Below, in pieces: positions 1-64,000 of a stretch of 64,000 bases of DNA. Numbering within the stretch: the stretch's first letter is position 1; each line of letters opens with the position of its first letter. A model generated the notes under the pieces. The model searched no databases and was not told the DNA's origin. It worked only from the letters and a program-made list of their open reading frames with translations. The translations under genes were made by a program, and so were the position numbers. Source of the DNA: a virus; IMG/VR virus record IMGVR_UViG_3300046171_000225, positions 64,001-128,000 of that record, one strand, 5' to 3'.

Positions 1-1151
1 CTGCTCTTATCTCTTTGTTCTCTGCTGACGACGATGAGATGATTGCTGCCAAATCTGGCAACTGGTGGGAGACCAACCCACAGCGTGGTCGTGCAAACAA
101 CTCTGTTGTCCTCATGCGTCACAAGGTCACAAAGGAATTCTTTATGGATCTTTGGGATCGTGTTAAGGCATCTGGCGCTGGCGAGCCAGGTTTCTACTTC
201 ACATACGACAAGGATTGGGGAACCAACCCATGCTGCGAGATTGCTCTCCGACCTTACCAATTTTGTAATTTGACAGAGGTGAATGTTTCTAATGTCAAGG
301 ATCAGGCGGATTTAGAGGAGCGTGTACGAGCAGCAGCGTTCATTGGAACACTTCAGGCAAGCTACACTGACTTCCATTACCTACGTCCTGTTTGGCAGCG
401 AAATACTGAGAAGGATGCTCTTATTGGAGTCTCCATGACTGGTATCGCTTCCGGAGCTGTTCTTGGGCTTGATATGAAGGCCGCTGCTGAAGTTGTCAAT
501 CAGGAGAACGCAAGGGTAGCAGCCATGTTAGGGATTAGACCAGCTGCTCGCACAACTTGCGTCAAACCAGCAGGCACAACTTCTCTAACGCTTGGAACGT
601 CCTCAGGCATTCACGCTTGGCACAACGACTACTATATTCGTCGTGTACGAGTTGGAAAGAACGAGGCCATCTATGGCTACCTCTCGGAGTACCACCCGGA
701 ATTAATCGAGGATGAGTTCTTCCGTCCACATGACACTGCTGTCATCTCTGCACCGCAGAAGGCTCCAGAAGGTGCCATCACACGCTCTGAGACGGCTCTA
801 GAGATGCTTGAGCGAGTCAAGAGGGTTAGCGTGGAGTGGATTCGGACAGGGCACCGTAAGGGCCAAAATACTCACAATGTGAGTGCCACTGTTACCATCC
901 GAGAAGAAGAGTGGGCTCTAGTAGGCGAATGGATGTGGGAAAACCGTGACCATTACAACGGACTTTCTGTGTTGCCTCATTCTGAACACAGCTATAAGCA
1001 AGCTCCATTTGAGGATTGTGACGAAGAAACCTATAATATGCTGATGAAGAGTCTAGCTGGGGTTGATCTGAGAAACATTATTGAGACTCAGGACGATACC
1101 GACCTCTCTGGTGAATTGGCGTGCGCAGGCGGAGCTTGCGAGCTTACTTAA
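1..1151 (+). CDS. nrdJ: Class II (adenosylcobalamin-dependent) ribonucleotide reductase, 5'-truncated by window
   Basis: GEPG, TNPCCEI, FCNLTEVN and VKPAGT motifs; C-terminal CAGGACE redox pair. Confidence 0.9.
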   Translation, partial: ALISLFSADDDEMIAAKSGNWWETNPQRGRANNSVVLMRHKVTKEFFMDLWDRVKASGAGEPGFYFTYDKDWGTNPCCEIALRPYQFCNLTEVNVSNVKDQADLEERVRAAAFIGTLQASYTDFHYLRPVWQRNTEKDALIGVSMTGIASGAVLGLDMKAAAEVVNQENARVAAMLGIRPAARTTCVKPAGTTSLTLGTSSGIHAWHNDYYIRRVRVGKNEAIYGYLSEYHPELIEDEFFRPHDTAVISAPQKAPEGAITRSETALEMLERVKRVSVEWIRTGHRKGQNTHNVSATVTIREEEWALVGEWMWENRDHYNGLSVLPHSEHSYKQAPFEDCDEETYNMLMKSLAGVDLRNIIETQDDTDLSGELACAGGACELT

Positions 1152-1157
1152 ACTAGC

Positions 1158-1206
1158 TTGACATCTCCTCACTTCTAGATTATATTTTTTCTGGAGGTGA
1201 GGAGAT
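1158..1206 (+). promoter_or_regulatory. sigma70-like promoter (TTGACA..TATATT) inside a 17-bp hairpin that occludes the RBS/start of the 1205 gene
   Basis: TTGACA at 1158; ATCTCCTCACTTCTAGA (1163-1179) pairs with TCTGGAGGTGAGGAGAT (1190-1206). Confidence 0.7.
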
Positions 1207-1420
1207 GAATTTTAATCATTTATTGCCAAAACACGAGCTTTTAACCAAATGTGTAGGTGAAAAGCAGCACTCTTATATGCCCACTAGTCACATTGAGGCG
1301 ACTATTGGGCATGTCGCAATCCGGTTCAGATGTAAAAACTGTAATAAGTTGACAACAGTGTTCCTGAGCGATAGGGAATACAGAACACATGAAAAAGTTT
1401 TAGATAGGTTTGGAGTTTAA
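1205..1420 (+). CDS. Small Zn-ribbon-like hypothetical protein
   Basis: Strong RBS; C..H and CKNC motifs. Confidence 0.6.
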   Translation: MNFNHLLPKHELLTKCVGEKQHSYMPTSHIEATIGHVAIRFRCKNCNKLTTVFLSDREYRTHEKVLDRFGV

Positions 1421-1421
1421 G

Positions 1422-1679
1422 ATGAATGTTGTACCTGTAAATGGATTTGTCCATGTATCTATGGAAGTAAAAGAAGAAAGTGATTCTTTCGTTCTTCTGC
1501 CTGATGATTATAAGGCTGCTGAGAACCCTTATAAGGTTGTGACCGTATTGACAGATACAGAAAAGTTTACCAAAGGTAGTAAACTTGTTGTTCCAACCCA
1601 TGTTATTAGGCAGATTGTGACAGATGAGGGTGATTTCTACTTGATTGAGTCCAGCCACGTAATGGCAGAGCTAAGATAA
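1422..1679 (+). CDS. GroES/Cpn10-like co-chaperonin (divergent)
   Basis: PVNGFVHV..mobile-loop 'SFVLLPD'..KVVTV..YLIESSHVMA pattern and ~85-aa size. Confidence 0.55.
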   Translation: MNVVPVNGFVHVSMEVKEESDSFVLLPDDYKAAENPYKVVTVLTDTEKFTKGSKLVVPTHVIRQIVTDEGDFYLIESSHVMAELR

Positions 1680-1699
1680 ACATAGCTATTGGGGGGATA

Positions 1700-2179
1700 G
1701 TGAACGCGCCTAAGATTTCTTTTGACTACGATAACACACTTATTAGATATGAGTACTTATACAATGAAGCTGGGTACGCTGTAGACGCAGTTTACACTGA
1801 GCCTCATCATGAAAATATTAAAATCATGAGGGACTTGTATGATCAGGGCTGTGAAATTTATATCACTACAGCCAGGATAAGAGGTGTCAGACTACCCGAA
1901 CATGATAACTCTCCTGCACCAGAAGAGTTAGTGTTTCAATTGAAACTACCAGTAAGAAAAGTGTTCTATACTTCAAATAGAAGTAAAGTTGGCACATTAG
2001 AGAAAAATAAAATACATATTCACTTTGACGATTGTGTTCATCAATGCAAAGAACTAGCTAAAAAGTGGACGGAAGAAGGAATAGGTGCTATACCTGTTTT
2101 AGTTGATGCCCCTGAGGGTATCAATGAATTTTTAAAAGAGAAGTTTAAGAAGCTTCTAGATGACTACGCATCTGCATAA
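1700..2179 (+). CDS. HAD-superfamily hydrolase-like protein
   Basis: ISFDYDNTL (DxD), YITTAR, K, HFDD motifs. Confidence 0.7.
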   Translation: MNAPKISFDYDNTLIRYEYLYNEAGYAVDAVYTEPHHENIKIMRDLYDQGCEIYITTARIRGVRLPEHDNSPAPEELVFQLKLPVRKVFYTSNRSKVGTLEKNKIHIHFDDCVHQCKELAKKWTEEGIGAIPVLVDAPEGINEFLKEKFKKLLDDYASA

Positions 2180-2189
2180 GGAGGTAAAT

Positions 2190-2582
2190 ATGTCAGATAT
2201 GGTTGGAGTTGGGAGACTAATCCGCTCAGAGGATGGCGGTTTTGATATTATGTTGACCCGAGATTTCTATGAGGCTTTTGTAGGCTCGGAAGACCACCAA
2301 GAGGACGGAGCAATCACGGCATCTATGTTGGCTCCTTTTCTTTCTGCGGCGCTTGAGGAGATTGGTTTGGGCGGTGATCAAGCACTTCTAGATCTGTTTG
2401 TTGGAATTTGTCTCGAAGACGAGCAGCTACATGCAGAGATGGCCCCTAGCCGGTTTGAAGAGATCCTTACATATTCTCTTCAGTCTGTTAGAGGCGACCC
2501 GACGCTTACTGTTCCGGAAGGCTCAGGAGGATCAATTGTTGATTGTTTAGCTTATCAAGGATTCTTTAAATTGATTGGCTAA
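2190..2582 (+). CDS. Hypothetical acidic protein
   Basis: AGGAGG RBS before ATG 2190; followed by a terminator. Confidence 0.6.
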   Translation: MSDMVGVGRLIRSEDGGFDIMLTRDFYEAFVGSEDHQEDGAITASMLAPFLSAALEEIGLGGDQALLDLFVGICLEDEQLHAEMAPSRFEEILTYSLQSVRGDPTLTVPEGSGGSIVDCLAYQGFFKLIG

Positions 2583-2588
2583 CGAACG

Positions 2589-2613
2589 AAGCCCCGGTTC
2601 TGCCGGGGCTTTT
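2589..2613 (+). terminator. Rho-independent terminator
   Basis: AAGCCCCGG-ttctg-CCGGGGCTTTT. Confidence 0.8.
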
Positions 2614-2629
2614 AACTTTTGAGGATATA

Positions 2630-2875
2630 ATGACACACAAACATGTAGATATTTATGACATGCCAAAAGAGGCTGTTGACCATCCTGACCATTATGGCGG
2701 GAGAGAAAATACATATGAAGCTATCAAAATTATTGAAGCATATGACCTAAATTTTTCTCTTGGAAATGTAATTAAGTATGTCTTGCGAGCAGGTAAGAAG
2801 AGCTTTAATACCACTGAAGATCTGAAAAAAGCAAAGTGGTATATTGAGAGACATATAAACAACTTGGAGAAATAA
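2630..2875 (+). CDS. DUF3310-like phage protein
   Basis: VDHPDHY..EAIKII..FSLGNVIKYVLRAGKK..EDLKKAKWY signature. Confidence 0.8.
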   Translation: MTHKHVDIYDMPKEAVDHPDHYGGRENTYEAIKIIEAYDLNFSLGNVIKYVLRAGKKSFNTTEDLKKAKWYIERHINNLEK

Positions 2876-2876
2876 A

Positions 2877-3539
2877 ATGAAATTTGACAGAGTTATATTG
2901 GATTATGGCCATGGTGGTATGATCGATGGCAAATACCAGACTGCAGGTAAGCAGTATCACTTCACTGAGCCAGAAGAATTTTCTTTCTACGAGGGTGTTT
3001 TTAATAGAGGAGTAGCAAGCAAGCTTATGACTATGCTCCTGAAGCAGGGTATCGAAGTCTATGATCCAGTTGAAGGCTGCTATATTACCGAGGACCGTAC
3101 TTGGGAAGAGCTAGAACAATCCGATGTTCCTCTGTCTACTAGAGTGTCACGAGCAAATAAAGAAAATAAGAGAGGCAAAACTTTGTTCCTCTCTGTTCAT
3201 GCAAATGCTATTGGTCGTTCTAACACCGGACCTTCTCAGAAAGCTCGTGGAGCATCAGTTTTTGTCTACCGCAACAGTGGTGACGTTGGTACAATTGCTT
3301 CTAACCTTATGACTCAGTATAAGGCTACTGAGTTGCGCCCACGCAAGATTGTGGAGAACCAATCTTTTTATGTTCTTCGAAAAACTTCTATGCCTTCATT
3401 GTTGACAGAGAACGGCTTTTACGTTAATATCGATGACGCCAAGTACCTCGCTACTGAAGAAGGGCAGTGGGAGGTTGCAAGGGCTCACTTTAATAGTATT
3501 TATGAATTCCTCGATATTGGGGAGCCGAACCTAGCATAA
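2877..3539 (+). CDS. N-acetylmuramoyl-L-alanine amidase (Amidase_3), candidate endolysin
   Basis: LDYGHGG, E, LSVHANA, FYVLRKTSMPSLLTENGF. Confidence 0.85.
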   Translation: MKFDRVILDYGHGGMIDGKYQTAGKQYHFTEPEEFSFYEGVFNRGVASKLMTMLLKQGIEVYDPVEGCYITEDRTWEELEQSDVPLSTRVSRANKENKRGKTLFLSVHANAIGRSNTGPSQKARGASVFVYRNSGDVGTIASNLMTQYKATELRPRKIVENQSFYVLRKTSMPSLLTENGFYVNIDDAKYLATEEGQWEVARAHFNSIYEFLDIGEPNLA

Positions 3540-3553
3540 CAGAAGAGGATAAG

Positions 3554-4276
3554 ATGAACAGGAGCATTGAGCTTTATGGAGATGGAATTGGTAGAGTTGA
3601 TCTGGTGGAGTGGATGGGCAACGATCTTACTATCGTTAACAGTGCTCGCGTCAGTTTTGGAAAGCATAAGGAAGAACTAGATGCAAAAGATAAAAGACTT
3701 ATCAACTATCTGGTCAAGCATAGGCACACTTCTACGTTTGAGCATAATGTTGCTACCTTTCGGTTTGTTGTCCCCCTCTACGTTCGTTCTCAGCATCATC
3801 GTCATCGTACTTGGTCTTATAACGAAATCTCTCGTCGCTATACTGACGTAAACATCAAGTTCTACGAGCCACAAGGGTTCAGAACGCAGCACGAGTCTAA
3901 CCGACAAGCCAGCAACGCTGACGAGTTGATCGACCCAGAAATCATTAGTGGACAAGACCCCTACAACCATGGTGCTCCTTACTTTCACCCTGTCAGTAAA
4001 GTTATCAGAATGCATCACGCAGATTCTCTTGGGCTCTTCAACAGACTTATCGAAGCAGGCGTTTGCCGAGAGCAAGCCCGTGGTGTCCTGCCGCAGAACC
4101 TTTATACAGAGTATTACGGAACTGTAAACCTTTCTAACCTTATGAAGTTCATTGACCTTCGCACACACGAAGGGGCACAATGGGAGATAGTAAAAGTTGC
4201 TGAAGCCTGCCTAGAAATCGCTGAGGGGCTGTGGCCTGTTGCGGTTGGTGCTTATCGGAGAGCGAAGAATGATTGA
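3554..4276 (+). CDS. thyX: Flavin-dependent thymidylate synthase
   Basis: ARVSF, HTSTFEH, RHRxxSYNEISRRY, REQARGVLP, AQWEI. Confidence 0.95.
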   Translation: MNRSIELYGDGIGRVDLVEWMGNDLTIVNSARVSFGKHKEELDAKDKRLINYLVKHRHTSTFEHNVATFRFVVPLYVRSQHHRHRTWSYNEISRRYTDVNIKFYEPQGFRTQHESNRQASNADELIDPEIISGQDPYNHGAPYFHPVSKVIRMHHADSLGLFNRLIEAGVCREQARGVLPQNLYTEYYGTVNLSNLMKFIDLRTHEGAQWEIVKVAEACLEIAEGLWPVAVGAYRRAKND

Positions 4277-4370
4277 GGTAGTTGTTACATCCTTTAGTTT
4301 TGGGTTTTTTGCTGGCTGGTATTTTTTTCGGGACGCCAAGTGCTGCCTGCATAGGGAGAGCGAAGAATGA
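4269..4370 (+). CDS. 33-aa membrane peptide (not in ORF track)
   Basis: MIEVVVTSFSFGFFAGWYFFRDAKCCLHRESEE*, bounded by two junction repeats. Confidence 0.6.
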   Translation: MIEVVVTSFSFGFFAGWYFFRDAKCCLHRESEE

Positions 4371-4591
4371 TTGAGTGGAAAGAAACTAATGGTGACTTTA
4401 CTGCTGTGTGCTCTTATGATACACTCACAGAATCTTACACTGTTGAAGTCACACATACAGACGGCAGGCAAGATAGTGTAACTTGGGTTCGGATGGGCTA
4501 TGAGCCCAGATTTGGAATGGATGATCAGGACGCTCAAAGATCAATCCGTGAATCTGAAAGGATTTGTGTTAGAATGGAGAGCGAAGAATGA
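4367..4591 (+). CDS. Small hypothetical cassette protein
   Basis: Bounded by junction repeats; ends ESEE. Confidence 0.7.
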   Translation: MIEWKETNGDFTAVCSYDTLTESYTVEVTHTDGRQDSVTWVRMGYEPRFGMDDQDAQRSIRESERICVRMESEE

Positions 4592-4785
4592 AATTGCTTC
4601 GTAAGATTTTAATTCGTTCGGGAATCTGGGGCTACTTCTACCCGCCATATGATTTCGTTGGCGTCAAGGTTCATAGAGACTGGCCTTGGAAGAAAAAGCC
4701 TCTAACAGCCGATGAGATCGTGTCAGTACAGCCTATGACAGCGCCGTCAGCATTTGTCTTTTATTACGAGGAGAGCGAAGAATGA
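4588..4785 (+). CDS. 65-aa protein containing a T4 gp23-type major-capsid 'VQPM' segment
   Basis: LTADEIVSVQPMTAPSAFVFY resembles gp23 LIAFDICGVQPMNSPTGQVF. Confidence 0.65.
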   Translation: MKLLRKILIRSGIWGYFYPPYDFVGVKVHRDWPWKKKPLTADEIVSVQPMTAPSAFVFYYEESEE

Positions 4786-5147
4786 AAATTGAAGGACCGA
4801 TTTGGATCGAATCCAGACCAAATGAAGGCTCCCTTGTTGGAACTACACTTTACAATCAGTTTATTTCTTTTAATAACAAAGAGATGGACTATGAATGCCC
4901 GCATCACATGGCAGAAGTTATGAATGCCTTGCTAACACCCCAAGATGTAGATATGATAGGAGACAGAGATCCAAGTTCTCTTTTCGCCACCATCGGCTAT
5001 ATTCCGTGGAGTTCGATGCCTGATTATCTACAAGAACCCTTAGCAAATTTAAATGTGTCTGGACAAGACACAATTGTTGCTAGGCGACATTGGGTTCTTA
5101 AAGGTGACGAACTTTTCCCTGTTGTTGTGGGGGAGAACGAAGAATGA
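4782..5147 (+). CDS. Hypothetical cassette protein
   Basis: Bounded by junction repeats; ends ENEE. Confidence 0.7.
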   Translation: MKIEGPIWIESRPNEGSLVGTTLYNQFISFNNKEMDYECPHHMAEVMNALLTPQDVDMIGDRDPSSLFATIGYIPWSSMPDYLQEPLANLNVSGQDTIVARRHWVLKGDELFPVVVGENEE

Positions 5148-5419
5148 AGATGACAACACAGATCGCAGAAAAGATTATTCAAGATGTGCGGACAGACGTT
5201 GAGACAATTTCTGATTTCTGTCACTACAACAAGATGGATGAAGAGATTACATTCATGGAGAACGCCACAGTGATTTTCAAAAAGCACGTCGATCTTACCG
5301 AAGAAGAAGAGATGGCAATCCGAGTGGCTATATCCATCGGCTATACTAAACTTTCGGATGACATTTCCATTTTGCAAGAACAGCTTAATGATCTAGAAGC
5401 CCAGATGCCTTGCTATTAA
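5144..5419 (+). CDS. Hypothetical helical cassette protein
   Basis: Starts at a junction repeat. Confidence 0.7.
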   Translation: MKMTTQIAEKIIQDVRTDVETISDFCHYNKMDEEITFMENATVIFKKHVDLTEEEEMAIRVAISIGYTKLSDDISILQEQLNDLEAQMPCY

Positions 5420-5434
5420 AAAGGAGAGCGAAGA

Positions 5435-5848
5435 ATGAGTAAATTTAAAGTTCACGATCTAGTCTATCTTAACCTTCCTGCGGCTGATCAAGGAGATCAC
5501 GTTGATGGTTTTATTGCTGATGTTATAGAACCGGGAAAATATTTGGTCTGGTGGTTTGGAAAATGTAAATACTGGGTGGAAACTGATCAATTTCTTGAAC
5601 CAAAAGAGCCTAATCGTAAATTCAAAAAGGGCGATTATCTTACACGAGGCGGGCCTCTGACACAACGCCCCGATGGCACATGGCCTGAGCTTGGGCAAGT
5701 TGTGTATGCTTATCCACAGGGATGGTACTTGGTTCGTATTATTACAGTAAACGAGGGCAAATACCTTTGGTGGTATAGGCACGCAAGACCTGACTCGGGA
5801 AGATACTGGACATTACACGAAAAAAAGAAAGAGGAGAGCGAAGAATGA
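5435..5848 (+). CDS. Tandem SH3/KOW-like domain protein
   Basis: Two internal repeats KFKVHDLV / KFKKGDYL..G.V....G.YLV; ends ESEE. Confidence 0.6.
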   Translation: MSKFKVHDLVYLNLPAADQGDHVDGFIADVIEPGKYLVWWFGKCKYWVETDQFLEPKEPNRKFKKGDYLTRGGPLTQRPDGTWPELGQVVYAYPQGWYLVRIITVNEGKYLWWYRHARPDSGRYWTLHEKKKEESEE

Positions 5849-6015
5849 AAATCGGTGATAAGGTGCAGTATACTGAATATGGTATAGAGGGGGCGAAAGG
5901 CGTGATTGTCAGGAAGGCTTTCTATGTTCGTTATGAACTGCCCACTGGTAGGATCGTAGAAAGTTTTGCTCTCCCAGAGCATTTAAAACCTTTAGATAAG
6001 GAAACTAAAGAATGA
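5845..6015 (+). CDS. 56-aa SH3/KOW-like protein (not in ORF track)
   Basis: MKIGDKVQY...KGVIV...YVRY; starts at a junction repeat, ATGA overlap with next gene. Confidence 0.65.
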   Translation: MKIGDKVQYTEYGIEGAKGVIVRKAFYVRYELPTGRIVESFALPEHLKPLDKETKE

Positions 6016-6239
6016 AAGTCGGTGATAGGGTTCGTGACTGCCTTTTCCATCTTGATGATGAATTTCATAGAGGGATAGGAACTGTCACTGAAGTCCATCC
6101 GATTGATAGAGCACCTAAAGGGTTCTATTATGTTGTCATAAGATGGGACGATAAGATCCCAGATGGTAACCCATTTGCCGTAACGGAATATACAAGCGAA
6201 GATTATTTTGATGATGTTGAACTTGTGGAGAATGAATAA
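6012..6239 (+). CDS. SH3/KOW-like small protein
   Basis: MKVGDRV..GIGTVTEV..VIRWDD. Confidence 0.65.
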   Translation: MKVGDRVRDCLFHLDDEFHRGIGTVTEVHPIDRAPKGFYYVVIRWDDKIPDGNPFAVTEYTSEDYFDDVELVENE

Positions 6240-6442
6240 TGTGGGAACTTTGGCAGTGGGACGGCCACTATATCAAGGGCAAGAAAATAAAGAGATTTAA
6301 ATCAAAGCAAGCAGTCTTTGAGTACGCAGAAAAGAACATTGAGTATGACAAGATTGCAGAGGGCCGCCCCAGAGAATGGTATCTTGAAAACAAGATTGGC
6401 CTCGCAGTTGGAATGATTATTGATAATAGGAAGGACAAATGA
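6239..6442 (+). CDS. Hypothetical protein
   Basis: Coupled ORF (TAATG). Confidence 0.6.
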   Translation: MWELWQWDGHYIKGKKIKRFKSKQAVFEYAEKNIEYDKIAEGRPREWYLENKIGLAVGMIIDNRKDK

Positions 6443-6645
6443 GAAACAAAATGTTGAAAGCAGTTATTATGGAGCTGGAAGCAAAGGAAGCTAAGGCACA
6501 AGCAACAATTGAACTTTATCTTGATAAGGCTGTTGCTATTGCTGACCACAGCGAGATTCTTGACGAGATTGCTAAGTGGGCTAACTATGGTGCGGAAGCC
6601 CGAGACGCAAAAGAGTATTTGTTGTCGGAGTTTTCAGACAAATGA
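6439..6645 (+). CDS. Small helical phage protein
   Basis: A.ATIELYLDKAVAIADH.EI.DEI pattern recalled from large myoviruses. Confidence 0.6.
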   Translation: MRNKMLKAVIMELEAKEAKAQATIELYLDKAVAIADHSEILDEIAKWANYGAEARDAKEYLLSEFSDK

Positions 6646-6654
6646 GATAAATAA

Positions 6655-6662
6655 ACTATTTA
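6655..6662 (+). promoter_or_regulatory. Putative phage late promoter ACTATTTA (probably leaderless transcript)
   Basis: Recurrent intergenic motif, 4 nt upstream of an ATG with no SD. Confidence 0.6.
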
Positions 6663-6666
6663 CTGT

Positions 6667-7917
6667 ATGCTAAACGGCATCAGTATACAATCACAGATAA
6701 GTCTTTTTATTTCTGCCCTCATTATGGCTCTCTTCTTTACGATGGAAGTGTTGGTTGTATTTGAGATCATCGCTGCAACTTATCACATCTCAGTGCTTGG
6801 TCTCTTTTGCCTTATGGCTTTTATGCCTCCGTGTGCTGTTGTTATTTCAGAGTTCCTTGAAAACATGCGACGAAAAGAGGAACTGGTCAACTCGCAGCTC
6901 GAAGGTATCAATAGTTCAAACTTAGTTGTGACCTTGACTATGGACGGCCATATACTAAAGGCCAACCCTAACTTTTGTGAACTTATGGGCTGTGACGAAG
7001 GCTATGTTATTATGCAGCCTCACAGAAAGATGGTCACTCCTGAATACTCTGAGAGTGACGAGTATGCTCACTTCTGGGCAAACTTACGAAAAGGCCGCAG
7101 CATCACAGGCAAGTTTGAAAGGGTTGCGAAGGATGGCTCGAAGCGATGGCTCTACGGCAACTATACTCCGATTAAGAATAAGTTTGGTACTTACGATAGG
7201 GTCTTGAAGATCGCAACTGACGTAACAACCGCACATTTAGTGGAGGAGATAGTTAGCCAAAAGACAGCGTATTTGGAACACGCTGCGAAGATCCTGCGTC
7301 ACGACATGCACTCTGGTATTAATACCTACCTTCCACGGGGCATCTCGTCTCTGAAACGCCGTCTGGACGACGAAACAATAAAAGAAAAGCGTCTTCAAAT
7401 GCCTATGAAACTTATTGAAGACGGACTTGTCCACACTCAGAAAGTTTATAAGGGCGTCTATGAGTTTACTAACTTGGTAAGGGAAGATACCACTCTTAGT
7501 AAAGAGGAACACAACATCAGAGAGATACTGGATGAGTATCTTCAATCTACTTCCTATGCAGACCAAGTTATCCTGTGCCCTGATCTTCCAACACTTCTTG
7601 TAAATGAAGCTCTGTTCTGTACTGCCGTAGATAATATGATTAGAAACGGCCTGAAATACAACGACTCTAAAACCAAGTATGTAAAAGTAATGATGGTTGA
7701 TGACGACACACTGGGCATCATAGACAACGGACGAGGGATGTCTCAGGAAGAATACCAGAGACTAAGCAAGCCTTACTTCCGGAGAGAGGGACAAAAAGAA
7801 GAAGGCACTGGCTTGGGTCTGAACATTACAGTTGCGATTTGTAAAGAACACGGCTTTGAACTCTCTGCTGAGAAGCGAGAAGAAGGCGGAACCATAATGA
7901 GGATAAAAGTAAAATGA
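6667..7917 (+). CDS. Membrane-anchored PAS-domain sensor histidine kinase
   Basis: 2 TM helices; PAS/PAC (ANPNFCELMG..KDGSKRW..YTPI..IATDVT); H-box LRHDM, N-box NMIRNGLKY, G1 DNGRGM, G2 GTGLGL. Confidence 0.92.
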   Translation: MLNGISIQSQISLFISALIMALFFTMEVLVVFEIIAATYHISVLGLFCLMAFMPPCAVVISEFLENMRRKEELVNSQLEGINSSNLVVTLTMDGHILKANPNFCELMGCDEGYVIMQPHRKMVTPEYSESDEYAHFWANLRKGRSITGKFERVAKDGSKRWLYGNYTPIKNKFGTYDRVLKIATDVTTAHLVEEIVSQKTAYLEHAAKILRHDMHSGINTYLPRGISSLKRRLDDETIKEKRLQMPMKLIEDGLVHTQKVYKGVYEFTNLVREDTTLSKEEHNIREILDEYLQSTSYADQVILCPDLPTLLVNEALFCTAVDNMIRNGLKYNDSKTKYVKVMMVDDDTLGIIDNGRGMSQEEYQRLSKPYFRREGQKEEGTGLGLNITVAICKEHGFELSAEKREEGGTIMRIKVK

Positions 7918-9539
7918 AACTCCTACTTGAAAGATGGCGTCAATATGTAAACGAAGAACTTTTGAACGAACTCTCTCTCGAAGATGTTGAGAAAAGATTT
8001 GATTCAAAGAAGTTTTCAAAGGCTGTTAAGCGTTACGAAGTTTCCCCTGACTATGCAAAAGAACAGCTACTTGCTCGTATACCTAAAGACATTACCGAAA
8101 AAGATAAGGCTGGGGCACTTAACTGGCTGATCAGCCTTTTTGTAAAAGATCCTAAACAAGTGTTTGTTGATCCGGAAGGAAGGCCCATATCTCGCTCAAA
8201 AGTAACTGGTGATCTTGAACTTTTCTTCCAAATTAAGAAGCAAAATCTAGCTAGATTTCTTGACAAAAGAAGTTTGTCTAGAATGGAGTCTGTTTCCGAG
8301 TTAGGTAAAGTCGTAGATGCTGCTAGAGAGCCTTATAAAAAGCATATGGAAAAAAAGGATTACTTAGACGCTGAACAAGGCAAACTAAAAATCTTTGAAA
8401 ATGACGAATATAAAGTTTTCATTCCAACCAATAAAGGGGCAGCTTGCGAACTAGGTAAAGGGACGGAATGGTGTACTGCTGCGCCGGGACTGCATTATTA
8501 TGAACATTATCACAAAGAAGACGATCCTTTAATTATTTTTAAAAGCAAGACTGATTCTAAAAAAGATGTACAAGTGCATTTTGGAAGTCATCAATTCATG
8601 GATGTAAACGATGAAGATATCGGACAAGAACGCGCTGTTCGTCTTGCTAGTTTGTTGAAGGGTAATAAATACTTACCAAAAAAGGTCTTAAATATCATAG
8701 ATGAGATAGAATATATCTCTCTGGGTGATGGTAAGGAAATAATTGTTGATTTTACGGGCCATAAGCTCTGGTATCTAAACGGCAAATTTCACCGTGAAGA
8801 CGGTCCTGCTCTTGAGTCGCCTGAAGGTTATAAAGAATGGTACCTAAACGGCAAACAACACCGTGTGGGGGGTCCTGCCGTTGAAGACCCCGATGGCGCT
8901 GAAGCATGGTATCTAAACGGCAAACTCCACCGTGAAGATGGTCCTGCCAAAACAACCCGAGTCGGCATACAGGAATGGTGGCTGAGGGGCCAACGCCACC
9001 GTGTAGACGGCCCTGCTATTGTCGTACCAGGGGTTTCAGAAGCGTGGTACCTAAACGGCCTTCTTCATCGTGAAGACGGCCCTGCTCTGTCCAATGCCAC
9101 AGAAAAAAAGTGGTACTTAAAAAACTTTCTTCACCGTGTAGACGGCCCTGCCATTGAGAGAGCCGATGGCAGAAAGGAATGGCACCTGAGGGGCAAACTT
9201 TACCATAGGGAGCAGGCTGACGGCACAAAGAAGTGGTATCAGGACAGAGCTCTTCATCGCGAAGACGGCCCCGCTATTATATATCCAGATGGCTCAAAGG
9301 AATGGCATTTAAACGGCCAACAACACCGTGAAGATGGTCCTGCCATTGAGATGGCCAACGGCACAAAGATCTGGTACCTAAACGGCCTTCTTCATCGTGA
9401 AGACGGCCCTGCCATTGAGAGGCCCGACGGCGTCGGACCTATGGCAGACGGCTCAAAGGAATGGTTCCTAGATGGCAAACGCTATACCAAAGAACAGTAC
9501 GAAGAAGAAATGAAATCTAGAAAAGGAGAAGAAGGATGA
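7914..9539 (+). CDS. Repeat protein: N-terminal LLERW signal, PcfJ-like 'WCT' domain, ~10 WYLNGxxHREDGPA repeats
   Basis: GKGTEWCTAA motif; tandem 22-23-aa repeats. Confidence 0.8.
   Translation: MKLLLERWRQYVNEELLNELSLEDVEKRFDSKKFSKAVKRYEVSPDYAKEQLLARIPKDITEKDKAGALNWLISLFVKDPKQVFVDPEGRPISRSKVTGDLELFFQIKKQNLARFLDKRSLSRMESVSELGKVVDAAREPYKKHMEKKDYLDAEQGKLKIFENDEYKVFIPTNKGAACELGKGTEWCTAAPGLHYYEHYHKEDDPLIIFKSKTDSKKDVQVHFGSHQFMDVNDEDIGQERAVRLASLLKGNKYLPKKVLNIIDEIEYISLGDGKEIIVDFTGHKLWYLNGKFHREDGPALESPEGYKEWYLNGKQHRVGGPAVEDPDGAEAWYLNGKLHREDGPAKTTRVGIQEWWLRGQRHRVDGPAIVVPGVSEAWYLNGLLHREDGPALSNATEKKWYLKNFLHRVDGPAIERADGRKEWHLRGKLYHREQADGTKKWYQDRALHREDGPAIIYPDGSKEWHLNGQQHREDGPAIEMANGTKIWYLNGLLHREDGPAIERPDGVGPMADGSKEWFLDGKRYTKEQYEEEMKSRKGEEG
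8768..9480 (+). repeat. Intragenic tandem repeats encoding WYLNGxxHREDGPA units
   Basis: 41-nt exact copy at 9045-9085 and 9372-9412; about 9 full and 2 partial units. Confidence 0.9.
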
Positions 9540-9967
9540 TAAACTCTATTTTATTAGTTGATGATGAAAACCTATTTCATCTTGTATTTGAGGACGCTTG
9601 TTCTCTGTTAGACATTACCCTGAACTTGGAAAGCATTTCTTCTTCTGACGAGGCAGCAAGGTTATTCAAGGAATGGCAAACCCAGCCAGACAAAAAGCCT
9701 GAATGTGTTTTTGTTGATCTCAACATTGTTGGTTCTTCCTTTGACGGTATTGAACTAACCAGAAAGATCAACTTTGAATACGGCAACGGTGTTGTTATTG
9801 GTATTATTTCTTCGTCTGCGGACGATACTGAAATCGCCAAAGCAGTCCAAGCAGGGGCACAGTTCTGGATTGTAAAGTCAGATGACATTGAGCCAAGGCT
9901 TGAAGCATTCCACAAGGATTACCCTGCTTACAAAGACAGAACAGCACAGTTCAAGGTTTATAGATAA
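9536..9967 (+). CDS. Single-domain response regulator (receiver)
   Basis: LLVDDE, FVDLNI (phospho-Asp), DGIEL, ISSS, IVK. Confidence 0.9.
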   Translation: MINSILLVDDENLFHLVFEDACSLLDITLNLESISSSDEAARLFKEWQTQPDKKPECVFVDLNIVGSSFDGIELTRKINFEYGNGVVIGIISSSADDTEIAKAVQAGAQFWIVKSDDIEPRLEAFHKDYPAYKDRTAQFKVYR

Positions 9968-9969
9968 CA

Positions 9970-10536
9970 ATGATTGTAATGACTGAAAGGGTCAAGGATG
10001 ACCTTATAAAGCTTGCGAAAGAAAGAAACATTTACCTTGAAGGCAACATTCTCAAAGTCATAGATACTGACGGCGATGCCGAGTTTGAGGCTTATGTCCA
10101 AGACGCCCTTCAGCAAGACAAGGTTACCCGTCGCAAGCGTCTGGAGATGACCAAACAAGTCCAACAGCAGAATAAAGAGTTGCTGGAGACACAAGAAGAA
10201 AAAGATGTTCTTATGGAAGAACTTCGCGAAGCCCTTCAGCAAGCAGAGGACGCCAAGGTAGAAGCTGAGAATGACCTTGATGTTCTTCAAAAGAAAACAC
10301 AGTTTGAACTTATCGGTCAGATCGTAACGGTTGCCCTTTGGATCATTATGGGCGTCGGCCTTACAACAACCGGTCTTTTCGTAGTGTCTATGTATACTGG
10401 TGTCGATACAACACTTATTGGAAATACTTGGTCAAATCTATTTGGAATCTTGCTAACAAACTCATTTAGTATTATAGGTACTATCATGGGTGTCAAATAT
10501 TCGTCTGAGAGTTCGCCTAGAAGTAGCAAAGAGTAA
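9970..10536 (+). CDS. Coiled-coil protein with two C-terminal TM helices
   Basis: Q/E-rich heptads followed by two hydrophobic segments; adjacent to the receiver gene. Confidence 0.75.
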   Translation: MIVMTERVKDDLIKLAKERNIYLEGNILKVIDTDGDAEFEAYVQDALQQDKVTRRKRLEMTKQVQQQNKELLETQEEKDVLMEELREALQQAEDAKVEAENDLDVLQKKTQFELIGQIVTVALWIIMGVGLTTTGLFVVSMYTGVDTTLIGNTWSNLFGILLTNSFSIIGTIMGVKYSSESSPRSSKE

Positions 10537-10557
10537 AGACACTTTTATGGAGTAACA

Positions 10558-10872
10558 ATGCTAGAACCACAATTTAAAATGTATGCAAAGCCGACTTGCC
10601 CCTTTTGCGAGAAGGCAAAAGATCTTATTTTAAATAATCTTAAGCTTTCTGTGTCAATTGAAGACGTTACTGACAGACCAACCTTAAGAAACGAGCTTAT
10701 TGGTGAAACGGGAATCAAGACTGTTCCAATCATTTACCTTGGCGATAAGTTGATTGGAGGATGTACGGATCTAGAAGAATCAATCTTAAATGGAAGAATG
10801 GAGGTTTTTCTACTAAAAGAAGAGATTCGTCTCTTGAAGCAAGAAATTACCTCTTTGCGTACAAGCATTTAA
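10558..10872 (+). CDS. Glutaredoxin
   Basis: CPFC, TVPII, IGGC. Confidence 0.9.
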   Translation: MLEPQFKMYAKPTCPFCEKAKDLILNNLKLSVSIEDVTDRPTLRNELIGETGIKTVPIIYLGDKLIGGCTDLEESILNGRMEVFLLKEEIRLLKQEITSLRTSI

Positions 10873-10875
10873 AGA

Positions 10876-11748
10876 TTGAATTTTAGTCGTATAGTTATTG
10901 GTTCGTCCGTTGAAGCATTGTTGTATGCTTTCAAGACAGATAGCTACATCTTGATGCTGAATCATGAAATCCCGTTTGAGTTCGACTATAGTGAAGAAAA
11001 TCAGACTTTTGATTTCCTGAAGATTAGCGATACAGATCAGCTAAATACTAGTGGTGACACAATACGGGTTGGAGCACAAAAGCAAAAGATATGGCAAAAG
11101 CTACTGTTTGTTCTCCATCTTAGCGGAAAAGTTTTATTCGGTAACCAATCCCGTTCTGCCACGGTAGATTCAAACTCGTTAAGCGTGGGATGTGAGGGAG
11201 CAAAGAGAAGAGATCTCTCTTTTGACAAGCTTACCGTGTTTGATGATCACAATGTTTACGGTCTCCCTCCAGCGATCAATCAAATTAAAAAGAAGAACGT
11301 TGTTTATGATTGGTTTAACGTAAACTCTTGCGAGCAGCATGAATACGACTTTTTGCAGTTTGATGCAGACTTTGTAAAGAATGTGTTCTTCTACAAAACA
11401 AAGAGAAGCAAGTCACAAATTAAAGATTTCGTGACTGTTTCTTATTTGGAGGATGAAGAAATTTATGATTTCTCAAACTCTGAAACATACGTCAAGTTCA
11501 AGATGCTTAGCGTTTATGAGGAGCTGGGTATTAGGGGTACTCGAAACGGAAGAGACCCAAAGAGGACTGGACATTATAAGCACTATGCGCTTGATATAGA
11601 GTCTGCTAGTCGAGTAGTGACACCTAGAGTCCAGAATATCTATCCAAAGATAAGTAATATAGATTTTAATTATATGTCGTTTGACGATATATACATGCTG
11701 GAGGATAATAGCTCCGGGTATACTAAGAAGGTGGCGGAGATGTTGTGA
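10876..11748 (+). CDS. Hypothetical protein with degenerate Rossmann-like N-terminus
   Basis: IVIGSSVEALLYA start; long ORF. Confidence 0.6.
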   Translation: MNFSRIVIGSSVEALLYAFKTDSYILMLNHEIPFEFDYSEENQTFDFLKISDTDQLNTSGDTIRVGAQKQKIWQKLLFVLHLSGKVLFGNQSRSATVDSNSLSVGCEGAKRRDLSFDKLTVFDDHNVYGLPPAINQIKKKNVVYDWFNVNSCEQHEYDFLQFDADFVKNVFFYKTKRSKSQIKDFVTVSYLEDEEIYDFSNSETYVKFKMLSVYEELGIRGTRNGRDPKRTGHYKHYALDIESASRVVTPRVQNIYPKISNIDFNYMSFDDIYMLEDNSSGYTKKVAEML

Positions 11749-12629
11749 GTAAATTTCATTTAGCAGGCATAATCCCAGTGCAGAAGAACGACCTCTCTTT
11801 TAATTTTGAGTGGCCTGACTCTCTTATGCCGATTGGGGAAAACCTAACAGCCGTCGAGCGAGCAGTGATGGAATGTGCTTGGGCTGGGTGCGAGACTATC
11901 TGGATCATTTGCAACGATGATATATCCCCGGTGATTAAGCACCGAGTAGGAGAGTTGGTTCAAGATCCTGTGTGGCTTCGAGCTTTGGATCCGTACCCTT
12001 CAGAGTCAAGAAAACCGATCCCAATTTTTTACGTCCCAACCCATGCAAAGCATAGAGATAAGATAGACTCGCTTGGTTGGAGTATCATATATGGGTCCTT
12101 GTCGGTGTTTAAGATAGCCATTAAGATGAGTAGATGGCTAGTTCCAAGCAGATATTACGTTGCTTTTCCTTACTCAGTCTACGATCCTCAGATTTTAAGG
12201 AAACACAGAGCCGAGATCTCTAATAAAAAAGGTTTTTGTCTTTCATATGAAGGCAAAACAATTAAAGATGGTGAAAAACTAGGCTTTACGTTCAACAAAG
12301 ACGATTTTATTAGGTACAGACGGGTGGTCAGGCAAGAGGGCGTGGGTCTATACAAGTCTCCGGAAGAGGGCCAGATGCCGAGGGAGAAGTATCCCAAAGA
12401 AGAAAGATATTCCGCCCAGTTTTTTTCGTTAGAGAAGATATTTAGGTCTACGGACGTGGAAAACAGCACTGTCGTAGACCTTCCTTGGCACTATCCTATT
12501 GACACATGGGACGAGTGGGCTAACTATATAGGGTCAACACATCAAGGCTTGATTAAAAGGCCAAGTAAACTTTTTCTCTCGTACAGAGAGTGGAACAGAA
12601 TAGGGGTGGATAACGATGAAGACGAGTAG
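11745..12629 (+). CDS. Sugar-nucleotidyltransferase-like (GT-A) protein, divergent
   Basis: AGIIP..LMPIG..AVERAVMECAWAGCETIWII resembles NTP_transferase N-terminus. Confidence 0.5.
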   Translation: MSKFHLAGIIPVQKNDLSFNFEWPDSLMPIGENLTAVERAVMECAWAGCETIWIICNDDISPVIKHRVGELVQDPVWLRALDPYPSESRKPIPIFYVPTHAKHRDKIDSLGWSIIYGSLSVFKIAIKMSRWLVPSRYYVAFPYSVYDPQILRKHRAEISNKKGFCLSYEGKTIKDGEKLGFTFNKDDFIRYRRVVRQEGVGLYKSPEEGQMPREKYPKEERYSAQFFSLEKIFRSTDVENSTVVDLPWHYPIDTWDEWANYIGSTHQGLIKRPSKLFLSYREWNRIGVDNDEDE

Positions 12630-15600
12630 AATTGATTTTGTTAACTTGCATGGACACTCGGTAGCCGGGTCAATCTTTGATGGCCTTGGTTTTCCACAAG
12701 ATCACATGAACTTCGCCTACGAGAATGGTTGCAAGGCGCTCGCTCTCACGGACCACGGAAATATGAATGGGCTTTCGCATCAAGTCCTTCACGGTAAGAA
12801 GATGAAGAAGGAGGGCAAGGACTTTAAGCCTATTTACGGTGTGGAAGCCTACTTTGTGCCATCTATCGCGGAGTGGCGTGAGGAATACGAGGCAAACCTC
12901 AAAGATAAGAAGAAAGCCCGTGCGATTAAGAAGGGAGACACGAGTGGAGCTACCGTTGAGGATGAATCCGAGTCCAAGAAGAGTTCCAAAAACATTCTTA
13001 ACCGTCGTCGCCACCTTGTTCTACTTGCCCAAAACCAAAAGGGCCTCAACAACCTCTTCAAGTTGGTTTCCGAGTCTTACCGACCAGAAAACTTCTACCG
13101 CTACCCCCGGATCGACTTCGACCTTCTAGAGAAGTACTCAGAGGGCATTGTGGCAGCTTCCGCTTGCTTGGGTGGTGTCTATGCCGGGTGCATGTGGGAG
13201 CACCGTGAGGAGGGCGAGGAGGCTGTCCTAAAGGCTATGCGTGGCATCACCGAGCGCTTTATTTCCATCTTTGGTGATCGTTGGTATGGCGAACTTCAAT
13301 GGAACAATGTACCCGAGCAACATGACCTCAATAGGTACATTATCCAAATGCACAAGGAATATGGGATTAAACTCATTTCTACGGCGGATTCTCACTATCC
13401 CGACCCAAATGCTTGGAAAGACCGAGAGCTCTACAAGCGATTGGGTTGGCTAGGCAAGGGACGACCTTCTTGGGCAGAAGATGGAGATCTACCCATCTCT
13501 GTTGATGAAATCGGATACGAACTATACCCCAAGAATGGTGACCAAATGTGGGCATCATACAAAAAGTATTCCGAAGAGTGTGGAACAACCTACGATGATA
13601 GGCTTGTGCTGCGTTCTATCTTGGAGACATGCGATATTGCGTACAACAGGATTGAAGACTTTTTCCCTGACAATACCGTCCGACTACCCGATTTTGTTAT
13701 TCCGCCCGGAGAAACAGCGGATACGGCATTGGAAAAATTTTGTCTAGAAGGACTAAGAACTAAGGGTCTCCACACAAGAGAAGATTATATCAATCGACTT
13801 AAGCATGAGCTTGAAGTCATCAGAGACCGTGGCTTCTCGAAATACTTCCTTACAATGAAGGAGGTAACCGATATTGCTAACGAAGAGATGCTTACGGGTC
13901 CGGGCCGAGGGTCGGCTGCTGGAGCTCTAGTTGCTTACGCTCTAGACATCACACAGGTTGATCCTATTGAGTACGGCCTGCTCTTCTCCCGTTTCCTACG
14001 CTCAGACGCCACAGACTATCCGGACATTGACTACGATGTGGCAGAGCCGATGGAGCTTAAAGATATTCTTATTGATCGTTGGGGCGACAACGTTGTCGCT
14101 CCAATCTCGAACTGGAATACTCTACAACTTAAGTCCCTTGTAAAAGACATTTCTAAGCTCTATGAGATTCCATTTACCGAGGTGAACAACGTTACCGGTA
14201 AGATGATGGTAGAAGCCACAGGCCCAGCGAAGGAAAAGCACGGTATTAAGTCTGGAGTTTACAACCCTACCTTTGAGGAGGTGCTTGAGTTCTCTCCCAC
14301 ACTTCAGAAGTTCTTGCTTACTTATCCTCATGTTGCCGAGCATATTAATGCTCTCTACGGACAGGTGCGCTCCTGTTCACGTCATGCAGGTGGTGTTGTG
14401 ATTGCAGAGGACTTGGACTACCACATGCCTCTCATCTCCTCGAAGAACGTCAGGCAGACTCCATGGTCAGAGGGCCAGAACGTCCGTCACTTGGAACCAA
14501 TGGGCTTTATTAAGTTTGACCTTCTTGGTCTTTCTACCTTGAGAATGATTGAGGGCGCAGTCCGACATATCTTGAAGAGGCATTACAATATCGAGAACCC
14601 TACGTTCAAGGATGTGAAGGATTACTACGATAAGAATCTACACCCCGACACAATGGATTTGGCAGACCAAGAAGTATACAAAAATATCTTCCATACTGGC
14701 AAATGGGCGGGTGTCTTTCAGTTCACAGAGTCAGGTGCTCAGAACTTCTGTGTCCAGGTCAAGCCAACAAGCATCATTGATATTGCTGCTATCACGTCTA
14801 TTTATCGTCCCGGACCTCTCGCAGCAGATGTCGATAAGGAATACTTGAAGGCCAAGGAGCAACCGCAGTTCGTTAACTACTTTAACGATATGCACAAGGA
14901 CATTACGCAAGAGACTTATGGCTTCCTTATTTTCCAAGAGCAGATTGCTCTCCTTGCCCACAAGCTTGGAAAAGACCTTACTCTTGACGAAGGAAATAAG
15001 CTTCGTAAGGTCTTGACCAAGAAGGGAACTGGTAAAGAAGCGGAAGTAAAGAACAAGCTACATAAAAAGTTTGTAGACGGTTGTGTTGAGAAAGGGATTA
15101 CCGCCAAGGCTGCTAACCGTATGTGGGAGACGTTTGAGTACTTCTCTGGGTATGGCTTCAACAAGTCTCACGCTGTGTCTTACTCGATCCTATCGTACCA
15201 GTGTGCTTGGCTTCTGAACTACTACCCGTCTGAATGGATGGCAGCCTTCTTGGATAAGGAGCCAGAGACGAGAAAAGAACAAGCACTTAGCACTGCCAAG
15301 TCTTTTGGCTTTGATATTGAGCCTATCAATATCAATACTTCGGGAGACGTATGGGGAATCTCTCCAAATGGCAAAACTCTTATCCAGCCGCTTAGTGCTA
15401 TCAAGGGATTGGGGGCTGCCGCTATTCAGCAGATCCTGGCCAACAGACCCTTCAGTGATATTGAGGACTTCTTGTTTAATGAAAACATTGTATACTCAAA
15501 GCTTAACAAGAAGTGTTTGGATGCTCTCGTTAGGGCAGAGGCACTAGATCTGTTTATGGATGAGCGCTTCACTGGCCGTAAGCATTTCTGGTCTGCAGTC

Positions 15601-16053
15601 GCTGTTGACCGGCCACGAAACAGGAAGAAGTTCAATATCAATATTGAGACTTATGCTCCGGAAAAAGATTTTACTCTAGAGCAAGAGATCCAGAACATTG
15701 TTACTTTGACGGGAAGATTCCCTTTTGAAAGGATTATGTCTGAGGATGTTCTTGAGAGCCTGAAGAGAAACTGTATTCCTCCGATCTCCGAGTACGACCC
15801 TGAGATCATGGTAGTATGGCTTGTTCCTCGTTCAGTGAAGAAGAAGACAACCAGAAAGGGTAAGGATTATTTTGAGATTGAGGCTACGGATAGCAACTCT
15901 GTTATCACCAAAGTTCGATGTTGGGGCATCGACGTTAGCAAGGGTGATAAGATTGTTGTGAACGCTCCCTACATAGTAAAGCCCAGCCACAGTCCAGAAT
16001 GGGGATTCTCTACCCGAGGTAAGGTTGCCGTGAATTGGAAGATGCTTGCCTAA
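12616..16053 (+). CDS. dnaE: DNA polymerase III alpha subunit (family C)
   Basis: PHP motifs HGHS/TDHG/DSHY, GRGSAAG, PDIDYD, KFDLLGL, YGFNKSHA. Confidence 0.97.
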   Translation: MKTSRIDFVNLHGHSVAGSIFDGLGFPQDHMNFAYENGCKALALTDHGNMNGLSHQVLHGKKMKKEGKDFKPIYGVEAYFVPSIAEWREEYEANLKDKKKARAIKKGDTSGATVEDESESKKSSKNILNRRRHLVLLAQNQKGLNNLFKLVSESYRPENFYRYPRIDFDLLEKYSEGIVAASACLGGVYAGCMWEHREEGEEAVLKAMRGITERFISIFGDRWYGELQWNNVPEQHDLNRYIIQMHKEYGIKLISTADSHYPDPNAWKDRELYKRLGWLGKGRPSWAEDGDLPISVDEIGYELYPKNGDQMWASYKKYSEECGTTYDDRLVLRSILETCDIAYNRIEDFFPDNTVRLPDFVIPPGETADTALEKFCLEGLRTKGLHTREDYINRLKHELEVIRDRGFSKYFLTMKEVTDIANEEMLTGPGRGSAAGALVAYALDITQVDPIEYGLLFSRFLRSDATDYPDIDYDVAEPMELKDILIDRWGDNVVAPISNWNTLQLKSLVKDISKLYEIPFTEVNNVTGKMMVEATGPAKEKHGIKSGVYNPTFEEVLEFSPTLQKFLLTYPHVAEHINALYGQVRSCSRHAGGVVIAEDLDYHMPLISSKNVRQTPWSEGQNVRHLEPMGFIKFDLLGLSTLRMIEGAVRHILKRHYNIENPTFKDVKDYYDKNLHPDTMDLADQEVYKNIFHTGKWAGVFQFTESGAQNFCVQVKPTSIIDIAAITSIYRPGPLAADVDKEYLKAKEQPQFVNYFNDMHKDITQETYGFLIFQEQIALLAHKLGKDLTLDEGNKLRKVLTKKGTGKEAEVKNKLHKKFVDGCVEKGITAKAANRMWETFEYFSGYGFNKSHAVSYSILSYQCAWLLNYYPSEWMAAFLDKEPETRKEQALSTAKSFGFDIEPININTSGDVWGISPNGKTLIQPLSAIKGLGAAAIQQILANRPFSDIEDFLFNENIVYSKLNKKCLDALVRAEALDLFMDERFTGRKHFWSAVAVDRPRNRKKFNINIETYAPEKDFTLEQEIQNIVTLTGRFPFERIMSEDVLESLKRNCIPPISEYDPEIMVVWLVPRSVKKKTTRKGKDYFEIEATDSNSVITKVRCWGIDVSKGDKIVVNAPYIVKPSHSPEWGFSTRGKVAVNWKMLA

Positions 16054-16090
16054 TCAAAAGACCTCAGTTAGCTTGTAGGCAGGAGGTCAT

Positions 16091-17035
16091 ATGCTGCCAA
16101 GAAGAATCGGTTACGCTTGTATCAACATGCAACTCTCCAACCCTAAAGAGTATGGTGGTGCTCCACGCGGCACCAAAAAGATTACTACAAATAGATCTAT
16201 GATCAAGAGAACCTTTTTGGCTGAGGGCACTAGTTATGCCTCTGAGTTGGGATTGCAAAATGTTAAAGACTTGTACAAGATTCTACAGTGGAACGAAGAA
16301 AATGGTTTTAACTTCTTTAGATTATCTTCTAACCTTTTTCCTTGGGCCTCGGAATATAACTGGGATCAATTACCAAACATTGAGTCTATTTGCGAATGGC
16401 TTGGCAGATCGGGAGATTTTGCCAAGAAGCACGGACACAGGATCACAGCACACCCAGGACCGTTCAACAAACTGACCAGTGGCGATGAGAGGATCATCGG
16501 CAACACAATTAAGGATCTTAGCATCCATGGCTGGACATTTGACCAGATGGGGCTACCAAGAACTCCTTGGGCTAAGATAAATATTCATGTTGGTGCTAGT
16601 TATGGTGACAAGCAAAAAGCTTGCGATAACTTTTGTCGCAACTTTGAGAGACTCCCAGACTCAGTAAAAAGCAGACTAACAGTTGAAAATGATGATAAAG
16701 CCTCCCTCTACTCGACCAAAGAATTGTATGAGCTTATTTTTTCGAGAATTGGTATACCCATTGTTCACGATATTCATCACCATGGTTTTTGTGATGGAGG
16801 ACTTTCTCAAGAAGAGGCCATATCCCTAGCAGCATCCACATGGGGAGACGTGGTTCCTGTTATCCACTACTCAGAAAGTAGGCCAAAAGAGCAGGGAGAC
16901 CCAAAGATTAAACCACAAGCACATTCAGATTATGTGTACGATTACATAGAAACTTATGGACATGAAATAGATTGTATGATAGAAGCAAAGCACAAAGAAC
17001 TTGCAGTCATTAAATGGCTGGAATTACACCGATGA
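16091..17035 (+). CDS. uvdE: UV damage endonuclease
   Basis: IGYACIN, FRLSS, HPGPF, ENDDK, DIHHH, HYSES, AHSDY, MIEAKHKE. Confidence 0.92.
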   Translation: MLPRRIGYACINMQLSNPKEYGGAPRGTKKITTNRSMIKRTFLAEGTSYASELGLQNVKDLYKILQWNEENGFNFFRLSSNLFPWASEYNWDQLPNIESICEWLGRSGDFAKKHGHRITAHPGPFNKLTSGDERIIGNTIKDLSIHGWTFDQMGLPRTPWAKINIHVGASYGDKQKACDNFCRNFERLPDSVKSRLTVENDDKASLYSTKELYELIFSRIGIPIVHDIHHHGFCDGGLSQEEAISLAASTWGDVVPVIHYSESRPKEQGDPKIKPQAHSDYVYDYIETYGHEIDCMIEAKHKELAVIKWLELHR

Positions 17036-17044
17036 GGAGGAAAA

Positions 17045-17329
17045 ATGTTTAGCGTTTACGAATACAACAACGAAGAGAAGGAAGATACTGTCATGGATGA
17101 AAAGACTGAGAAGATGATCGAGTACATTCGTAGCCTCAAGGCAATTGAGGATGCTATGGAGCCTTACAAAGAGCAGAAGCGTGAACTCCGTAAGGACTTC
17201 AAGGAGCAGGGCTGGCTTACTGGTGACGAGATTAGTCTCACAGTTAAGGCCTACCGTATGATGAAGTCTGAGGTTGATATCGATGAGCTCGTCAAGATCT
17301 ACGATTCTCTTCGCGGAGGCAATAAATGA
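17045..17329 (+). CDS. Small dsDNA-binding protein (T4 DsbA/GapR-like)
   Basis: Helical 'IEDAM..KEQKRELRKDFKEQG' pattern. Confidence 0.5.
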   Translation: MFSVYEYNNEEKEDTVMDEKTEKMIEYIRSLKAIEDAMEPYKEQKRELRKDFKEQGWLTGDEISLTVKAYRMMKSEVDIDELVKIYDSLRGGNK

Positions 17330-17781
17330 TTTTAGAGTACGTTGCACTCTCACATTGCAAGCATTCTCCTACAAGAGCAAATCCATCAGATGCTGGTCTT
17401 GACCTTTGTTTCAACCCAAAGGACGGAGCACAAACTGTTCTCCGACCCGGAGAATCTGTGGTTCTTGCAACTGGTTTAAAGTTTGGCATCCCACACGGGT
17501 ACATGCTCCAGATCATGAACCGTAGCGGCAACGCAGCTAAGCGCTCACTCATGGTTGGTGCTTGCGTCGTAGACGCTGGTTATGATGGTGAGGTATTTGT
17601 AAACCTTCATAACATGGGTACTATGAAGCAGATCATCAATCCCGGTGATAAGATTGCACAGGGTGTCGTTATCCCAGTAGTGCCTGTTCGGTTTATGGAA
17701 ACATCAATCGATGATCCTTATTGGTACCCAATTGCCATCTCTGAACGTGGTGATGGTGCTCTAGGGAGCACTGGCCAATGA
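17326..17781 (+). CDS. dut: Trimeric dUTPase
   Basis: DAGLDL, RSG, VVDAGYDGE, KIAQ, RGDGALGSTG. Confidence 0.95.
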   Translation: MILEYVALSHCKHSPTRANPSDAGLDLCFNPKDGAQTVLRPGESVVLATGLKFGIPHGYMLQIMNRSGNAAKRSLMVGACVVDAGYDGEVFVNLHNMGTMKQIINPGDKIAQGVVIPVVPVRFMETSIDDPYWYPIAISERGDGALGSTGQ

Positions 17782-17999
17782 ACCGCAAACAAAGAAGAGC
17801 AGCAAAGAAGCAGAAGTCTTCTGAAGCAATTGATACAAAGATGGCCCTGTTTGGCAAGTTGCCTGACAGTTGTGTGGCTTGTGGGAAACCTTTTGATAAA
17901 AAGGACAAAGACATGGCTATGACTTGGAGCGTTGCTGTGAGAGAAAAAGAAGAAATTGTAGACTTGTTTTGCCCTTCTTGTTGGTCCAAGCATGGCTGA
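17778..17999 (+). CDS. Small Zn-finger protein
   Basis: MNRKQRR start; CVAC and CPSC. Confidence 0.7.
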   Translation: MNRKQRRAAKKQKSSEAIDTKMALFGKLPDSCVACGKPFDKKDKDMAMTWSVAVREKEEIVDLFCPSCWSKHG

Positions 18000-18321
18000 C
18001 TATGGTTTTAACGAAAAAAACATAGTTTTTACTGACACAGACAAAAGACATGCGGACCTTAAGATCAGACTGCAGAGCGACGACCTCGGCCAGTCTGATT
18101 TTTTCCGTGCCATGATCACCGGCTATATAAACAAAGATCAACGGATTATATCTTTCCTGTATGATTGGAGAGAGAAAGAGAAGAAATACTCTAAGCGAAA
18201 AAGAAAGATCCAAGAGTCTTCTTTGAAAAAGGGAGATAAAATGATTTCTAAATTTGGAATCAACGAAGAAGAACTAGAAAACATATTCGATATGCTAGAA
18301 CAAGAACATCCAGACCTCTAG
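17992..18321 (+). CDS. Hypothetical protein (possible ribbon-helix-helix)
   Basis: IVFT..HADLKIRL..GQSDFFRAMI. Confidence 0.55.
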   Translation: MADYGFNEKNIVFTDTDKRHADLKIRLQSDDLGQSDFFRAMITGYINKDQRIISFLYDWREKEKKYSKRKRKIQESSLKKGDKMISKFGINEEELENIFDMLEQEHPDL

Positions 18322-18391
18322 CATAAAAAATGGTTTTTTAAAATTAAAACTACTATTTATACATGTAATCTGTTTACAGGAGATTTTTACT

Positions 18392-19072
18392 ATGAGCAAG
18401 GACAAGCTTCTTAATGAGTCAACCATCCGTCGTTTCATGAAACTAGCAGACATGCAGGCAATGTCTAACGAGTTTTTGACCGAGATGGGCAAAGGTATGT
18501 ACGGTATGAAAGACGACATGGACGAAGGCATGTACGGCATGAAAGATGACATGGACGAAGACATGCACGGTATGAAAGACGACATGGATGAAGCCATGCA
18601 TGGCATGGAAGACGACATGAAAGACAAGGACATGAAAGACATGGACATGGAAGACGAGGATGAGGATCCTGTTGTCGATATGGATGCTGAGCCTGAGCTT
18701 GACATGGAAGAGGAAGAGATGGACGAGGTCGAGATCACTGAAGACGACCGCGCTGCTCTAGCAGCCGCTATCCCTGTTCTTGAGAAGATTGCTAGTGCTG
18801 CTAAGGCGATGGACATGGACATGGACATGCCTGCTAAGATGGACGCCGAAGAAGAGCCAATGATGGAGGGCGAGATCGAAGAGGCCATGCACGCCATGAA
18901 AGACGACATGGAAGAGGCGATGCACGCCATGAAAGATGACATGGAAGAAGGCATGCACGGCATGAAAGACGAGCTTGACGAGGTTGAGCTTATTGATGAG
19001 GACGAGCTAGTTCAGGAAGTCACTCGCAGAGTTGCTGATAGACTTCGTTCCATTCTTGCTTCAAAGAAGTGA
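18392..19072 (+). CDS. Met/Asp/Glu-rich repeat protein, candidate prohead scaffold/core protein
   Basis: ACTATTTA at 18352; LLNESTIRRFMKLA start; 11-aa (M[Y/H][G/A]MKDDM[D/E]E) repeats; own terminator. Confidence 0.7.
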   Translation: MSKDKLLNESTIRRFMKLADMQAMSNEFLTEMGKGMYGMKDDMDEGMYGMKDDMDEDMHGMKDDMDEAMHGMEDDMKDKDMKDMDMEDEDEDPVVDMDAEPELDMEEEEMDEVEITEDDRAALAAAIPVLEKIASAAKAMDMDMDMPAKMDAEEEPMMEGEIEEAMHAMKDDMEEAMHAMKDDMEEGMHGMKDELDEVELIDEDELVQEVTRRVADRLRSILASKK

Positions 19073-19091
19073 ACAGTAGATTACAAGTTTT

Positions 19092-19123
19092 AAAAAGCTG
19101 TGCTTAGGCACAGCTTTTTTTTT
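19092..19123 (+). terminator. Rho-independent terminator, immediately followed by TTGACA (19125)
   Basis: AAAAAGCTGTGC-ttag-GCACAGCTTTTTTTTT. Confidence 0.85.
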
Positions 19124-19173
19124 CTTGACATAAAGTTAAAAAGTGTTTAATTATAAATAGACTTGGAGTTTAA

Positions 19174-19812
19174 ATGTCTGAAGAAGTTGATCTGCCACAG
19201 GAGGTTACGGAATCCTTGGTTTTGGCAGATCCTGGTGCTTTGAATACTATAGGCCTTATTGGCGATGTTACCGAAGAGACGTCGAACGAGCTTATCTTTT
19301 CTCTACTCATGATGAAAGAGAAACAAGAGTTGGACTACTACACCGCCCTTGCAGTTTCGCAAGCGGAAGAAGATGTTGAAGAGCCAGAGAAGCCAGATAT
19401 TAATTTTTATATTTCTACAAACGGTGGCTCGGCAGACGAGATGTTTGCTATCTATGATGTCATGCGTCTTATCAAAAGTAGAGACGTGACCTCGGTTTGT
19501 ACTTATGGACTTGGAAAAGTTATGTCTGCAGGGGTTTTACTTCTTGCAGCAGGGACCAAGGGAAAGAGAAGAGTTGGCAAACATTGCAGAGTCATGATAC
19601 ATTCTGTTATCGGAGGGTCCACAGGGCCTATGCATCAGCTAGAGAATGAGTTTTCAGAGGTCAAGAAGATCCAGGATAACTACATAAGTGCTCTAGTTTC
19701 CGAGACTAATATGACAGAAGAATATCTAAGAGACCTATTGAAGAAGAAGATAAATGTTTACCTGTCTGCTGAAGAAGCAGTCGAACTTGGAATCGCAGAC
19801 GAAGTGTGCTAG
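19174..19812 (+). CDS. clpP: ClpP-like protease subunit
   Basis: ISTNGGS, MFAIYDVM, GKVMSAG (Ser), MIHS (His), YLSAEEAVELGIAD. Confidence 0.85.
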   Translation: MSEEVDLPQEVTESLVLADPGALNTIGLIGDVTEETSNELIFSLLMMKEKQELDYYTALAVSQAEEDVEEPEKPDINFYISTNGGSADEMFAIYDVMRLIKSRDVTSVCTYGLGKVMSAGVLLLAAGTKGKRRVGKHCRVMIHSVIGGSTGPMHQLENEFSEVKKIQDNYISALVSETNMTEEYLRDLLKKKINVYLSAEEAVELGIADEVC

Positions 19813-19820
19813 GAGGTACA

Positions 19821-21368
19821 GTGTCTAAGAAATATTGCTCTAATCAAGAACTAGAAAGTAGAATCGCCAGCGGGATCAATAAGTTGGCAGATAATGTGGC
19901 CTCTACCCTTGGCCCAAGAGGAAGGAACGTTATCCTTCAGAAAAAGGATTCTAATCCAATCGTAACAAAAGACGGAGTCACAGTAGCCGAGTTTGTAGAG
20001 CTTGAAGATCCGTTTGAGAATCTAGGTGCTCAAGTCATCAAGCAGGCTTCGAGAGTTACTAACGCAGAAGCTGGCGATGGCACTACTACAGCCACGGTCT
20101 TGGCTAGGGCGATGTACCGGAACGCCAGAAAGTATATTTCTTCTGGTCATGCTCCTATTCAGATCAAGCGCGAGATGGATAAGACTGTTTCTGAAGTTGT
20201 AGAGAGTCTTTCGGAGCTTGCAAGTCCTATTTCTTCTATTGAAGACATCCGTCATATTGCTACTATCTCAGCCAACAATGATCCTGAGATAGGTGAACTA
20301 ATTGCAAAAGCAGTTGAAAGTGTTGGCAAGGATGGCTCTATCACTGTCGAAGAAGCACGCTCTCTTCAGACTAGCCTAGACTTGGTAGAGGGCTTTAGGC
20401 TTGGCTCTGGCTATGCTTCTAGTTCCTTTATCACTGATGAGCGTCGTGGGGCTGTCGTATACGAAGATGTATTTGTTTTAGTTGCTGATGCTAAGATTGA
20501 TAAGGTAGACGACATTCTACCTGTCTTGGAAGTTATAGCGAGGGAGGGACGACCTTTGGTGATCGTCGCTTCAGATATTGAAGGGCAGGCACTAGCTGCT
20601 TTGATTATGAATAGTATGCGTGGAACAATGAAGGTAGCTGCTGTTAAGGCTCCCGGCTATGGCGAAGAGAGAAGAGGTATCTTGAACGACCTTTGTTTGA
20701 CCACTGGTGCTACTTATGTCACTAGATCTAGTGGCCTCAAGCTAAAAGAGGTAACTCTAGAGCATCTAGGTATGGCTAAGAAAATTGATATAACAAAGGC
20801 AGTTACTACAATTGTGGGAGGCAAAGGAGACTACGCCGAGGTCGATAGAAAAATCGAAGCCCTCAAGATCGAAGCTGCACAGACCGATTCGATGAATGAA
20901 GCTGAAAGAATTCAGCAGAGAATCACTAGACTTGCTGCTGGTATTGCTATCATCCGAGTAGGCGCTGCCACTGAAGTCGAGATGATAGAAAAGAAACATC
21001 GTATTGAAGATGCCTTAGAAGCAGTCAAGGCTGCTAGAGATGAAGGCATTGTTCCCGGTGGCGGTGTTGCTCTTGTCCGTACCGTCCCTAAGGGCAAACT
21101 CACTGGTGCTCAGGCTGTTGTTTACGATGCTATATGCGAGCCGATTAGGCAGATGGCCTTCAATGCTGGTGAAAGCCCAGACGTAGTCCTAGACAGAGTC
21201 AAGAAACTTAAAGGCTCTAAAGGGTGGGACTTTAACGATAGTAAGGTTGTAGATATGCTTGAACAAGGCGTTATTGATCCTGTGAAGGTTACTAGAACAG
21301 CATTGCAGAATGCTTGCTCAGCAGTTGGGGCTCTCATAACTAGTGGCTATGCCATTGTGGAGGACTGA
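19821..21368 (+). CDS. groEL: Chaperonin GroEL (no GGM tail)
   Basis: TLGPRGRNV, TKDGVTVA, GDGTTT, KAPGYG, GIVPGGG, IDPVKV; AGGAGG before GTG 19821. Confidence 0.96.
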   Translation: MSKKYCSNQELESRIASGINKLADNVASTLGPRGRNVILQKKDSNPIVTKDGVTVAEFVELEDPFENLGAQVIKQASRVTNAEAGDGTTTATVLARAMYRNARKYISSGHAPIQIKREMDKTVSEVVESLSELASPISSIEDIRHIATISANNDPEIGELIAKAVESVGKDGSITVEEARSLQTSLDLVEGFRLGSGYASSSFITDERRGAVVYEDVFVLVADAKIDKVDDILPVLEVIAREGRPLVIVASDIEGQALAALIMNSMRGTMKVAAVKAPGYGEERRGILNDLCLTTGATYVTRSSGLKLKEVTLEHLGMAKKIDITKAVTTIVGGKGDYAEVDRKIEALKIEAAQTDSMNEAERIQQRITRLAAGIAIIRVGAATEVEMIEKKHRIEDALEAVKAARDEGIVPGGGVALVRTVPKGKLTGAQAVVYDAICEPIRQMAFNAGESPDVVLDRVKKLKGSKGWDFNDSKVVDMLEQGVIDPVKVTRTALQNACSAVGALITSGYAIVED

Positions 21369-21655
21369 TGCGAGCAAACATTAGTTTTTCTGTTGATTTT
21401 GAGAAAGTACCAGCAGAGCTTTCTAGACTTGTTGATCATCAAGGTCAGGAGGTTATGTCAAAGTGTGCAGATATTATTAGATGCTTGTCGGATGGAAACT
21501 TCATTAAAGCAAGAGAGTCCATCTTTGAGGCTCGCAGAGCTTTAGGTAATGCTGAAGTCCGGCTGGCAGAGATTGATAGAATACTAGCTGGGTATGTTTC
21601 TTTGCAGAACGGCGAAGTTGAGGACGAACAGGAACCCGCCAATGAAGATGGGTGA
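21368..21655 (+). CDS. Hypothetical helical protein
   Basis: Coupled ORF. Confidence 0.6.
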   Translation: MRANISFSVDFEKVPAELSRLVDHQGQEVMSKCADIIRCLSDGNFIKARESIFEARRALGNAEVRLAEIDRILAGYVSLQNGEVEDEQEPANEDG

Positions 21656-21857
21656 TGTTGTACATGTCCCAGCGAACGTCAACCTGAGAAAAACTATCCC
21701 AGGTCAAGGCCTTTTACTTTACCAAACAACCGTTCCAAAAAAAGCTTTATACATTCAGGACTTGATTAACTCTCGTCCTGAGTGTTGTGAGATTGAATAT
21801 GGCGGTGACGTTTGGATAGCTAAAAAAAGAGATATAAAACTTTTGGAGATCAAATGA
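21642..21857 (+). CDS. Small SH3-like hypothetical protein
   Basis: MKMGDVVHV start. Confidence 0.55.
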   Translation: MKMGDVVHVPANVNLRKTIPGQGLLLYQTTVPKKALYIQDLINSRPECCEIEYGGDVWIAKKRDIKLLEIK

Positions 21858-22132
21858 TTGTGGAATTGACTAGAGTGCAATATGGCACTGGAACACATGG
21901 AGCAGGAAGCCTCGAAAGAGTTCTTATTAACACCGACTATATTGTATACATTAAGCCTACGGCTCCTCCTGAATTAGTTGAGAATGTTCGGAGCACACTT
22001 CACAAGGATGTGCAGTTTTCAAGGCTAGTATTAGATCATTCTAGTCATATGAGCGACATCACCGTTGTTGGATCTCCAGAATCTCTTGCGTCTAAGATTA
22101 GTATGGCAAGAACACAACTACTAAAAGGCTAG
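21854..22132 (+). CDS. Small beta-rich protein (FlbD-like pattern)
   Basis: MIVELT..VLINTDYIVYI..ITVVGSPESLASKI. Confidence 0.5.
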   Translation: MIVELTRVQYGTGTHGAGSLERVLINTDYIVYIKPTAPPELVENVRSTLHKDVQFSRLVLDHSSHMSDITVVGSPESLASKISMARTQLLKG

Positions 22133-22172
22133 AAGCTTGTTGGCCACCTATTTATAAATGGGGGGCATTCTT

Positions 22173-22316
22173 ATGTTTAAAGTTAACAAATGTATAAAAC
22201 TTGAAGATAGAGACATAGATCTATTTCTTCTTAAATTGTTAACAATTTATGAGAATTACGATTTTTGCGAAGCACTTTTATTATTGGTATTAACTTCAGA
22301 TATGGGTGAGGCATGA
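22173..22316 (+). CDS. 47-aa hypothetical protein (not in ORF track)
   Basis: Follows CCTATTTA motif and GGGGG RBS; ATGA overlap with next gene. Confidence 0.45.
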   Translation: MFKVNKCIKLEDRDIDLFLLKLLTIYENYDFCEALLLLVLTSDMGEA

Positions 22317-22660
22317 GCGGAAAAAGAATTGATAAGCCATGGGGATACGAAGAGATTTGGGCACATACCGACAAGTACGTTGGAAAAGTTCTTCATATCT
22401 TCAAAGGTCGTCGTTTATCTGAGCAATTTCATAGAGTAAAAGACGAAACTATTTATGTTTTGAGTGGCGACCTACAGCTTGAGATCAATGGCGGAGAGCA
22501 GATCCTAATTCTGTCTCCGGGTGAGAGCTATCGTATTGAAACTGGAGTTATCCACCGTTTTGTAGCGTCTGAGCATGGCACAGACGTCAGACTTATGGAA
22601 GTGAGTACACCAGAGCTAGGTGATGTAGTCAGGACAGAGGATGACTACGGTCGAGAGTGA
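22313..22660 (+). CDS. Cupin-domain protein (mannose-6-P isomerase type II C-terminal-like)
   Basis: KPWG, LSEQFH..KDET, IHRF, EVSTPE..DVVR.EDDYGR. Confidence 0.85.
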   Translation: MSGKRIDKPWGYEEIWAHTDKYVGKVLHIFKGRRLSEQFHRVKDETIYVLSGDLQLEINGGEQILILSPGESYRIETGVIHRFVASEHGTDVRLMEVSTPELGDVVRTEDDYGRE

Positions 22661-22680
22661 CAAAAACAATGTTACCATTT

Positions 22681-22720
22681 AAGGCTTCCCGCACTATTTA
22701 GTACAGTGCGGAGAAGCTTT
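22681..22720 (+). promoter_or_regulatory. ACTATTTA motif in an RBS-occluding hairpin
   Basis: GCTTC-CCGCACT / AGTGCGG-A-GAAGC arms; GGAG in right arm; ATG at 22722. Confidence 0.7.
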
Positions 22721-22721
22721 T

Positions 22722-23096
22722 ATGTCTATTAGGGTTAAAATTAAAAAACCATTAGAGCAGTTGCTTGAGAAAAGAGAAAAAGAAGCTTATCACAGAATTA
22801 ACTTGCAAGTAAAAGTTAAGAAAAAAGCAGACACAGATATTACTGACGTGTTCAACCAGATTCGAGGAATCAACGGAGTTACAACTCTCCGACAGGAAAA
22901 AGCTGTTGCTGATATGGGTACTTTTTACTTATGCGACATCGTTGTAAAGTTTCTCACTAAAGGCGTTCCTCTCAAGCAGTACGTTTATAATGTGCTTGTT
23001 AACCAGATAAACAGCGAAATGGAAGTAAGAGGTGTTCCGGGAGCAACAGTCAAAATGATTAACTGGAACTCTTTGGATCGTGCGCCTAAAAATTAG
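22722..23096 (+). CDS. Hypothetical protein with 'IRVKIKK..LLE' N-terminus
   Basis: DVFNQIRGINGVTT motif; late-type promoter. Confidence 0.65.
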   Translation: MSIRVKIKKPLEQLLEKREKEAYHRINLQVKVKKKADTDITDVFNQIRGINGVTTLRQEKAVADMGTFYLCDIVVKFLTKGVPLKQYVYNVLVNQINSEMEVRGVPGATVKMINWNSLDRAPKN

Positions 23097-23143
23097 TTGA
23101 CGGCTACATCCAACGGTCTTAAGTATGTATAGCCGGGGGATGA

Positions 23144-23932
23144 ATGAGCGACGTCATCAAGACGGATGAATTCCTAGAATATGTTCAAGCCAACTCTGAC
23201 AGGATCTGGATCTTTCTAGACACTGAGACGTTAGGGTTCAATCCCGACAAGCACCAGATGACCGAGGTAGCCGCGAAGGCTGTCCGGTTTACAGACAAGG
23301 GTATCGAAGAAGTAGGCCTATATCATGAAAAGGCCAAGCTCTTGTCCTTGACTAGGTTGCGTATGATGAGGCCATACAGGGGGAAAGGTCTATCTTACCA
23401 AGACCTCCTCAAGATGACTAACTACGGAGAACCCTTAAACAACCGAACCTACATCGATGAGAAAGACATGCTCAGCGGGGTTCTTGATTTTATTGATGGG
23501 TATGATGATCCTATACTAGTGGCACACAACTCTTCTTTTGATATGAGATACCTAAACGGAAGGCACAACTGCTACTGCAGAAATAAGAATCCTTATGACG
23601 ACTATGAAGTTCTTGATACCCTGAAAGTTATGAAGACTTACTTCACAGCTTATGTTGCGACTGAATCTAAAAGGTTTAAGCATCGGTGGCTGGCAGAAGA
23701 TGAAAAGAACCACATAGTCGAGATGAGAAGGGTCAGGAAAGCCCTTCAGAAAAAGAAAAAGAGGATGTCTCTTAAGCTGGGTAATGTGGCTGCAGCTTTG
23801 AAGATAAACTCTGACGGCTGGCACTCTGCTAAATTTGATGTAGAGATATTAATATCGACCGTGCAACAAATGCTTGTACTATTTAATAATGGTAAAGGTA
23901 AAGAGTTCTATCCGGAGAAAACATTTCTATGA
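23144..23932 (+). CDS. DEDDh 3'-5' exonuclease (DnaQ/epsilon-like)
   Basis: LDTETLG, VAHNSSFD, LDTL, HSAKFD. Confidence 0.88.
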   Translation: MSDVIKTDEFLEYVQANSDRIWIFLDTETLGFNPDKHQMTEVAAKAVRFTDKGIEEVGLYHEKAKLLSLTRLRMMRPYRGKGLSYQDLLKMTNYGEPLNNRTYIDEKDMLSGVLDFIDGYDDPILVAHNSSFDMRYLNGRHNCYCRNKNPYDDYEVLDTLKVMKTYFTAYVATESKRFKHRWLAEDEKNHIVEMRRVRKALQKKKKRMSLKLGNVAAALKINSDGWHSAKFDVEILISTVQQMLVLFNNGKGKEFYPEKTFL

Positions 23933-24330
23933 TTATAAAGATAAAAAAACATATAGTTTCTAAAGTCTTATTCATCAGAGAAGGGGAAGTTCTCATCTTA
24001 AAGAGAGCGCAGGTCCCCTCTTTGAGATCCCCATGGACTTGGGATCTGCCGGGTGGCCATATGGAACCTGGCGAAACCCCTGAAGAAGGGGCTTATAGAG
24101 AGGTAATGGAAGAGATCAGTATCACTCCAGGGTCACTCTCCAAGATCCATGAAGAGTCTAATGCTGGGAAGCACACTCATTTTTATATTTGTGAATCTTG
24201 GGAGGGTGATGTGACTCTGTCGCACGAGCACAAGAGCTACAAGTGGGTTTCGCCACAGGAAATGGAAGAATACAAGCTCCGAATTGGCAAAATGTACTAT
24301 GAAGTTATCATGAGAGCCATGAAAACATAA
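23929..24330 (+). CDS. NUDIX hydrolase
   Basis: PGGHMEPGETPEEGAYREVMEE Nudix box. Confidence 0.92.
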   Translation: MIIKIKKHIVSKVLFIREGEVLILKRAQVPSLRSPWTWDLPGGHMEPGETPEEGAYREVMEEISITPGSLSKIHEESNAGKHTHFYICESWEGDVTLSHEHKSYKWVSPQEMEEYKLRIGKMYYEVIMRAMKT

Positions 24331-24374
24331 AAATGGTTTATTAGCTCCTATTTACTCTTAGGGGGTATTAAACT

Positions 24375-25064
24375 ATGGAAACAATCGTAAGAATAATATT
24401 AGCATTTATCTTTCTAGCTTCTTGTGGAAACACCGAGACGCTAATTAATACCGACGATACGGAAGGGGTGGGTTATCTTTCTGTCTTGTCTACTAATGTT
24501 ATAGCGAAGAGCAGGAACTCGACAGTTCAGATTTTTTCATACGATGATATGGGAAGACAGATTTCGGGCTCTGGTGCTTATGTAGTACACAAGAACAGCC
24601 ACTTTATCTTGACCGCGACTCATGTTGTAAAGTATTCTAGTAAGGCCCTAATCATTTCTGGCAAAGAAAAGATTCTTGCTGAGGTTATCTACGCTGAGGA
24701 AGCCTCGGATGTGGCAGTGCTAAGAGTCGCAGGCATGGTCACTAGGAAGCCACTGGTCTGGAAAACTACTCTGCCAAGAATAGGTGACAAAGTTTTCTAC
24801 ACTGGTTTCCCGAACAGCTACGAATACCTAACAATCAATGGGGTGGTTAGTGGGCAGACAGCTGGACGCATAGTTTTGCATTCCTACGCTTGGGGTGGCT
24901 CTTCCGGTTCGGTCGTGTTAGATTCGCGAGGGAGGTTAGTTGGAGTAGTCTCTGCTATTGACATTGGCGTAGGCTATTTAGGACAACCCCAGCTAGTGCA
25001 AAATATAGTTCTCGTATCTCCGATTAGAGAGCTAGATATAGACAGTATATTAAGCTCTATGTAG
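24375..25064 (+). CDS. Trypsin-like serine protease, lipoprotein
   Basis: LASC lipobox; TATH, DVAVL, GGSSGS triad. Confidence 0.85.
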   Translation: METIVRIILAFIFLASCGNTETLINTDDTEGVGYLSVLSTNVIAKSRNSTVQIFSYDDMGRQISGSGAYVVHKNSHFILTATHVVKYSSKALIISGKEKILAEVIYAEEASDVAVLRVAGMVTRKPLVWKTTLPRIGDKVFYTGFPNSYEYLTINGVVSGQTAGRIVLHSYAWGGSSGSVVLDSRGRLVGVVSAIDIGVGYLGQPQLVQNIVLVSPIRELDIDSILSSM

Positions 25065-25079
25065 AGAGAAGGAGAAGAC

Positions 25080-25313
25080 ATGAAAGAAGAAACAAAGTCG
25101 TTGATTAATGAAAATGTAGAGTCTTTGATCAAAGAAAACGACATGCTAAAGAAAAAAGTTTTAGAACTAGAAGAAGAGAACACATACTTATGGCAGATGC
25201 TAGAGGAGAAAAGCAATTCTGAGAAAGCTGTTGGACAGGCAATTGAAGCTATGCTACAAGAAGCCATTGAAGAACAGTATCTTAAGAGCTTGAAACCAAT
25301 TGGAGACGCTTAA
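25080..25313 (+). CDS. Coiled-coil protein
   Basis: Heptad pattern; RBS. Confidence 0.65.
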   Translation: MKEETKSLINENVESLIKENDMLKKKVLELEEENTYLWQMLEEKSNSEKAVGQAIEAMLQEAIEEQYLKSLKPIGDA

Positions 25314-26347
25314 TGAGAGTTTACTTATTCGACATTGACGGGACGCTAACACCGCCTCGTCAACCTATGTCTGAAGGTTTCGCTAAGTTCTTTCTAGACT
25401 TTTGTGAAGAGAACACTGTTTATCTTTCGACAGGTTCTGACTGGAGCAAAGTTGTAGAGCAGGTGCCTGAGAACATACTGCACTCTTGTGCGGGCGTATT
25501 CACCTGTTCTGGGAACTCTTACTGGTCTCTCGACGTAGATGATGTGTTTGTTGAAGACGCGTCCTACAGGGCTGATTTTGAGCCCTCTGAGGCATTGCTT
25601 AGTGACCTTGGCCTTTTCCTTGAGAGCTCTGACTGTCCAAAGAAGACTGGCGAGCATATTGAGCATAGAACAGGTATGATAAACTTCAGTACAATTGGCC
25701 GCGCTTGCAGCCAAGAAGAGAGAGAAGAATATTCCATGTGGGACAAAGAAAACAAAGAAAGAGAAAAGATTGTCTCTGTTCTCCGCAAAAGGTACAACGA
25801 TCTGAGTTTCAACATTGGCGGACAGATCAGTATTGACATCAGCCCTACTGGCTATGACAAGTCACGCTCCGTCTCTTATCTTAGAGAATGGCACCCAGAC
25901 TGTTCTATTCACTTCTTTGGAGATAAGATGCAACCGGGCGGCAATGATTATCCAGTTCTGAAAGAGTTAAATGATAATGACACCTACGAAGATGTAGATG
26001 ATTATGAGCACACTCTCAAACTTCTTGTCGGTGAACCTGTAGAAACTCCGAAAACTGATGCTGAAGTGCTTAAGCCAAAACCATCTGCAAAGCTTGCTCC
26101 TCGTGGTATCGAGACATTTACAATCTGTAGGCAAGCAGACGAGTCAGGTGTGTCGGGTACCGGAGTTGTGATCGAGGGCGTTGAGTACGCTACAGGACAA
26201 GTGGTACTCCACTGGCTTACCCCGTTCCCAAAGGGCAGTATCGCTATCTTTGAAAGTCTAGAAGATTTTAAGAGAGTGCATATAAACCCTCATCCGAACA
26301 ATAAAACAATTATTACTTGGTCAGATGGAAGGCAGGAAGAATTCTAG
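25313..26347 (+). CDS. Eukaryotic-type HAD phosphomannomutase fused to a phage 'SGVSGTG' domain
   Basis: FDIDGTLT, EHRTGMINFS.IGR, GGQISIDI, FFGDK..GGNDY; C-terminal RQADESGVSGTGVVIEGV..GQVVLHW. Confidence 0.85.
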   Translation: MRVYLFDIDGTLTPPRQPMSEGFAKFFLDFCEENTVYLSTGSDWSKVVEQVPENILHSCAGVFTCSGNSYWSLDVDDVFVEDASYRADFEPSEALLSDLGLFLESSDCPKKTGEHIEHRTGMINFSTIGRACSQEEREEYSMWDKENKEREKIVSVLRKRYNDLSFNIGGQISIDISPTGYDKSRSVSYLREWHPDCSIHFFGDKMQPGGNDYPVLKELNDNDTYEDVDDYEHTLKLLVGEPVETPKTDAEVLKPKPSAKLAPRGIETFTICRQADESGVSGTGVVIEGVEYATGQVVLHWLTPFPKGSIAIFESLEDFKRVHINPHPNNKTIITWSDGRQEEF

Positions 26348-27213
26348 CCTTCTTGTTCTTGTTCTTGGTCTGACGGGAAGACAAAGCTAAGCTGATCTAC
26401 TGGCTGCTCTGGGGCTCGCCTAGAACCAGGGTACCCAGGGTCAGGCAGATCATCTGTCTCTGCGGCTCTGTAGTAAGATACTGGTAGTCGTAGGAATGAA
26501 TCAACAATATTAAATACTGCTGCTACGTGCTTGCAGATATAATACTCTCTGTTTGGGTCTCTGATGCCTTGGTCCGCAGAGGTGTTCGCGTAGTCACCTG
26601 CCCAGTATCCCGGTGTTCCTGAGGGAGACGTCATGTTCGGGTTCCACCTTGCCTTTCTTGGATTGTAGCCCGGAGGGTTGCTTCTGCCCTGGCCAGCAGG
26701 ATAGAGATAGTTAAGTCTCTCGGCGTTATACTCGGGGCCGTTCCAAATGAAAAAGGGGCAGTTGCATTTTACCATCACATCTAGTTGCTTTAGACGCTCA
26801 GATGCAGGTAGTTCTGCAAGTTGTTCTGCTCTTGGACCGTCTTTGCTAAACTGAACGGTAACCGTGTACGGACCTTCTTTGGAATTCGGCCAGTCGTCGG
26901 AGGGCACCTTGTATATAAATCTTCTAGTTCTAGCTTCGCCTTGTCCCGCACCATAGACCATATCAATCTTGCCTGAGCGTGGTGGGTTCTCGATGTTCTG
27001 TCCGTAACCAGCGCCTCTTACAGCAGTGCCGCCACGGCTGTTAATCACACTATTGTTGCGAGAGACAAGTTGATTGTACTTTATACCATTTACAAATTCA
27101 TGAAGTTGTATAATCTTGCCGGTATTTTCAAGGAGAAAGTTATCGTAATGATGTCCACAAGTACAAGTTTCGTAGTCGTCAGAGTAATCTTTCCAATCTT
27201 TTAAAAACTTCAT
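26344..27213 (-). CDS. SWIM-like Zn-finger protein; the only substantial minus-strand gene
   Basis: CNCP...CKH; palindromic promoter motif upstream. Confidence 0.75.
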   Translation of the reverse strand: MKFLKDWKDYSDDYETCTCGHHYDNFLLENTGKIIQLHEFVNGIKYNQLVSRNNSVINSRGGTAVRGAGYGQNIENPPRSGKIDMVYGAGQGEARTRRFIYKVPSDDWPNSKEGPYTVTVQFSKDGPRAEQLAELPASERLKQLDVMVKCNCPFFIWNGPEYNAERLNYLYPAGQGRSNPPGYNPRKARWNPNMTSPSGTPGYWAGDYANTSADQGIRDPNREYYICKHVAAVFNIVDSFLRLPVSYYRAAETDDLPDPGYPGSRRAPEQPVDQLSFVFPSDQEQEQEG

Positions 27214-27232
27214 TATGTTCTTCCCATCCTAG

Positions 27233-27244
27233 TACTAATTAGTA
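27233..27244. promoter_or_regulatory. Palindromic TACTAATTAGTA, bidirectional late-type promoter
   Basis: Lies between divergent genes 27213(-) and 27284(+); 17-nt context repeated at 63672-63688. Confidence 0.7.
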
Positions 27245-27283
27245 TATTAGATCGGAATAGATTTATTTTAAAGAGGAATAAAT

Positions 27284-28234
27284 ATGTTTGACGACTGGGC
27301 TTGGAAAAGTTATGTTAATGTGATGACTGAAGCTAAGGAACCTACTCCGTTTAAGAGTAAGGCTCAAAAAAGGTACAAGAAGCTAAGGTATAAAAACGAC
27401 ATTTATACTAGAAATGGTGGTATCAAAAACAAGGCTTCTGGTGCTCCCTACTCTGGTGACTTACAGAGATTTGGCACTAGCAGTTTAAGATTTGAAAGTC
27501 TCACTGAAGAAGTAATAGATGGACTGGACGTTTCCAGTCTCAAGCCTCAGGACACTTTGTCTCCTGTTTTGTGGGACGGTAAAGAAATAGATTCACGCCA
27601 CAAGATGAAGCTCATTAGTATTGCCAATGACTTTGTAGATAGTCTAGGGCTTGATATAGAAATAAAAGATATACTTCTTGTTGGCTCAATGGCAGGGTAT
27701 AATTACTCCGAGCATTCTGACATTGATCTGCATATTGTTCTAGACTTTGGGGAGATAAGCACAGACCCCGAACTCCTTAGAAAGTATTTCTTCCTTGCGA
27801 AGTCAAAGTGGAATAGGAACTACAGGGTTACAATAGGTGGTCATGATGTTGAGGTTTACGCAGAGGACATAGGAGATGACCCTGTTCCATCTCCGACCTA
27901 CTCTCTTATGAGAGATGGGTGGATTTTAGAGCCTAGCAAAGAAGACGTTTCGATTGATTACGAAGGTGTTGTCAAAAAGGTAAAAGAAAAAGTTAAGCAG
28001 ATTGATGAGCTGCAGAACTTGCAGGACAGTGGAAATTATGAAGAAGCATACAATTTATCTTTAGCTATGAAAACAAAACTTCGCAACTTTAGAAAAAGTG
28101 GATTAGATGAAAGCGGAGAATTTTCCATTGAAAATTTAGCTTATAAAATTCTTAGAAGGTCTGGTGAGATAGAAAGAGTGGCAGACATTCTCAAGAAATC
28201 TTATACTAGTATGAGAGAGGATGATGGAATTTAA
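27284..28234 (+). CDS. Pol-beta-superfamily nucleotidyltransferase
   Basis: GSMAGYNYSEHSDIDLH, third acidic residue in VEVY, GEFSIENLAYKILRR. Confidence 0.8.
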   Translation: MFDDWAWKSYVNVMTEAKEPTPFKSKAQKRYKKLRYKNDIYTRNGGIKNKASGAPYSGDLQRFGTSSLRFESLTEEVIDGLDVSSLKPQDTLSPVLWDGKEIDSRHKMKLISIANDFVDSLGLDIEIKDILLVGSMAGYNYSEHSDIDLHIVLDFGEISTDPELLRKYFFLAKSKWNRNYRVTIGGHDVEVYAEDIGDDPVPSPTYSLMRDGWILEPSKEDVSIDYEGVVKKVKEKVKQIDELQNLQDSGNYEEAYNLSLAMKTKLRNFRKSGLDESGEFSIENLAYKILRRSGEIERVADILKKSYTSMREDDGI

Positions 28235-28451
28235 CGAACAAGATATAATTAAGATCTTAAACATTCATGCAAGAGCACTTAAAAAATTAGATTTGATGGC
28301 TATGGAACTTATAGAAGAAATTTATAATGAAAAGGTTTTAGTATCAAATATTTATAAACACCTAAAAGAAGAAGTAGCACAAGAGCAAACACCTCAATCG
28401 TCAGACAATAAAGAGCCTGACAATGTTATCAGGTTCCCATTTGAAGAATAA
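28221..28451 (+). CDS. Hypothetical protein
   Basis: Coupled ORF; ends NVIRFPF. Confidence 0.55.
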   Translation: MMEFNEQDIIKILNIHARALKKLDLMAMELIEEIYNEKVLVSNIYKHLKEEVAQEQTPQSSDNKEPDNVIRFPFEE

Positions 28452-28490
28452 CATAACCTGACTCTCTAATTATTATAGGGGGAACACAAT

Positions 28491-28886
28491 GTGGAAGATC
28501 TTGAATTTTTAGAATCCTATCTAATGATTGAATATGATGTTGACGTTGTGTTTGGCAAAGATGAAGTAGACGCTTACTACTACGATGCAGACTGTATCGG
28601 GGTCAATACGAACCATGATAAGGAAATACAACTTTTTTGCTTGCTACATGAAGCAGGACACCTTATAATAAGAAAGCGTGAAAACTTTGAACAACTTTAT
28701 CCCCACACTAGCAAAAAAGGGACAACCCAGCTAAGCAAAATTGATATTATTAGAGAAGAAATCAATGCTTGGAACGAGGGAAGATCTCTTGCTTTGATGT
28801 TAGGAATAAAAATTAATGAGAAAAGATGGGAGAGCTACTGGAGACATCAAGTCTACAAGTATGTTAAATGGGCCGCAGATAAGTAA
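28491..28886 (+). CDS. HExxH metallopeptidase-like protein (ImmA/IrrE-like)
   Basis: LLHEAGH..EEINAW. Confidence 0.7.
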   Translation: MEDLEFLESYLMIEYDVDVVFGKDEVDAYYYDADCIGVNTNHDKEIQLFCLLHEAGHLIIRKRENFEQLYPHTSKKGTTQLSKIDIIREEINAWNEGRSLALMLGIKINEKRWESYWRHQVYKYVKWAADK

Positions 28887-29064
28887 AGGTGACCTTGTTA
28901 TCGTCTCCAACAATAAATCACACACGAGTCTTGCGATTGTTCTTGACACTGATGAAGAATGGTCCTATGTGATTTATGTAGCAGGGAAAGGCGCAGAAAT
29001 CAAGCATGATCCATTTTGGATTGCTAATTTAGTATTAACTCCATATGGAGAGGAAGATGAGTGA
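28861..29064 (+). CDS. Small SH3-like protein
   Basis: ISKGDLVIV pattern. Confidence 0.5.
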   Translation: MLNGPQISKGDLVIVSNNKSHTSLAIVLDTDEEWSYVIYVAGKGAEIKHDPFWIANLVLTPYGEEDE

Positions 29065-29641
29065 CGTTCAAGCTAAAATAGAACTAGCTCTGAGCAAAGA
29101 GCTTGACCGGCACCAAAGAGGCTACGTCCTTTCTTTTCAATCATTTTATGATCGAACAGGATTTTTGTCTGGTGCGCAGGAGCGGATGCTTGACAGGTTC
29201 CTTGCAGAGCACAGTGACGAAGCGAAAGCTAAGAGAGCAGCTTGGGCTAAAGAGTTTGAGTCTAAGCGGGAGGAATTCAAGATTATTTTTGAATACTACA
29301 AGGCTCAGAGAAATTACTTTGGCTCTGTCATCATGGGATTTCAGGAGGACGAAAACTATGTGCCGCCTGAAAAAACATACAACAAGATGTGTTTTAACAA
29401 GTACGCCGATAAAGTCCGGCAGGCACACTACAGTGAGCCGAAGTATAAGAACGGCATTCTTGTCTTTCCGAGAAGTACTTGTCCTAGCCGACACGCCTTT
29501 GAAAGAGGTGCTATCGTTCTAGAAGCAGGAGCAGCACCCGTTGTATCCGCTTGCAAAGGGGCGAAAAGATATTTGTTGTTGCCTGTTGGCGCACCGCACG
29601 GTATCTTGGTCGAAGAAAGACACCTGAAAACCAGAAAGTGA
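29057..29641 (+). CDS. Hypothetical phage protein
   Basis: LSGAQ motif; C-terminal SH3-like VSACKGAKRY..EERHLK. Confidence 0.7.
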   Translation: MSDVQAKIELALSKELDRHQRGYVLSFQSFYDRTGFLSGAQERMLDRFLAEHSDEAKAKRAAWAKEFESKREEFKIIFEYYKAQRNYFGSVIMGFQEDENYVPPEKTYNKMCFNKYADKVRQAHYSEPKYKNGILVFPRSTCPSRHAFERGAIVLEAGAAPVVSACKGAKRYLLLPVGAPHGILVEERHLKTRK

Positions 29642-29667
29642 TTCCTGAATAGATAGAGGGTAGACAA

Positions 29668-30369
29668 ATGCAAAACCGATGTAGCTTCTGCGGTGTCAGG
29701 GGACATACTAGAATCACTTGTCCCACTAGGATTCAGGCTGTAGCTAAGGCTAGGTCACTACATAGCCATACTCCAGAAGCTTTGTCTATAAGACAGAAAA
29801 GTCTTATTGTAGAAGACAATCAGATCTTACAGAAGAAAAAGAATCCAACGCCAAGAAAATGTTCTTACTGCAGGGGAAGATACGGGCGTTTTGAGTATGG
29901 ACATAATAGAAGAAACTGCCCTCAACTCAAAGAAGATAAAGAAAAGGTTATTCCTAAAAACAAAGTGTGGCGCGAACTAGCCCTAGAGTCAATGGCAAAG
30001 CATGGCTTTGGTGTTGGTACTATTTTTGAGTATGCTGCTTTTAACGAAAAGCACAGATATATTGTAACAGATGTTCTTTGGGACAGGATTGGGATTTATC
30101 TTCCATACTCAGAGTGGGCTGCCCCGAAAGAATGTTTTACAGTGCAAAGGTTTGATGGGGTAAAGCATACATTGAACTTCATCAGAACTCCTCATTATGA
30201 TCATTATACATGCTTCCACATAAAGAAACTTAATATTTTAGTTCCCATGTCTGAAAGGTCCATCAGGTCAAACGCATCAGATGACTGGTTAGAGGGAAAA
30301 GAAGGCTTGGAACTACTATTTAGTAAAAAGTCAGATAAATTAATTGACCACGCAAGTATGTTAAGTTAA
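29668..30369 (+). CDS. Double zinc-knuckle protein
   Basis: CSFCGVRGHTRITC and CSYC..GHNRRNC. Confidence 0.75.
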   Translation: MQNRCSFCGVRGHTRITCPTRIQAVAKARSLHSHTPEALSIRQKSLIVEDNQILQKKKNPTPRKCSYCRGRYGRFEYGHNRRNCPQLKEDKEKVIPKNKVWRELALESMAKHGFGVGTIFEYAAFNEKHRYIVTDVLWDRIGIYLPYSEWAAPKECFTVQRFDGVKHTLNFIRTPHYDHYTCFHIKKLNILVPMSERSIRSNASDDWLEGKEGLELLFSKKSDKLIDHASMLS

Positions 30370-30427
30370 GGTTCCGATGGCTTCGTAGGGAAGCGGACTA
30401 CTCAATCTCAGTTTGCAGAGGTGCAAC

Positions 30428-31555
30428 ATGGATTTCAAGACTCTCAATCTCATTCTTTCCGACCTACTGAAGCAGGGGGACAGTTCTTCTAACTTCCCTA
30501 TCATGATCAGAGGTCGTCATGGCATTGGCAAATCGGAAGTGGTGTACCAGCTTGCCGCCATTCTAGGCATGAAAGTTGTGGAACGTCGCGCCTCGCAGAT
30601 GCAGGAAGGCGATCTTATTGGTATGCCAAGACAAGAGCCAGTTATCACTGATCAAGGAACAGAAGTTGCTACCTTCAATAGTTTTGATTGGTTAGTGGAG
30701 TGCTGCGAGAACCCTCGTGTGCTTTTCTTTGACGAGGTTGACCGTGGAGATCAACAAGTAAGGCAAGGCATCATGGAACTCACCGATAGCCGCAAGTTGT
30801 TTGGCAAGGTGCTTCACCCTGAGACCATCATTATCGCCGCTGTCAACGGCGGCAAGCATGGCTCCGAGTATCAAGTTGGGGAGCTAGACCCTGCGGAGGC
30901 TGACCGTTGGGCTATCTACGATGTTGAGCCAACCGTAGAGGATTGGCTTGATTGGGCAAACGGCAAAGTTAACCCACTCATGTGGGACTTCATTAACCAG
31001 AACCGTGATCACCTAGAGCATAAGGATTCGTTCGAGCCGAATGAAGTTTATCCTTCTCGACGCAGTGTCGTTCGCTTGGATAAGGTTTTGGAGCGTGCTT
31101 CTCTGTACGATAGCTACAAAGAAAATGTCGATCACATGACAAACATTGCGATGGGCTTTCTTGGTATGGGGACGGCCCTTGCCTTTGGCCGGTTTGCAGC
31201 TAACTACGAGTATCAGGTAACTGCTGAAAATATTGTTTACGATGGCCTGTGGGAAAAGACTAAAAGCTTTGGTTTGAACGATCATTTGGCAATGACTGTT
31301 AAGATTTCAAACAGCGGCATCTTGGATAAGAAGCTCAGCCCTGAGCACCTTGAGAATGTAGCAAACTACTTCGTCACACTTCCATCTGAGGTTGGGGCTA
31401 AGTTCTGGGTTCTCTTCTGCGGAAAGGCTCAAGACAACTTCCAGAACCCCAACTTGGTAGAATTCAGCAATACAACCGCTCGTAATGGCCTTCGGGTGTC
31501 AGAGCATTATAGCCAGATGTTGACAGGTAATGTACTAAAGGCTAAAGAAGACTAG
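30428..31555 (+). CDS. MoxR-like AAA+ ATPase
   Basis: GRHGIGKS, LFFDEVDR, AAVN, LDPAEADRW, PSRRS. Confidence 0.88.
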   Translation: MDFKTLNLILSDLLKQGDSSSNFPIMIRGRHGIGKSEVVYQLAAILGMKVVERRASQMQEGDLIGMPRQEPVITDQGTEVATFNSFDWLVECCENPRVLFFDEVDRGDQQVRQGIMELTDSRKLFGKVLHPETIIIAAVNGGKHGSEYQVGELDPAEADRWAIYDVEPTVEDWLDWANGKVNPLMWDFINQNRDHLEHKDSFEPNEVYPSRRSVVRLDKVLERASLYDSYKENVDHMTNIAMGFLGMGTALAFGRFAANYEYQVTAENIVYDGLWEKTKSFGLNDHLAMTVKISNSGILDKKLSPEHLENVANYFVTLPSEVGAKFWVLFCGKAQDNFQNPNLVEFSNTTARNGLRVSEHYSQMLTGNVLKAKED

Positions 31556-31566
31556 GGAGGTGCGTT

Positions 31567-32763
31567 GTGTCATTTGACCTCGGTTTCCATATTCATAGGC
31601 TTCTGAGAGCAGAGCCTTTCTTCGCTTCTTTTTCGAGAAGAGTAGAAAAGGTGTCTGACAAGACAATTCCAACAGCCGCCATGTCTTACGACAAGGACAT
31701 CAAAAGATTTTGCTTTCTCTACAATCCGGATTTCTTTGAGAGTCTGTCGGATATTCATAAAGTTGGAGTGATTAAGCATGAGTTTTATCACTTGATCTTT
31801 AAGCATCTAACAGACCGGATTCCTTTTGATCCGGTCAAACAAGCAGAATTGCTTAAGATGTGGAATATCGCCGCAGACTTAGCGATTAACACCCACATTC
31901 AGAAAGAACTACCCAAGATGGCCTGCGTCCCAGGTCGTAAGCCGTTCAAGGATTATATTCCGGGATGTACTGCTGAGGCTTATTTTGAGGTCCTGAAGAA
32001 GGACAAACAGAACCAGCAGGGTCCTTATGCGCCCAACAACAAAGGTGTCCCACAAGAGCCTCAGACGCTAGACGATCACTCTGCGTGGGGCGCAGGGGAC
32101 CAAGATTCAGGAGGCTTGGACTCAAAGTTTGCCGAAGAGGAGCTTGCAGACATCACCAAAGACGCTGTTAAGACAGCGGAAGAGCGTAGCTCAGGGTGGG
32201 GGTCTGTGCCGCGCAGCGTACAGCAGACTATTAAGAAGTCGATCTCCAAGACCATCTCACCAGAGGCTGTTCTACGATATTTCATCAAGACCTCTTCCAA
32301 GTCTAATAAGAAGACAACGATCAAGAGAATCAACAAGAGATACCCGTTCATCCATCCCGGTAAGCGGTCAGATAGAGTTGCTAACATTGCGATCAGCATT
32401 GATCAGAGTGGTTCGGTCTCTGATAAGATGCTTCAAGTATTCTTCTCTTTTCTAAACAAGTTTGCCTCTATCGCAACATTCACTGTCGTTCCTTTTGATG
32501 ACACGGTTTGCGAGGAGAAAGTCTATGTTTGGAGAAAGGGAGAGAAAAAAGAATGGACTCGTGTTAGGTATGGGGGTACAAACTTTAATGCTCCAACTAA
32601 CTGGGTTAATAAAAGAAACTTCGACGGACATATAGTTATTACAGATATGCAAGCGCCAAAGCCTGTGGCCTCTAAATGTCAAAGACTTTGGATCACAGAT
32701 ACTTATAATAAGAAGTACTCGTACTTCAATACAAGCGAAAAGATTCTAGCAATTGATATTTAA
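31567..32763 (+). CDS. Metallopeptidase-like + VWA domain protein (DUF2201-type), MoxR partner
   Basis: HEFYH, WNIAADLAIN, DQSGS MIDAS, GGTNF, ITD. Confidence 0.85.
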   Translation: MSFDLGFHIHRLLRAEPFFASFSRRVEKVSDKTIPTAAMSYDKDIKRFCFLYNPDFFESLSDIHKVGVIKHEFYHLIFKHLTDRIPFDPVKQAELLKMWNIAADLAINTHIQKELPKMACVPGRKPFKDYIPGCTAEAYFEVLKKDKQNQQGPYAPNNKGVPQEPQTLDDHSAWGAGDQDSGGLDSKFAEEELADITKDAVKTAEERSSGWGSVPRSVQQTIKKSISKTISPEAVLRYFIKTSSKSNKKTTIKRINKRYPFIHPGKRSDRVANIAISIDQSGSVSDKMLQVFFSFLNKFASIATFTVVPFDDTVCEEKVYVWRKGEKKEWTRVRYGGTNFNAPTNWVNKRNFDGHIVITDMQAPKPVASKCQRLWITDTYNKKYSYFNTSEKILAIDI

Positions 32764-32765
32764 TT

Positions 32766-32903
32766 TGTGAACTAAGGAATATATGGTATAATGTGTTCAA
32801 TGTCAGTCACGAACACACTGCTGTTAAAAGCAGAAGCATCTATTGCAGTTGAAGGTTGACTAACGAGGGAGACGCGGTAAAGACAGCGACCCCTTAGTTC
32901 ACA
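32766..32903 (+). ncRNA. Putative structured intergenic RNA with pseudoknot (unknown class)
   Basis: 12-bp closing stem TGTGAACTAAGG/CCTTAGTTCACA; internal hairpins; loop GTCAGTC can pair with GGTTGAC. Confidence 0.5.
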
Positions 32904-32915
32904 TCAGAGGTTAAC

Positions 32916-33125
32916 ATGACAACGGAATTGCAACTATGGTCAGCCAAGACAAGCATCACGGTTGCGAGAGCATCGATGCAGAACTTGATTAACGCGCATG
33001 ACACTGATTCGGTTACCAAAGAGTCTTTGGAGATTGAAATCCGTGCCCTGTCCAACGTACTTCACAGGATCGAACAACTGGAAGGTTGGCTAAAAGTAGT
33101 TGACAGCCAGAGGCAAAACGACTAG
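32916..33125 (+). CDS. Small helical hypothetical protein
   Basis: GAGG RBS. Confidence 0.6.
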   Translation: MTTELQLWSAKTSITVARASMQNLINAHDTDSVTKESLEIEIRALSNVLHRIEQLEGWLKVVDSQRQND

Positions 33126-33136
33126 ATAGTATATAT

Positions 33137-33220
33137 GCCAGAGTGGTGTAATCGGTAGCCACGACAGATTTAAAATCTGTTGCCCAGTGGGGCGTGCGGG
33201 TTCGAGTCCCGCCTCTGGTA
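33137..33220 (+). tRNA. tRNA-Leu (TAA)
   Basis: Cloverleaf, ACAGA-tttaaaa-TCTGT, long variable arm, GGTTCGAG; no encoded CCA. Confidence 0.92.
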
Positions 33221-33236
33221 CTCTTTTGGAGAAGCA

Positions 33237-33419
33237 GTGTTTAGAATCTATGCCTACAACGCCAAGACTGGCCATTATGATAACCTTGACGCTTACCGTA
33301 GTAAGTCAAGAGAAGAGGCCATTGATAGGTGGAGAAAGGACAACCCTAACAAGTCTAAGGTACTAGCTAACACTCCTTACATTAAAATTGTTGCACTTCT
33401 CGATGGAGGGGGTATATAG
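33237..33419 (+). CDS. Small hypothetical protein between tRNAs
   Basis: GGAG RBS, GTG start. Confidence 0.5.
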   Translation: MFRIYAYNAKTGHYDNLDAYRSKSREEAIDRWRKDNPNKSKVLANTPYIKIVALLDGGGI

Positions 33420-33428
33420 GTTTTGCAA

Positions 33429-33504
<76 letters not shown>

Positions 33505-33510
33505 CTTTAA

Positions 33511-33585
33511 AGGCAAGTAGCTCAGTGGGAGAGCACTTGGTTTACACCCAAGCGGTCGTCGGTTCGAAACCGACCTTGCCTACCA
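33511..33585 (+). tRNA. tRNA-Val (TAC)
   Basis: AGGCAAG/CTTGCCT acceptor, CTTGG-tttacac-CCAAG, 3' CCA. Confidence 0.92.
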
Positions 33586-33588
33586 TCT

Positions 33589-33760
33589 GGGGCCTTTGCT
33601 CGACGGGGCAGAGGAGTCGAAGAGAGCGCACACGGATCAAACAAAGAGCCGAGACCGGAAGTGATAGTCTCCGTCTGGTTAAGGGTTAATCTGAGAAGCC
33701 AATGAGAGAGACTCACTCTTGTCTTCGTCCGATACATAGCGGTGTGCGCCTCTTCTCCCC
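33589..33760 (+). ncRNA. Putative ~170-nt multibranch ncRNA directly after tRNA-Val (unknown class)
   Basis: GGGG/CCCC ends; CCTTTGCTC-gacg-GGGCAGAGG hairpin; GAAGAG-a-GCGCACAC / GTGTGCGC-CTCTTC stem; GAGAC/GTCTC hairpin. Confidence 0.6.
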
Positions 33761-33797
33761 ATTTACTTTATACTGAAATTACTTTTAGGTAGCCAAC

Positions 33798-35111
33798 ATG
33801 CGTGAAGAAAGTTCTGTTGAGGAAAAAGACTATGAAAGTCATAAGGCTGCTATCTATAAAGTTTTTCCACTTTATTCAAAATATTCCTTATCGTACAAGT
33901 CCAGGATTATGGACTGGTCTGAGCAATACTGGTGGCGGGAAGAGAATAGGGAAAAGATTGAAAAAGAAGTGGAGCGACAAGGGCTAGAAGAAGATCCATT
34001 TGGTTTTGCCAATGTTGCCGACAAGATGATGCATGATATTATGTATCCGGAAAAAGACTTTTATATTGTTTACCTTCCGGAACAGTGTGTACACTATACC
34101 CGTTTTCCTGAAAATATATTAGAGGCGATGGTTAATGACCCTGATGTTACTAGCGTCGCTTATGCCGCTTTTGATCTAGGCGAGGTAAAAGAATGGATGG
34201 AGAAAGGAAAGCCTAGAGATTGGTACGAAAACGGAAGGTCACGCACTTTATCATATAGTTTTTCTTGGGAAATTCTAGAAGAATTTGATTGTGATCTAAA
34301 TCCTGACGAGCCACAGAGAAAGATGGATTTTTATCTTTCCGAAGAGGTCAAAAACGGCACAGAACAGAATGTTTTGAATAATATACCAAACATGCCCTCT
34401 GCTGAAGAAAGACAAGCCATTAAAGAGATGAAGTATGTTATCGAGCAGCTATGTCAGGAAGATTATATAAATTTAGTAGAGACTTACCGTCTAGTTATGG
34501 AAAGACATCTTGGTATTTGGGCAAGAGACTTAAAATGCTTTCCCAGCCCAGTAGATTTTATGATCGCCAAGTTTGCTGAAGATTTTCCGGGCTTTGATGC
34601 ACAGAGTTTCTACCTTCTTTCTTCTGCTTGTAAAGATTTTGTTATTCAAAGTGCTCAAAAACTCTATGAAGAATGTCTTAAGGAACAAGAAGAAAGAATT
34701 GCAGAACAACAGAAAAATAGAGTTACTTCCTATGGAGAGAGGTGCCTTAGGGCAGCTCTAGAGGCCAAACTTAAGACCAGCTTCCCGAACGTAAGACACC
34801 CAGACATTATCAATCCCGATACTGGATACCGGCTGGAGCTTGACTGTTATTCAGAGGCACTGCAAATAGCTTTCGAGTACCAAGGAGTTCAGCATTATGA
34901 AGTGTGTGAATTCTTCGGGGGCGAGAGAGCGCTACAGAAAACCCGTGGGAAAGATGAGTATAAAAAGAAAAGATGCAAAGAGTTAGGTATCAAACTTTTT
35001 GAAATTGATGACAGAAAGCTTAATTCAGACAAAGATAAAAAGAAAGCGCAGATTGAAGCTTTAGTCGAAGAACTTATCGAGACTCATGCTCTATTAAATT
35101 TAGTTACTTGA
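33798..35111 (+). CDS. Protein with C-terminal PD-(D/E)XK/Vsr-like endonuclease domain
   Basis: SYGE..LELDCY..IAFEYQGVQHY..DEYKKKRC..GIKLFEI. Confidence 0.8.
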   Translation: MREESSVEEKDYESHKAAIYKVFPLYSKYSLSYKSRIMDWSEQYWWREENREKIEKEVERQGLEEDPFGFANVADKMMHDIMYPEKDFYIVYLPEQCVHYTRFPENILEAMVNDPDVTSVAYAAFDLGEVKEWMEKGKPRDWYENGRSRTLSYSFSWEILEEFDCDLNPDEPQRKMDFYLSEEVKNGTEQNVLNNIPNMPSAEERQAIKEMKYVIEQLCQEDYINLVETYRLVMERHLGIWARDLKCFPSPVDFMIAKFAEDFPGFDAQSFYLLSSACKDFVIQSAQKLYEECLKEQEERIAEQQKNRVTSYGERCLRAALEAKLKTSFPNVRHPDIINPDTGYRLELDCYSEALQIAFEYQGVQHYEVCEFFGGERALQKTRGKDEYKKKRCKELGIKLFEIDDRKLNSDKDKKKAQIEALVEELIETHALLNLVT

Positions 35112-35212
35112 CATTTATTGAGAGGCGACTATGATGACAGGGTTCATAATTGGTATTTTTACCGGGTACTTGTTTGCTTACATTCAAGTAGCACTAGACA
35201 ACGAGAAGGACA

Positions 35213-35413
35213 ATGATTAGTATCTATGCACCGATGGTGACTTCAACACTGGCAGTGGTATGTGCTGTGTTCCTTATTGCAACCGGCGACTTCGCAGGGG
35301 CAGGAGCTTGGCTTATCTTTTCCACGATCATGATGTTGGTCGCTAGGTTTGAGGCTTTCTTGCAGCAAGCTGTTAAGATCCGCGCAGAGGTCCAGGGGCA
35401 AGAAGAAGGATAA
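35213..35413 (+). CDS. Small two-TM membrane protein
   Basis: Hydrophobic segments; AGGA RBS. Confidence 0.6.
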   Translation: MISIYAPMVTSTLAVVCAVFLIATGDFAGAGAWLIFSTIMMLVARFEAFLQQAVKIRAEVQGQEEG

Positions 35414-35417
35414 GCTA

Positions 35418-35453
35418 ACTATTTATTAGTGTCTCAGAGGAGCACTAATAAAT
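35418..35453 (+). promoter_or_regulatory. ACTATTTA motif in a hairpin occluding RBS and AUG
   Basis: ATTTATTAGTG (35421-31) / CACTAATAAAT (35443-53) enclosing GAGGAG. Confidence 0.7.
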
Positions 35454-35676
35454 GATTAGATGGATTCCAATATTTCTTGTTTCGTGTAGTTCCCTCGCGG
35501 GTTACGTTGACGTCAAGCCTGAGATAGAAAATTTTGATGAGCCACTTGACACTTTGAAAGAAGAAGTTATAGACTCTGATAGTATCTGGGACACAGGTTT
35601 TGATGGTGATACGAGTAAAGTAAAAAAAGAATCAGACACGGGAGTTTTTATTCCTTACCCTGATGACACGTATTGA
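35452..35676 (+). CDS. Small lipoprotein-like protein
   Basis: Short hydrophobic leader with LVSC; acidic DTG-rich tail. Confidence 0.55.
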   Translation: MIRWIPIFLVSCSSLAGYVDVKPEIENFDEPLDTLKEEVIDSDSIWDTGFDGDTSKVKKESDTGVFIPYPDDTY

Positions 35677-35814
35677 GGAAGATATGAACGACGAAGAATC
35701 AAAAAAGAATGTACACTACCTTATGTCAGCTTGGATGTTGGGTACAGTTGCGTTCTTTAGTCTCTTCAGTTATATGTTCCTACACTACTTTTCTAATTGA
35801 TCCGTGGAGGGATT

Positions 35815-36315
35815 ATGAATGTGAAGACAATGGTCGAAAAGCTTACTGCTCTCGGTGTTACTGACGATACAGATATTAGTTTCACCTTTTCTGATTTTGC
35901 CGAAGTGATGCACTACACTGGCGATTACATAGAAAAGACGATTGATGAAACAGATTTTCTTTACACAATCTGTGATGTGATTAAATCTGATGCTTTTGAG
36001 GACAATCACATTATTGAAGAGATGGATGATAACTGCCTTCTCCCAGAATGGGACGAAGACGAGTATGAGGATGAACAAGAATGGCAAGACCACCGTGAAG
36101 ATACCATTCCTGATGTCCTTCAAGAGCAGTGGTTTGAATACGGTTGGGTTGATAGCAGCCTGACCCAGTACGACCATAAGCGAGGTCGTTGCGACGTTTC
36201 TTGTGAGTTCTCTATCCCATTCTCGAAGGTCCGAGAGCGTCAGGATGACTACTGGATGTCATGTGAAGTTTCAGTTGATATCCCAGACAGTGGACATATG
36301 ACTTTCAACATTTGA
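35815..36315 (+). CDS. Acidic hypothetical protein
   Basis: GGAGG RBS; very D/E-rich. Confidence 0.7.
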   Translation: MNVKTMVEKLTALGVTDDTDISFTFSDFAEVMHYTGDYIEKTIDETDFLYTICDVIKSDAFEDNHIIEEMDDNCLLPEWDEDEYEDEQEWQDHREDTIPDVLQEQWFEYGWVDSSLTQYDHKRGRCDVSCEFSIPFSKVRERQDDYWMSCEVSVDIPDSGHMTFNI

Positions 36316-36382
36316 TCTAGGAGAATCTTTCAGGCCCTAAGGGAGCTAAGCTCCACTGCCAACAAATAACCACACGCATTAT

Positions 36383-36459
36383 AGGGCGGTAGCCAAGTGG
36401 TTAAGGCAGCGGTCTTATATACCGAAGATTCGTGGGTTCAAATCCCACCCGCCCTACCA
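36383..36459 (+). tRNA. tRNA-Ile (TAT)
   Basis: AGGGCGG/CCGCCCT acceptor, CGGT-cttatat-ACCG, GGTTCAAATCC, 3' CCA. Confidence 0.85.
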
Positions 36460-36507
36460 CTTTCCGCTTACACACCGGATTATAGTGTGATAACAAAGGA
36501 TAATAAA

Positions 36508-36696
36508 ATGAAGTTTCTAGAAAAGAACAGCAAGATTTCAAATGGTTTTATTGTTGCGACCCTCCTGTCAATCGTGGGTTCAATCATAATTTGGAACACT
36601 GCGGGCTCTGACCCTGCACATATCGAGCGCCTTGCCCTGTTTGTTGGCCTCTGGGCTCCAACATTTATGGGCTTTGCTAACTATTACTCCGAGTGA
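36508..36696 (+). CDS. Small membrane protein
   Basis: ALFVGLWAPTF motif; two TM segments. Confidence 0.7.
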   Translation: MKFLEKNSKISNGFIVATLLSIVGSIIIWNTAGSDPAHIERLALFVGLWAPTFMGFANYYSE

Positions 36697-36740
36697 TATG
36701 TTAGTCTCGCTGGCACACCGGCTATAGTGTGCCAACCTTT

Positions 36741-36813
36741 GGATCCTTAGCTCAATTGGCAGAGCTCCGGACTTTTAATCCGTAGGTTCTGGGTTCGAGT
36801 CCCAGAGGATCCA
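36741..36813 (+). tRNA. tRNA-Lys (TTT)
   Basis: GGATCCT/AGGATCC acceptor, loop CTTTTAA. Confidence 0.92.
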
Positions 36814-36836
36814 CTTTTATTTATTAGGATGTCGTC

Positions 36837-37061
36837 ATGAAACAGTATAGAAAAGGTGATCGTTTCGAGGTCTTGAAGAAAGGCGAAGATACGAGCGGCA
36901 GTAAGGTTTCTAAGGGATCTATCGTTGTCATGTACGACATGTCTCTTGGATGCAACCCTCCTCCCAGCAATAGTTTTTATCTGAAGATCAAAGGTGTGAC
37001 AACCGAAGGTCAAATAATTGATTGGCATCTAGACAGCAGATATGTTAAAAAGATTATGTAG
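36837..37061 (+). CDS. Small SH3-like protein
   Basis: YRKGDRFEV. Confidence 0.55.
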   Translation: MKQYRKGDRFEVLKKGEDTSGSKVSKGSIVVMYDMSLGCNPPPSNSFYLKIKGVTTEGQIIDWHLDSRYVKKIM

Positions 37062-37281
37062 GAGATAGAAAATGTCGCTTCAGATATTTTTTTCTTTGGT
37101 CTTGTCTATTGGGTGGTTTACTGTTTGTGTTATTGCAGTTATCGCTCTTGCTAGTATACTTTGGGAATAATAAGGAGGTAGAAAATGTTTGACTGGGCAG
37201 ATTTTTCTGTTTTGATGATCATGATTGCACATTTTGTTGCTTTGGTTCCTTCCTTCTAATTACAGAGGGAGGGAATATTAT

Positions 37282-37797
37282 TTGGTAGCTAAGAGAGAAG
37301 AAATGTACATGTACCAAGCATTGAAGCTAGACGCTTCCTACAGGCCGATTGGCATTGTACCGTCGCTGGATGCCTTGGTTTCTTCTATCGTAGGAAAATC
37401 AACAGTTCTTGAGACCCACGATAAATATATTTCTTCAGCTCGTGCTACATTTGCTTTACCATCAGTGATCGTAATCGACAGGGTTGCGAAGAAAGGAAAA
37501 ACATTTCCTTGCAACAGAAACAATGTCTTTATTAGAGACTGTGGAATTTGTCAGTATTGCAGCAAGAAACTGACTAAAGCAACATGCACTCTTGATCACG
37601 TTATTCCGAGAAGTAAAGGCGGAAACCTATCTTGGGATAATATTGTTTTGTGCTGTATGCCATGCAACCAGAAGAAAGGGTCAAAAACTCTTTCACAAAC
37701 TGGGATGAAACTTTTACGTCAACCCAAGCCTCTGTCCTATAGAGAGTATCTTTTGAACAATCCTCTTGACAGTGAGTCTTGGAAGGACTACATATAG
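37282..37797 (+). CDS. HNH endonuclease (McrA-like)
   Basis: RD..CQYC..TLDHVIPRSKGG..WDNIVLCC..CNQKKG; TTG start after GGAGGG. Confidence 0.88.
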   Translation: MVAKREEMYMYQALKLDASYRPIGIVPSLDALVSSIVGKSTVLETHDKYISSARATFALPSVIVIDRVAKKGKTFPCNRNNVFIRDCGICQYCSKKLTKATCTLDHVIPRSKGGNLSWDNIVLCCMPCNQKKGSKTLSQTGMKLLRQPKPLSYREYLLNNPLDSESWKDYI

Positions 37798-37805
37798 TTT
37801 TATAA

Positions 37806-37882
<77 letters not shown>

Positions 37883-37902
37883 CTTTACAACATGGAGTAG
37901 TC

Positions 37903-38066
37903 ATGACACGCGAAGAAATGATTGATGCTATCGTAAATGATGTAGACAATTGGGATCTAGACAATATTTTTGAATGGATTCAGAACGAGATGCGTGTTAA
38001 ACTCAATGGCCTATCAATTGATGATATTGCCGAAGAGTATTCCATGGTAGCAAGTAACGAACATTA

Positions 38067-38067
<1 letters not shown>
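37903..38067 (+). CDS. 54-aa acidic protein (not in ORF track)
   Basis: GGAG RBS; MTREEMIDAIVNDVDNWDL. Confidence 0.55.
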
Positions 38068-38148
<81 letters not shown>

Positions 38149-38211
38149 TTTTTTTCTTGACAGACTATTTTGGTTTGTTATTTTGAAAGAGCCGAAAGGC
38201 AAGGAGTAATC

Positions 38212-38412
38212 ATGAAGTTCAACAAGAGCAAGACCACAAGTAACTCGGTCTTCAACATTAGCCGCAACACTACCGCCAAGAAGGCTGGTATCAACAACCT
38301 CTCCATCACCACAAAGTCTGAGGACTGGCGTGTCACCGACACAACTGTTCGCATGACTCTCCGTGATGCTCGTGCTCTCAAGCAGTTCTTGAACGAGAAC
38401 CTTACCGACTGA
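38212..38412 (+). CDS. Small basic protein
   Basis: TTGACA promoter at 38157; AAGGAG RBS; C-ending codon bias. Confidence 0.7.
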   Translation: MKFNKSKTTSNSVFNISRNTTAKKAGINNLSITTKSEDWRVTDTTVRMTLRDARALKQFLNENLTD

Positions 38413-38421
38413 GGACGAAAG

Positions 38422-38925
38422 ATGCCTAACGGTCAGAGGAGCCTTGATCCACTCGCGGACATATCGCTCGTGAAAAGAAAGACTATGTCTTTTGGAAATG
38501 AAATTCCACATGGACTTCGAGTAGAAGTTTATTGGAACCATCGCAAGAAAATGTTTTCTGTTCGCACACTAGAAAACTTTTCTCTGCACTTTACAAAAGG
38601 CAAAGTTATCAGGCACCTCTACACCGTTAGGTTATCTGACGTTTCCTTTGTTGTTCAGCAGGCCGGAAGGCAAAAAGAGTTAGAGGAAGGAAGAAGAATT
38701 GTTCATGCTCTCTGTCGAGGCAAGATCGAATATCCTATTCTCGAAAACAAAAATAAGAATATCCCTATTATTGGGGAAGAAGTAATTTACGACCCCAGCG
38801 TTCATTACTCTTTTGTCACACAAAAAACTAAAGAACCAATCTATGAAGCAAAAGGTATTTTCCTTGACACAATGATTGGTGGTGGCGTTGGTGCTTATCC
38901 AAGAATCACACTATATAAATTGTAA
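38422..38925 (+). CDS. Conserved-looking phage hypothetical protein
   Basis: VEVYWN..KKMFSVR..F.VQQAGR..VHA..Y.P pattern. Confidence 0.7.
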   Translation: MPNGQRSLDPLADISLVKRKTMSFGNEIPHGLRVEVYWNHRKKMFSVRTLENFSLHFTKGKVIRHLYTVRLSDVSFVVQQAGRQKELEEGRRIVHALCRGKIEYPILENKNKNIPIIGEEVIYDPSVHYSFVTQKTKEPIYEAKGIFLDTMIGGGVGAYPRITLYKL

Positions 38926-38967
38926 TACAATCACACCCTAGGGTATTATATATTGTGAGGACAACAA

Positions 38968-39102
38968 ATGAAAAAGAAGAAAGCACCAAAGAAAAGAAAT
39001 GTTGTTGTCCTAAACATGATCTCACGACGGCAGAAAGCTGGCCCTCATCCTAACAAGAAGAGGAAAGAGAATAAAAAGGCTTGCCGTGGCAAGGTTACTT
39101 GA
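38968..39102 (+). CDS. 44-aa very basic protein (not in ORF track)
   Basis: MKKKKAPKKRN..KAGPH.NKK..ACRGK; GAGG RBS. Confidence 0.6.
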   Translation: MKKKKAPKKRNVVVLNMISRRQKAGPHPNKKRKENKKACRGKVT

Positions 39103-39135
39103 CTACACTCCGAACGAAACCAATGTGAGGTAGAT

Positions 39136-39864
39136 ATGCTCAAGGCGACTGGCGGAAACTCCAAGCTACGGAAGACCAGCAAGAAGGTGAAGGCATATCT
39201 TGAAGAGCATGGCTCTCTGGATGGTTTCGTTCCACGCAAGGGAGCCTACAGGGTCTTTTCCTTCAACATTCCCGCAGGCGGTTATGAATTGGATGGCAAG
39301 AAATATATTACTTGCCCCGGCGCTGGACCGTGTCTCGATGTATGCTACGCGAGACAAGGCACTTATCTTTTCAAGGGCTCCAAGAAACTCCGTATTGAGA
39401 ACCATCAGACTCTCTTGCGTCTGCGTCGCACCGGAGGCCACGAAGCTGTTGTAGAGGCCCTACAGGGCGTAGTAGATAGCCTTCCAAGGACAACTGCAGT
39501 CTTGCGCCTGCATGACAGCGGTGATTACTTCAAGGTTTGGTATCTCTCTGCTTGGATTGAAGTAGCAAAGAATAACCCGGACATTCTTTTCTATTGCTAC
39601 ACAAAGAGTATTCCTTTCTTTACTGGCTTGGACGAGAATACTCCTTCTAACTTCCGAACAACAAAATCTTATGGTGGCAAGTTTGATCATCTGATCGAAG
39701 GATCTAACTCTAAAATCTTTGAGACAGAGGAAGATAGGATCGACGCAGGGTACATTGATGGTAACGATTCTGATATGCCAGCGATTGTTGGCGAAGAACA
39801 GATTGGGCTTGTCTATCATGGAGTCAAGAAGCCTACAGCAGAAAACTTTGCTGCCCTAGCTTGA
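39136..39864 (+). CDS. Gp88-like protein (radical-SAM-related, CxxAGxCxxxCY)
   Basis: FNIPA..TCPGAGPCLDVCYA, RLHDSGDY, FYCYTKS. Confidence 0.8.
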   Translation: MLKATGGNSKLRKTSKKVKAYLEEHGSLDGFVPRKGAYRVFSFNIPAGGYELDGKKYITCPGAGPCLDVCYARQGTYLFKGSKKLRIENHQTLLRLRRTGGHEAVVEALQGVVDSLPRTTAVLRLHDSGDYFKVWYLSAWIEVAKNNPDILFYCYTKSIPFFTGLDENTPSNFRTTKSYGGKFDHLIEGSNSKIFETEEDRIDAGYIDGNDSDMPAIVGEEQIGLVYHGVKKPTAENFAALA

Positions 39865-39921
39865 CAGGTTCTGGGAACCCTACACCCATTTTATTTGACA
39901 ACCAGACACAACGAGAAAAAG

Positions 39922-40143
39922 ATGCAGAGTAAAGTTATTGCTTCGCTGTCCGCAGAAACCCCAAAAGGACAGATTTATGTAACAGTCAGGCTTTCTCCTG
40001 AAGACAAGACGCCGATTGTTACCATAGATACTCCTGACTGGGACGAGCTCTATGATGAGGACGGACCTGGGTTGCGCCTTTGGTTGAATGATTTTCTTCT
40101 TCACGAAGGAGTAGAGCTTCCTTCCCGACGTGTCTGCGGCTAA
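39922..40143 (+). CDS. Hypothetical protein
   Basis: ORF; GPGLRLWLND motif. Confidence 0.55.
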   Translation: MQSKVIASLSAETPKGQIYVTVRLSPEDKTPIVTIDTPDWDELYDEDGPGLRLWLNDFLLHEGVELPSRRVCG

Positions 40144-40169
40144 TATCTAAAAACTGTAGGAGTGTTCAA

Positions 40170-40478
40170 ATGAATTTTAGCACACACAATGATGGCCGTG
40201 TCAACATAAATGGAACGTCGCTTCAAGGGTATCTTGAAGCCGACTACCAGACGCTGAAGGCTGCGTTTGGAGAGCCGATGCAGTGTGGTGGTCCCAAGGT
40301 CAAGTGGGAATGGTGTCTCCAGTTTGAAGACGAGGAAATTGCTACGGTCTATGACTGGAAGAACTATCACCTATCGGAGCCAGAGCAGGTTGTGACTTGG
40401 CATATTGGTGGATTCAACAGGAATATCTTTGAAAGAGTAAAGAAGATTATTGCTGACGTTCAAAAGCAGACAGTTTGA
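40170..40478 (+). CDS. Conserved phage hypothetical protein
   Basis: TSLQGY..Y..L..FGEP..KV.WEW..ATVYDWK..WHIGG. Confidence 0.75.
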   Translation: MNFSTHNDGRVNINGTSLQGYLEADYQTLKAAFGEPMQCGGPKVKWEWCLQFEDEEIATVYDWKNYHLSEPEQVVTWHIGGFNRNIFERVKKIIADVQKQTV

Positions 40479-40612
40479 TCTTTGGAGAGAAAATGCTTGA
40501 GTACGAAGAAGGAATTATTTATGCTACGATCATAGTAAATAGCATGATCTATGCTGGTGCTCTGATTACTTTCTTTCTCGCACCAGAGTTATTAGCACAC
40601 TAGGACAGTAGA

Positions 40613-40846
40613 ATGTTTCATTATCTCCGGCCTTCGGAAATAGAAGTGTGGCAGAAGGTTCAACACTTCAGGGCAAATGAAGTAAGTTGGGATAGAGAGA
40701 AGAAATACTTTCTTGTTTGGGCGGATACTGACTCGCCCGAAAGCCTAACGGAAAATGCCAGTTGGAGAGACGAACATTACCGTGGCTGGATCGACAGAGA
40801 CTTCCAGTATGTGTTGGACACTATGAATTTGCTTGACGGACGATAG
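40613..40846 (+). CDS. Hypothetical protein
   Basis: AGGA RBS. Confidence 0.55.
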   Translation: MFHYLRPSEIEVWQKVQHFRANEVSWDREKKYFLVWADTDSPESLTENASWRDEHYRGWIDRDFQYVLDTMNLLDGR

Positions 40847-40886
40847 CCTAGTGATTAGGTTATCGTCCTAACTCGTTGGAGGGCCT

Positions 40887-41099
40887 ATGCTGATTGATAA
40901 GCTGCTGTTACTCATCCTTGTCTTCTTTGGGGGTCTTATCTCCTGTGCTTCCTCTGACTCTGACGAGCAGGAAAGATTTGTAAAGGTCTACGAACAGGCT
41001 GCATGGGTGGTTTGGAAGGATACAGTGTCGGGTCAATGTCATGCCCAGTACGATAGGGATCGCGCTGCTGCTGTTGTTCAAAACGTGCCATGCCAGTGA
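40887..41099 (+). CDS. Small lipoprotein
   Basis: Signal peptide with LISC lipobox. Confidence 0.6.
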   Translation: MLIDKLLLLILVFFGGLISCASSDSDEQERFVKVYEQAAWVVWKDTVSGQCHAQYDRDRAAAVVQNVPCQ

Positions 41100-41151
41100 T
41101 GAAGAATAATGGTTGTGGTTGAGAAAAGAACGATCATTTGTGAGGGAAGAA

Positions 41152-41307
41152 ATGTTTGAGACTTTCATTGGCATTTTCTTTATGTTGGTTCTGATTGCGG
41201 GATTCTTTTCTCTTATGGGATTTATTTTCCGTAACCTAGTCGGAATCATCTTTGCCACCGTGGTCATCGGCGTCTTCTTCCTGTCCATGGGTGGTTCGAC
41301 TCTATGA
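41152..41307 (+). CDS. Small two-TM protein
   Basis: Almost entirely hydrophobic. Confidence 0.55.
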   Translation: MFETFIGIFFMLVLIAGFFSLMGFIFRNLVGIIFATVVIGVFFLSMGGSTL

Positions 41308-41309
41308 AA

Positions 41310-41359
41310 AAACCTCCTTGACACAAAACGACAAATTGTTAGTAGTGTCAGGGAGGTTT
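41310..41359 (+). promoter_or_regulatory. TTGACA promoter in a 15-bp RBS-occluding hairpin
   Basis: AAACCTCCTTGACAC / GTGTCAGGGAGGTTT; ATG at 41363. Confidence 0.7.
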
Positions 41360-41362
41360 ATT

Positions 41363-41524
41363 ATGGAACACAACATTGAATTGATCGAGGAAGAAAGAGA
41401 GTCTATTTTATCTTTTGCAGGTTATTTTTTAGACAACGAGGCTCTTTGTATAGGTGATAGCACAGATGATGGAACACCAATACCTGATTGGGCGTTTTCA
41501 GATTTTGAGTTGACGCCAGCTTGA
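41363..41524 (+). CDS. Small acidic protein
   Basis: GGAGG RBS. Confidence 0.55.
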   Translation: MEHNIELIEEERESILSFAGYFLDNEALCIGDSTDDGTPIPDWAFSDFELTPA

Positions 41525-41567
41525 TATATGATTAGGCGATCCGTGAAACCACAGCAGGAGTGTTCAA

Positions 41568-41978
41568 ATGAACTACGACGAGATGAAGAAGAAGAACACC
41601 GAGATTTTGTTGGCGAAGCTAAAAGACTTGGGTGTTACTCGCGCAGAAGTGTTGTATTCTGGTGGTGGCGACTCGGGTGATTTTACGGATCCCTGTTTGT
41701 TTACTTCGGAAGGTCCGTGTGATGATCCTATTTTCAAGCAGATTGTTGTTCAATACAGCAGGTATTTCAATGAAAGTTGGGAGATTGGAGAAAAAGATGT
41801 GGGCCTCGAAGAAGCCTTCATGGACTATGCAGAGTCAATCCTAGAGCGGCATCACCCCGGCTGGGAAATCAATGAAGGAAGTAATGGAACCATGAATTTT
41901 TCTTTTGAAGAAATGAAAGTTACCATTGACCACACCTACCATGAACCAGTTTCAGACTGGGATACTTACGCCCTATGA
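41568..41978 (+). CDS. DUF6878-like protein
   Basis: YSGGGDSG..GWEINEGSNG. Confidence 0.7.
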   Translation: MNYDEMKKKNTEILLAKLKDLGVTRAEVLYSGGGDSGDFTDPCLFTSEGPCDDPIFKQIVVQYSRYFNESWEIGEKDVGLEEAFMDYAESILERHHPGWEINEGSNGTMNFSFEEMKVTIDHTYHEPVSDWDTYAL

Positions 41979-42412
41979 GCGAAGCAAAGTTTCTTTTCGA
42001 GGTGGAGCAGGAAGTATCTGATCTCCCAGAAGGATACTTTCGTTATGCTAGTGAAGCATGGGCTTCTTTCGTGCTTCCAAAGAAACTTCTTCCTCTCATT
42101 CAAAAGATGTGTGAGGGGATTGAAGAACCAAGGATTACTTATGAGGTCCGGAAAATAAAAGCTGGACAACACTTTAGCCATGGCCGTTGGCACACTGATG
42201 GGAAAAAAGAAGGAGACGAGACACACCGTCTTCTTACCATCGGAGGAAAACCAACGGAGGGGCATGGTGGAAAGATTCTTCATGCCGGAATGGTATGGGA
42301 ATACGATGGAGCCTACCGTCATCGGGCAGTCCCAACAGACAAGGACTGCAAAAGATTCCTACTACGTGTGAGCAGAACGTCTATGCCTTATCGGAACCGT
42401 TGGGTCCGGTAG
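41975..42412 (+). CDS. 2OG-Fe(II) dioxygenase-like protein
   Basis: WHTD..HRA..R.LLRV. Confidence 0.55.
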   Translation: MSEAKFLFEVEQEVSDLPEGYFRYASEAWASFVLPKKLLPLIQKMCEGIEEPRITYEVRKIKAGQHFSHGRWHTDGKKEGDETHRLLTIGGKPTEGHGGKILHAGMVWEYDGAYRHRAVPTDKDCKRFLLRVSRTSMPYRNRWVR

Positions 42413-42484
42413 GGTATTCTTTCTTTGTAGAAAGGTTGACACCTTCTCCCGATGTGACTACGACATTTGTAGCCGGGAGGAATC

Positions 42485-42715
42485 ATGGGCTGGTTCGGTT
42501 CTGTTAGTGCAATTTTGAACTACCTGCGGGTTGTCAACGCAGACCGCGACGAGGAAGGAAACTTTCTTATCGCTGGAGAAAACATTTCTACTGGCTTCGG
42601 AGGACAAGATGCTGTTGTCTCCGAGAAGACAGTTTATTTTGTCGATGGCCAAGAAAAGAATCTTGCTCATGGTCTGAACGGCATGAGTCAGGGCCTTGCA
42701 GCAAAAGTATTCTGA
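42485..42715 (+). CDS. Hypothetical protein
   Basis: TTGACA at 42436; GGAGG RBS. Confidence 0.6.
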   Translation: MGWFGSVSAILNYLRVVNADRDEEGNFLIAGENISTGFGGQDAVVSEKTVYFVDGQEKNLAHGLNGMSQGLAAKVF

Positions 42716-42728
42716 AAGGGGAAAGAAA

Positions 42729-42986
42729 ATGTTTATTGACCACGAGATTTTTGATGATGGTACAGAGATCGAGCAGCATCGTACAGACGAGCGAGGAGCG
42801 ATTCTTTGGTCCTTTGCCAACGGAGACTATAAGCTCCAGCTTCTAGTCAATGATGAAATGGGGTATAGACTTACCACCAAGGGCTACTGCCGTCGCACCA
42901 AAGACCTAGAGCTCTTGAAGGGCGAGCGCGAGCGTTGGATGGAGTTGGGCAGCACCATCGACCGGTGGGCGGAGAAAACTATTTGA
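42729..42986 (+). CDS. Hypothetical protein
   Basis: ORF with RBS. Confidence 0.55.
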   Translation: MFIDHEIFDDGTEIEQHRTDERGAILWSFANGDYKLQLLVNDEMGYRLTTKGYCRRTKDLELLKGERERWMELGSTIDRWAEKTI

Positions 42987-43026
42987 AGGCCCGACATTCA
43001 GCGCCAATTTTTTCACAGGAGGGAAC

Positions 43027-43209
43027 ATGGAAAAGGTTTGGGACTACGAATGTTTTGATGAAACGATTAGCTTCGCAGAAAGTTTGGGTTGGGTTGACCC
43101 TCTAGGCGATGATGCTACCCCCAACCTCATCGACGAAACAGAGGGCGATGCTCTCAATTTTATCCAAGCAAAAGGATATGCTATCCGTGTTGACGGAGAA
43201 ATCCTATGA
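43027..43209 (+). CDS. Small acidic protein
   Basis: AGGAGG RBS. Confidence 0.6.
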   Translation: MEKVWDYECFDETISFAESLGWVDPLGDDATPNLIDETEGDALNFIQAKGYAIRVDGEIL

Positions 43210-43379
43210 CGTACAAAGAATTATTTGAAAGGTTGAAGAATCTTACTCCAACCCAGTTTGAACAAAACGTAACGATCTACGTGGCGGACCTAGACGAGTA
43301 CCACCCTGCTTGGCAGGTTGGCGTTGCAGACGAGGAACAATCTGTTCTTGACGAAGACCATATCTTTTTGACAGTCTAA
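43206..43379 (+). CDS. 57-aa phage protein (not in ORF track)
   Basis: MTYKEL..L..LT..Q..QNVTIY..DEY..VLD.DH..LTV. Confidence 0.6.
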   Translation: MTYKELFERLKNLTPTQFEQNVTIYVADLDEYHPAWQVGVADEEQSVLDEDHIFLTV

Positions 43380-43420
43380 ACTGACTACGATACATTACGA
43401 ACACAACAGAGGAGAGGACA

Positions 43421-43780
43421 ATGGGTATCCGTTCAGAAGTAGCTTTCGCAGCCAAGCCAAACGTAGTAAATAACCTTACGACAGAGTCTCGTGCGACCCT
43501 TCTTCGTTACTTTGGAGAGCCTACGGAAACTACGGACGAAGGAACGCTATGGTTCGTTGAAGGTATTAAGTGGTATAGTACGGCCTATGACGACCTTATT
43601 GCGCTCTATAAAGACCTTGGTGAAAACCATGCCTTTGATCAAGTTGATTATTTTCTTATTGAAGCCTGCTACGATTATCCCGAACATGGAAGTGAGGCGG
43701 ATATTGGGGAATGGTACGATAATCCTTGGGGAGTAACAAAGAATATCAGCGTTAGTGTGGATTTTGAATTGACAGTCTAG
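43421..43780 (+). CDS. Conserved-looking phage protein
   Basis: MGIRSEV..IKWY..Y motif. Confidence 0.7.
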   Translation: MGIRSEVAFAAKPNVVNNLTTESRATLLRYFGEPTETTDEGTLWFVEGIKWYSTAYDDLIALYKDLGENHAFDQVDYFLIEACYDYPEHGSEADIGEWYDNPWGVTKNISVSVDFELTV

Positions 43781-43796
43781 CTAAAGGAAAAAAATC

Positions 43797-44003
43797 ATGT
43801 TCCCAGAAAATTTCTTTGACAAGGTCAAGTATTTTGAAGACAACCCCAATAGGTGGAACGGTGGGTCGTCTAGTGAGGTTTACCTCATGCTAGAGGGGTA
43901 TTGCCAAGACCTATGGGAGATGCACTACAAGGGATGGACAAGGGAACACCTCAAGCAGATGATTGTTATCCTTGACGGCGAGATTGATGAAGGCTACGAG
44001 TGA
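43797..44003 (+). CDS. Hypothetical protein
   Basis: AAGGA RBS. Confidence 0.55.
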   Translation: MFPENFFDKVKYFEDNPNRWNGGSSSEVYLMLEGYCQDLWEMHYKGWTREHLKQMIVILDGEIDEGYE

Positions 44004-44030
44004 TAGAGAAATAATTTGTAGGAGCCAGCC

Positions 44031-44438
44031 ATGGATGAACCAGTAAACCTTGTGACCTTTCCCGAGCCCACAGAGCACCAGACCATGTTGTGGTCCACGG
44101 GGGAGAAGAGATACCAACTAAAAGCTCGTGCCAGCTACCATAGGGGAGCGGCTGTCACGGTAGGCGACCTAAAGGTTCATCCAAACTTCCGAGAAACAGA
44201 AAAAGTTTTCACCGAAGGAGTAAAGATTCCGGTGACGTGGGAACATATTTCTCGGGCGGTTGAAGAAAAAGAAAAGTGGGAAAGGTTTGAAGAGTATTGT
44301 TTGGTCGACAATATTTTTTATATCGGAGAGGATGGAAAAAAGATAATTGGTACCGTCCAAAGAAATCATCGAAAGACCTACTACCAGCCAGACCGTATGG
44401 GCTATCCAGTGGCAGTTCTTACGGATGAGGATGAATAA
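44031..44438 (+). CDS. Hypothetical protein
   Basis: AGGAG RBS; followed by a terminator-like hairpin near 44466-44500. Confidence 0.6.
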   Translation: MDEPVNLVTFPEPTEHQTMLWSTGEKRYQLKARASYHRGAAVTVGDLKVHPNFRETEKVFTEGVKIPVTWEHISRAVEEKEKWERFEEYCLVDNIFYIGEDGKKIIGTVQRNHRKTYYQPDRMGYPVAVLTDEDE

Positions 44439-44559
44439 ATCTTTCTCTACAACCAAAAGAAAATAACCCTCTAACCCAGTACGGGAAGGAGGGTTTTTTT
44501 GTGGACACTCTAAAGACAACGGAATAGGCCCTTGGTGAACCTCAAATTGGAGTGGCACC

Positions 44560-44787
44560 ATGCAAAGATTGATAGATGCTATTCGGAATGATGAATTGGT
44601 TGGCCGTGGTACGTGTAGCTCCATTGACGAGTGCTACGACGACATAGACTTGGTTGATTCTCTCAACGAGGAAGACATCACCACACCCGAAGGTGCGGTG
44701 AAATGGGCAAGGGAACGAGAAGGTCTTTGGCAGGAGAAAGGAAGCAACGCTCGTTGGGGCGAAGACAACGATCTTTTCTACTTCTAG
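44560..44787 (+). CDS. Hypothetical phage protein
   Basis: IRND.LVGRGTCSSIDEC motif; GGAG RBS. Confidence 0.65.
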   Translation: MQRLIDAIRNDELVGRGTCSSIDECYDDIDLVDSLNEEDITTPEGAVKWAREREGLWQEKGSNARWGEDNDLFYF

Positions 44788-44809
44788 GAAAATCTTTTTT
44801 GGAGGCACC

Positions 44810-45178
44810 ATGGAAAGGAAATCATGCGAGCAGTGTGGTCAAGTTTACTTCTCCGCCTACGCCAGAAGTACAAGGTGCTACCCTTGCTTCTCCGGCAGGG
44901 ACTCTCATGCAGTGCAGGCTACCCGCGCTCTACAAGGATGGGCAACCAACCTTGAGAGAAAGGTCGTCCATCTTGAGTTTCAGATGCGAGCTATGGAACA
45001 CACGATACACTCTTTGCGTTCGGATGCCCGCACCAAGACAGGGAAGATGCCAGGAGGAGACCACAAGAAGATTCTTCGCCAGGTCCATCCAGACAGAACG
45101 GCGGCTCTCTTGAAGGACGAAGAAAAACTACGGTCTGTCTTGACCATGGCTTTCACCCACATCAACGGAAATAGTTGA
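44810..45178 (+). CDS. Zn-ribbon + coiled coil + J-domain-like (HPD) protein
   Basis: CEQC/CYPC; KKILRQVHPDR..AF.HIN. Confidence 0.6.
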   Translation: MERKSCEQCGQVYFSAYARSTRCYPCFSGRDSHAVQATRALQGWATNLERKVVHLEFQMRAMEHTIHSLRSDARTKTGKMPGGDHKKILRQVHPDRTAALLKDEEKLRSVLTMAFTHINGNS

Positions 45179-45193
45179 GGAGGAAAAAGAAAA

Positions 45194-45469
45194 ATGATTC
45201 CAAAGACGAAAGACGAAATCTATTGGGCTATCAAAGCAAAATTGGATTCAGCTATGCGCCAGTGGAAGAAGCCAGAGAGCTCCAGCATGGCAGACGTCTT
45301 CCTCCACATCCATGCAGCACAGAAGGCCCTAGCCGAGCATGAGCCCGAGGAACAAGAAAAGGAAAACCCACTAGGGGCATACCCTAGCTACGCTCGGTAC
45401 ACCCACGCTGAATGGTACAGACGCCACCAGCACAAGACGGTTGTTGAGGAGGTGAAGGATGAAGCATAA
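45194..45469 (+). CDS. Hypothetical protein
   Basis: GAGGAGG RBS. Confidence 0.55.
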   Translation: MIPKTKDEIYWAIKAKLDSAMRQWKKPESSSMADVFLHIHAAQKALAEHEPEEQEKENPLGAYPSYARYTHAEWYRRHQHKTVVEEVKDEA

Positions 45470-45659
45470 GGACCACCACTATTGGGAAGGAGACGGTAAG
45501 CCCCAGAGAGAGCGTACCGTCAGTGCAACCAACATGCCTGACGAGTTCTAGACGCCTACTTGGCTGGTCGTTTCTCGTTCGAGGAAGCCTACGCTCTTTA
45601 CCCCGGACCAGATATTTATTCCTACGAAGTGAAAGAAGAAATCGGTGAGGAGGTGAAGA

Positions 45660-45980
45660 ATGAAAAATAAAGAGTGGTGGGAAGAAGAAGACTACAACTG
45701 GGAAGAAGACTACAACTGGGGAGGTACAGAAGACAACCCGTGGGAGAGAGACCTCGCAAAAAGCCTTCTTGACCGAGCATGGAATTCCAAGGGAATGATA
45801 GCAAGTATTATTACCCACCATGGGGTAGAAGAAAGAACCGTAGTAGGAAGGAATGGATTCTACTCTTGGGGAGAAGAAATTATTCTTACACTGGACAGAC
45901 CTCTGATGGGAAGGACCAGTAATACCTACACGGTAGACAGAACCAACGTAGGTAGCGTGAGCTTCCACAAGCCCAAGTGA
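45660..45980 (+). CDS. Hypothetical protein with 18-nt tandem duplication (45684-45719)
   Basis: GGAGG RBS; GAAGAAGACTACAACTGG x2. Confidence 0.6.
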   Translation: MKNKEWWEEEDYNWEEDYNWGGTEDNPWERDLAKSLLDRAWNSKGMIASIITHHGVEERTVVGRNGFYSWGEEIILTLDRPLMGRTSNTYTVDRTNVGSVSFHKPK

Positions 45981-46047
45981 GGGGTGTGGGATGGAGTGGT
46001 GGAGAGTGGGTGAATGTGGGGTGAAGTGGGAAGAAGGGGTAGGTGGG
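45981..46047 (+). other. C-free intergenic G-tract cluster (G-quadruplex potential)
   Basis: Seven GGG/GGGG runs in 67 nt. Confidence 0.7.
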
Positions 46048-46183
46048 TCTAGTCCAAGAAAAAGAAAAGACGAGGGAGCATAGAAATTAGCTCAACCTCG
46101 CCAGAAAGGGAAATGTGTCAGGTACGGAGTAAATAGTTCTCCGTTGGAGAAAAAGAATATCTTTTCGAGGAGTGGAGGAATAA

Positions 46184-46414
46184 ATGCTGGTAGAACGAAA
46201 AGGAAAGGAATTCGGAGAGAAAATGTTTCTGGATTGGTTCTTTGAAGGACAAAAAGAAGCTGCTCTAGTAGAAGTTTTCCTCCAGGCACAAAAAGAAACT
46301 TCTTCTCTACAGCAGAAAGAAAAGAAACCCTTCATTGATGCGTTCGAGAAGGGTTGGGAAGGAGCACGAGCACAGGTCTTCTGCATCTTTCCAGAACCAG
46401 CAGGAGAGGCATAG
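46184..46414 (+). CDS. Hypothetical protein
   Basis: GGAGGA RBS. Confidence 0.55.
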   Translation: MLVERKGKEFGEKMFLDWFFEGQKEAALVEVFLQAQKETSSLQQKEKKPFIDAFEKGWEGARAQVFCIFPEPAGEA

Positions 46415-46486
46415 ATAATTCTTTGCTCCCTCTACAGGAATCCGATAGCCATCATGGGCACACACTCTCTCTACACGAGGTGAAAC

Positions 46487-46753
46487 ATGGAAGACGAGAA
46501 GAACCTGCTACTGGTCCCCAACTACATCATGGAAGGCTACAGAACCTATTTTGATTTGGACGGGAAGCAGAAAATGTTGTCTCACGAGGATGCAATTATC
46601 TTTTTCTTGAAGTCCGAAGCCTTTTGGCTTGGTGTCAACACTCCCGAGCTTCACTCATGGGGGATGCAGCGCAGCGACGGAAAGAGTTTCTTTGCCCTCG
46701 TCGTCAAGAACGGCACCATCCCAACCTACGCAGCCAAGAAGGAGGTAGCATGA
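46487..46753 (+). CDS. Hypothetical protein
   Basis: GAGG RBS. Confidence 0.6.
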   Translation: MEDEKNLLLVPNYIMEGYRTYFDLDGKQKMLSHEDAIIFFLKSEAFWLGVNTPELHSWGMQRSDGKSFFALVVKNGTIPTYAAKKEVA

Positions 46754-47271
46754 GCAGCACTATCCACGCCTTGGAAGACGCGAAGGCCATTGTCCGACAG
46801 GCCATCGAAGACCGCAAGAAGGGTGTGCGCTATGACGAGGCGAAGGTGCGTCGTCTAGAAGCCGCTGCGGAGTGGGTACAAGGAGACAGGTACATTCCCA
46901 TCGGGTCTAGCCTCATGTTTGAGGGGGTTGACCTTTGGGAACTGTACTACTGGTACGACGCTGGGCTCTGTTCCGACCTGGCATTACCCGAGGACTACTA
47001 CGCTGCTCGCGTCCCTTCTGTTGAGGGGCTTGCGTTCGCTGCTGCAACCATTGTGTTCGCTGACCACGGTGACCTCACTGGGGCTCCTGCTGGGTACAGA
47101 GCTAGGTGGACGGGCGGTAGCGATAGCTGGGACAACCTTGAGTGGACTGGAGTCTTTGTAGATTTGAGCACCGACCGAACCTTCGGAACGTGGACAGTCC
47201 GGCAGGTTCAAACTAGCACTGGTCGCAAGTTTCGTGTCTGGGCGTTTGGGAAGGAAGTACGACGAGGGTGA
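46750..47271 (+). CDS. Hypothetical protein (GC-rich block)
   Basis: GGAGG RBS; ATGA overlap. Confidence 0.65.
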   Translation: MSSTIHALEDAKAIVRQAIEDRKKGVRYDEAKVRRLEAAAEWVQGDRYIPIGSSLMFEGVDLWELYYWYDAGLCSDLALPEDYYAARVPSVEGLAFAAATIVFADHGDLTGAPAGYRARWTGGSDSWDNLEWTGVFVDLSTDRTFGTWTVRQVQTSTGRKFRVWAFGKEVRRG

Positions 47272-47370
47272 ACAAAAGAATTATTCTTGACCTCGCAGAT
47301 AAAGTGAATACTAGGAGGGGGCGGGAAGCTCCCGACAACCAATAGAGCCCGAAGGGGCACGGAGGCCAAC

Positions 47371-48208
47371 ATGGCACGCATGGCACGAGGCATCATGGGA
47401 TTGCAGGACGGAGAGCGCGTATCGTTGGAAGGCTGGTCGTCAGCTTTCGATGATGCGAGAGAGGCAGGGCACATCGGGTATAGCTCTGGTGGCTACTCAG
47501 ATGGTTCACCCCAAGACGGTAGACCACTTGGTTCGCCAGACCTTCGAGGACGCGACGCGCTACAAAGTCACCAGCGCGGACTACGGTGTCACAGGCCTCA
47601 AGGGCAAGTACACCAACGCCTCATGGTACGGGCAGTGGACCTTGGACCCGAAGGACGACTCGGGCATGGGCATCTCCATCATCGCTCGTATGGGCAAGAT
47701 GCCGTTGAGCGTTGGCGCAGGGAGCAGAGTTTTTCTTTGCACCAACGGCATGTTCAATGCCTCCGACGCCCACATGAAGTTTGGGCAGACTAACTCGCTC
47801 CAACGATACCTTGCCCCCATCCTCACCGAGATGAGCCTGCAGGTTGGACCCATGCACGCTCGACGTGTCGCCATGCGTGAAGCCATGCGTGGTGTGCGAG
47901 TGACCGAGGCAGGGGCACAGCGTTGGTTGGGTGAGCTTGCATGGCAGCGACACATTGACGCCGATGGTCCTGTCATCCTCGATGCCCTTCCAGAGAACAG
48001 CATCAAGCGCATCGCGGAGGACGTTGTTCAGCCCCAGCACGACGCCTTCTTGCTGGAGGACGGCACCCGCAGCTTGGACACCTTGTACCAAGCCTCGAAC
48101 TACTGGTGCCGCTTCACGCCCCATGGTCAGCGCATGGAAGCCCTACAGGCCATCGACGCGCACTTCCAACGGCTGGTCGAGGCTCCACCGGAGTACCTGT
48201 CAGCCTAG
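47371..48208 (+). pseudogene. DUF932-like gene with apparent +1 frameshift near 47497
   Basis: GGAGG+ATG at 47371, but the conserved body (VHPKTVDHLV..GSRVFLCTNGMF) is in the +1 frame. Confidence 0.55.
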
Positions 48209-48240
48209 TCACCCTCCTGGCGAATCGTCCTGGCAAAATG

Positions 48241-48277
48241 AGCCCTCACCGTTTCGGCGGTGGGGGTTTTCTTTTTG
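48241..48277 (+). terminator. Rho-independent terminator (related copy at 48588-48621)
   Basis: AGCCCTCACCG-tttcgg-CGGTGGGGGTTTTCTTTTT. Confidence 0.8.
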
Positions 48278-48335
48278 TTGCACCCCCAAGAAGAACTGAC
48301 TAGCAGAGCGAAGGAAAAATCCTTTGGAGGTCATC

Positions 48336-48548
48336 ATGGAGAAGTTCTTGAAGTTCCTTACCACCTGCATGGCCCTCGGCATGTTGCCTTGGGTCGTGGC
48401 CAGCCTGCTCAACGTGCTCGTGTTCCCCCAGTCCAACTGGGCCTGCATGTTCAGCCCCGGAGCCACGACGGCCATCGTCGCCGTTCACTGCATGTGGTGT
48501 TGGTGGCTGTTCGGTGTGGTCCACCCGTACCTCACGACCGAGGACTAG
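48336..48548 (+). CDS. Small two-TM protein
   Basis: GGAGG RBS; hydrophobic. Confidence 0.6.
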   Translation: MEKFLKFLTTCMALGMLPWVVASLLNVLVFPQSNWACMFSPGATTAIVAVHCMWCWWLFGVVHPYLTTED

Positions 48549-48587
48549 CCCCCGCTGCACGCTGGCCGTTGAGCTCAACTGGCCCAA

Positions 48588-48621
48588 GCCCTCACCAAGC
48601 CGTTGGTGGGGGTTTTCTTTT
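48588..48621 (+). terminator. Rho-independent terminator
   Basis: AGCCCTCACCAA-gccg-TTGGTGGGGGTTTTCTTTT. Confidence 0.8.
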
Positions 48622-48658
48622 GCCTTCATCTCGCGGCCTGAAATGGGTCTAGGAGCTC

Positions 48659-48849
48659 GGGGTACCCCTCCCCCCCCTCTACCCCCTAGAGATAAGTCCC
48701 TAGGGCCTCGCCGCGCCCCACACCACCTGATACATCCGCGACACCCACAGAAATTTTCCAGATTTAAGCCCTTTAAAAAAACCTACATAAAAGTTGACTT
48801 CCCAAATCGGGCATGCTAAAAATACCCCCAAATAAAATTTCCAGATTTA
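48659..48849. other. Non-coding junction with palindrome, C-tracts and direct repeat
   Basis: GGGGTACCCC, poly-C runs 48665-48686, TTTCCAGATTTA at 48755 and 48838. Confidence 0.6.
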
Positions 48850-48882
48850 GGAATATCCCCCTCACTGTCTAAGGAGCTACAA

Positions 48883-49440
48883 ATGCCTAGTTGCGCAAGC
48901 TGTGGAACAGAGTTTGAACTAACCAAGCCTAACAAACGCTTTTGTTCAAAGAGATGTAAGGATAGGGAAAGAAAGAAAAGATATAGACAAACGGCTAGAG
49001 GGCGAGAAAAGCACAATCAGTATCGCGACAGGTATAGAAAATCAGAAAAGGGTCAAGAGAGGGAAAAAGAATACCGCAAGGGGTACGAGAAAAGGCCCCG
49101 AGTGAGATTAAGAAAAAATATAAGCAAAAGCATACGTGATGCACTTAAGGCAGCTAACAACGTCAAAAAATCAAGCATGTTTGAGAAGCTTCCCTACACG
49201 CCATTACAATTAAACGAACACCTAGAGAAGCAGTTTGATGAAAGAATGAGTTGGGACAACTATGGCACCTATTGGCATATAGATCATATAATACCACAAG
49301 CTGCGCTTCCTTATGATAGTATGGAACACCCTAACTTCGCTAAGTGTTGGGCGCTTGATAATCTCCAGCCCTTGAGTGCTGTTGAGAATATTAAAAAGGG
49401 TAGCCTTCATGAGGGCCAGAGGCATTATTTCAGTACCTAG
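48883..49440 (+). CDS. HNH endonuclease (homing-type)
   Basis: CASC..FCSKRC; MSWDNYG..WHIDHIIP..CWALDNLQPL..N..K. Confidence 0.85.
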   Translation: MPSCASCGTEFELTKPNKRFCSKRCKDRERKKRYRQTARGREKHNQYRDRYRKSEKGQEREKEYRKGYEKRPRVRLRKNISKSIRDALKAANNVKKSSMFEKLPYTPLQLNEHLEKQFDERMSWDNYGTYWHIDHIIPQAALPYDSMEHPNFAKCWALDNLQPLSAVENIKKGSLHEGQRHYFST

Positions 49441-49499
49441 GCCTTAATTAAATCTTCTGTGGAACTTGACACCTAACCCCCTATAGGTTAAGCTACCCC

Positions 49500-50126
49500 A
49501 TGGAAGACCCCAAAGGAGAAAAAGTTTGCCCTAGCTGTGGTACTCTTAAGCCCCTAACGGAATATGGGGTACGCAAAAGTAAGAAAAGCGGTAGGAGAAG
49601 CTGGTGCAAGGCATGTATGGTTACCCATACCCGTATCAGAAGAGAAAAACTAAAAGAAGAGTTCGCTCTAAACCCACCTCAGTACACAGGGGCAATGATT
49701 ACTTGCCGTAGGTGTGGGGAAGAGAAGGTTGATTCAGATTACCACTTTGACTACTCTAAGAAATCGGGTATCGGAACCATATGTAAGCCCTGTCATACAG
49801 GCGCTAGGGCTACCTCTGTTAAGCGACAGCCTAGTGGCATATATACTATAAAAAATAAAAAGAATGGACGCATCTATATTGGACAAGCCATACACTTGGC
49901 CCGTAGGTGGGCAGACCACAGGCGTGGCCTACAAAAAGGCAATCATAATAATAAGGTCCTACAAGCCGACTATGACCTTCATGGTCTAGAGGGCTTTCAC
50001 TACGAAGTTATAGAAAACATGGGACGGGGACAAAAGCGCTCTGCTCTACTTCTAAGAGAAATGGAAAAAATTCTGGAACACCATAGTCAAGGAGCAGAAC
50101 TTTATAACCTTCTTGTTCTCGATTAG
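49500..50126 (+). CDS. GIY-YIG endonuclease with two N-terminal Zn ribbons
   Basis: SGIYTIKN..IYIGQA..RW..H..L..GNH.N..LQ.D. Confidence 0.88.
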   Translation: MEDPKGEKVCPSCGTLKPLTEYGVRKSKKSGRRSWCKACMVTHTRIRREKLKEEFALNPPQYTGAMITCRRCGEEKVDSDYHFDYSKKSGIGTICKPCHTGARATSVKRQPSGIYTIKNKKNGRIYIGQAIHLARRWADHRRGLQKGNHNNKVLQADYDLHGLEGFHYEVIENMGRGQKRSALLLREMEKILEHHSQGAELYNLLVLD

Positions 50127-50155
50127 ACTACTTATGGTATAACGGAGTGCTTTAA

Positions 50156-50863
50156 GTGAAAAAATTATTTGAGTCATGGAGAGGCTACTTAACCGAGATG
50201 CCAAGAGAGTTTGGCCCTATATTTGATCAGCCATATGGTGGAGCTGGTGGAGATGAGGTTGAGGAGTTTAAGAACTTAAGCCGAGAAGAGATTGAAAGAG
50301 AGAAAAAATTTGGCAACCTCTACTGCCAAGAAGATGTTTGTTGGATAGGCAAAAAGGGAAGAATGATCAAGGTTGATCTTGACTATGTCTATCCAATACA
50401 GGGAAATATCTTTTATCAAGACAAGCTTGATTATTTTAAAAATCTGTTTAGGACACAAGATGAAGTTTATCTGCATGCTCCTTACGGGATTTTATCTATT
50501 GTTGACCTAGATAGTATTAAGGAAAGCATAGAATACGAAATGTATAGCGGTGATCATAAAGCCCTAACCACTGGTGATGAAGAGCTTGATGTGTATATTC
50601 TCGATAAAGAAAAATATGTAGAGGATAATGACCTTGAAGAAGAAGAGGTTCAACAACTCGAGCAAGATCTTCAATACGCTATAGCAAACAACGAGGGAGA
50701 TTTAGGCGACACAATCTTTCAATCAAGGGACGGAAACCATAGAATATTTGGGGCTAGAGCTGCGGGTAAAAAATATATTTGGGCGATAATGTATCAAAAT
50801 CAATACGATGATGTAATGGGTGAAAAGCCTTGGATGGCTGGATACAAGAAGTATCTAAAATGA
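50156..50863 (+). CDS. KKLFESW-signal protein with ParB/Srx-like motif
   Basis: ACTACTTA at 50127; RDGNHRI. Confidence 0.7.
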   Translation: MKKLFESWRGYLTEMPREFGPIFDQPYGGAGGDEVEEFKNLSREEIEREKKFGNLYCQEDVCWIGKKGRMIKVDLDYVYPIQGNIFYQDKLDYFKNLFRTQDEVYLHAPYGILSIVDLDSIKESIEYEMYSGDHKALTTGDEELDVYILDKEKYVEDNDLEEEEVQQLEQDLQYAIANNEGDLGDTIFQSRDGNHRIFGARAAGKKYIWAIMYQNQYDDVMGEKPWMAGYKKYLK

Positions 50864-50888
50864 TTTCTTTACGGGAGACGGAAAGCAA

Positions 50889-51740
50889 ATGAAAAAATTA
50901 TTTGAGTCATGGAGGAGGTATGTTGGAGAAGGTATTCTCCAAGAGGTTCCTCTAGAGGGCTTTGGTAAGTATGGCGATGAGGGAGACGAAAAGTTTAAGT
51001 CTATTGCATATGATCAAGTTGATGATCCCGACTATGTTAAGCGCTCTGTTGCTCTATTTGAAAAAGTTCCCGATCCCTTTTATATTATTGTTGTTGACAA
51101 TGTGGGACAAGCTGGTCGTGGCCTACCCCCTAAGCTTCCCGAAATAAAAAATTGGGTCGAACAAAAAATGTGCCCGGAGTCCGGCGAGGGGCCGGATGAT
51201 TGCTGGAGACGGGATGCTAAGTTTCTTGTTGTTGGGCACCATTCCCTGAGTGATGACTATGAAGGCCCTGAATGGCAACTTGTCCATGATGTTATTGGTC
51301 ACTCAGCTCAAGACAGCGTTTACCGTAACTTAGAGAAAGTTCCAGTTACCTCTGGTGGATATGATAACTGGTGGGCTACTAAGTTTCTCTCAAAGTACTA
51401 TAAAGAAAAAGATGTTGCTCATCGCGAACTCCAAGGAATTATGATGGAAGAGTTCCCTAAAGCTATTCATCAGGCCCTCCCTGAGCATCTAAGGCTGGGA
51501 GAGACAGAAGACGACCTTCTGCCAGATATTCTTGGTGCCATCTTCGTTGGAGATTTTGGACCGGAAGACGCAGACAAGGTAGATCTAGAATACCTCAGGG
51601 ATCTTAATCCTGATATCAGTCCTCTGGGCCTCCGAGAGCAGGTTAAGACTGCTATTACCTTATATAAAAAATACCTTCTCACATGGTGGGAAGATCAATT
51701 AAACCCTAAGGGCGAAATAAGCGTCCTTATTCCCTTTTAG
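50889..51740 (+). CDS. KKLFESW-signal hypothetical protein
   Basis: 5' end nearly identical to the 50156 gene; VHDVIGH. Confidence 0.7.
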   Translation: MKKLFESWRRYVGEGILQEVPLEGFGKYGDEGDEKFKSIAYDQVDDPDYVKRSVALFEKVPDPFYIIVVDNVGQAGRGLPPKLPEIKNWVEQKMCPESGEGPDDCWRRDAKFLVVGHHSLSDDYEGPEWQLVHDVIGHSAQDSVYRNLEKVPVTSGGYDNWWATKFLSKYYKEKDVAHRELQGIMMEEFPKAIHQALPEHLRLGETEDDLLPDILGAIFVGDFGPEDADKVDLEYLRDLNPDISPLGLREQVKTAITLYKKYLLTWWEDQLNPKGEISVLIPF

Positions 51741-51749
51741 GAGATTGTC

Positions 51750-52088
51750 ATGAGAATCAGGATTATAAAAGCCAAAAGACTTCTAGAAGGAGACGAAGAT
51801 CCTAGAAGAGGTATGAAAGAAAGAATGGAAAAAGCTGAAGAAGCTATTGAGATGTTCTTCGACCAGATCTTTGCACAAGCTCAAAGCGTAGAGGAGCATG
51901 ATGCTCTTGTAGGACTTTTCTTTGATCGCATGGCTATCTACTCTAGTCCACCAGAAGACGGTCTGTCTGATGAAGAGTTCGTAGATTTACTTTTCAAGAA
52001 CACCAGAAAGATGAAAGAGCCTGCAGAAATGGATGAGCCGGAGCCTATGAGACCCCAGGGTGCTCAGGACAGAAGGGAAGAGGACTAA
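51750..52088 (+). CDS. Hypothetical protein with 'MRIRIIK..LLE' N-terminus
   Basis: AGGAG RBS. Confidence 0.65.
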   Translation: MRIRIIKAKRLLEGDEDPRRGMKERMEKAEEAIEMFFDQIFAQAQSVEEHDALVGLFFDRMAIYSSPPEDGLSDEEFVDLLFKNTRKMKEPAEMDEPEPMRPQGAQDRREED

Positions 52089-52774
52089 TGCAAAAATTAT
52101 TTGAAGCCTGGAATAAGTTCCTTACAGAAGACGAAAAGGCTTACTTCCCTTGGCTCGCTGCTCTCCAAAATCTAGAAGATCCAGATCGTGAAGCTGTGGA
52201 AGAGGCTTTCCCTGAGTGGGAGCACTTGGGTGCTGGCTCTTACCGAGCTGTTATGTCTCCAAAGGGCGAAGAGGATTATATTATTAAGGTTATCCACGAT
52301 AAGAAAGATGCTTACCAAAATGAGATGGAGTACGAAGTATCAAAGGATTTTCCTACTCTTTTCCCTAAAGCATTCGCTCATCATCCTAAGTTTAACTGGA
52401 TCGTCCTTGAGAAAGTCAAGGTTATTGAGAGTTTGAACATGGAGTTCCGTAGAGCGTTTGAAGCCGCTTTCCCAAAAGTGACAAAATACGCGTCGGACGC
52501 TGGGGTAAAGAACTTCTTCCTTGCTTTCAAGTCCGTACTCTATGCTGCAGCTCTTGGTGCTGACCCGGATGCAGAAGATGATATCTCACCAGCACAGATG
52601 GAAAACATTAAAAAGATAAGAGATTTCGGACTTGAGCAATCTGAGCCTTTCCGTGAACTTGTCAAGGCAATTGCAACATACAAGATCGATGTCTCTGATA
52701 TTTCAGTTGGAAACATTGGAATCAATGATGAAGGTAAATTTATTATTATCGACTCTTCAATTTGGGAGGCGTGA
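52088..52774 (+). CDS. Protein-kinase-fold enzyme with KLFEAW signal
   Basis: LGAGSYRAV, IIK, NEME, WIVLEKV, DI..GNIG, IIID. Confidence 0.75.
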   Translation: MQKLFEAWNKFLTEDEKAYFPWLAALQNLEDPDREAVEEAFPEWEHLGAGSYRAVMSPKGEEDYIIKVIHDKKDAYQNEMEYEVSKDFPTLFPKAFAHHPKFNWIVLEKVKVIESLNMEFRRAFEAAFPKVTKYASDAGVKNFFLAFKSVLYAAALGADPDAEDDISPAQMENIKKIRDFGLEQSEPFRELVKAIATYKIDVSDISVGNIGINDEGKFIIIDSSIWEA

Positions 52775-52968
52775 TGCAACTCTCTAAGAGGTTTAAGAAA
52801 GTTATTGCTTGGAGATTTCTTTCTTTTTTTGTTACCATACTCATCAATTACCTTGTTTTTGGGTCTTGGAATAAATCTTTTTGGTTTACGGTCGTGCTCA
52901 TGACCATTTTTACAATTTTACATTATTATTTTGAGATGATGTGGGAAAAAATCGAAGATAGGATCTAG
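52774..52968 (+). CDS. DUF2061-like small membrane protein
   Basis: K.IAWR.LS..T..LHYYFE.MW. Confidence 0.65.
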   Translation: MQLSKRFKKVIAWRFLSFFVTILINYLVFGSWNKSFWFTVVLMTIFTILHYYFEMMWEKIEDRI

Positions 52969-52987
52969 TTTTGTACTATTTATACAT

Positions 52988-53326
52988 ATGAATCTGTACC
53001 TGTACAAAGCAAAATTAGATCGTGTGATTGATGGAGACACTGTCGATGCTATGATCGACCTTGGATTCAACACTTGGGTACATAAAAGAATACGCTTGCT
53101 TGGCATAGATGCTCCCGAGACGCGCACCAGGGACCTTGAAGAGAAGGCAGCAGGGCTACAGACCAAGGAACGCCTCACGAGCCTTCTAGAGGCCTCAGGA
53201 GGCGAGTTTGTCGTTGAATCTCATGGTGTTGGCAAGTACGGTCGCTGCCTTGGTACTCTATGGATTGGAGATCAAAATATAAATAATCTTCTTCTTTCGG
53301 AAGGGCTCGCGGAGGTCTATGAATGA
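52988..53326 (+). CDS. Thermonuclease (SNase-like)
   Basis: RVIDGDT, IRLLGIDAPE, GKYGRCL, LL.EGLA; ACTATTTA 5 nt upstream. Confidence 0.9.
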   Translation: MNLYLYKAKLDRVIDGDTVDAMIDLGFNTWVHKRIRLLGIDAPETRTRDLEEKAAGLQTKERLTSLLEASGGEFVVESHGVGKYGRCLGTLWIGDQNINNLLLSEGLAEVYE

Positions 53327-54366
53327 AAGGTTGGCTTAGAAGCTTATTAATGGTGCTAGTCATTACAGGCTGTGTTGAATGGGACATAGGCGATCCCGCA
53401 GATACTACCCCACCTGTTCCGAATGCTCCGGATATTATAGCCGACCCTGTAGAAGATGTTATCCAGCAACCCGAAAGGAACAAGGTTGATGTTTTATGGG
53501 TCATAGACAACTCTGGTTCCATGGAGCAAGAGCAACAAGCCCTTATTCTAAGCTTTGAATCGTTTATACAATACTTTATTGATTCGGACTTGGATTGGCA
53601 CATTGGTGTGACCTCAACCGACATGTCGCCCGGACCCGACCCCGGAATCGGCGGAAAACTTCGGCGATCTGGTGGTCGCGTTTATATAGATGGGGATACA
53701 CCCAACCCTATCGGTGTATTTTCCGACATGGCCGCGATGGGTACAACCGGGTCTGGTACGGAAGAAGGTATTGCGGCCACTTGGTCCGCACTAACCAAAC
53801 ACCGCTCCTGCGAGCACAACTTCGGATTTTATCGCGAAGACGCGAAACTGGTCGTGATTGTTATTTCCGATGAAAACGACCATAGCGAGAGTCCCAAATG
53901 GTCTGAATGGGTACCCGGAATGTTGTCCCTAAAGTCAAAGCCCGATGAGATTGCCTTTCATGCCATTGTTTGTACCTCTCCCGGCCCCATAAACGGTATA
54001 GGATGCGGTCCTCCTTATTTCGGTGATGAATCTGTTGGCTATTTATATATGGACTCTGCTGCGGCCCTAAACGGCTCTGTCTGGGACATCCGACAAAAAA
54101 ATTGGGATCCCTTTATGTCGGAGTTGGGTTTGTTGTCGATAGCCCGTCGTCAAGAGTTTTTCCTAAGTTCTGTTCCGGTTGTCGAATCCATTGTTGTGTG
54201 GGTCGAAGATGGAGACTGGGAATACACCTTTGAGTTGGATGTGGACTTTGGTTATGATGAAATCCGTAACTCTATTTACTTTTATAGTATCCTGCCCCCG
54301 GAAGGATCACAGGTTCATATTCAATACGTTCCACGGTCGGAAGGACTTGCAGAGAAATATGAGTGA
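53323..54366 (+). CDS. VWA-domain lipoprotein
   Basis: ITGC lipobox; VDVLWVIDNSGSM MIDAS; VISDEND. Confidence 0.8.
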   Translation: MKGWLRSLLMVLVITGCVEWDIGDPADTTPPVPNAPDIIADPVEDVIQQPERNKVDVLWVIDNSGSMEQEQQALILSFESFIQYFIDSDLDWHIGVTSTDMSPGPDPGIGGKLRRSGGRVYIDGDTPNPIGVFSDMAAMGTTGSGTEEGIAATWSALTKHRSCEHNFGFYREDAKLVVIVISDENDHSESPKWSEWVPGMLSLKSKPDEIAFHAIVCTSPGPINGIGCGPPYFGDESVGYLYMDSAAALNGSVWDIRQKNWDPFMSELGLLSIARRQEFFLSSVPVVESIVVWVEDGDWEYTFELDVDFGYDEIRNSIYFYSILPPEGSQVHIQYVPRSEGLAEKYE

Positions 54367-54418
54367 AACTCCTTTCGACTCATGAAACAACTACTTATAC
54401 TATATCGAGGTTTATAAA

Positions 54419-56017
54419 ATGAAAGACATACTGCAGAACTGGAATTCCTACACAGGAAAGGCCAAACTTACAGAATCGCAGAAAAACAAACTTCATGTCA
54501 AACACCAAGCACTAAGCAACAACGGCTCATTAGACTTGATATTTGAGTCTGGTTTTGACAATATGTTCGAATCAGTAGCTAAATGGCAACAATTTTATGA
54601 AGATGGCTGCCAAATTCTTGGTAAGAAGGCAGTATCAGAGGTTTTAAACTACAGGATATGTTTAGAGTCTTTAAAAGAAGCAAGAAAAAAAGACAAAAAA
54701 CATACACCAATGAACAAGCCGTCTCAACAAATTGCACGAATGTATGGCTTGCCGGACATACAGCAGAGCCAAACAGAACCAGGAGCACTAGAGTCTACAG
54801 TCGAGTATTTCGAGCGTGTCTTAAAGATGGATCTCTCCCCTGAAGAAAGGGAAGGCCTTGAAGACCTTATGCTTGCGATAGATAATGAAGAAGAGGAAAA
54901 GAGTCAAGAGGAAGAAAGTGAAGAGGAAGACTCTTTCGATCCCTTTTCTAACTTAAAAGCTAGAGCTATCGATAAACAAGAAGTCCCTGGCTTCTATGAC
55001 AGTCCAACAGAGGTTTGTTATTTACAACTCTCTGATGAAAATTCAAAGCTTGAGAGTTTGGATATTGTTTCCATGTCTTTACCTGTTGGATATACATGTA
55101 AGTATGCTGGGTCTTGTAAAACTTTTGTAGAGCCATTAGGTAGAGATGAGAAAGGGGACTTCACAACAAAGCTGAGAACAACACCTAAAACGATAACTCA
55201 CTGTTTCATGGGCGCGATAGAACAGCGCTCACCAGAATATAGAGCTAAAGTTTGGTATAATGCTTACTTATTAAAGGTGCCATCTGCCGTAAGGTATATG
55301 AACAAGGGACTTTTAGACGCTGTCGCGGCAGATCCAGCTGACATTTCCATGGAAGAGTTGATTATAAGAAGTATAAAAAATTATATGGAACAAAAAGCTA
55401 AAAAGATAAAACTGTTCAGAATACATGCTGGTGGAGATTTCTTTTCCCAAGAGTATTTTGACGCTTGGTTAGGTGCTGTAAGACATTTTAAAAACATTAT
55501 TTTCTATGCTTACACGACTTCTCTCCCTTACTGGTCCGCCCGTGTAAATGATATTCCGCCTAACCTTAGACTGGTCGCATCTGCCGAAACGGCATCTAAG
55601 CGAGCTTATAGAGAATCGATCAAAAGTGCTATTGATTCATTTAGAAAAGTTTACATTAAAGACACTCCTCGGTCAGCTGCTGAAGCCCGATTGCAAATTG
55701 ACGTCAATGACTTTGAAGCTGTACTAGGGGAGGGAGATTTTGCATTGTTGCTTCACGGTGCTAGACAAGAAGCAGGAAAAACAGTTGAAATATCCTCTTC
55801 CTTTAAAAATCCGGATGGCACAAGGGACAGTATGAAAGTTAATGCGTCTACTTTAGCAAAATTTAATTCCAAGTTAATTAAACTTAAGGCTAAACAGTTC
55901 CAGACTGACCCAGAAATAGCAGAACAACAAATGAGAGATATCCTGATTGCAACAGCCAAATGGCACGAAGAAAGAATGGCTCCTCCAGCCCCTAAGGATG
56001 AAGAAGATGACAAATAA
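54419..56017 (+). CDS. Gp88-like domain protein with long N-terminal extension (ILQNW signal)
   Basis: NSKL, SLPVGYTCKYAGSC..CF, RIHAGGDF, FYAYT; ACTACTTA at 54390. Confidence 0.75.
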   Translation: MKDILQNWNSYTGKAKLTESQKNKLHVKHQALSNNGSLDLIFESGFDNMFESVAKWQQFYEDGCQILGKKAVSEVLNYRICLESLKEARKKDKKHTPMNKPSQQIARMYGLPDIQQSQTEPGALESTVEYFERVLKMDLSPEEREGLEDLMLAIDNEEEEKSQEEESEEEDSFDPFSNLKARAIDKQEVPGFYDSPTEVCYLQLSDENSKLESLDIVSMSLPVGYTCKYAGSCKTFVEPLGRDEKGDFTTKLRTTPKTITHCFMGAIEQRSPEYRAKVWYNAYLLKVPSAVRYMNKGLLDAVAADPADISMEELIIRSIKNYMEQKAKKIKLFRIHAGGDFFSQEYFDAWLGAVRHFKNIIFYAYTTSLPYWSARVNDIPPNLRLVASAETASKRAYRESIKSAIDSFRKVYIKDTPRSAAEARLQIDVNDFEAVLGEGDFALLLHGARQEAGKTVEISSSFKNPDGTRDSMKVNASTLAKFNSKLIKLKAKQFQTDPEIAEQQMRDILIATAKWHEERMAPPAPKDEEDDK

Positions 56018-57872
56018 GTTCCACAATGCATGGCGGGGCTTTTTGAATGAACAGGAGGACAAGCCACCAGAAGAACTGCCTGACGGCGAGCTCACCAAAG
56101 ATGAACTTGCCATATGGCAGAATGTTCTTGCTGATGTGTCGAAGTCTTTCTCTCTAAAAGAATCTTTTCTAGCAGAATACCTCATAGAACAGAGTCCTCC
56201 ACAAAGGATCCTGGATCCTCCATTCCCAGAAGAAGAAGATTACGATCCACGTAACCCCCCTTTTGATCCACGGAGAACTCCCCCTCCGACAGGCATGCCG
56301 TATGACCCTCTGAGTGACCCTGAAGAGATTCACAAAAGTATGCAGACTACCAGAGCTCAGCAGAAAAAGGGCGAAGAAAAAGGCTTTCCAAAGGCTGTAG
56401 ATAAAGACGATCCACAGGAAATGATCCCAGGTATTGGGTCTGTGATGCCGATTAAATTAAGCTCAAAATACTCAAAAGACAGTAGTTTTTGCCAAGTATT
56501 TCCTGGTATTAACAAATGGAGCCAGGAGAGTGCTGACAATTTCGGTGAGACCGTCCTATTTGTTTACGCCACAATGCAGACAACTTGGCCGAGAGTGGCA
56601 GTGTTCTTCCGTTTTTTGGTAGACTTTGTCAAGGAAAATCAGGCTAGTCCATCAAACTTTGAGCAGTTTGTCTATCGTCCCCCTAGAAACAATACTCAAA
56701 CGGACTATAATGAATTTAAATATTACCTTGGCAAGGATCTTTATGCAAAGTATTCTAGAAGGCTGAGACAGGCTGTCAAAGCAAGAGATGATGCTTCAAG
56801 CAGAGAATACCTAATTAATAAAGTGAAAGAACTACGTTCTCTCAAAGGCAGAGATGGAAGATCTCGTTATGAGACAAATAAAAGAATCAGAGCCAGAGTA
56901 GATCGTATGGAGCGTGTACTACGTGATTCTCAAAGAATCCCTGAAATAGAATACGAAATCGAAGAGAAAGTCAATGAGCAGAGAAACCAGTTCAGAGACC
57001 AAGGTCTTCCAGACTACGAGACAGCCAGAGATAACTATGAAAACGCTTTAAGTAACCACAACGGCTACAGAGGAACCGAGCTAACTGCCCTGTTTAAAAA
57101 AATTCATGGAGTTTCCGAACTAACTCCTGAGCAGGAAGAATATGTTAGCACAGCCCGAGGGGTGATTGCTTACATGGCTGCTACTCCCGGAGCTAGATAC
57201 TATGTACCTACTTGGAACAGTAGAGCAAGTATTTTTTCTAGTGTCTCCGAGCATTTGAAAAAGTACAATAAAGACAAAAACCCCAATGACCTATTAGATC
57301 TATTGGTTGATGTCGTAAAGATCCCAGGGATCGGCGTTGTGAAGGGTGGCTTATTAGTCCAGCTTCTAACTGGACAACTGGGGTGTATTGATAATGTCTG
57401 GCAAAAAATTCTTTATGCTCAGGACGAAGTCATTGCAGAAAGAGTAAAAAGAATAGTCCGCTCTAAGAAACCAGATGCAGAGAAGGCACTCAGAGATTAT
57501 GCAAGTGCTTATATCACTCTTCTAGAAACACTGGAGAAAAGTTACTCTGTAGACTCTAAGGGCATATTTGAAGTATGGTCACAAATTACCACCCTTGCCA
57601 ATAAAGGTGGTCCCAATAAGGGATACAATATGAATCTAGAGTTTCTAAAAAAATCTACGGGTAAGCGAAGTAAAAAACTTAGCCCTGTTCAGATTGCTGT
57701 TAGAGGCGAATCAAATAGTGACACGTTCAAATTCTACACCATGGGTGGTGGGCCTAATGAACCACGCACTGCCAAAGAGCAAGACCCTAGAACCCTAGAT
57801 TACCCACAGGCCGTAAAAGAAAGCAAAGTTCTAGAGACTTTCAAGAAGTGGAAGAAGTCTCAGTGGGACTAA
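56007..57872 (+). CDS. Large protein with HhH (glycosylase-like) motif and FHNAW signal
   Basis: MTNKFHNAWRGFLNE; KIPGIGVVKGG..GCID. Confidence 0.65.
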   Translation: MTNKFHNAWRGFLNEQEDKPPEELPDGELTKDELAIWQNVLADVSKSFSLKESFLAEYLIEQSPPQRILDPPFPEEEDYDPRNPPFDPRRTPPPTGMPYDPLSDPEEIHKSMQTTRAQQKKGEEKGFPKAVDKDDPQEMIPGIGSVMPIKLSSKYSKDSSFCQVFPGINKWSQESADNFGETVLFVYATMQTTWPRVAVFFRFLVDFVKENQASPSNFEQFVYRPPRNNTQTDYNEFKYYLGKDLYAKYSRRLRQAVKARDDASSREYLINKVKELRSLKGRDGRSRYETNKRIRARVDRMERVLRDSQRIPEIEYEIEEKVNEQRNQFRDQGLPDYETARDNYENALSNHNGYRGTELTALFKKIHGVSELTPEQEEYVSTARGVIAYMAATPGARYYVPTWNSRASIFSSVSEHLKKYNKDKNPNDLLDLLVDVVKIPGIGVVKGGLLVQLLTGQLGCIDNVWQKILYAQDEVIAERVKRIVRSKKPDAEKALRDYASAYITLLETLEKSYSVDSKGIFEVWSQITTLANKGGPNKGYNMNLEFLKKSTGKRSKKLSPVQIAVRGESNSDTFKFYTMGGGPNEPRTAKEQDPRTLDYPQAVKESKVLETFKKWKKSQWD

Positions 57873-57910
57873 ATAAAATTTAAGTAGATTTGTTCCTCTA
57901 ATCTCAAAAG

Positions 57911-57924
57911 AAACTAATTAGTTT
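57911..57924. promoter_or_regulatory. Palindromic AAACTAATTAGTTT late-type promoter motif
   Basis: Intergenic, upstream of GGAGG RBS. Confidence 0.6.
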
Positions 57925-57947
57925 AGTTTGTGTGGAGGTGTATCTAA

Positions 57948-58238
57948 ATGTCAGGAAGTACAATCAGCATTAGCAATGAGAGAATGTGGAAAATGTTTAC
58001 TCTGGTTACTGGTGTACTTATCGTGCCTTTAGTTGGCTGGGTTTGGAATACAAACGTAGCTGTAGCGCAGATACAAAATGATCTTCAAGATGCTGAAGGG
58101 ACTATTGTTGTTCTTGGGCAAAAAGTTGAAGAATCTGATGTTAATGCAAAAGCTATCATCTCCATGAAGAAAGATATAGAATACATGAAAGAGACTCTTG
58201 ACAGAGTAGAAAGAATTGTTGTCGATAAGCAGAGGTAG
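57948..58238 (+). CDS. Single-TM + coiled-coil protein
   Basis: N-terminal TM; heptads. Confidence 0.7.
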   Translation: MSGSTISISNERMWKMFTLVTGVLIVPLVGWVWNTNVAVAQIQNDLQDAEGTIVVLGQKVEESDVNAKAIISMKKDIEYMKETLDRVERIVVDKQR

Positions 58239-58269
58239 AGAGTCATCTAGCGAAGGAGCACAAAATACC

Positions 58270-59292
58270 ATGAAAATCAAGATAATTCCAGCTGGAGCCC
58301 TCGAAGAAAAGAAGAAAAAGAAGGCTAAAAAGAAAGACGACCGCTGCACTCGTATAGCCAAAAGAAAATATAAGGTGTGGCCCTCTGCTTACGCCTCAGG
58401 AGCCGTGGTACAGTGTAGGCGAGGTAAGATATGGAAAGGACTCAAAGAGGGCCAGGAAGAGCCTCTAGAGGCAGCTGAGGAGGCTATCCTAGACACGTTG
58501 AAGGCAGAAGGTGGTGCCGCTGGTCTAGAACCCCTAGAGAAGGCTGTGGCAGACTTGAAATTGCCTGAGGATTTTAACATTGTAGAGTTTTTGAAGGATC
58601 TCGACACTGTTGGGCAGCATGAAGATGGGGACTACTACTCTAAGCAGGGTCTAGAAGAGGGAGAGATCATTGATTTCCCAGCTAAGGAGCGCTCCGACGA
58701 GAACGTCCAGCTAGTAAACCAGTTATTTAAAGATTTCAACCAGCTACAAGACGTAGATAATAAAGATGAAATCGGCATTGTTCTTACACTAAATTTGAGA
58801 CAGCTTGAATCTGATCAGATGAGAGAAGTTGACCCTGACCTCAACCAAGTAGCTTTTGAGAAGATGTATGGCAGAGTGGTCGATGTTGTTGAGAAAGCGA
58901 TACAAGATAACGTCGTAGAACTAAGAGAAGCCAAAAAAAAAAGAAAGAAGCGAAAAAAAGCAGGCACTGAGTCCTCAAAAGAGAAATCCCTAAGAGACTG
59001 GTTTGGTCGTAAGGGAGCAAAGGGCAAGAAAGGCGGCTGGGTTGATTGTAACGCTCCAGACGGCAAAGGTGGCTACAAAGCTTGTGGTCGTGAGAAAGGC
59101 GAGAAGCGTAAAAAGTATCCTGCCTGCAGACCAACCCCTGCTGCTTGCAAAGAGCGCGGAAAAGGCAAGACTTGGGGCAAAAAAGCTAAGAAAAAGAAGA
59201 AAATGAAGGAATCTGCTGAAGAATATGTCTACGGAGTTAAAAATCCGGGTCGTATGGGCAACATTTATAAAATAAAGGTGGTTAAGTCATGA
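58270..59292 (+). CDS. Modular basic Cys-containing protein (candidate processed head protein)
   Basis: YKVWPSAYASGAVVQCR and SLRDWF..WVDC..KYPACRP modules separated by LxE linkers. Confidence 0.7.
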   Translation: MKIKIIPAGALEEKKKKKAKKKDDRCTRIAKRKYKVWPSAYASGAVVQCRRGKIWKGLKEGQEEPLEAAEEAILDTLKAEGGAAGLEPLEKAVADLKLPEDFNIVEFLKDLDTVGQHEDGDYYSKQGLEEGEIIDFPAKERSDENVQLVNQLFKDFNQLQDVDNKDEIGIVLTLNLRQLESDQMREVDPDLNQVAFEKMYGRVVDVVEKAIQDNVVELREAKKKRKKRKKAGTESSKEKSLRDWFGRKGAKGKKGGWVDCNAPDGKGGYKACGREKGEKRKKYPACRPTPAACKERGKGKTWGKKAKKKKKMKESAEEYVYGVKNPGRMGNIYKIKVVKS

Positions 59293-59696
59293 TTATCCGT
59301 ATTGTAAAAAAGGTTTTGGAGATGGCATGCCCCCGTGCTACCCAAGATGTGGACCTAAACACAAAAAACAGAAACAGTACCAGAGAAAACCACATGTATG
59401 GGCCTCTAAATGTGAAAGAGCCCGGTGATTATTGGGAAAAACTGGCCAAAAAGTGGGATACAACTGAAAAAGCTGCAAAAAAGAGCACTTGTGGTGTCTG
59501 TGTAGCCTTCGACATCTCTCCACGTATGGATGATTGTATGCCCGGTTCTGTTTCTGACGACAGTGGGCGTCTTGGTTACTGCTGGATGCATCATTTTAAG
59601 TGTCACTCTGCTCGATCCTGCGACACATGGGCTACTGGTGGCCCTATAACTAAAGATAAGGTATCTTATGAATGGCAGAGAAAAGGCGAAAAATGA
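59289..59696 (+). CDS. Cys-rich phage protein
   Basis: CPRATQD..NR..YGP..CGVC.AF..GYC..HFKC..RSC..W..GG. Confidence 0.75.
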   Translation: MIIRIVKKVLEMACPRATQDVDLNTKNRNSTRENHMYGPLNVKEPGDYWEKLAKKWDTTEKAAKKSTCGVCVAFDISPRMDDCMPGSVSDDSGRLGYCWMHHFKCHSARSCDTWATGGPITKDKVSYEWQRKGEK

Positions 59697-61411
59697 AAAA
59701 GATACTTGAGTCGTGGAGACTATACGAGAATCAAGCCCTAAAAGACGGGATTGAAAGAGAGTTTAGAATTATCCTCATTAACTGGGTTAGCAAGTATAGT
59801 CCGGGCTCATCTGAAGGTAAAAAACTTGAGGCATGGTTTAATACTAATAAAAAGTCGCAGTTTAATAAATATTCTTATGACCAATTATATGGAGCCATGG
59901 TCCAGTATATGGATCAAATTGCAGTTGTTCCTCTAATGGTGGGGGAAGAGCTTTTTCCTAGGCGTGTGGCGTATAGTAAAAACAGTCAGCAATTAGCTGC
60001 TTATGGTCCCCCACCGCTAAACCCTCCATACGATAAACAAAAAACTGGTATGTTTATAGTTAATGCCCAAAAATGGTCACAAAGTGATGAAGGGAGAAAG
60101 AAAGATATTATTAACCATGAAGCTGGCCATTGGCTAGATTGGTTTAAAGGGTTTATTGGTAGCAATACAGATACAAAATTTGCTTCCCAAAGTGGCACTG
60201 ACCTGTCCTTACTTAAAACCATATTTTTGGACTCTCCCGTGGATGGGCACGGGTTAAATCAAGAACAGCTACAATATTTTGGTAGCAAAAAGGAACAACG
60301 TGCTTACTTGAAACAATATGTCGGCTCTAGTTTATCCAAAGGCGATATATTTAATATTTGTACTGCTCAGCGAGAAATAGTTGCCTCCGGTGGCTTTAAA
60401 AGCCTCACACCAGAGAAATATAAGGATATATCATCCCGAGTCAATTTCAGACCCGAACTGATTCTTTATTTTAATTGTGGCAGAGCCAGTCAAGATCAAA
60501 TTATTGATGCTGTTAAGCAGCTGGTCAAAGTAGATCAAGGGCAACGCACCATGGTTGCAGAGCGAGAAGCGTCAGTTGACCCTAAAATGAAGAAATATCT
60601 TGAGGACCATCCTTACATGGAGCCTGACGGCATGCAGGAAGGTGAAACTCAAGATATCCCAGAGACGCAGCGTAAGATTTTATTAAGAATCAAAAAACAA
60701 TTACAAAAATCTGCTGAAAAACATGCTCGACAAGCGAGACAGGCTACAGATATTGCAAAAGCATCACAAAAATCATCTGATTTGCATCGCGATCAAGTTG
60801 ATCAGCTTGATGCAATGACCGAAGACAACTTAGAAGAAAAAAGAGGAGCAACTCCTGCCTACTGTAGGTCCACTGCATGTAAAGATATGGGGTTCACACA
60901 GAAAGCCAGTTGTAAATCCCAAGGTATTAAGGATTGTTACAGAGGCAAAAAGAAAAATGAGCAAGTTGAGCTTCAGGAGCGTTGCCAAAAGGGATATAAG
61001 ACACACCCAACAAGAAAAACAAAGATTATGTTTGGTAAACGGTATAGAAATTGTGTAAAAGCAGAGGAAGGCCGCATGTTAGAGGCCGACCCTAAGAAAG
61101 GAACGGGCAAAAAGCCTAAAGGTTCTGGTAGAAGACTATATACTGATGAAAATCCTAAAGATACAGTTTCTGTTGAGTTCTCTTCAGTAGCTGCTATCAA
61201 GCGTACACTTGCAAAAGCATCTTTCAAGGCCAAGTCTCACAAAAGACAGTCTCAGATTATTAACCTTATACACCAGAGAGTCAGGGCTGCATATAAAAAT
61301 GCAAAGGATCCAAAAGTAAAAGCAAGGCTTAAAAGAGCTTATGAATATGCAGAAGAAAGAAAAGAAGCTTCAAAGAAAAAGACAGCAAGACTGAGGAAGG
61401 CTAAAAAATGA
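59693..61411 (+). CDS. Modular protein: KKILESW signal, HEAGH zincin-like domain, basic modules
   Basis: INHEAGH; DPKKGTGKKPKGSGRRLYTDENPKDTV. Confidence 0.7.
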   Translation: MKKILESWRLYENQALKDGIEREFRIILINWVSKYSPGSSEGKKLEAWFNTNKKSQFNKYSYDQLYGAMVQYMDQIAVVPLMVGEELFPRRVAYSKNSQQLAAYGPPPLNPPYDKQKTGMFIVNAQKWSQSDEGRKKDIINHEAGHWLDWFKGFIGSNTDTKFASQSGTDLSLLKTIFLDSPVDGHGLNQEQLQYFGSKKEQRAYLKQYVGSSLSKGDIFNICTAQREIVASGGFKSLTPEKYKDISSRVNFRPELILYFNCGRASQDQIIDAVKQLVKVDQGQRTMVAEREASVDPKMKKYLEDHPYMEPDGMQEGETQDIPETQRKILLRIKKQLQKSAEKHARQARQATDIAKASQKSSDLHRDQVDQLDAMTEDNLEEKRGATPAYCRSTACKDMGFTQKASCKSQGIKDCYRGKKKNEQVELQERCQKGYKTHPTRKTKIMFGKRYRNCVKAEEGRMLEADPKKGTGKKPKGSGRRLYTDENPKDTVSVEFSSVAAIKRTLAKASFKAKSHKRQSQIINLIHQRVRAAYKNAKDPKVKARLKRAYEYAEERKEASKKKTARLRKAKK

Positions 61412-62004
61412 TTCTAACAGAAGAAAAACTAAAATCAATTATTCTTGATGAGCTACGAAAGACGGTTTTTAAAGAGGGCTTACGTCATCACTACGTCAAT
61501 CGTGTCCCTGTTCATGAATCTATCTATCGTATTGGTTCTCCTTGTTACTTCAATGTAATCAGTCAGGCAAGAGACTTTTATAAGAAGGGCCTCTATGAAG
61601 CTGTTAATGAAGAGGAGAGGGACATTCTAGAGAACACTAACCTTGGTGAATGGGCGATGTTTGAAGGAGAAGAAATCCCTTTGGATTTCCCGATGTATGC
61701 GGAGACTCTCGAAGAAGCCAAGAAGAAAAAGAAGAAAGATCCCCCGATTGGCAAGCCTTCCAGAAACACAGGCTCTGGCAAGAAGTATAAAGTCTTTGTT
61801 CGCAACCCTAAGACTGGTAAGATCAAGAAGATTACTTACGGTGATTCCAAAGGTGGCCTCAAGGGTGGCTGGAACAGCCCTGAGGCTCGTAAGTCATTCG
61901 CTGCACGTCATAAGTGTGCCGAGAAGAAAGATCGCACTAAGGCCGGTTACTGGGCCTGCAGAGCACATAAAGATTTTGGACCAGGAATCGGAAGGTTCTG
62001 GTGA
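61408..62004 (+). CDS. Conserved phage protein with basic C-terminal domain
   Basis: GKKYKVFVRNPKTG..ARKSFAARHKC..AGYWACR. Confidence 0.75.
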   Translation: MILTEEKLKSIILDELRKTVFKEGLRHHYVNRVPVHESIYRIGSPCYFNVISQARDFYKKGLYEAVNEEERDILENTNLGEWAMFEGEEIPLDFPMYAETLEEAKKKKKKDPPIGKPSRNTGSGKKYKVFVRNPKTGKIKKITYGDSKGGLKGGWNSPEARKSFAARHKCAEKKDRTKAGYWACRAHKDFGPGIGRFW

Positions 62005-62276
62005 TGGATTTTCCCTTCTCTGAAAAGAAGGTCGGAAATAAACTATTCCTCCGAGAGTTTAGAGAAGATGTAGACTCTGAGGAATTGATTTGGCATCAAG
62101 ACAAAGAAGACAGAAAGGTCAAGATTATTGAAGCTAACGGATGGAAGTTACAAATGGATAATGAACTTCCTGTCTTGTTAGAAAACGGCTCTACTTACTA
62201 TATACCTGCCTACCATTTTCATCGAGTAATAAAGGGTAACGGCAGACTACTTATAGAAGTGGAGAAAAGCCCATGA
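62001..62276 (+). CDS. Small cupin-like phage protein
   Basis: EELIWHQD.EDR..WKLQMDNELP..FHRVIKG. Confidence 0.75.
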   Translation: MMDFPFSEKKVGNKLFLREFREDVDSEELIWHQDKEDRKVKIIEANGWKLQMDNELPVLLENGSTYYIPAYHFHRVIKGNGRLLIEVEKSP

Positions 62277-62848
62277 AATCACTTCTAGAAAATTGGAACA
62301 ACTTCCTTACTGAACAAAAATCTTTTACAGATAAGGAAAAGATAGCACTTGTTATATTTGGAGAAGCTCGTGGAGAGTCGAACGCTGGAAAGCGAGCTGT
62401 TTTGCATGTTGCTATGAATAGGGCTAAACACGAGGGCAAGTCTGTACTAGAGGTTATGCAAGAGCCGGGTCAATTTTCAATTTTAAATGATAATACTTTT
62501 GCTGATATATACAAAGAAGCACAATCGGGCGATATACCAAAAAAGAAATATGCAGAGAGTCTTGAAATTGTAAGTAATCCTGGAAAAGATATTACAGGAG
62601 GATCGACTCATTACCTAACCACAGAACTCTACTATGGCAAAAGAAAATGGTGGGCTGACTATGACAAGAATATATGCTGGGTACCCATGATAGAAATAGG
62701 AAAGCATGTATTTGGAATTGAGACGGGCACATACCCGCCACCAGATGGACTTAAATGTGTATATAGCATCGAAAAAGGCAAAAGAAAGTACAATATGTCC
62801 ACGGTCCCAGCAAGGCACGATTTCGGTCAGCATCCCAAGCTACCCTAA
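62273..62848 (+). CDS. SleB-like cell wall hydrolase (Hydrolase_2) with LLENW signal
   Basis: IFGEARGE..AV.HV.MNR..PGQFS..ITGGSTHY..IGKHVF. Confidence 0.85.
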   Translation: MKSLLENWNNFLTEQKSFTDKEKIALVIFGEARGESNAGKRAVLHVAMNRAKHEGKSVLEVMQEPGQFSILNDNTFADIYKEAQSGDIPKKKYAESLEIVSNPGKDITGGSTHYLTTELYYGKRKWWADYDKNICWVPMIEIGKHVFGIETGTYPPPDGLKCVYSIEKGKRKYNMSTVPARHDFGQHPKLP

Positions 62849-62926
62849 CCGTACCGGTGCAACAATAAATAAATGCTTTTTATGAATTATGGGTCTATGT
62901 ATAGTCCAATGTGGAGGGTCTATACA

Positions 62927-63094
62927 ATGACTTTTATATCAGGGCAAAAAGGTAATGTTGCAGTAGAGTACGGACTTATCGTTTGTTTGCTACTTGCTAT
63001 TGTTGCTTCTTTATACATAGATGTTGGCGCAAAAATGAACACCTCTTTGTATACTTTAACAGATGCTATGGGAATTACTAATACTCAAGGCTAA
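62927..63094 (+). CDS. Flp/Fap-type (type IVc/Tad) pilin
   Basis: GGAGG RBS; short leader ..QKG|NVAVEYGLI followed by a hydrophobic helix; 55 aa. Confidence 0.75.
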   Translation: MTFISGQKGNVAVEYGLIVCLLLAIVASLYIDVGAKMNTSLYTLTDAMGITNTQG

Positions 63095-63121
63095 TTACTA
63101 CATATTTTAGGAGTTATTAGC

Positions 63122-63628
63122 ATGAGTGGTTTTAGTTCATTTAAGAATAGTAAACTTTTGTTTGAAAACTGGAGAAGTCATGTCACAGAAATCTCTGACC
63201 CAGTAGCAGACAAGTTAGCGTCTATGAGTGACGCAGAAAAAGAAGAAATGGAAGGCATACTAGATTCTGACGACGACAACGAGGGTTCAATGACCCTTCA
63301 GGAAGACGGACACACTGATGTTGCCTCTGCGATGCGCAAACTTAAGGTTGCCTGTGAGAACGCTCAGGACCTTCTAGAGGTGCTTTCTAGAATGCCACAC
63401 GAAGGAGATCTTCCCTCTTGGTGGATGAGTAAAGCTACGCTCGCTTCAAACTACCTTAGCAAGATGAGAGATTATCTTGTTTACCCTTCAGAAAAGCAGC
63501 TTAAACTACCTCTAGAAGAGAAAGACGATCCTGTCTCTAAAGAAATCAGTAAGCTGGTCGATAAGGGAACTCCTCACAAGCAAGCTGTTGCAATCGCTCT
63601 TGATATGGAAGAGAAAGGTAAGATTTAA
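63122..63628 (+). CDS. LLFENW-signal phage protein
   Basis: CTAATTA at 63091; DGHTDVASA..LPSWWMSK..A.NYL..RDYL; KQAVAIAL. Confidence 0.7.
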   Translation: MSGFSSFKNSKLLFENWRSHVTEISDPVADKLASMSDAEKEEMEGILDSDDDNEGSMTLQEDGHTDVASAMRKLKVACENAQDLLEVLSRMPHEGDLPSWWMSKATLASNYLSKMRDYLVYPSEKQLKLPLEEKDDPVSKEISKLVDKGTPHKQAVAIALDMEEKGKI

Positions 63629-63709
63629 GCAACAGCTTCCTTAAACAAACTAATCTGCATAAATGCAAATTCTAGTACTAATTAGTATGTATCTTTGTAG
63701 GGTGGTAAC

Positions 63710-63859
63710 ATGGTTAAGTTTTCTAAAGATTTGGTAAAAAAGTATATTTTTCAGGCTTTAAAGGAAAGAGATCCAAATATTAAAGCTAAGATAACAAAGA
63801 AAGATATCTCCAATATTGTTAGAGAAGAAGTCTCCTCCTACTACGAGGGGAAAAAATGA
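63710..63859 (+). CDS. 49-aa protein (not in ORF track)
   Basis: After TACTAATTAGTA (63676); KITKKDISNIVREEV. Confidence 0.55.
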   Translation: MVKFSKDLVKKYIFQALKERDPNIKAKITKKDISNIVREEVSSYYEGKK

Positions 63860-64000
63860 ATATAAAACAATTTGAAGATTACTTACGCAAACAAGTCCTT
63901 ACAGAAAGGAAAGGATATCTGGAAAGCAGAGAGTCCTTCTCGGAGACAAAAGATCTTAATATTCTGGACGAAGGCGTAATGGATGCAATTGCTTCTTTAA
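63856..64000 (+). CDS. 5' part of a gene running out of the window
   Basis: ATGA overlap; MNIKQFEDYLRKQVLTE open to window end. Confidence 0.55.
   Translation, partial: MNIKQFEDYLRKQVLTERKGYLESRESFSETKDLNILDEGVMDAIASL

What the first reader, a model, noticed from the sequence alone, without database searches (positions are those of the whole stretch)
6667..10536. Phage-encoded two-component signalling module (PAS histidine kinase + receiver + coiled-coil membrane protein)
Seen: an intact membrane HK (H, N, G1, G2 boxes; chemoreceptor-type PAS), a stand-alone receiver with all catalytic residues but no DNA-binding output, and a coiled-coil/2-TM protein. The genes overlap or nearly abut, behind the late-type motif. 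Known: complete two-component systems are rare in phages. Inference: a phage sensory circuit (redox/energy via PAS) whose output is protein-protein at the membrane, possibly affecting lysis timing, exclusion or host motility.
Basis: partly seen in the sequence, partly recalled or inferred. Interest (0 to 1): 0.8.

Follow-up and report, generated by a model that had tools for sequence, protein, structure and literature searches.

The report
Phage sensor relay to membrane hairpin
An uncultured 163-kb T4-like phage carries its own intact sensor kinase, phospho-receiver and a virus-only membrane "hairpin" protein; hundreds of related phages keep the same trio, and many place the hairpin among their cell-bursting genes. 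The phage therefore probably adjusts membrane permeabilisation or lysis to the host's internal state, but nothing has been tested at the bench.

Summary
The span holds four coupled genes, not three. They are a 2-TM/PAS histidine kinase (6667-7917), an inserted 541-aa repeat gene (7914-9539), a stand-alone receiver (9536-9967) and a coiled-coil/TM-hairpin protein (9970-10536).

- **Origin.** The contig is a real phage, with T4-type capsid, portal and terminase.
- **Synteny.** Kinase, receiver and hairpin are co-conserved in 80/80 IMG/VR loci examined (354 hits). The repeat gene is absent from all of them.
- **Kinase and receiver.** Catalytic residues are invariant, natural kinase-receiver fusions exist, and 26 relatives carry two kinases with an identical docking helix. 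The receiver (76-81% identity) is more conserved than capsid (about 50-64%) or terminase (30-60%), while its synonymous sites are saturated.
- **Hairpin as output.** The hairpin family is virus-only. In 253 other viral contigs the same hairpin is fused directly to PAS-PAS, with no kinase or receiver nearby. 69 of 80 of those sampled have an endolysin within three genes, and the endolysins are of four unrelated types. So the hairpin is the output, probably a holin- or antiholin-like lysis regulator.
- **Caveat.** This phage and its closest relatives have no lysis gene beside the module.

This scan reached the same reading earlier on other genomes. I found no published description.

The parts
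6656..6662 (+). Promoter-like motif CTATTTA (within AAACTATTTAC), 4 nt upstream of the kinase ATG
   Evidence: The motif occurs 35 times on the + strand and 7 on the - strand of the genome. ACTATTTA is 8.3-fold enriched in intergenic DNA and precedes many genes, including structural ones. Relatives carry TATTTAT 6-8 nt before the kinase ATG, often after a GGGGTTTTTTT terminator. Timing class was not tested.
6667..7917 (+). Sensor histidine kinase, 416 aa: 2 TM helices (aa ~13-64), PAS (aa 83-190), divergent DHp with H-box (aa 205-221, phospho-His most likely H212, codon 7300-7302), HATPase_c (aa 317-415)
   Evidence: Pfam finds PAS_3 (4e-11) and HATPase_c (1e-14). The H, N, G1 and G2 boxes are invariant. 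H205 is Y in some paralogs while H212-D213 never varies. The closest solved PAS domains are MmoS 3ewk and Aer 8dik.
7914..9539 (+). Inserted gene, 541 aa: conserved N-domain (aa 1-275) plus about 11 'WYLNGxxHREDGPA' repeats. It is not part of the conserved module.
   Evidence: It is absent between kinase and receiver in 80/80 related loci. The N-domain family has 178+ clusters with varying C-terminal repeats and no named function. The only Pfam hit is a sub-threshold DUF6745, and there is no PDB relative. ATGA overlaps at both ends.
9536..9967 (+). Stand-alone receiver (response regulator without output domain), 143 aa; phospho-acceptor D61 (codon 9716-9718)
   Evidence: Pfam Response_reg at 39.7 bits. 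71 invariant columns, including D9, D10, D61, S92-94, K114, the whole of helix 1 and a conserved C-terminal tail. 354 IMG/VR relatives at 75-84% identity. Synonymous differences pS 0.67-0.97 against dN 0.10-0.22.
9970..10536 (+). Coiled-coil / TM-hairpin protein, 188 aa: N-domain (aa 1-36), coiled coil (aa 37-~113), TM hairpin (aa ~114-178) with invariant polar motif W154-S-N..G..LLTN.FS..GT..G.KY177, and a hydrophilic tail
   Evidence: AlphaFold2 model and hydropathy; alignment A2. The family is virus-only: at least 8000 metagenome clusters but only 4 mis-binned MAG contigs among 185,579 species genomes, and 264 representatives in 1.84 billion. The hairpin is 36% identical overall to the C-terminus of the PAS-PAS fusion P0177, and much closer over the hairpin itself.

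Best explanation
This is a phage-encoded phosphorelay whose output is a phage-specific membrane hairpin protein.

1. The kinase is anchored in the inner membrane. It reads a cytoplasmic signal through an MmoS/Aer-type PAS domain, probably a flavin that reports redox or energy state (inferred).
2. It autophosphorylates on H212 and passes the phosphate to D61 of the stand-alone receiver. This is inferred from intact invariant residues, natural kinase-receiver fusions and an invariant docking helix.
3. The phosphorylated receiver acts by contact on the N-domain or coiled coil of the translationally coupled hairpin protein. This changes how the TM hairpin packs or oligomerises. It is inferred from relatives in which PAS or GAF sensors replace the N-domain, and in which the N-domain plus coiled coil instead drives a kinase core.
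4. The hairpin acts in the membrane as a holin-like or antiholin-like regulator. The phage can thereby advance or delay membrane permeabilisation and lysis according to host state. This is inferred from its position in the lysis cassettes of relatives.

The 541-aa repeat gene is a later insertion that kept translational coupling and is not part of the mechanism.
For: Module integrity:
- Kinase, receiver and hairpin are present and in order in 80/80 loci. Receiver and hairpin overlap by 4 or 1 nt or sit within 5 nt in 76 of them.
- The catalytic residues are invariant.
- Fused kinase-receiver proteins P0121-P0123 exist, one of them on 5 contigs.
- 26 loci carry two kinase paralogs with different sensors but the same H-box RHDMHSGINTY(M/I/L)PR, matching an invariant receiver helix 1.
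- The receiver is under extreme purifying selection. It is 76-81% identical where capsid is about 50-64% and terminase 30-60%, with synonymous sites saturated.

Hairpin as the output:
- PAS-PAS+CC+hairpin (P0177, in 253 viral contigs) and GAF+CC+hairpin (P0145) lack any kinase core or receiver within 6 kb.
- The N-domain plus coiled coil is also found driving HisKA+HATPase_c, as in P0252, P0254 and others.

Link to lysis:
- In the one-component set an endolysin lies within 3 genes in 69/80 loci, and 23-143 nt downstream in 15. The endolysins are of four non-orthologous types.
- In the two-component set 47/80 loci have an endolysin within 8 kb, in several different arrangements.
Against: - In this phage no endolysin, holin-like neighbour or lysis cassette lies near the module. 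The flanks are a small-gene array, glutaredoxin and DNA polymerase III alpha. The only PG-binding domain found is about 55 kb away, at genome 129430-131373.
- The closest relatives (L002-L010, L015, L018, L020) also lack a nearby lysin.
- Lysis cassettes of relatives hold other small TM proteins (d2, d4, d6, c20) that could be the true holins. The hairpin may therefore be only a regulator, or something else that merely travels with lysis genes.
- No holin model matches the hairpin, and Foldseek finds nothing.
- Receiver-hairpin contact, phosphotransfer, the PAS cofactor and any membrane activity are all untested.
- The loci are phylogenetically related, so the counts are not independent events.
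Confidence: 0.55

Rival explanations
1. The receiver's real target is a conserved host machine, such as host signalling, proteolysis adaptors, motility or cell division. The hairpin protein would then be only an accessory or scaffold of the kinase (LiaF-like), not the output.
For: The receiver is more conserved than capsid and terminase across phages that are only 30-60% identical in terminase. That would fit a constraint from an invariant host partner. Some kinases are short 2-TM proteins without PAS, resembling intramembrane-sensing kinases that rely on accessory membrane proteins.
Against: The one-component relatives drop kinase and receiver entirely but keep the hairpin, so the hairpin is the constant downstream element. 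The receiver's conservation is also explained by its having to fit up to two kinases plus the hairpin protein. No host target is indicated by any data here.
Confidence: 0.2
2. The hairpin is a regulated membrane effector for something other than lysis. Examples are superinfection exclusion, control of proton-motive force or ion flux during infection, or counter-defence. Its frequent place near lysis genes would reflect shared membrane-gene neighbourhoods.
For: In this window and its nearest relatives the module sits among replication and nucleotide-metabolism genes, not lysis genes. The polar invariant TM motif (S, N, T, G) would suit a channel or a docking surface of any kind.
Against: The association with endolysins persists across four non-orthologous lysin types and many arrangements. 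This is hard to explain without a lysis-related role.
Confidence: 0.2
3. The genes are adjacent by chance, or are a recently captured and decaying cellular operon with no role in the phage.
For: None beyond the general rarity of two-component systems in cultured phage genomes. Only partial PAS or ATPase matches were found, in 10 of 50,697 records.
Against: There is 80/80 synteny, with invariant catalytic residues and strong purifying selection. The hairpin family is absent from cellular genomes. No receiver in 300 Bacteroidota genomes comes near the phage receiver profile.
Confidence: 0.03

Closest known systems
Phage T4 lysis inhibition: holin T with antiholins RI/RIII (PMC11413866); lysis inhibition in Vibrio phage ICP1 (PMC7182436)
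   Same: A T4-type phage adjusts lysis time in response to a sensed signal, through protein-protein control of a membrane lysis protein.
   Different: T4 senses superinfection in the periplasm through a small antiholin that binds the holin directly, with no kinase, receiver or PAS domain. Here the proposed signal is cytoplasmic and passes through a phosphorelay. There is no sequence relation. The Phage_holin_T model found nothing, but its control search was also silent.
LytSR two-component system controlling lrgAB/cidAB holin-like genes in Staphylococcus (own knowledge, not checked here)
   Same: A two-component system is coupled to holin- or antiholin-like membrane proteins and to the cell's energetic state.
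   Different: LytR is a DNA-binding regulator acting on transcription in a bacterium. The phage receiver has no output domain, and the link is inferred to be post-translational.
Single-domain receivers acting by contact (CheY-FliM, DivK, CpdR; own knowledge)
   Same: A stand-alone receiver of about 120-140 aa with all phospho-chemistry residues and no output domain, whose signal passes by protein binding.
   Different: It is not an ortholog. The best NCBIfam matches are far below cut-off (CheY_Halo 23 bits against 200). No comparable receiver was found in 300 Bacteroidota genomes. The partner is a virus-only membrane protein.
Flavin-binding PAS redox sensors MmoS (3ewk), Aer (8dik) and NifL
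   Same: The kinase PAS is closest to these by sequence: E 4e-11 to MmoS and 6e-7 to Aer PAS.
   Different: Identity is low, the flavin-contact residues were not checked, and the cofactor is unknown.
Class II (two-TM, N-in/C-in) holins and pinholins
   Same: A TM hairpin with small and polar residues, a hydrophilic C-terminal tail and, in relatives, a position directly upstream of the endolysin.
   Different: It has a cytoplasmic N-domain and coiled coil of about 110 aa (or PAS/GAF in relatives). No holin family model matches it, it is not next to a lysin in this phage, and hole formation is untested.

Membership tests
Two-component system (histidine kinase + receiver) | Kinase has a conserved phospho-accepting His in a DHp H-box | tested here: met
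   H212-D213 in RHDMHSGINTY is invariant in 56 orthologs and in all second paralogs. H205 varies (Y), so it is excluded.
Two-component system (histidine kinase + receiver) | DHp domain matches the Pfam HisKA family model | tested here: not met
   No HisKA hit at E<=0.01, so the DHp is divergent. NCBIfam kinase models align only over the ATPase part and far below their cut-offs.
Two-component system (histidine kinase + receiver) | HATPase_c catalytic domain with N, G1 and G2 boxes | tested here: met
   HATPase_c at 55 bits. N323/N327, D353-x-G-x-G357 and G382-x-G384 are invariant.
Two-component system (histidine kinase + receiver) | Receiver with acidic pocket, phospho-Asp, Ser/Thr and Lys | tested here: met
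   Response_reg at 39.7 bits against a cut-off of 30.2. D9, D10, D61, S92-94 and K114 are invariant.
Two-component system (histidine kinase + receiver) | Kinase and receiver genetically linked as a cognate pair | tested here: met
   80/80 loci. Natural fusions P0121-P0123. There is a single kinase and a single receiver in this genome.
Two-component system (histidine kinase + receiver) | Phosphotransfer from His to Asp | not testable with these tools
   Needs purified proteins.
CheY (chemotaxis) orthologs | Scores as CheY with curated models | tested here: not met
   NCBIfam CheY_Halo scores 23.4 bits against a cut-off of 200. The protein is a stand-alone receiver but not a CheY ortholog.
Holins (two-TM class) | TM hairpin with hydrophilic C-terminal tail | tested here: met
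   Two hydrophobic helices at aa ~114-143 and 147-178, followed by the tail SSESSPRSSKE. The N-in/C-in topology is inferred.
Holins (two-TM class) | Gene lies in a lysis cassette next to the endolysin | tested here: not met
   Not met in this window or genome. Met in relatives: 69/80 one-component loci and 47/80 two-component loci.
Holins (two-TM class) | Matches a described holin family model | tested here: not met
   No Pfam, PHROG or NCBIfam holin hit. The nearest ESM Atlas clusters are unnamed viral ones.
Holins (two-TM class) | Forms lethal membrane lesions that release or activate endolysin | not testable with these tools
   Needs expression and lysis assays.
T4 lysis-inhibition system (T, RI, RIII) | Homolog of holin T present | tested here: inconclusive
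   PF11031 found nothing in the genome, but the control genomes were also silent.
LytSR-type control of holin-like genes | Receiver carries a LytTR DNA-binding output domain | tested here: not met
   The receiver is 143 aa with only the Response_reg domain.

The most novel reading that the evidence does not exclude
Phages of an abundant aquatic clade gate host lysis by phosphorylation. A flavin-type PAS kinase reads host redox or energy state. Through a dedicated receiver it switches a new family of sensor-coupled holin/antiholin hairpins. One-component (PAS- or GAF-fused) and two-component versions of the same switch are spread over hundreds of phage lineages. This would be the first lysis clock set by an intracellular signalling pathway encoded by the virus itself.
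Probability: 0.4. Interest if true: 0.85.

Novelty: new variant of a known kind. Interest (0 to 1): 0.75.

Why it matters
Lysis timing is the main life-history trait of a lytic phage. The only well-understood case of signal-dependent timing is T-even lysis inhibition. A virus-encoded phosphorelay feeding a membrane lysis regulator would show that phages measure host physiology from inside the cell before deciding when to burst it.

The family is very large: at least 8000 protein clusters and hundreds of IMG/VR contigs up to 430 kb, from aquatic metagenomes. Any effect on burst timing would therefore matter for virus-driven turnover in those waters.

The modular architecture, {N-domain | PAS | GAF} - coiled coil - {TM hairpin | kinase core}, also gives a compact natural system for studying how a signalling helix controls a membrane hairpin. 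The extreme conservation of the receiver is itself an open question.

Tried and rejected
- **Cellular or chimeric contig.** Rejected: terminase, portal and gp23-type capsid lie on the same 163-kb record.
- **T4 late promoter TATAAATA as the 'late motif'.** Rejected: only 2 copies on the + strand against 11 on the - strand. The enriched motif is (A)CTATTTA.
- **Cultured relatives carrying the module.** None found. Receiver and hairpin have no tblastn match in 50,697 GenBank phage records. The kinase gives only partial PAS or ATPase matches.
- **Kinase as a direct viral-contig query.** The peptide-pattern search found nothing because the kinase is too divergent. Synteny was recovered through the receiver instead.
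- **Cellular homologs of the hairpin.** Only 4 MAG contigs from four different phyla, which are mis-binned phage DNA.
- **Fold and embedding searches for the hairpin protein.** Foldseek against the PDB gave no match at E<=0.001, and the ESM Atlas returned only unnamed viral clusters.
- **Receiver-hairpin fusions.** Not seen among the 5 longer-form relatives of the receiver, which were kinase-receiver fusions or partial matches, nor among the hairpin-family representatives checked with Pfam. This is weak negative evidence.
- **Lysin or holin near the module in this genome.** GH19, Phage_lysozyme, Amidase_2 and all neighbour families from relatives were absent. PG_binding_1 occurs only at genome 129430-131373.
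- **'PcfJ-like' label for the inserted gene (a first-stage note).** No Pfam support at E<=0.01.
- **N-domain+kinase variants (P0252/P0254) in IMG/VR.** Not found, so their genomic context is unknown.
- **Literature.** Five searches gave no description of a PAS-fused holin or of a phage two-component system in lysis cassettes.


Full report
**What is in the span**

Window 6667-10536 holds four co-oriented, translationally coupled genes.

| Gene | Coordinates | Size |
|---|---|---|
| Histidine kinase | 6667-7917 | 416 aa |
| Repeat protein | 7914-9539 | 541 aa |
| Receiver | 9536-9967 | 143 aa |
| Coiled-coil/TM protein | 9970-10536 | 188 aa |

The stop and start codons overlap as ATGA at 7914-7917 and at 9536-9539. 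Two bases separate the last pair of genes.

- **Kinase.** Pfam finds PAS_3/PAS_9 (aa 83-190) and HATPase_c (aa 317-415) but no HisKA. Two hydrophobic helices precede the PAS domain.
- **Receiver.** Pfam finds Response_reg (39.7 bits, cut-off 30.2) and nothing else.
- **Last protein.** It matches no family in Pfam, PHROGs or NCBIfam.

**The contig is a phage**

The window is bases 64001-128000 of a 163,026-bp IMG/VR record estimated 90% complete. Upstream lie a large terminase, a portal and a gp23-type major capsid protein. The capsid's best cultured relatives are Microcystis phage Mel-JY01 (36%), Flavobacterium phage immuto (46% over 70% of the length) and Rhodothermus phage RM378. That makes this a distant T4-like myovirus.

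Around the module lie ThyX, a row of small genes, glutaredoxin and a DnaE-type polymerase. The genome has exactly one kinase and one receiver.

**Co-conservation**

The receiver has 354 relatives in IMG/VR at 75-84% identity. I examined 80 of those loci.
- The kinase lies upstream and the hairpin protein downstream in every locus that reaches far enough.
- Receiver and hairpin genes overlap by 4 or 1 nt, or sit within 5 nt, in 76 loci.
- The 541-aa repeat gene is absent from all 80, so it is an insertion in this lineage.
- The kinase-receiver junction is an insertion hot spot. Other loci hold 0.7-2.7 kb there.

The flanking genes differ widely between loci while the trio stays together.

**Catalytic integrity and pairing**

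Across 56 distinct kinases the following are invariant:
- the H-box RHDMHSGINTY;
- the N box;
- G1 (D-x-G-x-G);
- G2 (G-x-G).

H205 is Y in some paralogs, which leaves H212 as the likely phospho-acceptor.

Across 56 receivers, 71 of 143 columns are invariant. These include D9, D10, D61, S92-94, K114, all of helix 1 and a C-terminal tail.

Sensor parts of the kinases vary: PAS in 47 of 56, GAF in 9, a 7TM module in 1, and about a dozen kinases are soluble. Twenty-six loci carry a second kinase paralog, some with a signal peptide and an outside domain. Both paralogs have the same H-box and docking helix. Several sensors therefore appear to converge on one receiver.

Natural kinase-receiver fusions exist (P0121-P0123). 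One of them is seen on five contigs up to 190 kb.

**An unusually constrained receiver**

| Compared record (locus) | Receiver identity | Capsid identity | Terminase identity |
|---|---|---|---|
| G001 (L003) | 81% | 64% | 60% |
| G002 (L009) | 80% | 49% | 45% |
| G003 (L015) | 78% | 52% | 47% |
| G005 (L064) | 76% | about 50% | about 31% |

Synonymous sites between these receivers are saturated (pS 0.67-0.97), while dN is 0.10-0.22. The conservation is therefore old purifying selection, not recent transfer.

No receiver in 300 sampled Bacteroidota genomes reaches E<=1e-8 against the phage receiver profile. The best solved relative is a Cytophaga stand-alone regulator, 3ilh, at E 7e-6.

**The hairpin protein is virus-only and modular**

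The AlphaFold2 model (pLDDT 81.6) has three parts:
- a small N-domain, aa 1-36;
- one helix, aa 37-143, which runs from the coiled coil into the first TM segment;
- a second TM helix, aa 147-178.

The second TM helix carries an invariant polar motif, W-S-N..G..L-L-T-N.F-S..G-T..G.K-Y.

The family fills at least 8000 clusters in metagenomes. Among 185,579 species genomes it appears only on four MAG contigs from four different phyla, which are mis-binned phage DNA.

A profile search of 1.84 billion representatives found a closed family of 264 hits. Among them are domain-swapped forms:
- PAS-PAS + coiled coil + the same hairpin (P0177, P0179);
- GAF + coiled coil + hairpin (P0145);
- the N-domain + coiled coil fused to HisKA + HATPase_c (P0252, P0254, P0267, P0270, P0271). 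The P0254 cluster lies on contigs up to 100 kb.

The architecture is therefore {N-domain | PAS | GAF} - coiled coil - {hairpin | kinase core}. The hairpin behaves as an output, and the N-domain as an input equivalent to a sensor domain.

**A one-component sister system**

The PAS-PAS-hairpin gene occurs in 253 IMG/VR contigs. In 80 sampled loci there is no receiver and no kinase core within 6 kb. The PAS domains are 38-45% identical to the PAS of the window's kinase. The window's hairpin aligns to the P0177 C-terminus at E 1e-28.

This is the classic relation between a one-component and a two-component version of the same pathway. It places the hairpin downstream of the receiver.

**Link to lysis**

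In the one-component set:
- An endolysin lies within three genes of the hairpin gene in 69 of 80 loci.
- The GH19 endolysin lies 23-143 nt downstream in 15 loci.
- The endolysins are of four non-orthologous types: GH19 with a PG-binding domain (phrog_181), lysozyme (phrog_7), a PG-binding protein with phrog_3000, and an M15 peptidase (phrog_894).
- Small two-TM proteins and a lipoprotein-like gene complete typical lysis cassettes.

In the two-component set, 47 of 80 loci have such a lysin within 8 kb. It sits either just downstream of the hairpin gene or just upstream of the kinase.

Persistence of the neighbourhood across different lysin types and arrangements argues for a functional tie to lysis. 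The loci are related, however, so these counts are not independent events.

**What does not fit for this phage**

The window's phage and its nearest relatives (L002-L010, L015, L018, L020) have no lysin or holin-like neighbour near the module. I found no GH19, T4-lysozyme or Amidase_2 gene anywhere in the genome. The only PG-binding domain is in a 647-aa ORF about 55 kb downstream, outside the window.

No holin model matches the hairpin, and Foldseek finds nothing. The small TM proteins in relatives' cassettes may be the true holins. If so, the hairpin would be a regulator (antiholin-like) rather than the hole-former.

**Sensor**

The PAS domain is closest to the flavin-binding PAS of MmoS (3ewk, E 4e-11) and of Aer (8dik, E 6e-7). 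A redox or energy signal is plausible, but the cofactor is untested.

**Promoter-like motif**

The T4 late consensus TATAAATA is not enriched. The motif (A)CTATTTA is strand-biased (35 against 7) and 8-fold enriched between genes. It precedes many genes, including ones in the structural block, and lies at 6656-6662. Relatives have TATTTAT 6-8 nt before the kinase ATG, often after a terminator.

The kinase therefore seems to head a transcription unit with a very short leader. 'Late' timing is not shown.

**The inserted gene**

Its N-domain (aa 1-275) belongs to an uncharacterised family of 178+ clusters, with variable C-terminal repeat arrays, on contigs up to 395 kb. It has no PDB relative and only a sub-threshold DUF6745 hit. 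It kept ATGA coupling on both sides. I treat it as a passenger.

**Most likely mechanism, with shown and inferred steps marked**

Shown:
- domain content;
- invariant catalytic residues;
- synteny;
- natural fusions;
- domain swaps;
- lysis-cassette neighbourhoods in relatives;
- purifying selection on the receiver.

Inferred:
- a flavin-type signal;
- phosphotransfer from His212 to Asp61;
- contact of the phosphorylated receiver with the N-domain or coiled coil;
- a change in hairpin packing;
- altered membrane permeabilisation and lysis timing.

I put about 0.85 on a functional phage relay with the hairpin as its partner. I put about 0.55 on lysis control as the output.

**Prior knowledge**

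Five literature searches found no description of this module or of sensor-fused holin-like proteins.

The closest known behaviour is T4 lysis inhibition (PMC11413866) and ICP1 lysis inhibition (PMC7182436, listed). Both work without any phosphorelay.

After I had reached this reading, the scan's own notes showed that other agents had come to the same conclusion on other genomes. One note reports a clade in which the receiver is fused to a membrane tail. I did not test that.

Noticed in passing
window 7914-9539: A 541-aa gene is inserted between kinase and receiver. It has a conserved N-domain (family of 178+ clusters) and about 11 'WYLNGxxHREDGPA' repeats. Relatives of the N-domain carry other repeat types at the C-terminus (DUF6745-like, LRV). 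Function is unknown.
   Followed up: partly
L011:5327-7269, L017, L034, L042, L047 and others: In many relatives a 200-aa secreted protein (YPIQTI..GDSVVIL) and a second histidine kinase sit between the first kinase and the receiver. The second kinase has a Bacteroidota-style signal peptide and an outside domain. This suggests an extra, extracytoplasmic input to the same receiver.
   Followed up: partly
L011:7273-7995, L035:3144-3866, L067:3324-4046, L078:3518-4240: A 240-aa ORF beginning AYVYRHIRKD..FYIGIGS (GIY-YIG-like, judged by eye) is inserted just upstream of the receiver in some loci. It is probably a homing endonuclease using the kinase-receiver junction.
   Followed up: no
L002:8429-8992, L009:8429-9196, L010:8429-9975: The rare inserts between the receiver and hairpin genes all start MKI(T/S)xxQL(K/R)..I. 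This resembles the MKLLLERWRQY start of the window's inserted gene and may be a shared N-terminal signal on cassette genes.
   Followed up: no
whole genome; e.g. window 6656, 18353, 24348, 35419, 52976: The strand-specific motif (A)CTATTTA(T) lies 5-40 nt upstream of many gene starts (35 on +, 7 on -). It is a candidate phage promoter and differs from the T4 late TATAAATA.
   Followed up: partly
window 9536-9967 compared with genome 38548-40377 and 29084-30664: The receiver is more conserved across the clade (76-81%) than the major capsid protein (about 50-64%) or the large terminase (30-60%). No explanation has been tested.
   Followed up: partly
window 9970-10110 compared with P0177 aa 219-235: BLASTP aligns the hairpin protein's N-domain stretch IYLEGNILKVIDTDGD with the last PAS strands IYLQATYNPVFDSKGN of the one-component protein. 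The N-domain might be a PAS remnant, or the match may be chance.
   Followed up: no
P0196 (1.5-kb ENA contig): The hairpin protein's N-domain and coiled coil are fused to a FecCD permease domain in a single short contig. This is probably an assembly chimera.
   Followed up: no
window 19806-21368: The phage encodes a full-length GroEL-type chaperonin (phrog_5725, E 2e-142).
   Followed up: no
genome 129430-131373 (window coordinates 65430-67373, just outside the window): A 647-aa ORF with a PG_binding_1 domain, preceded by the ACTATTTAT motif, is the only candidate wall-binding or lytic protein found in this genome.
   Followed up: no
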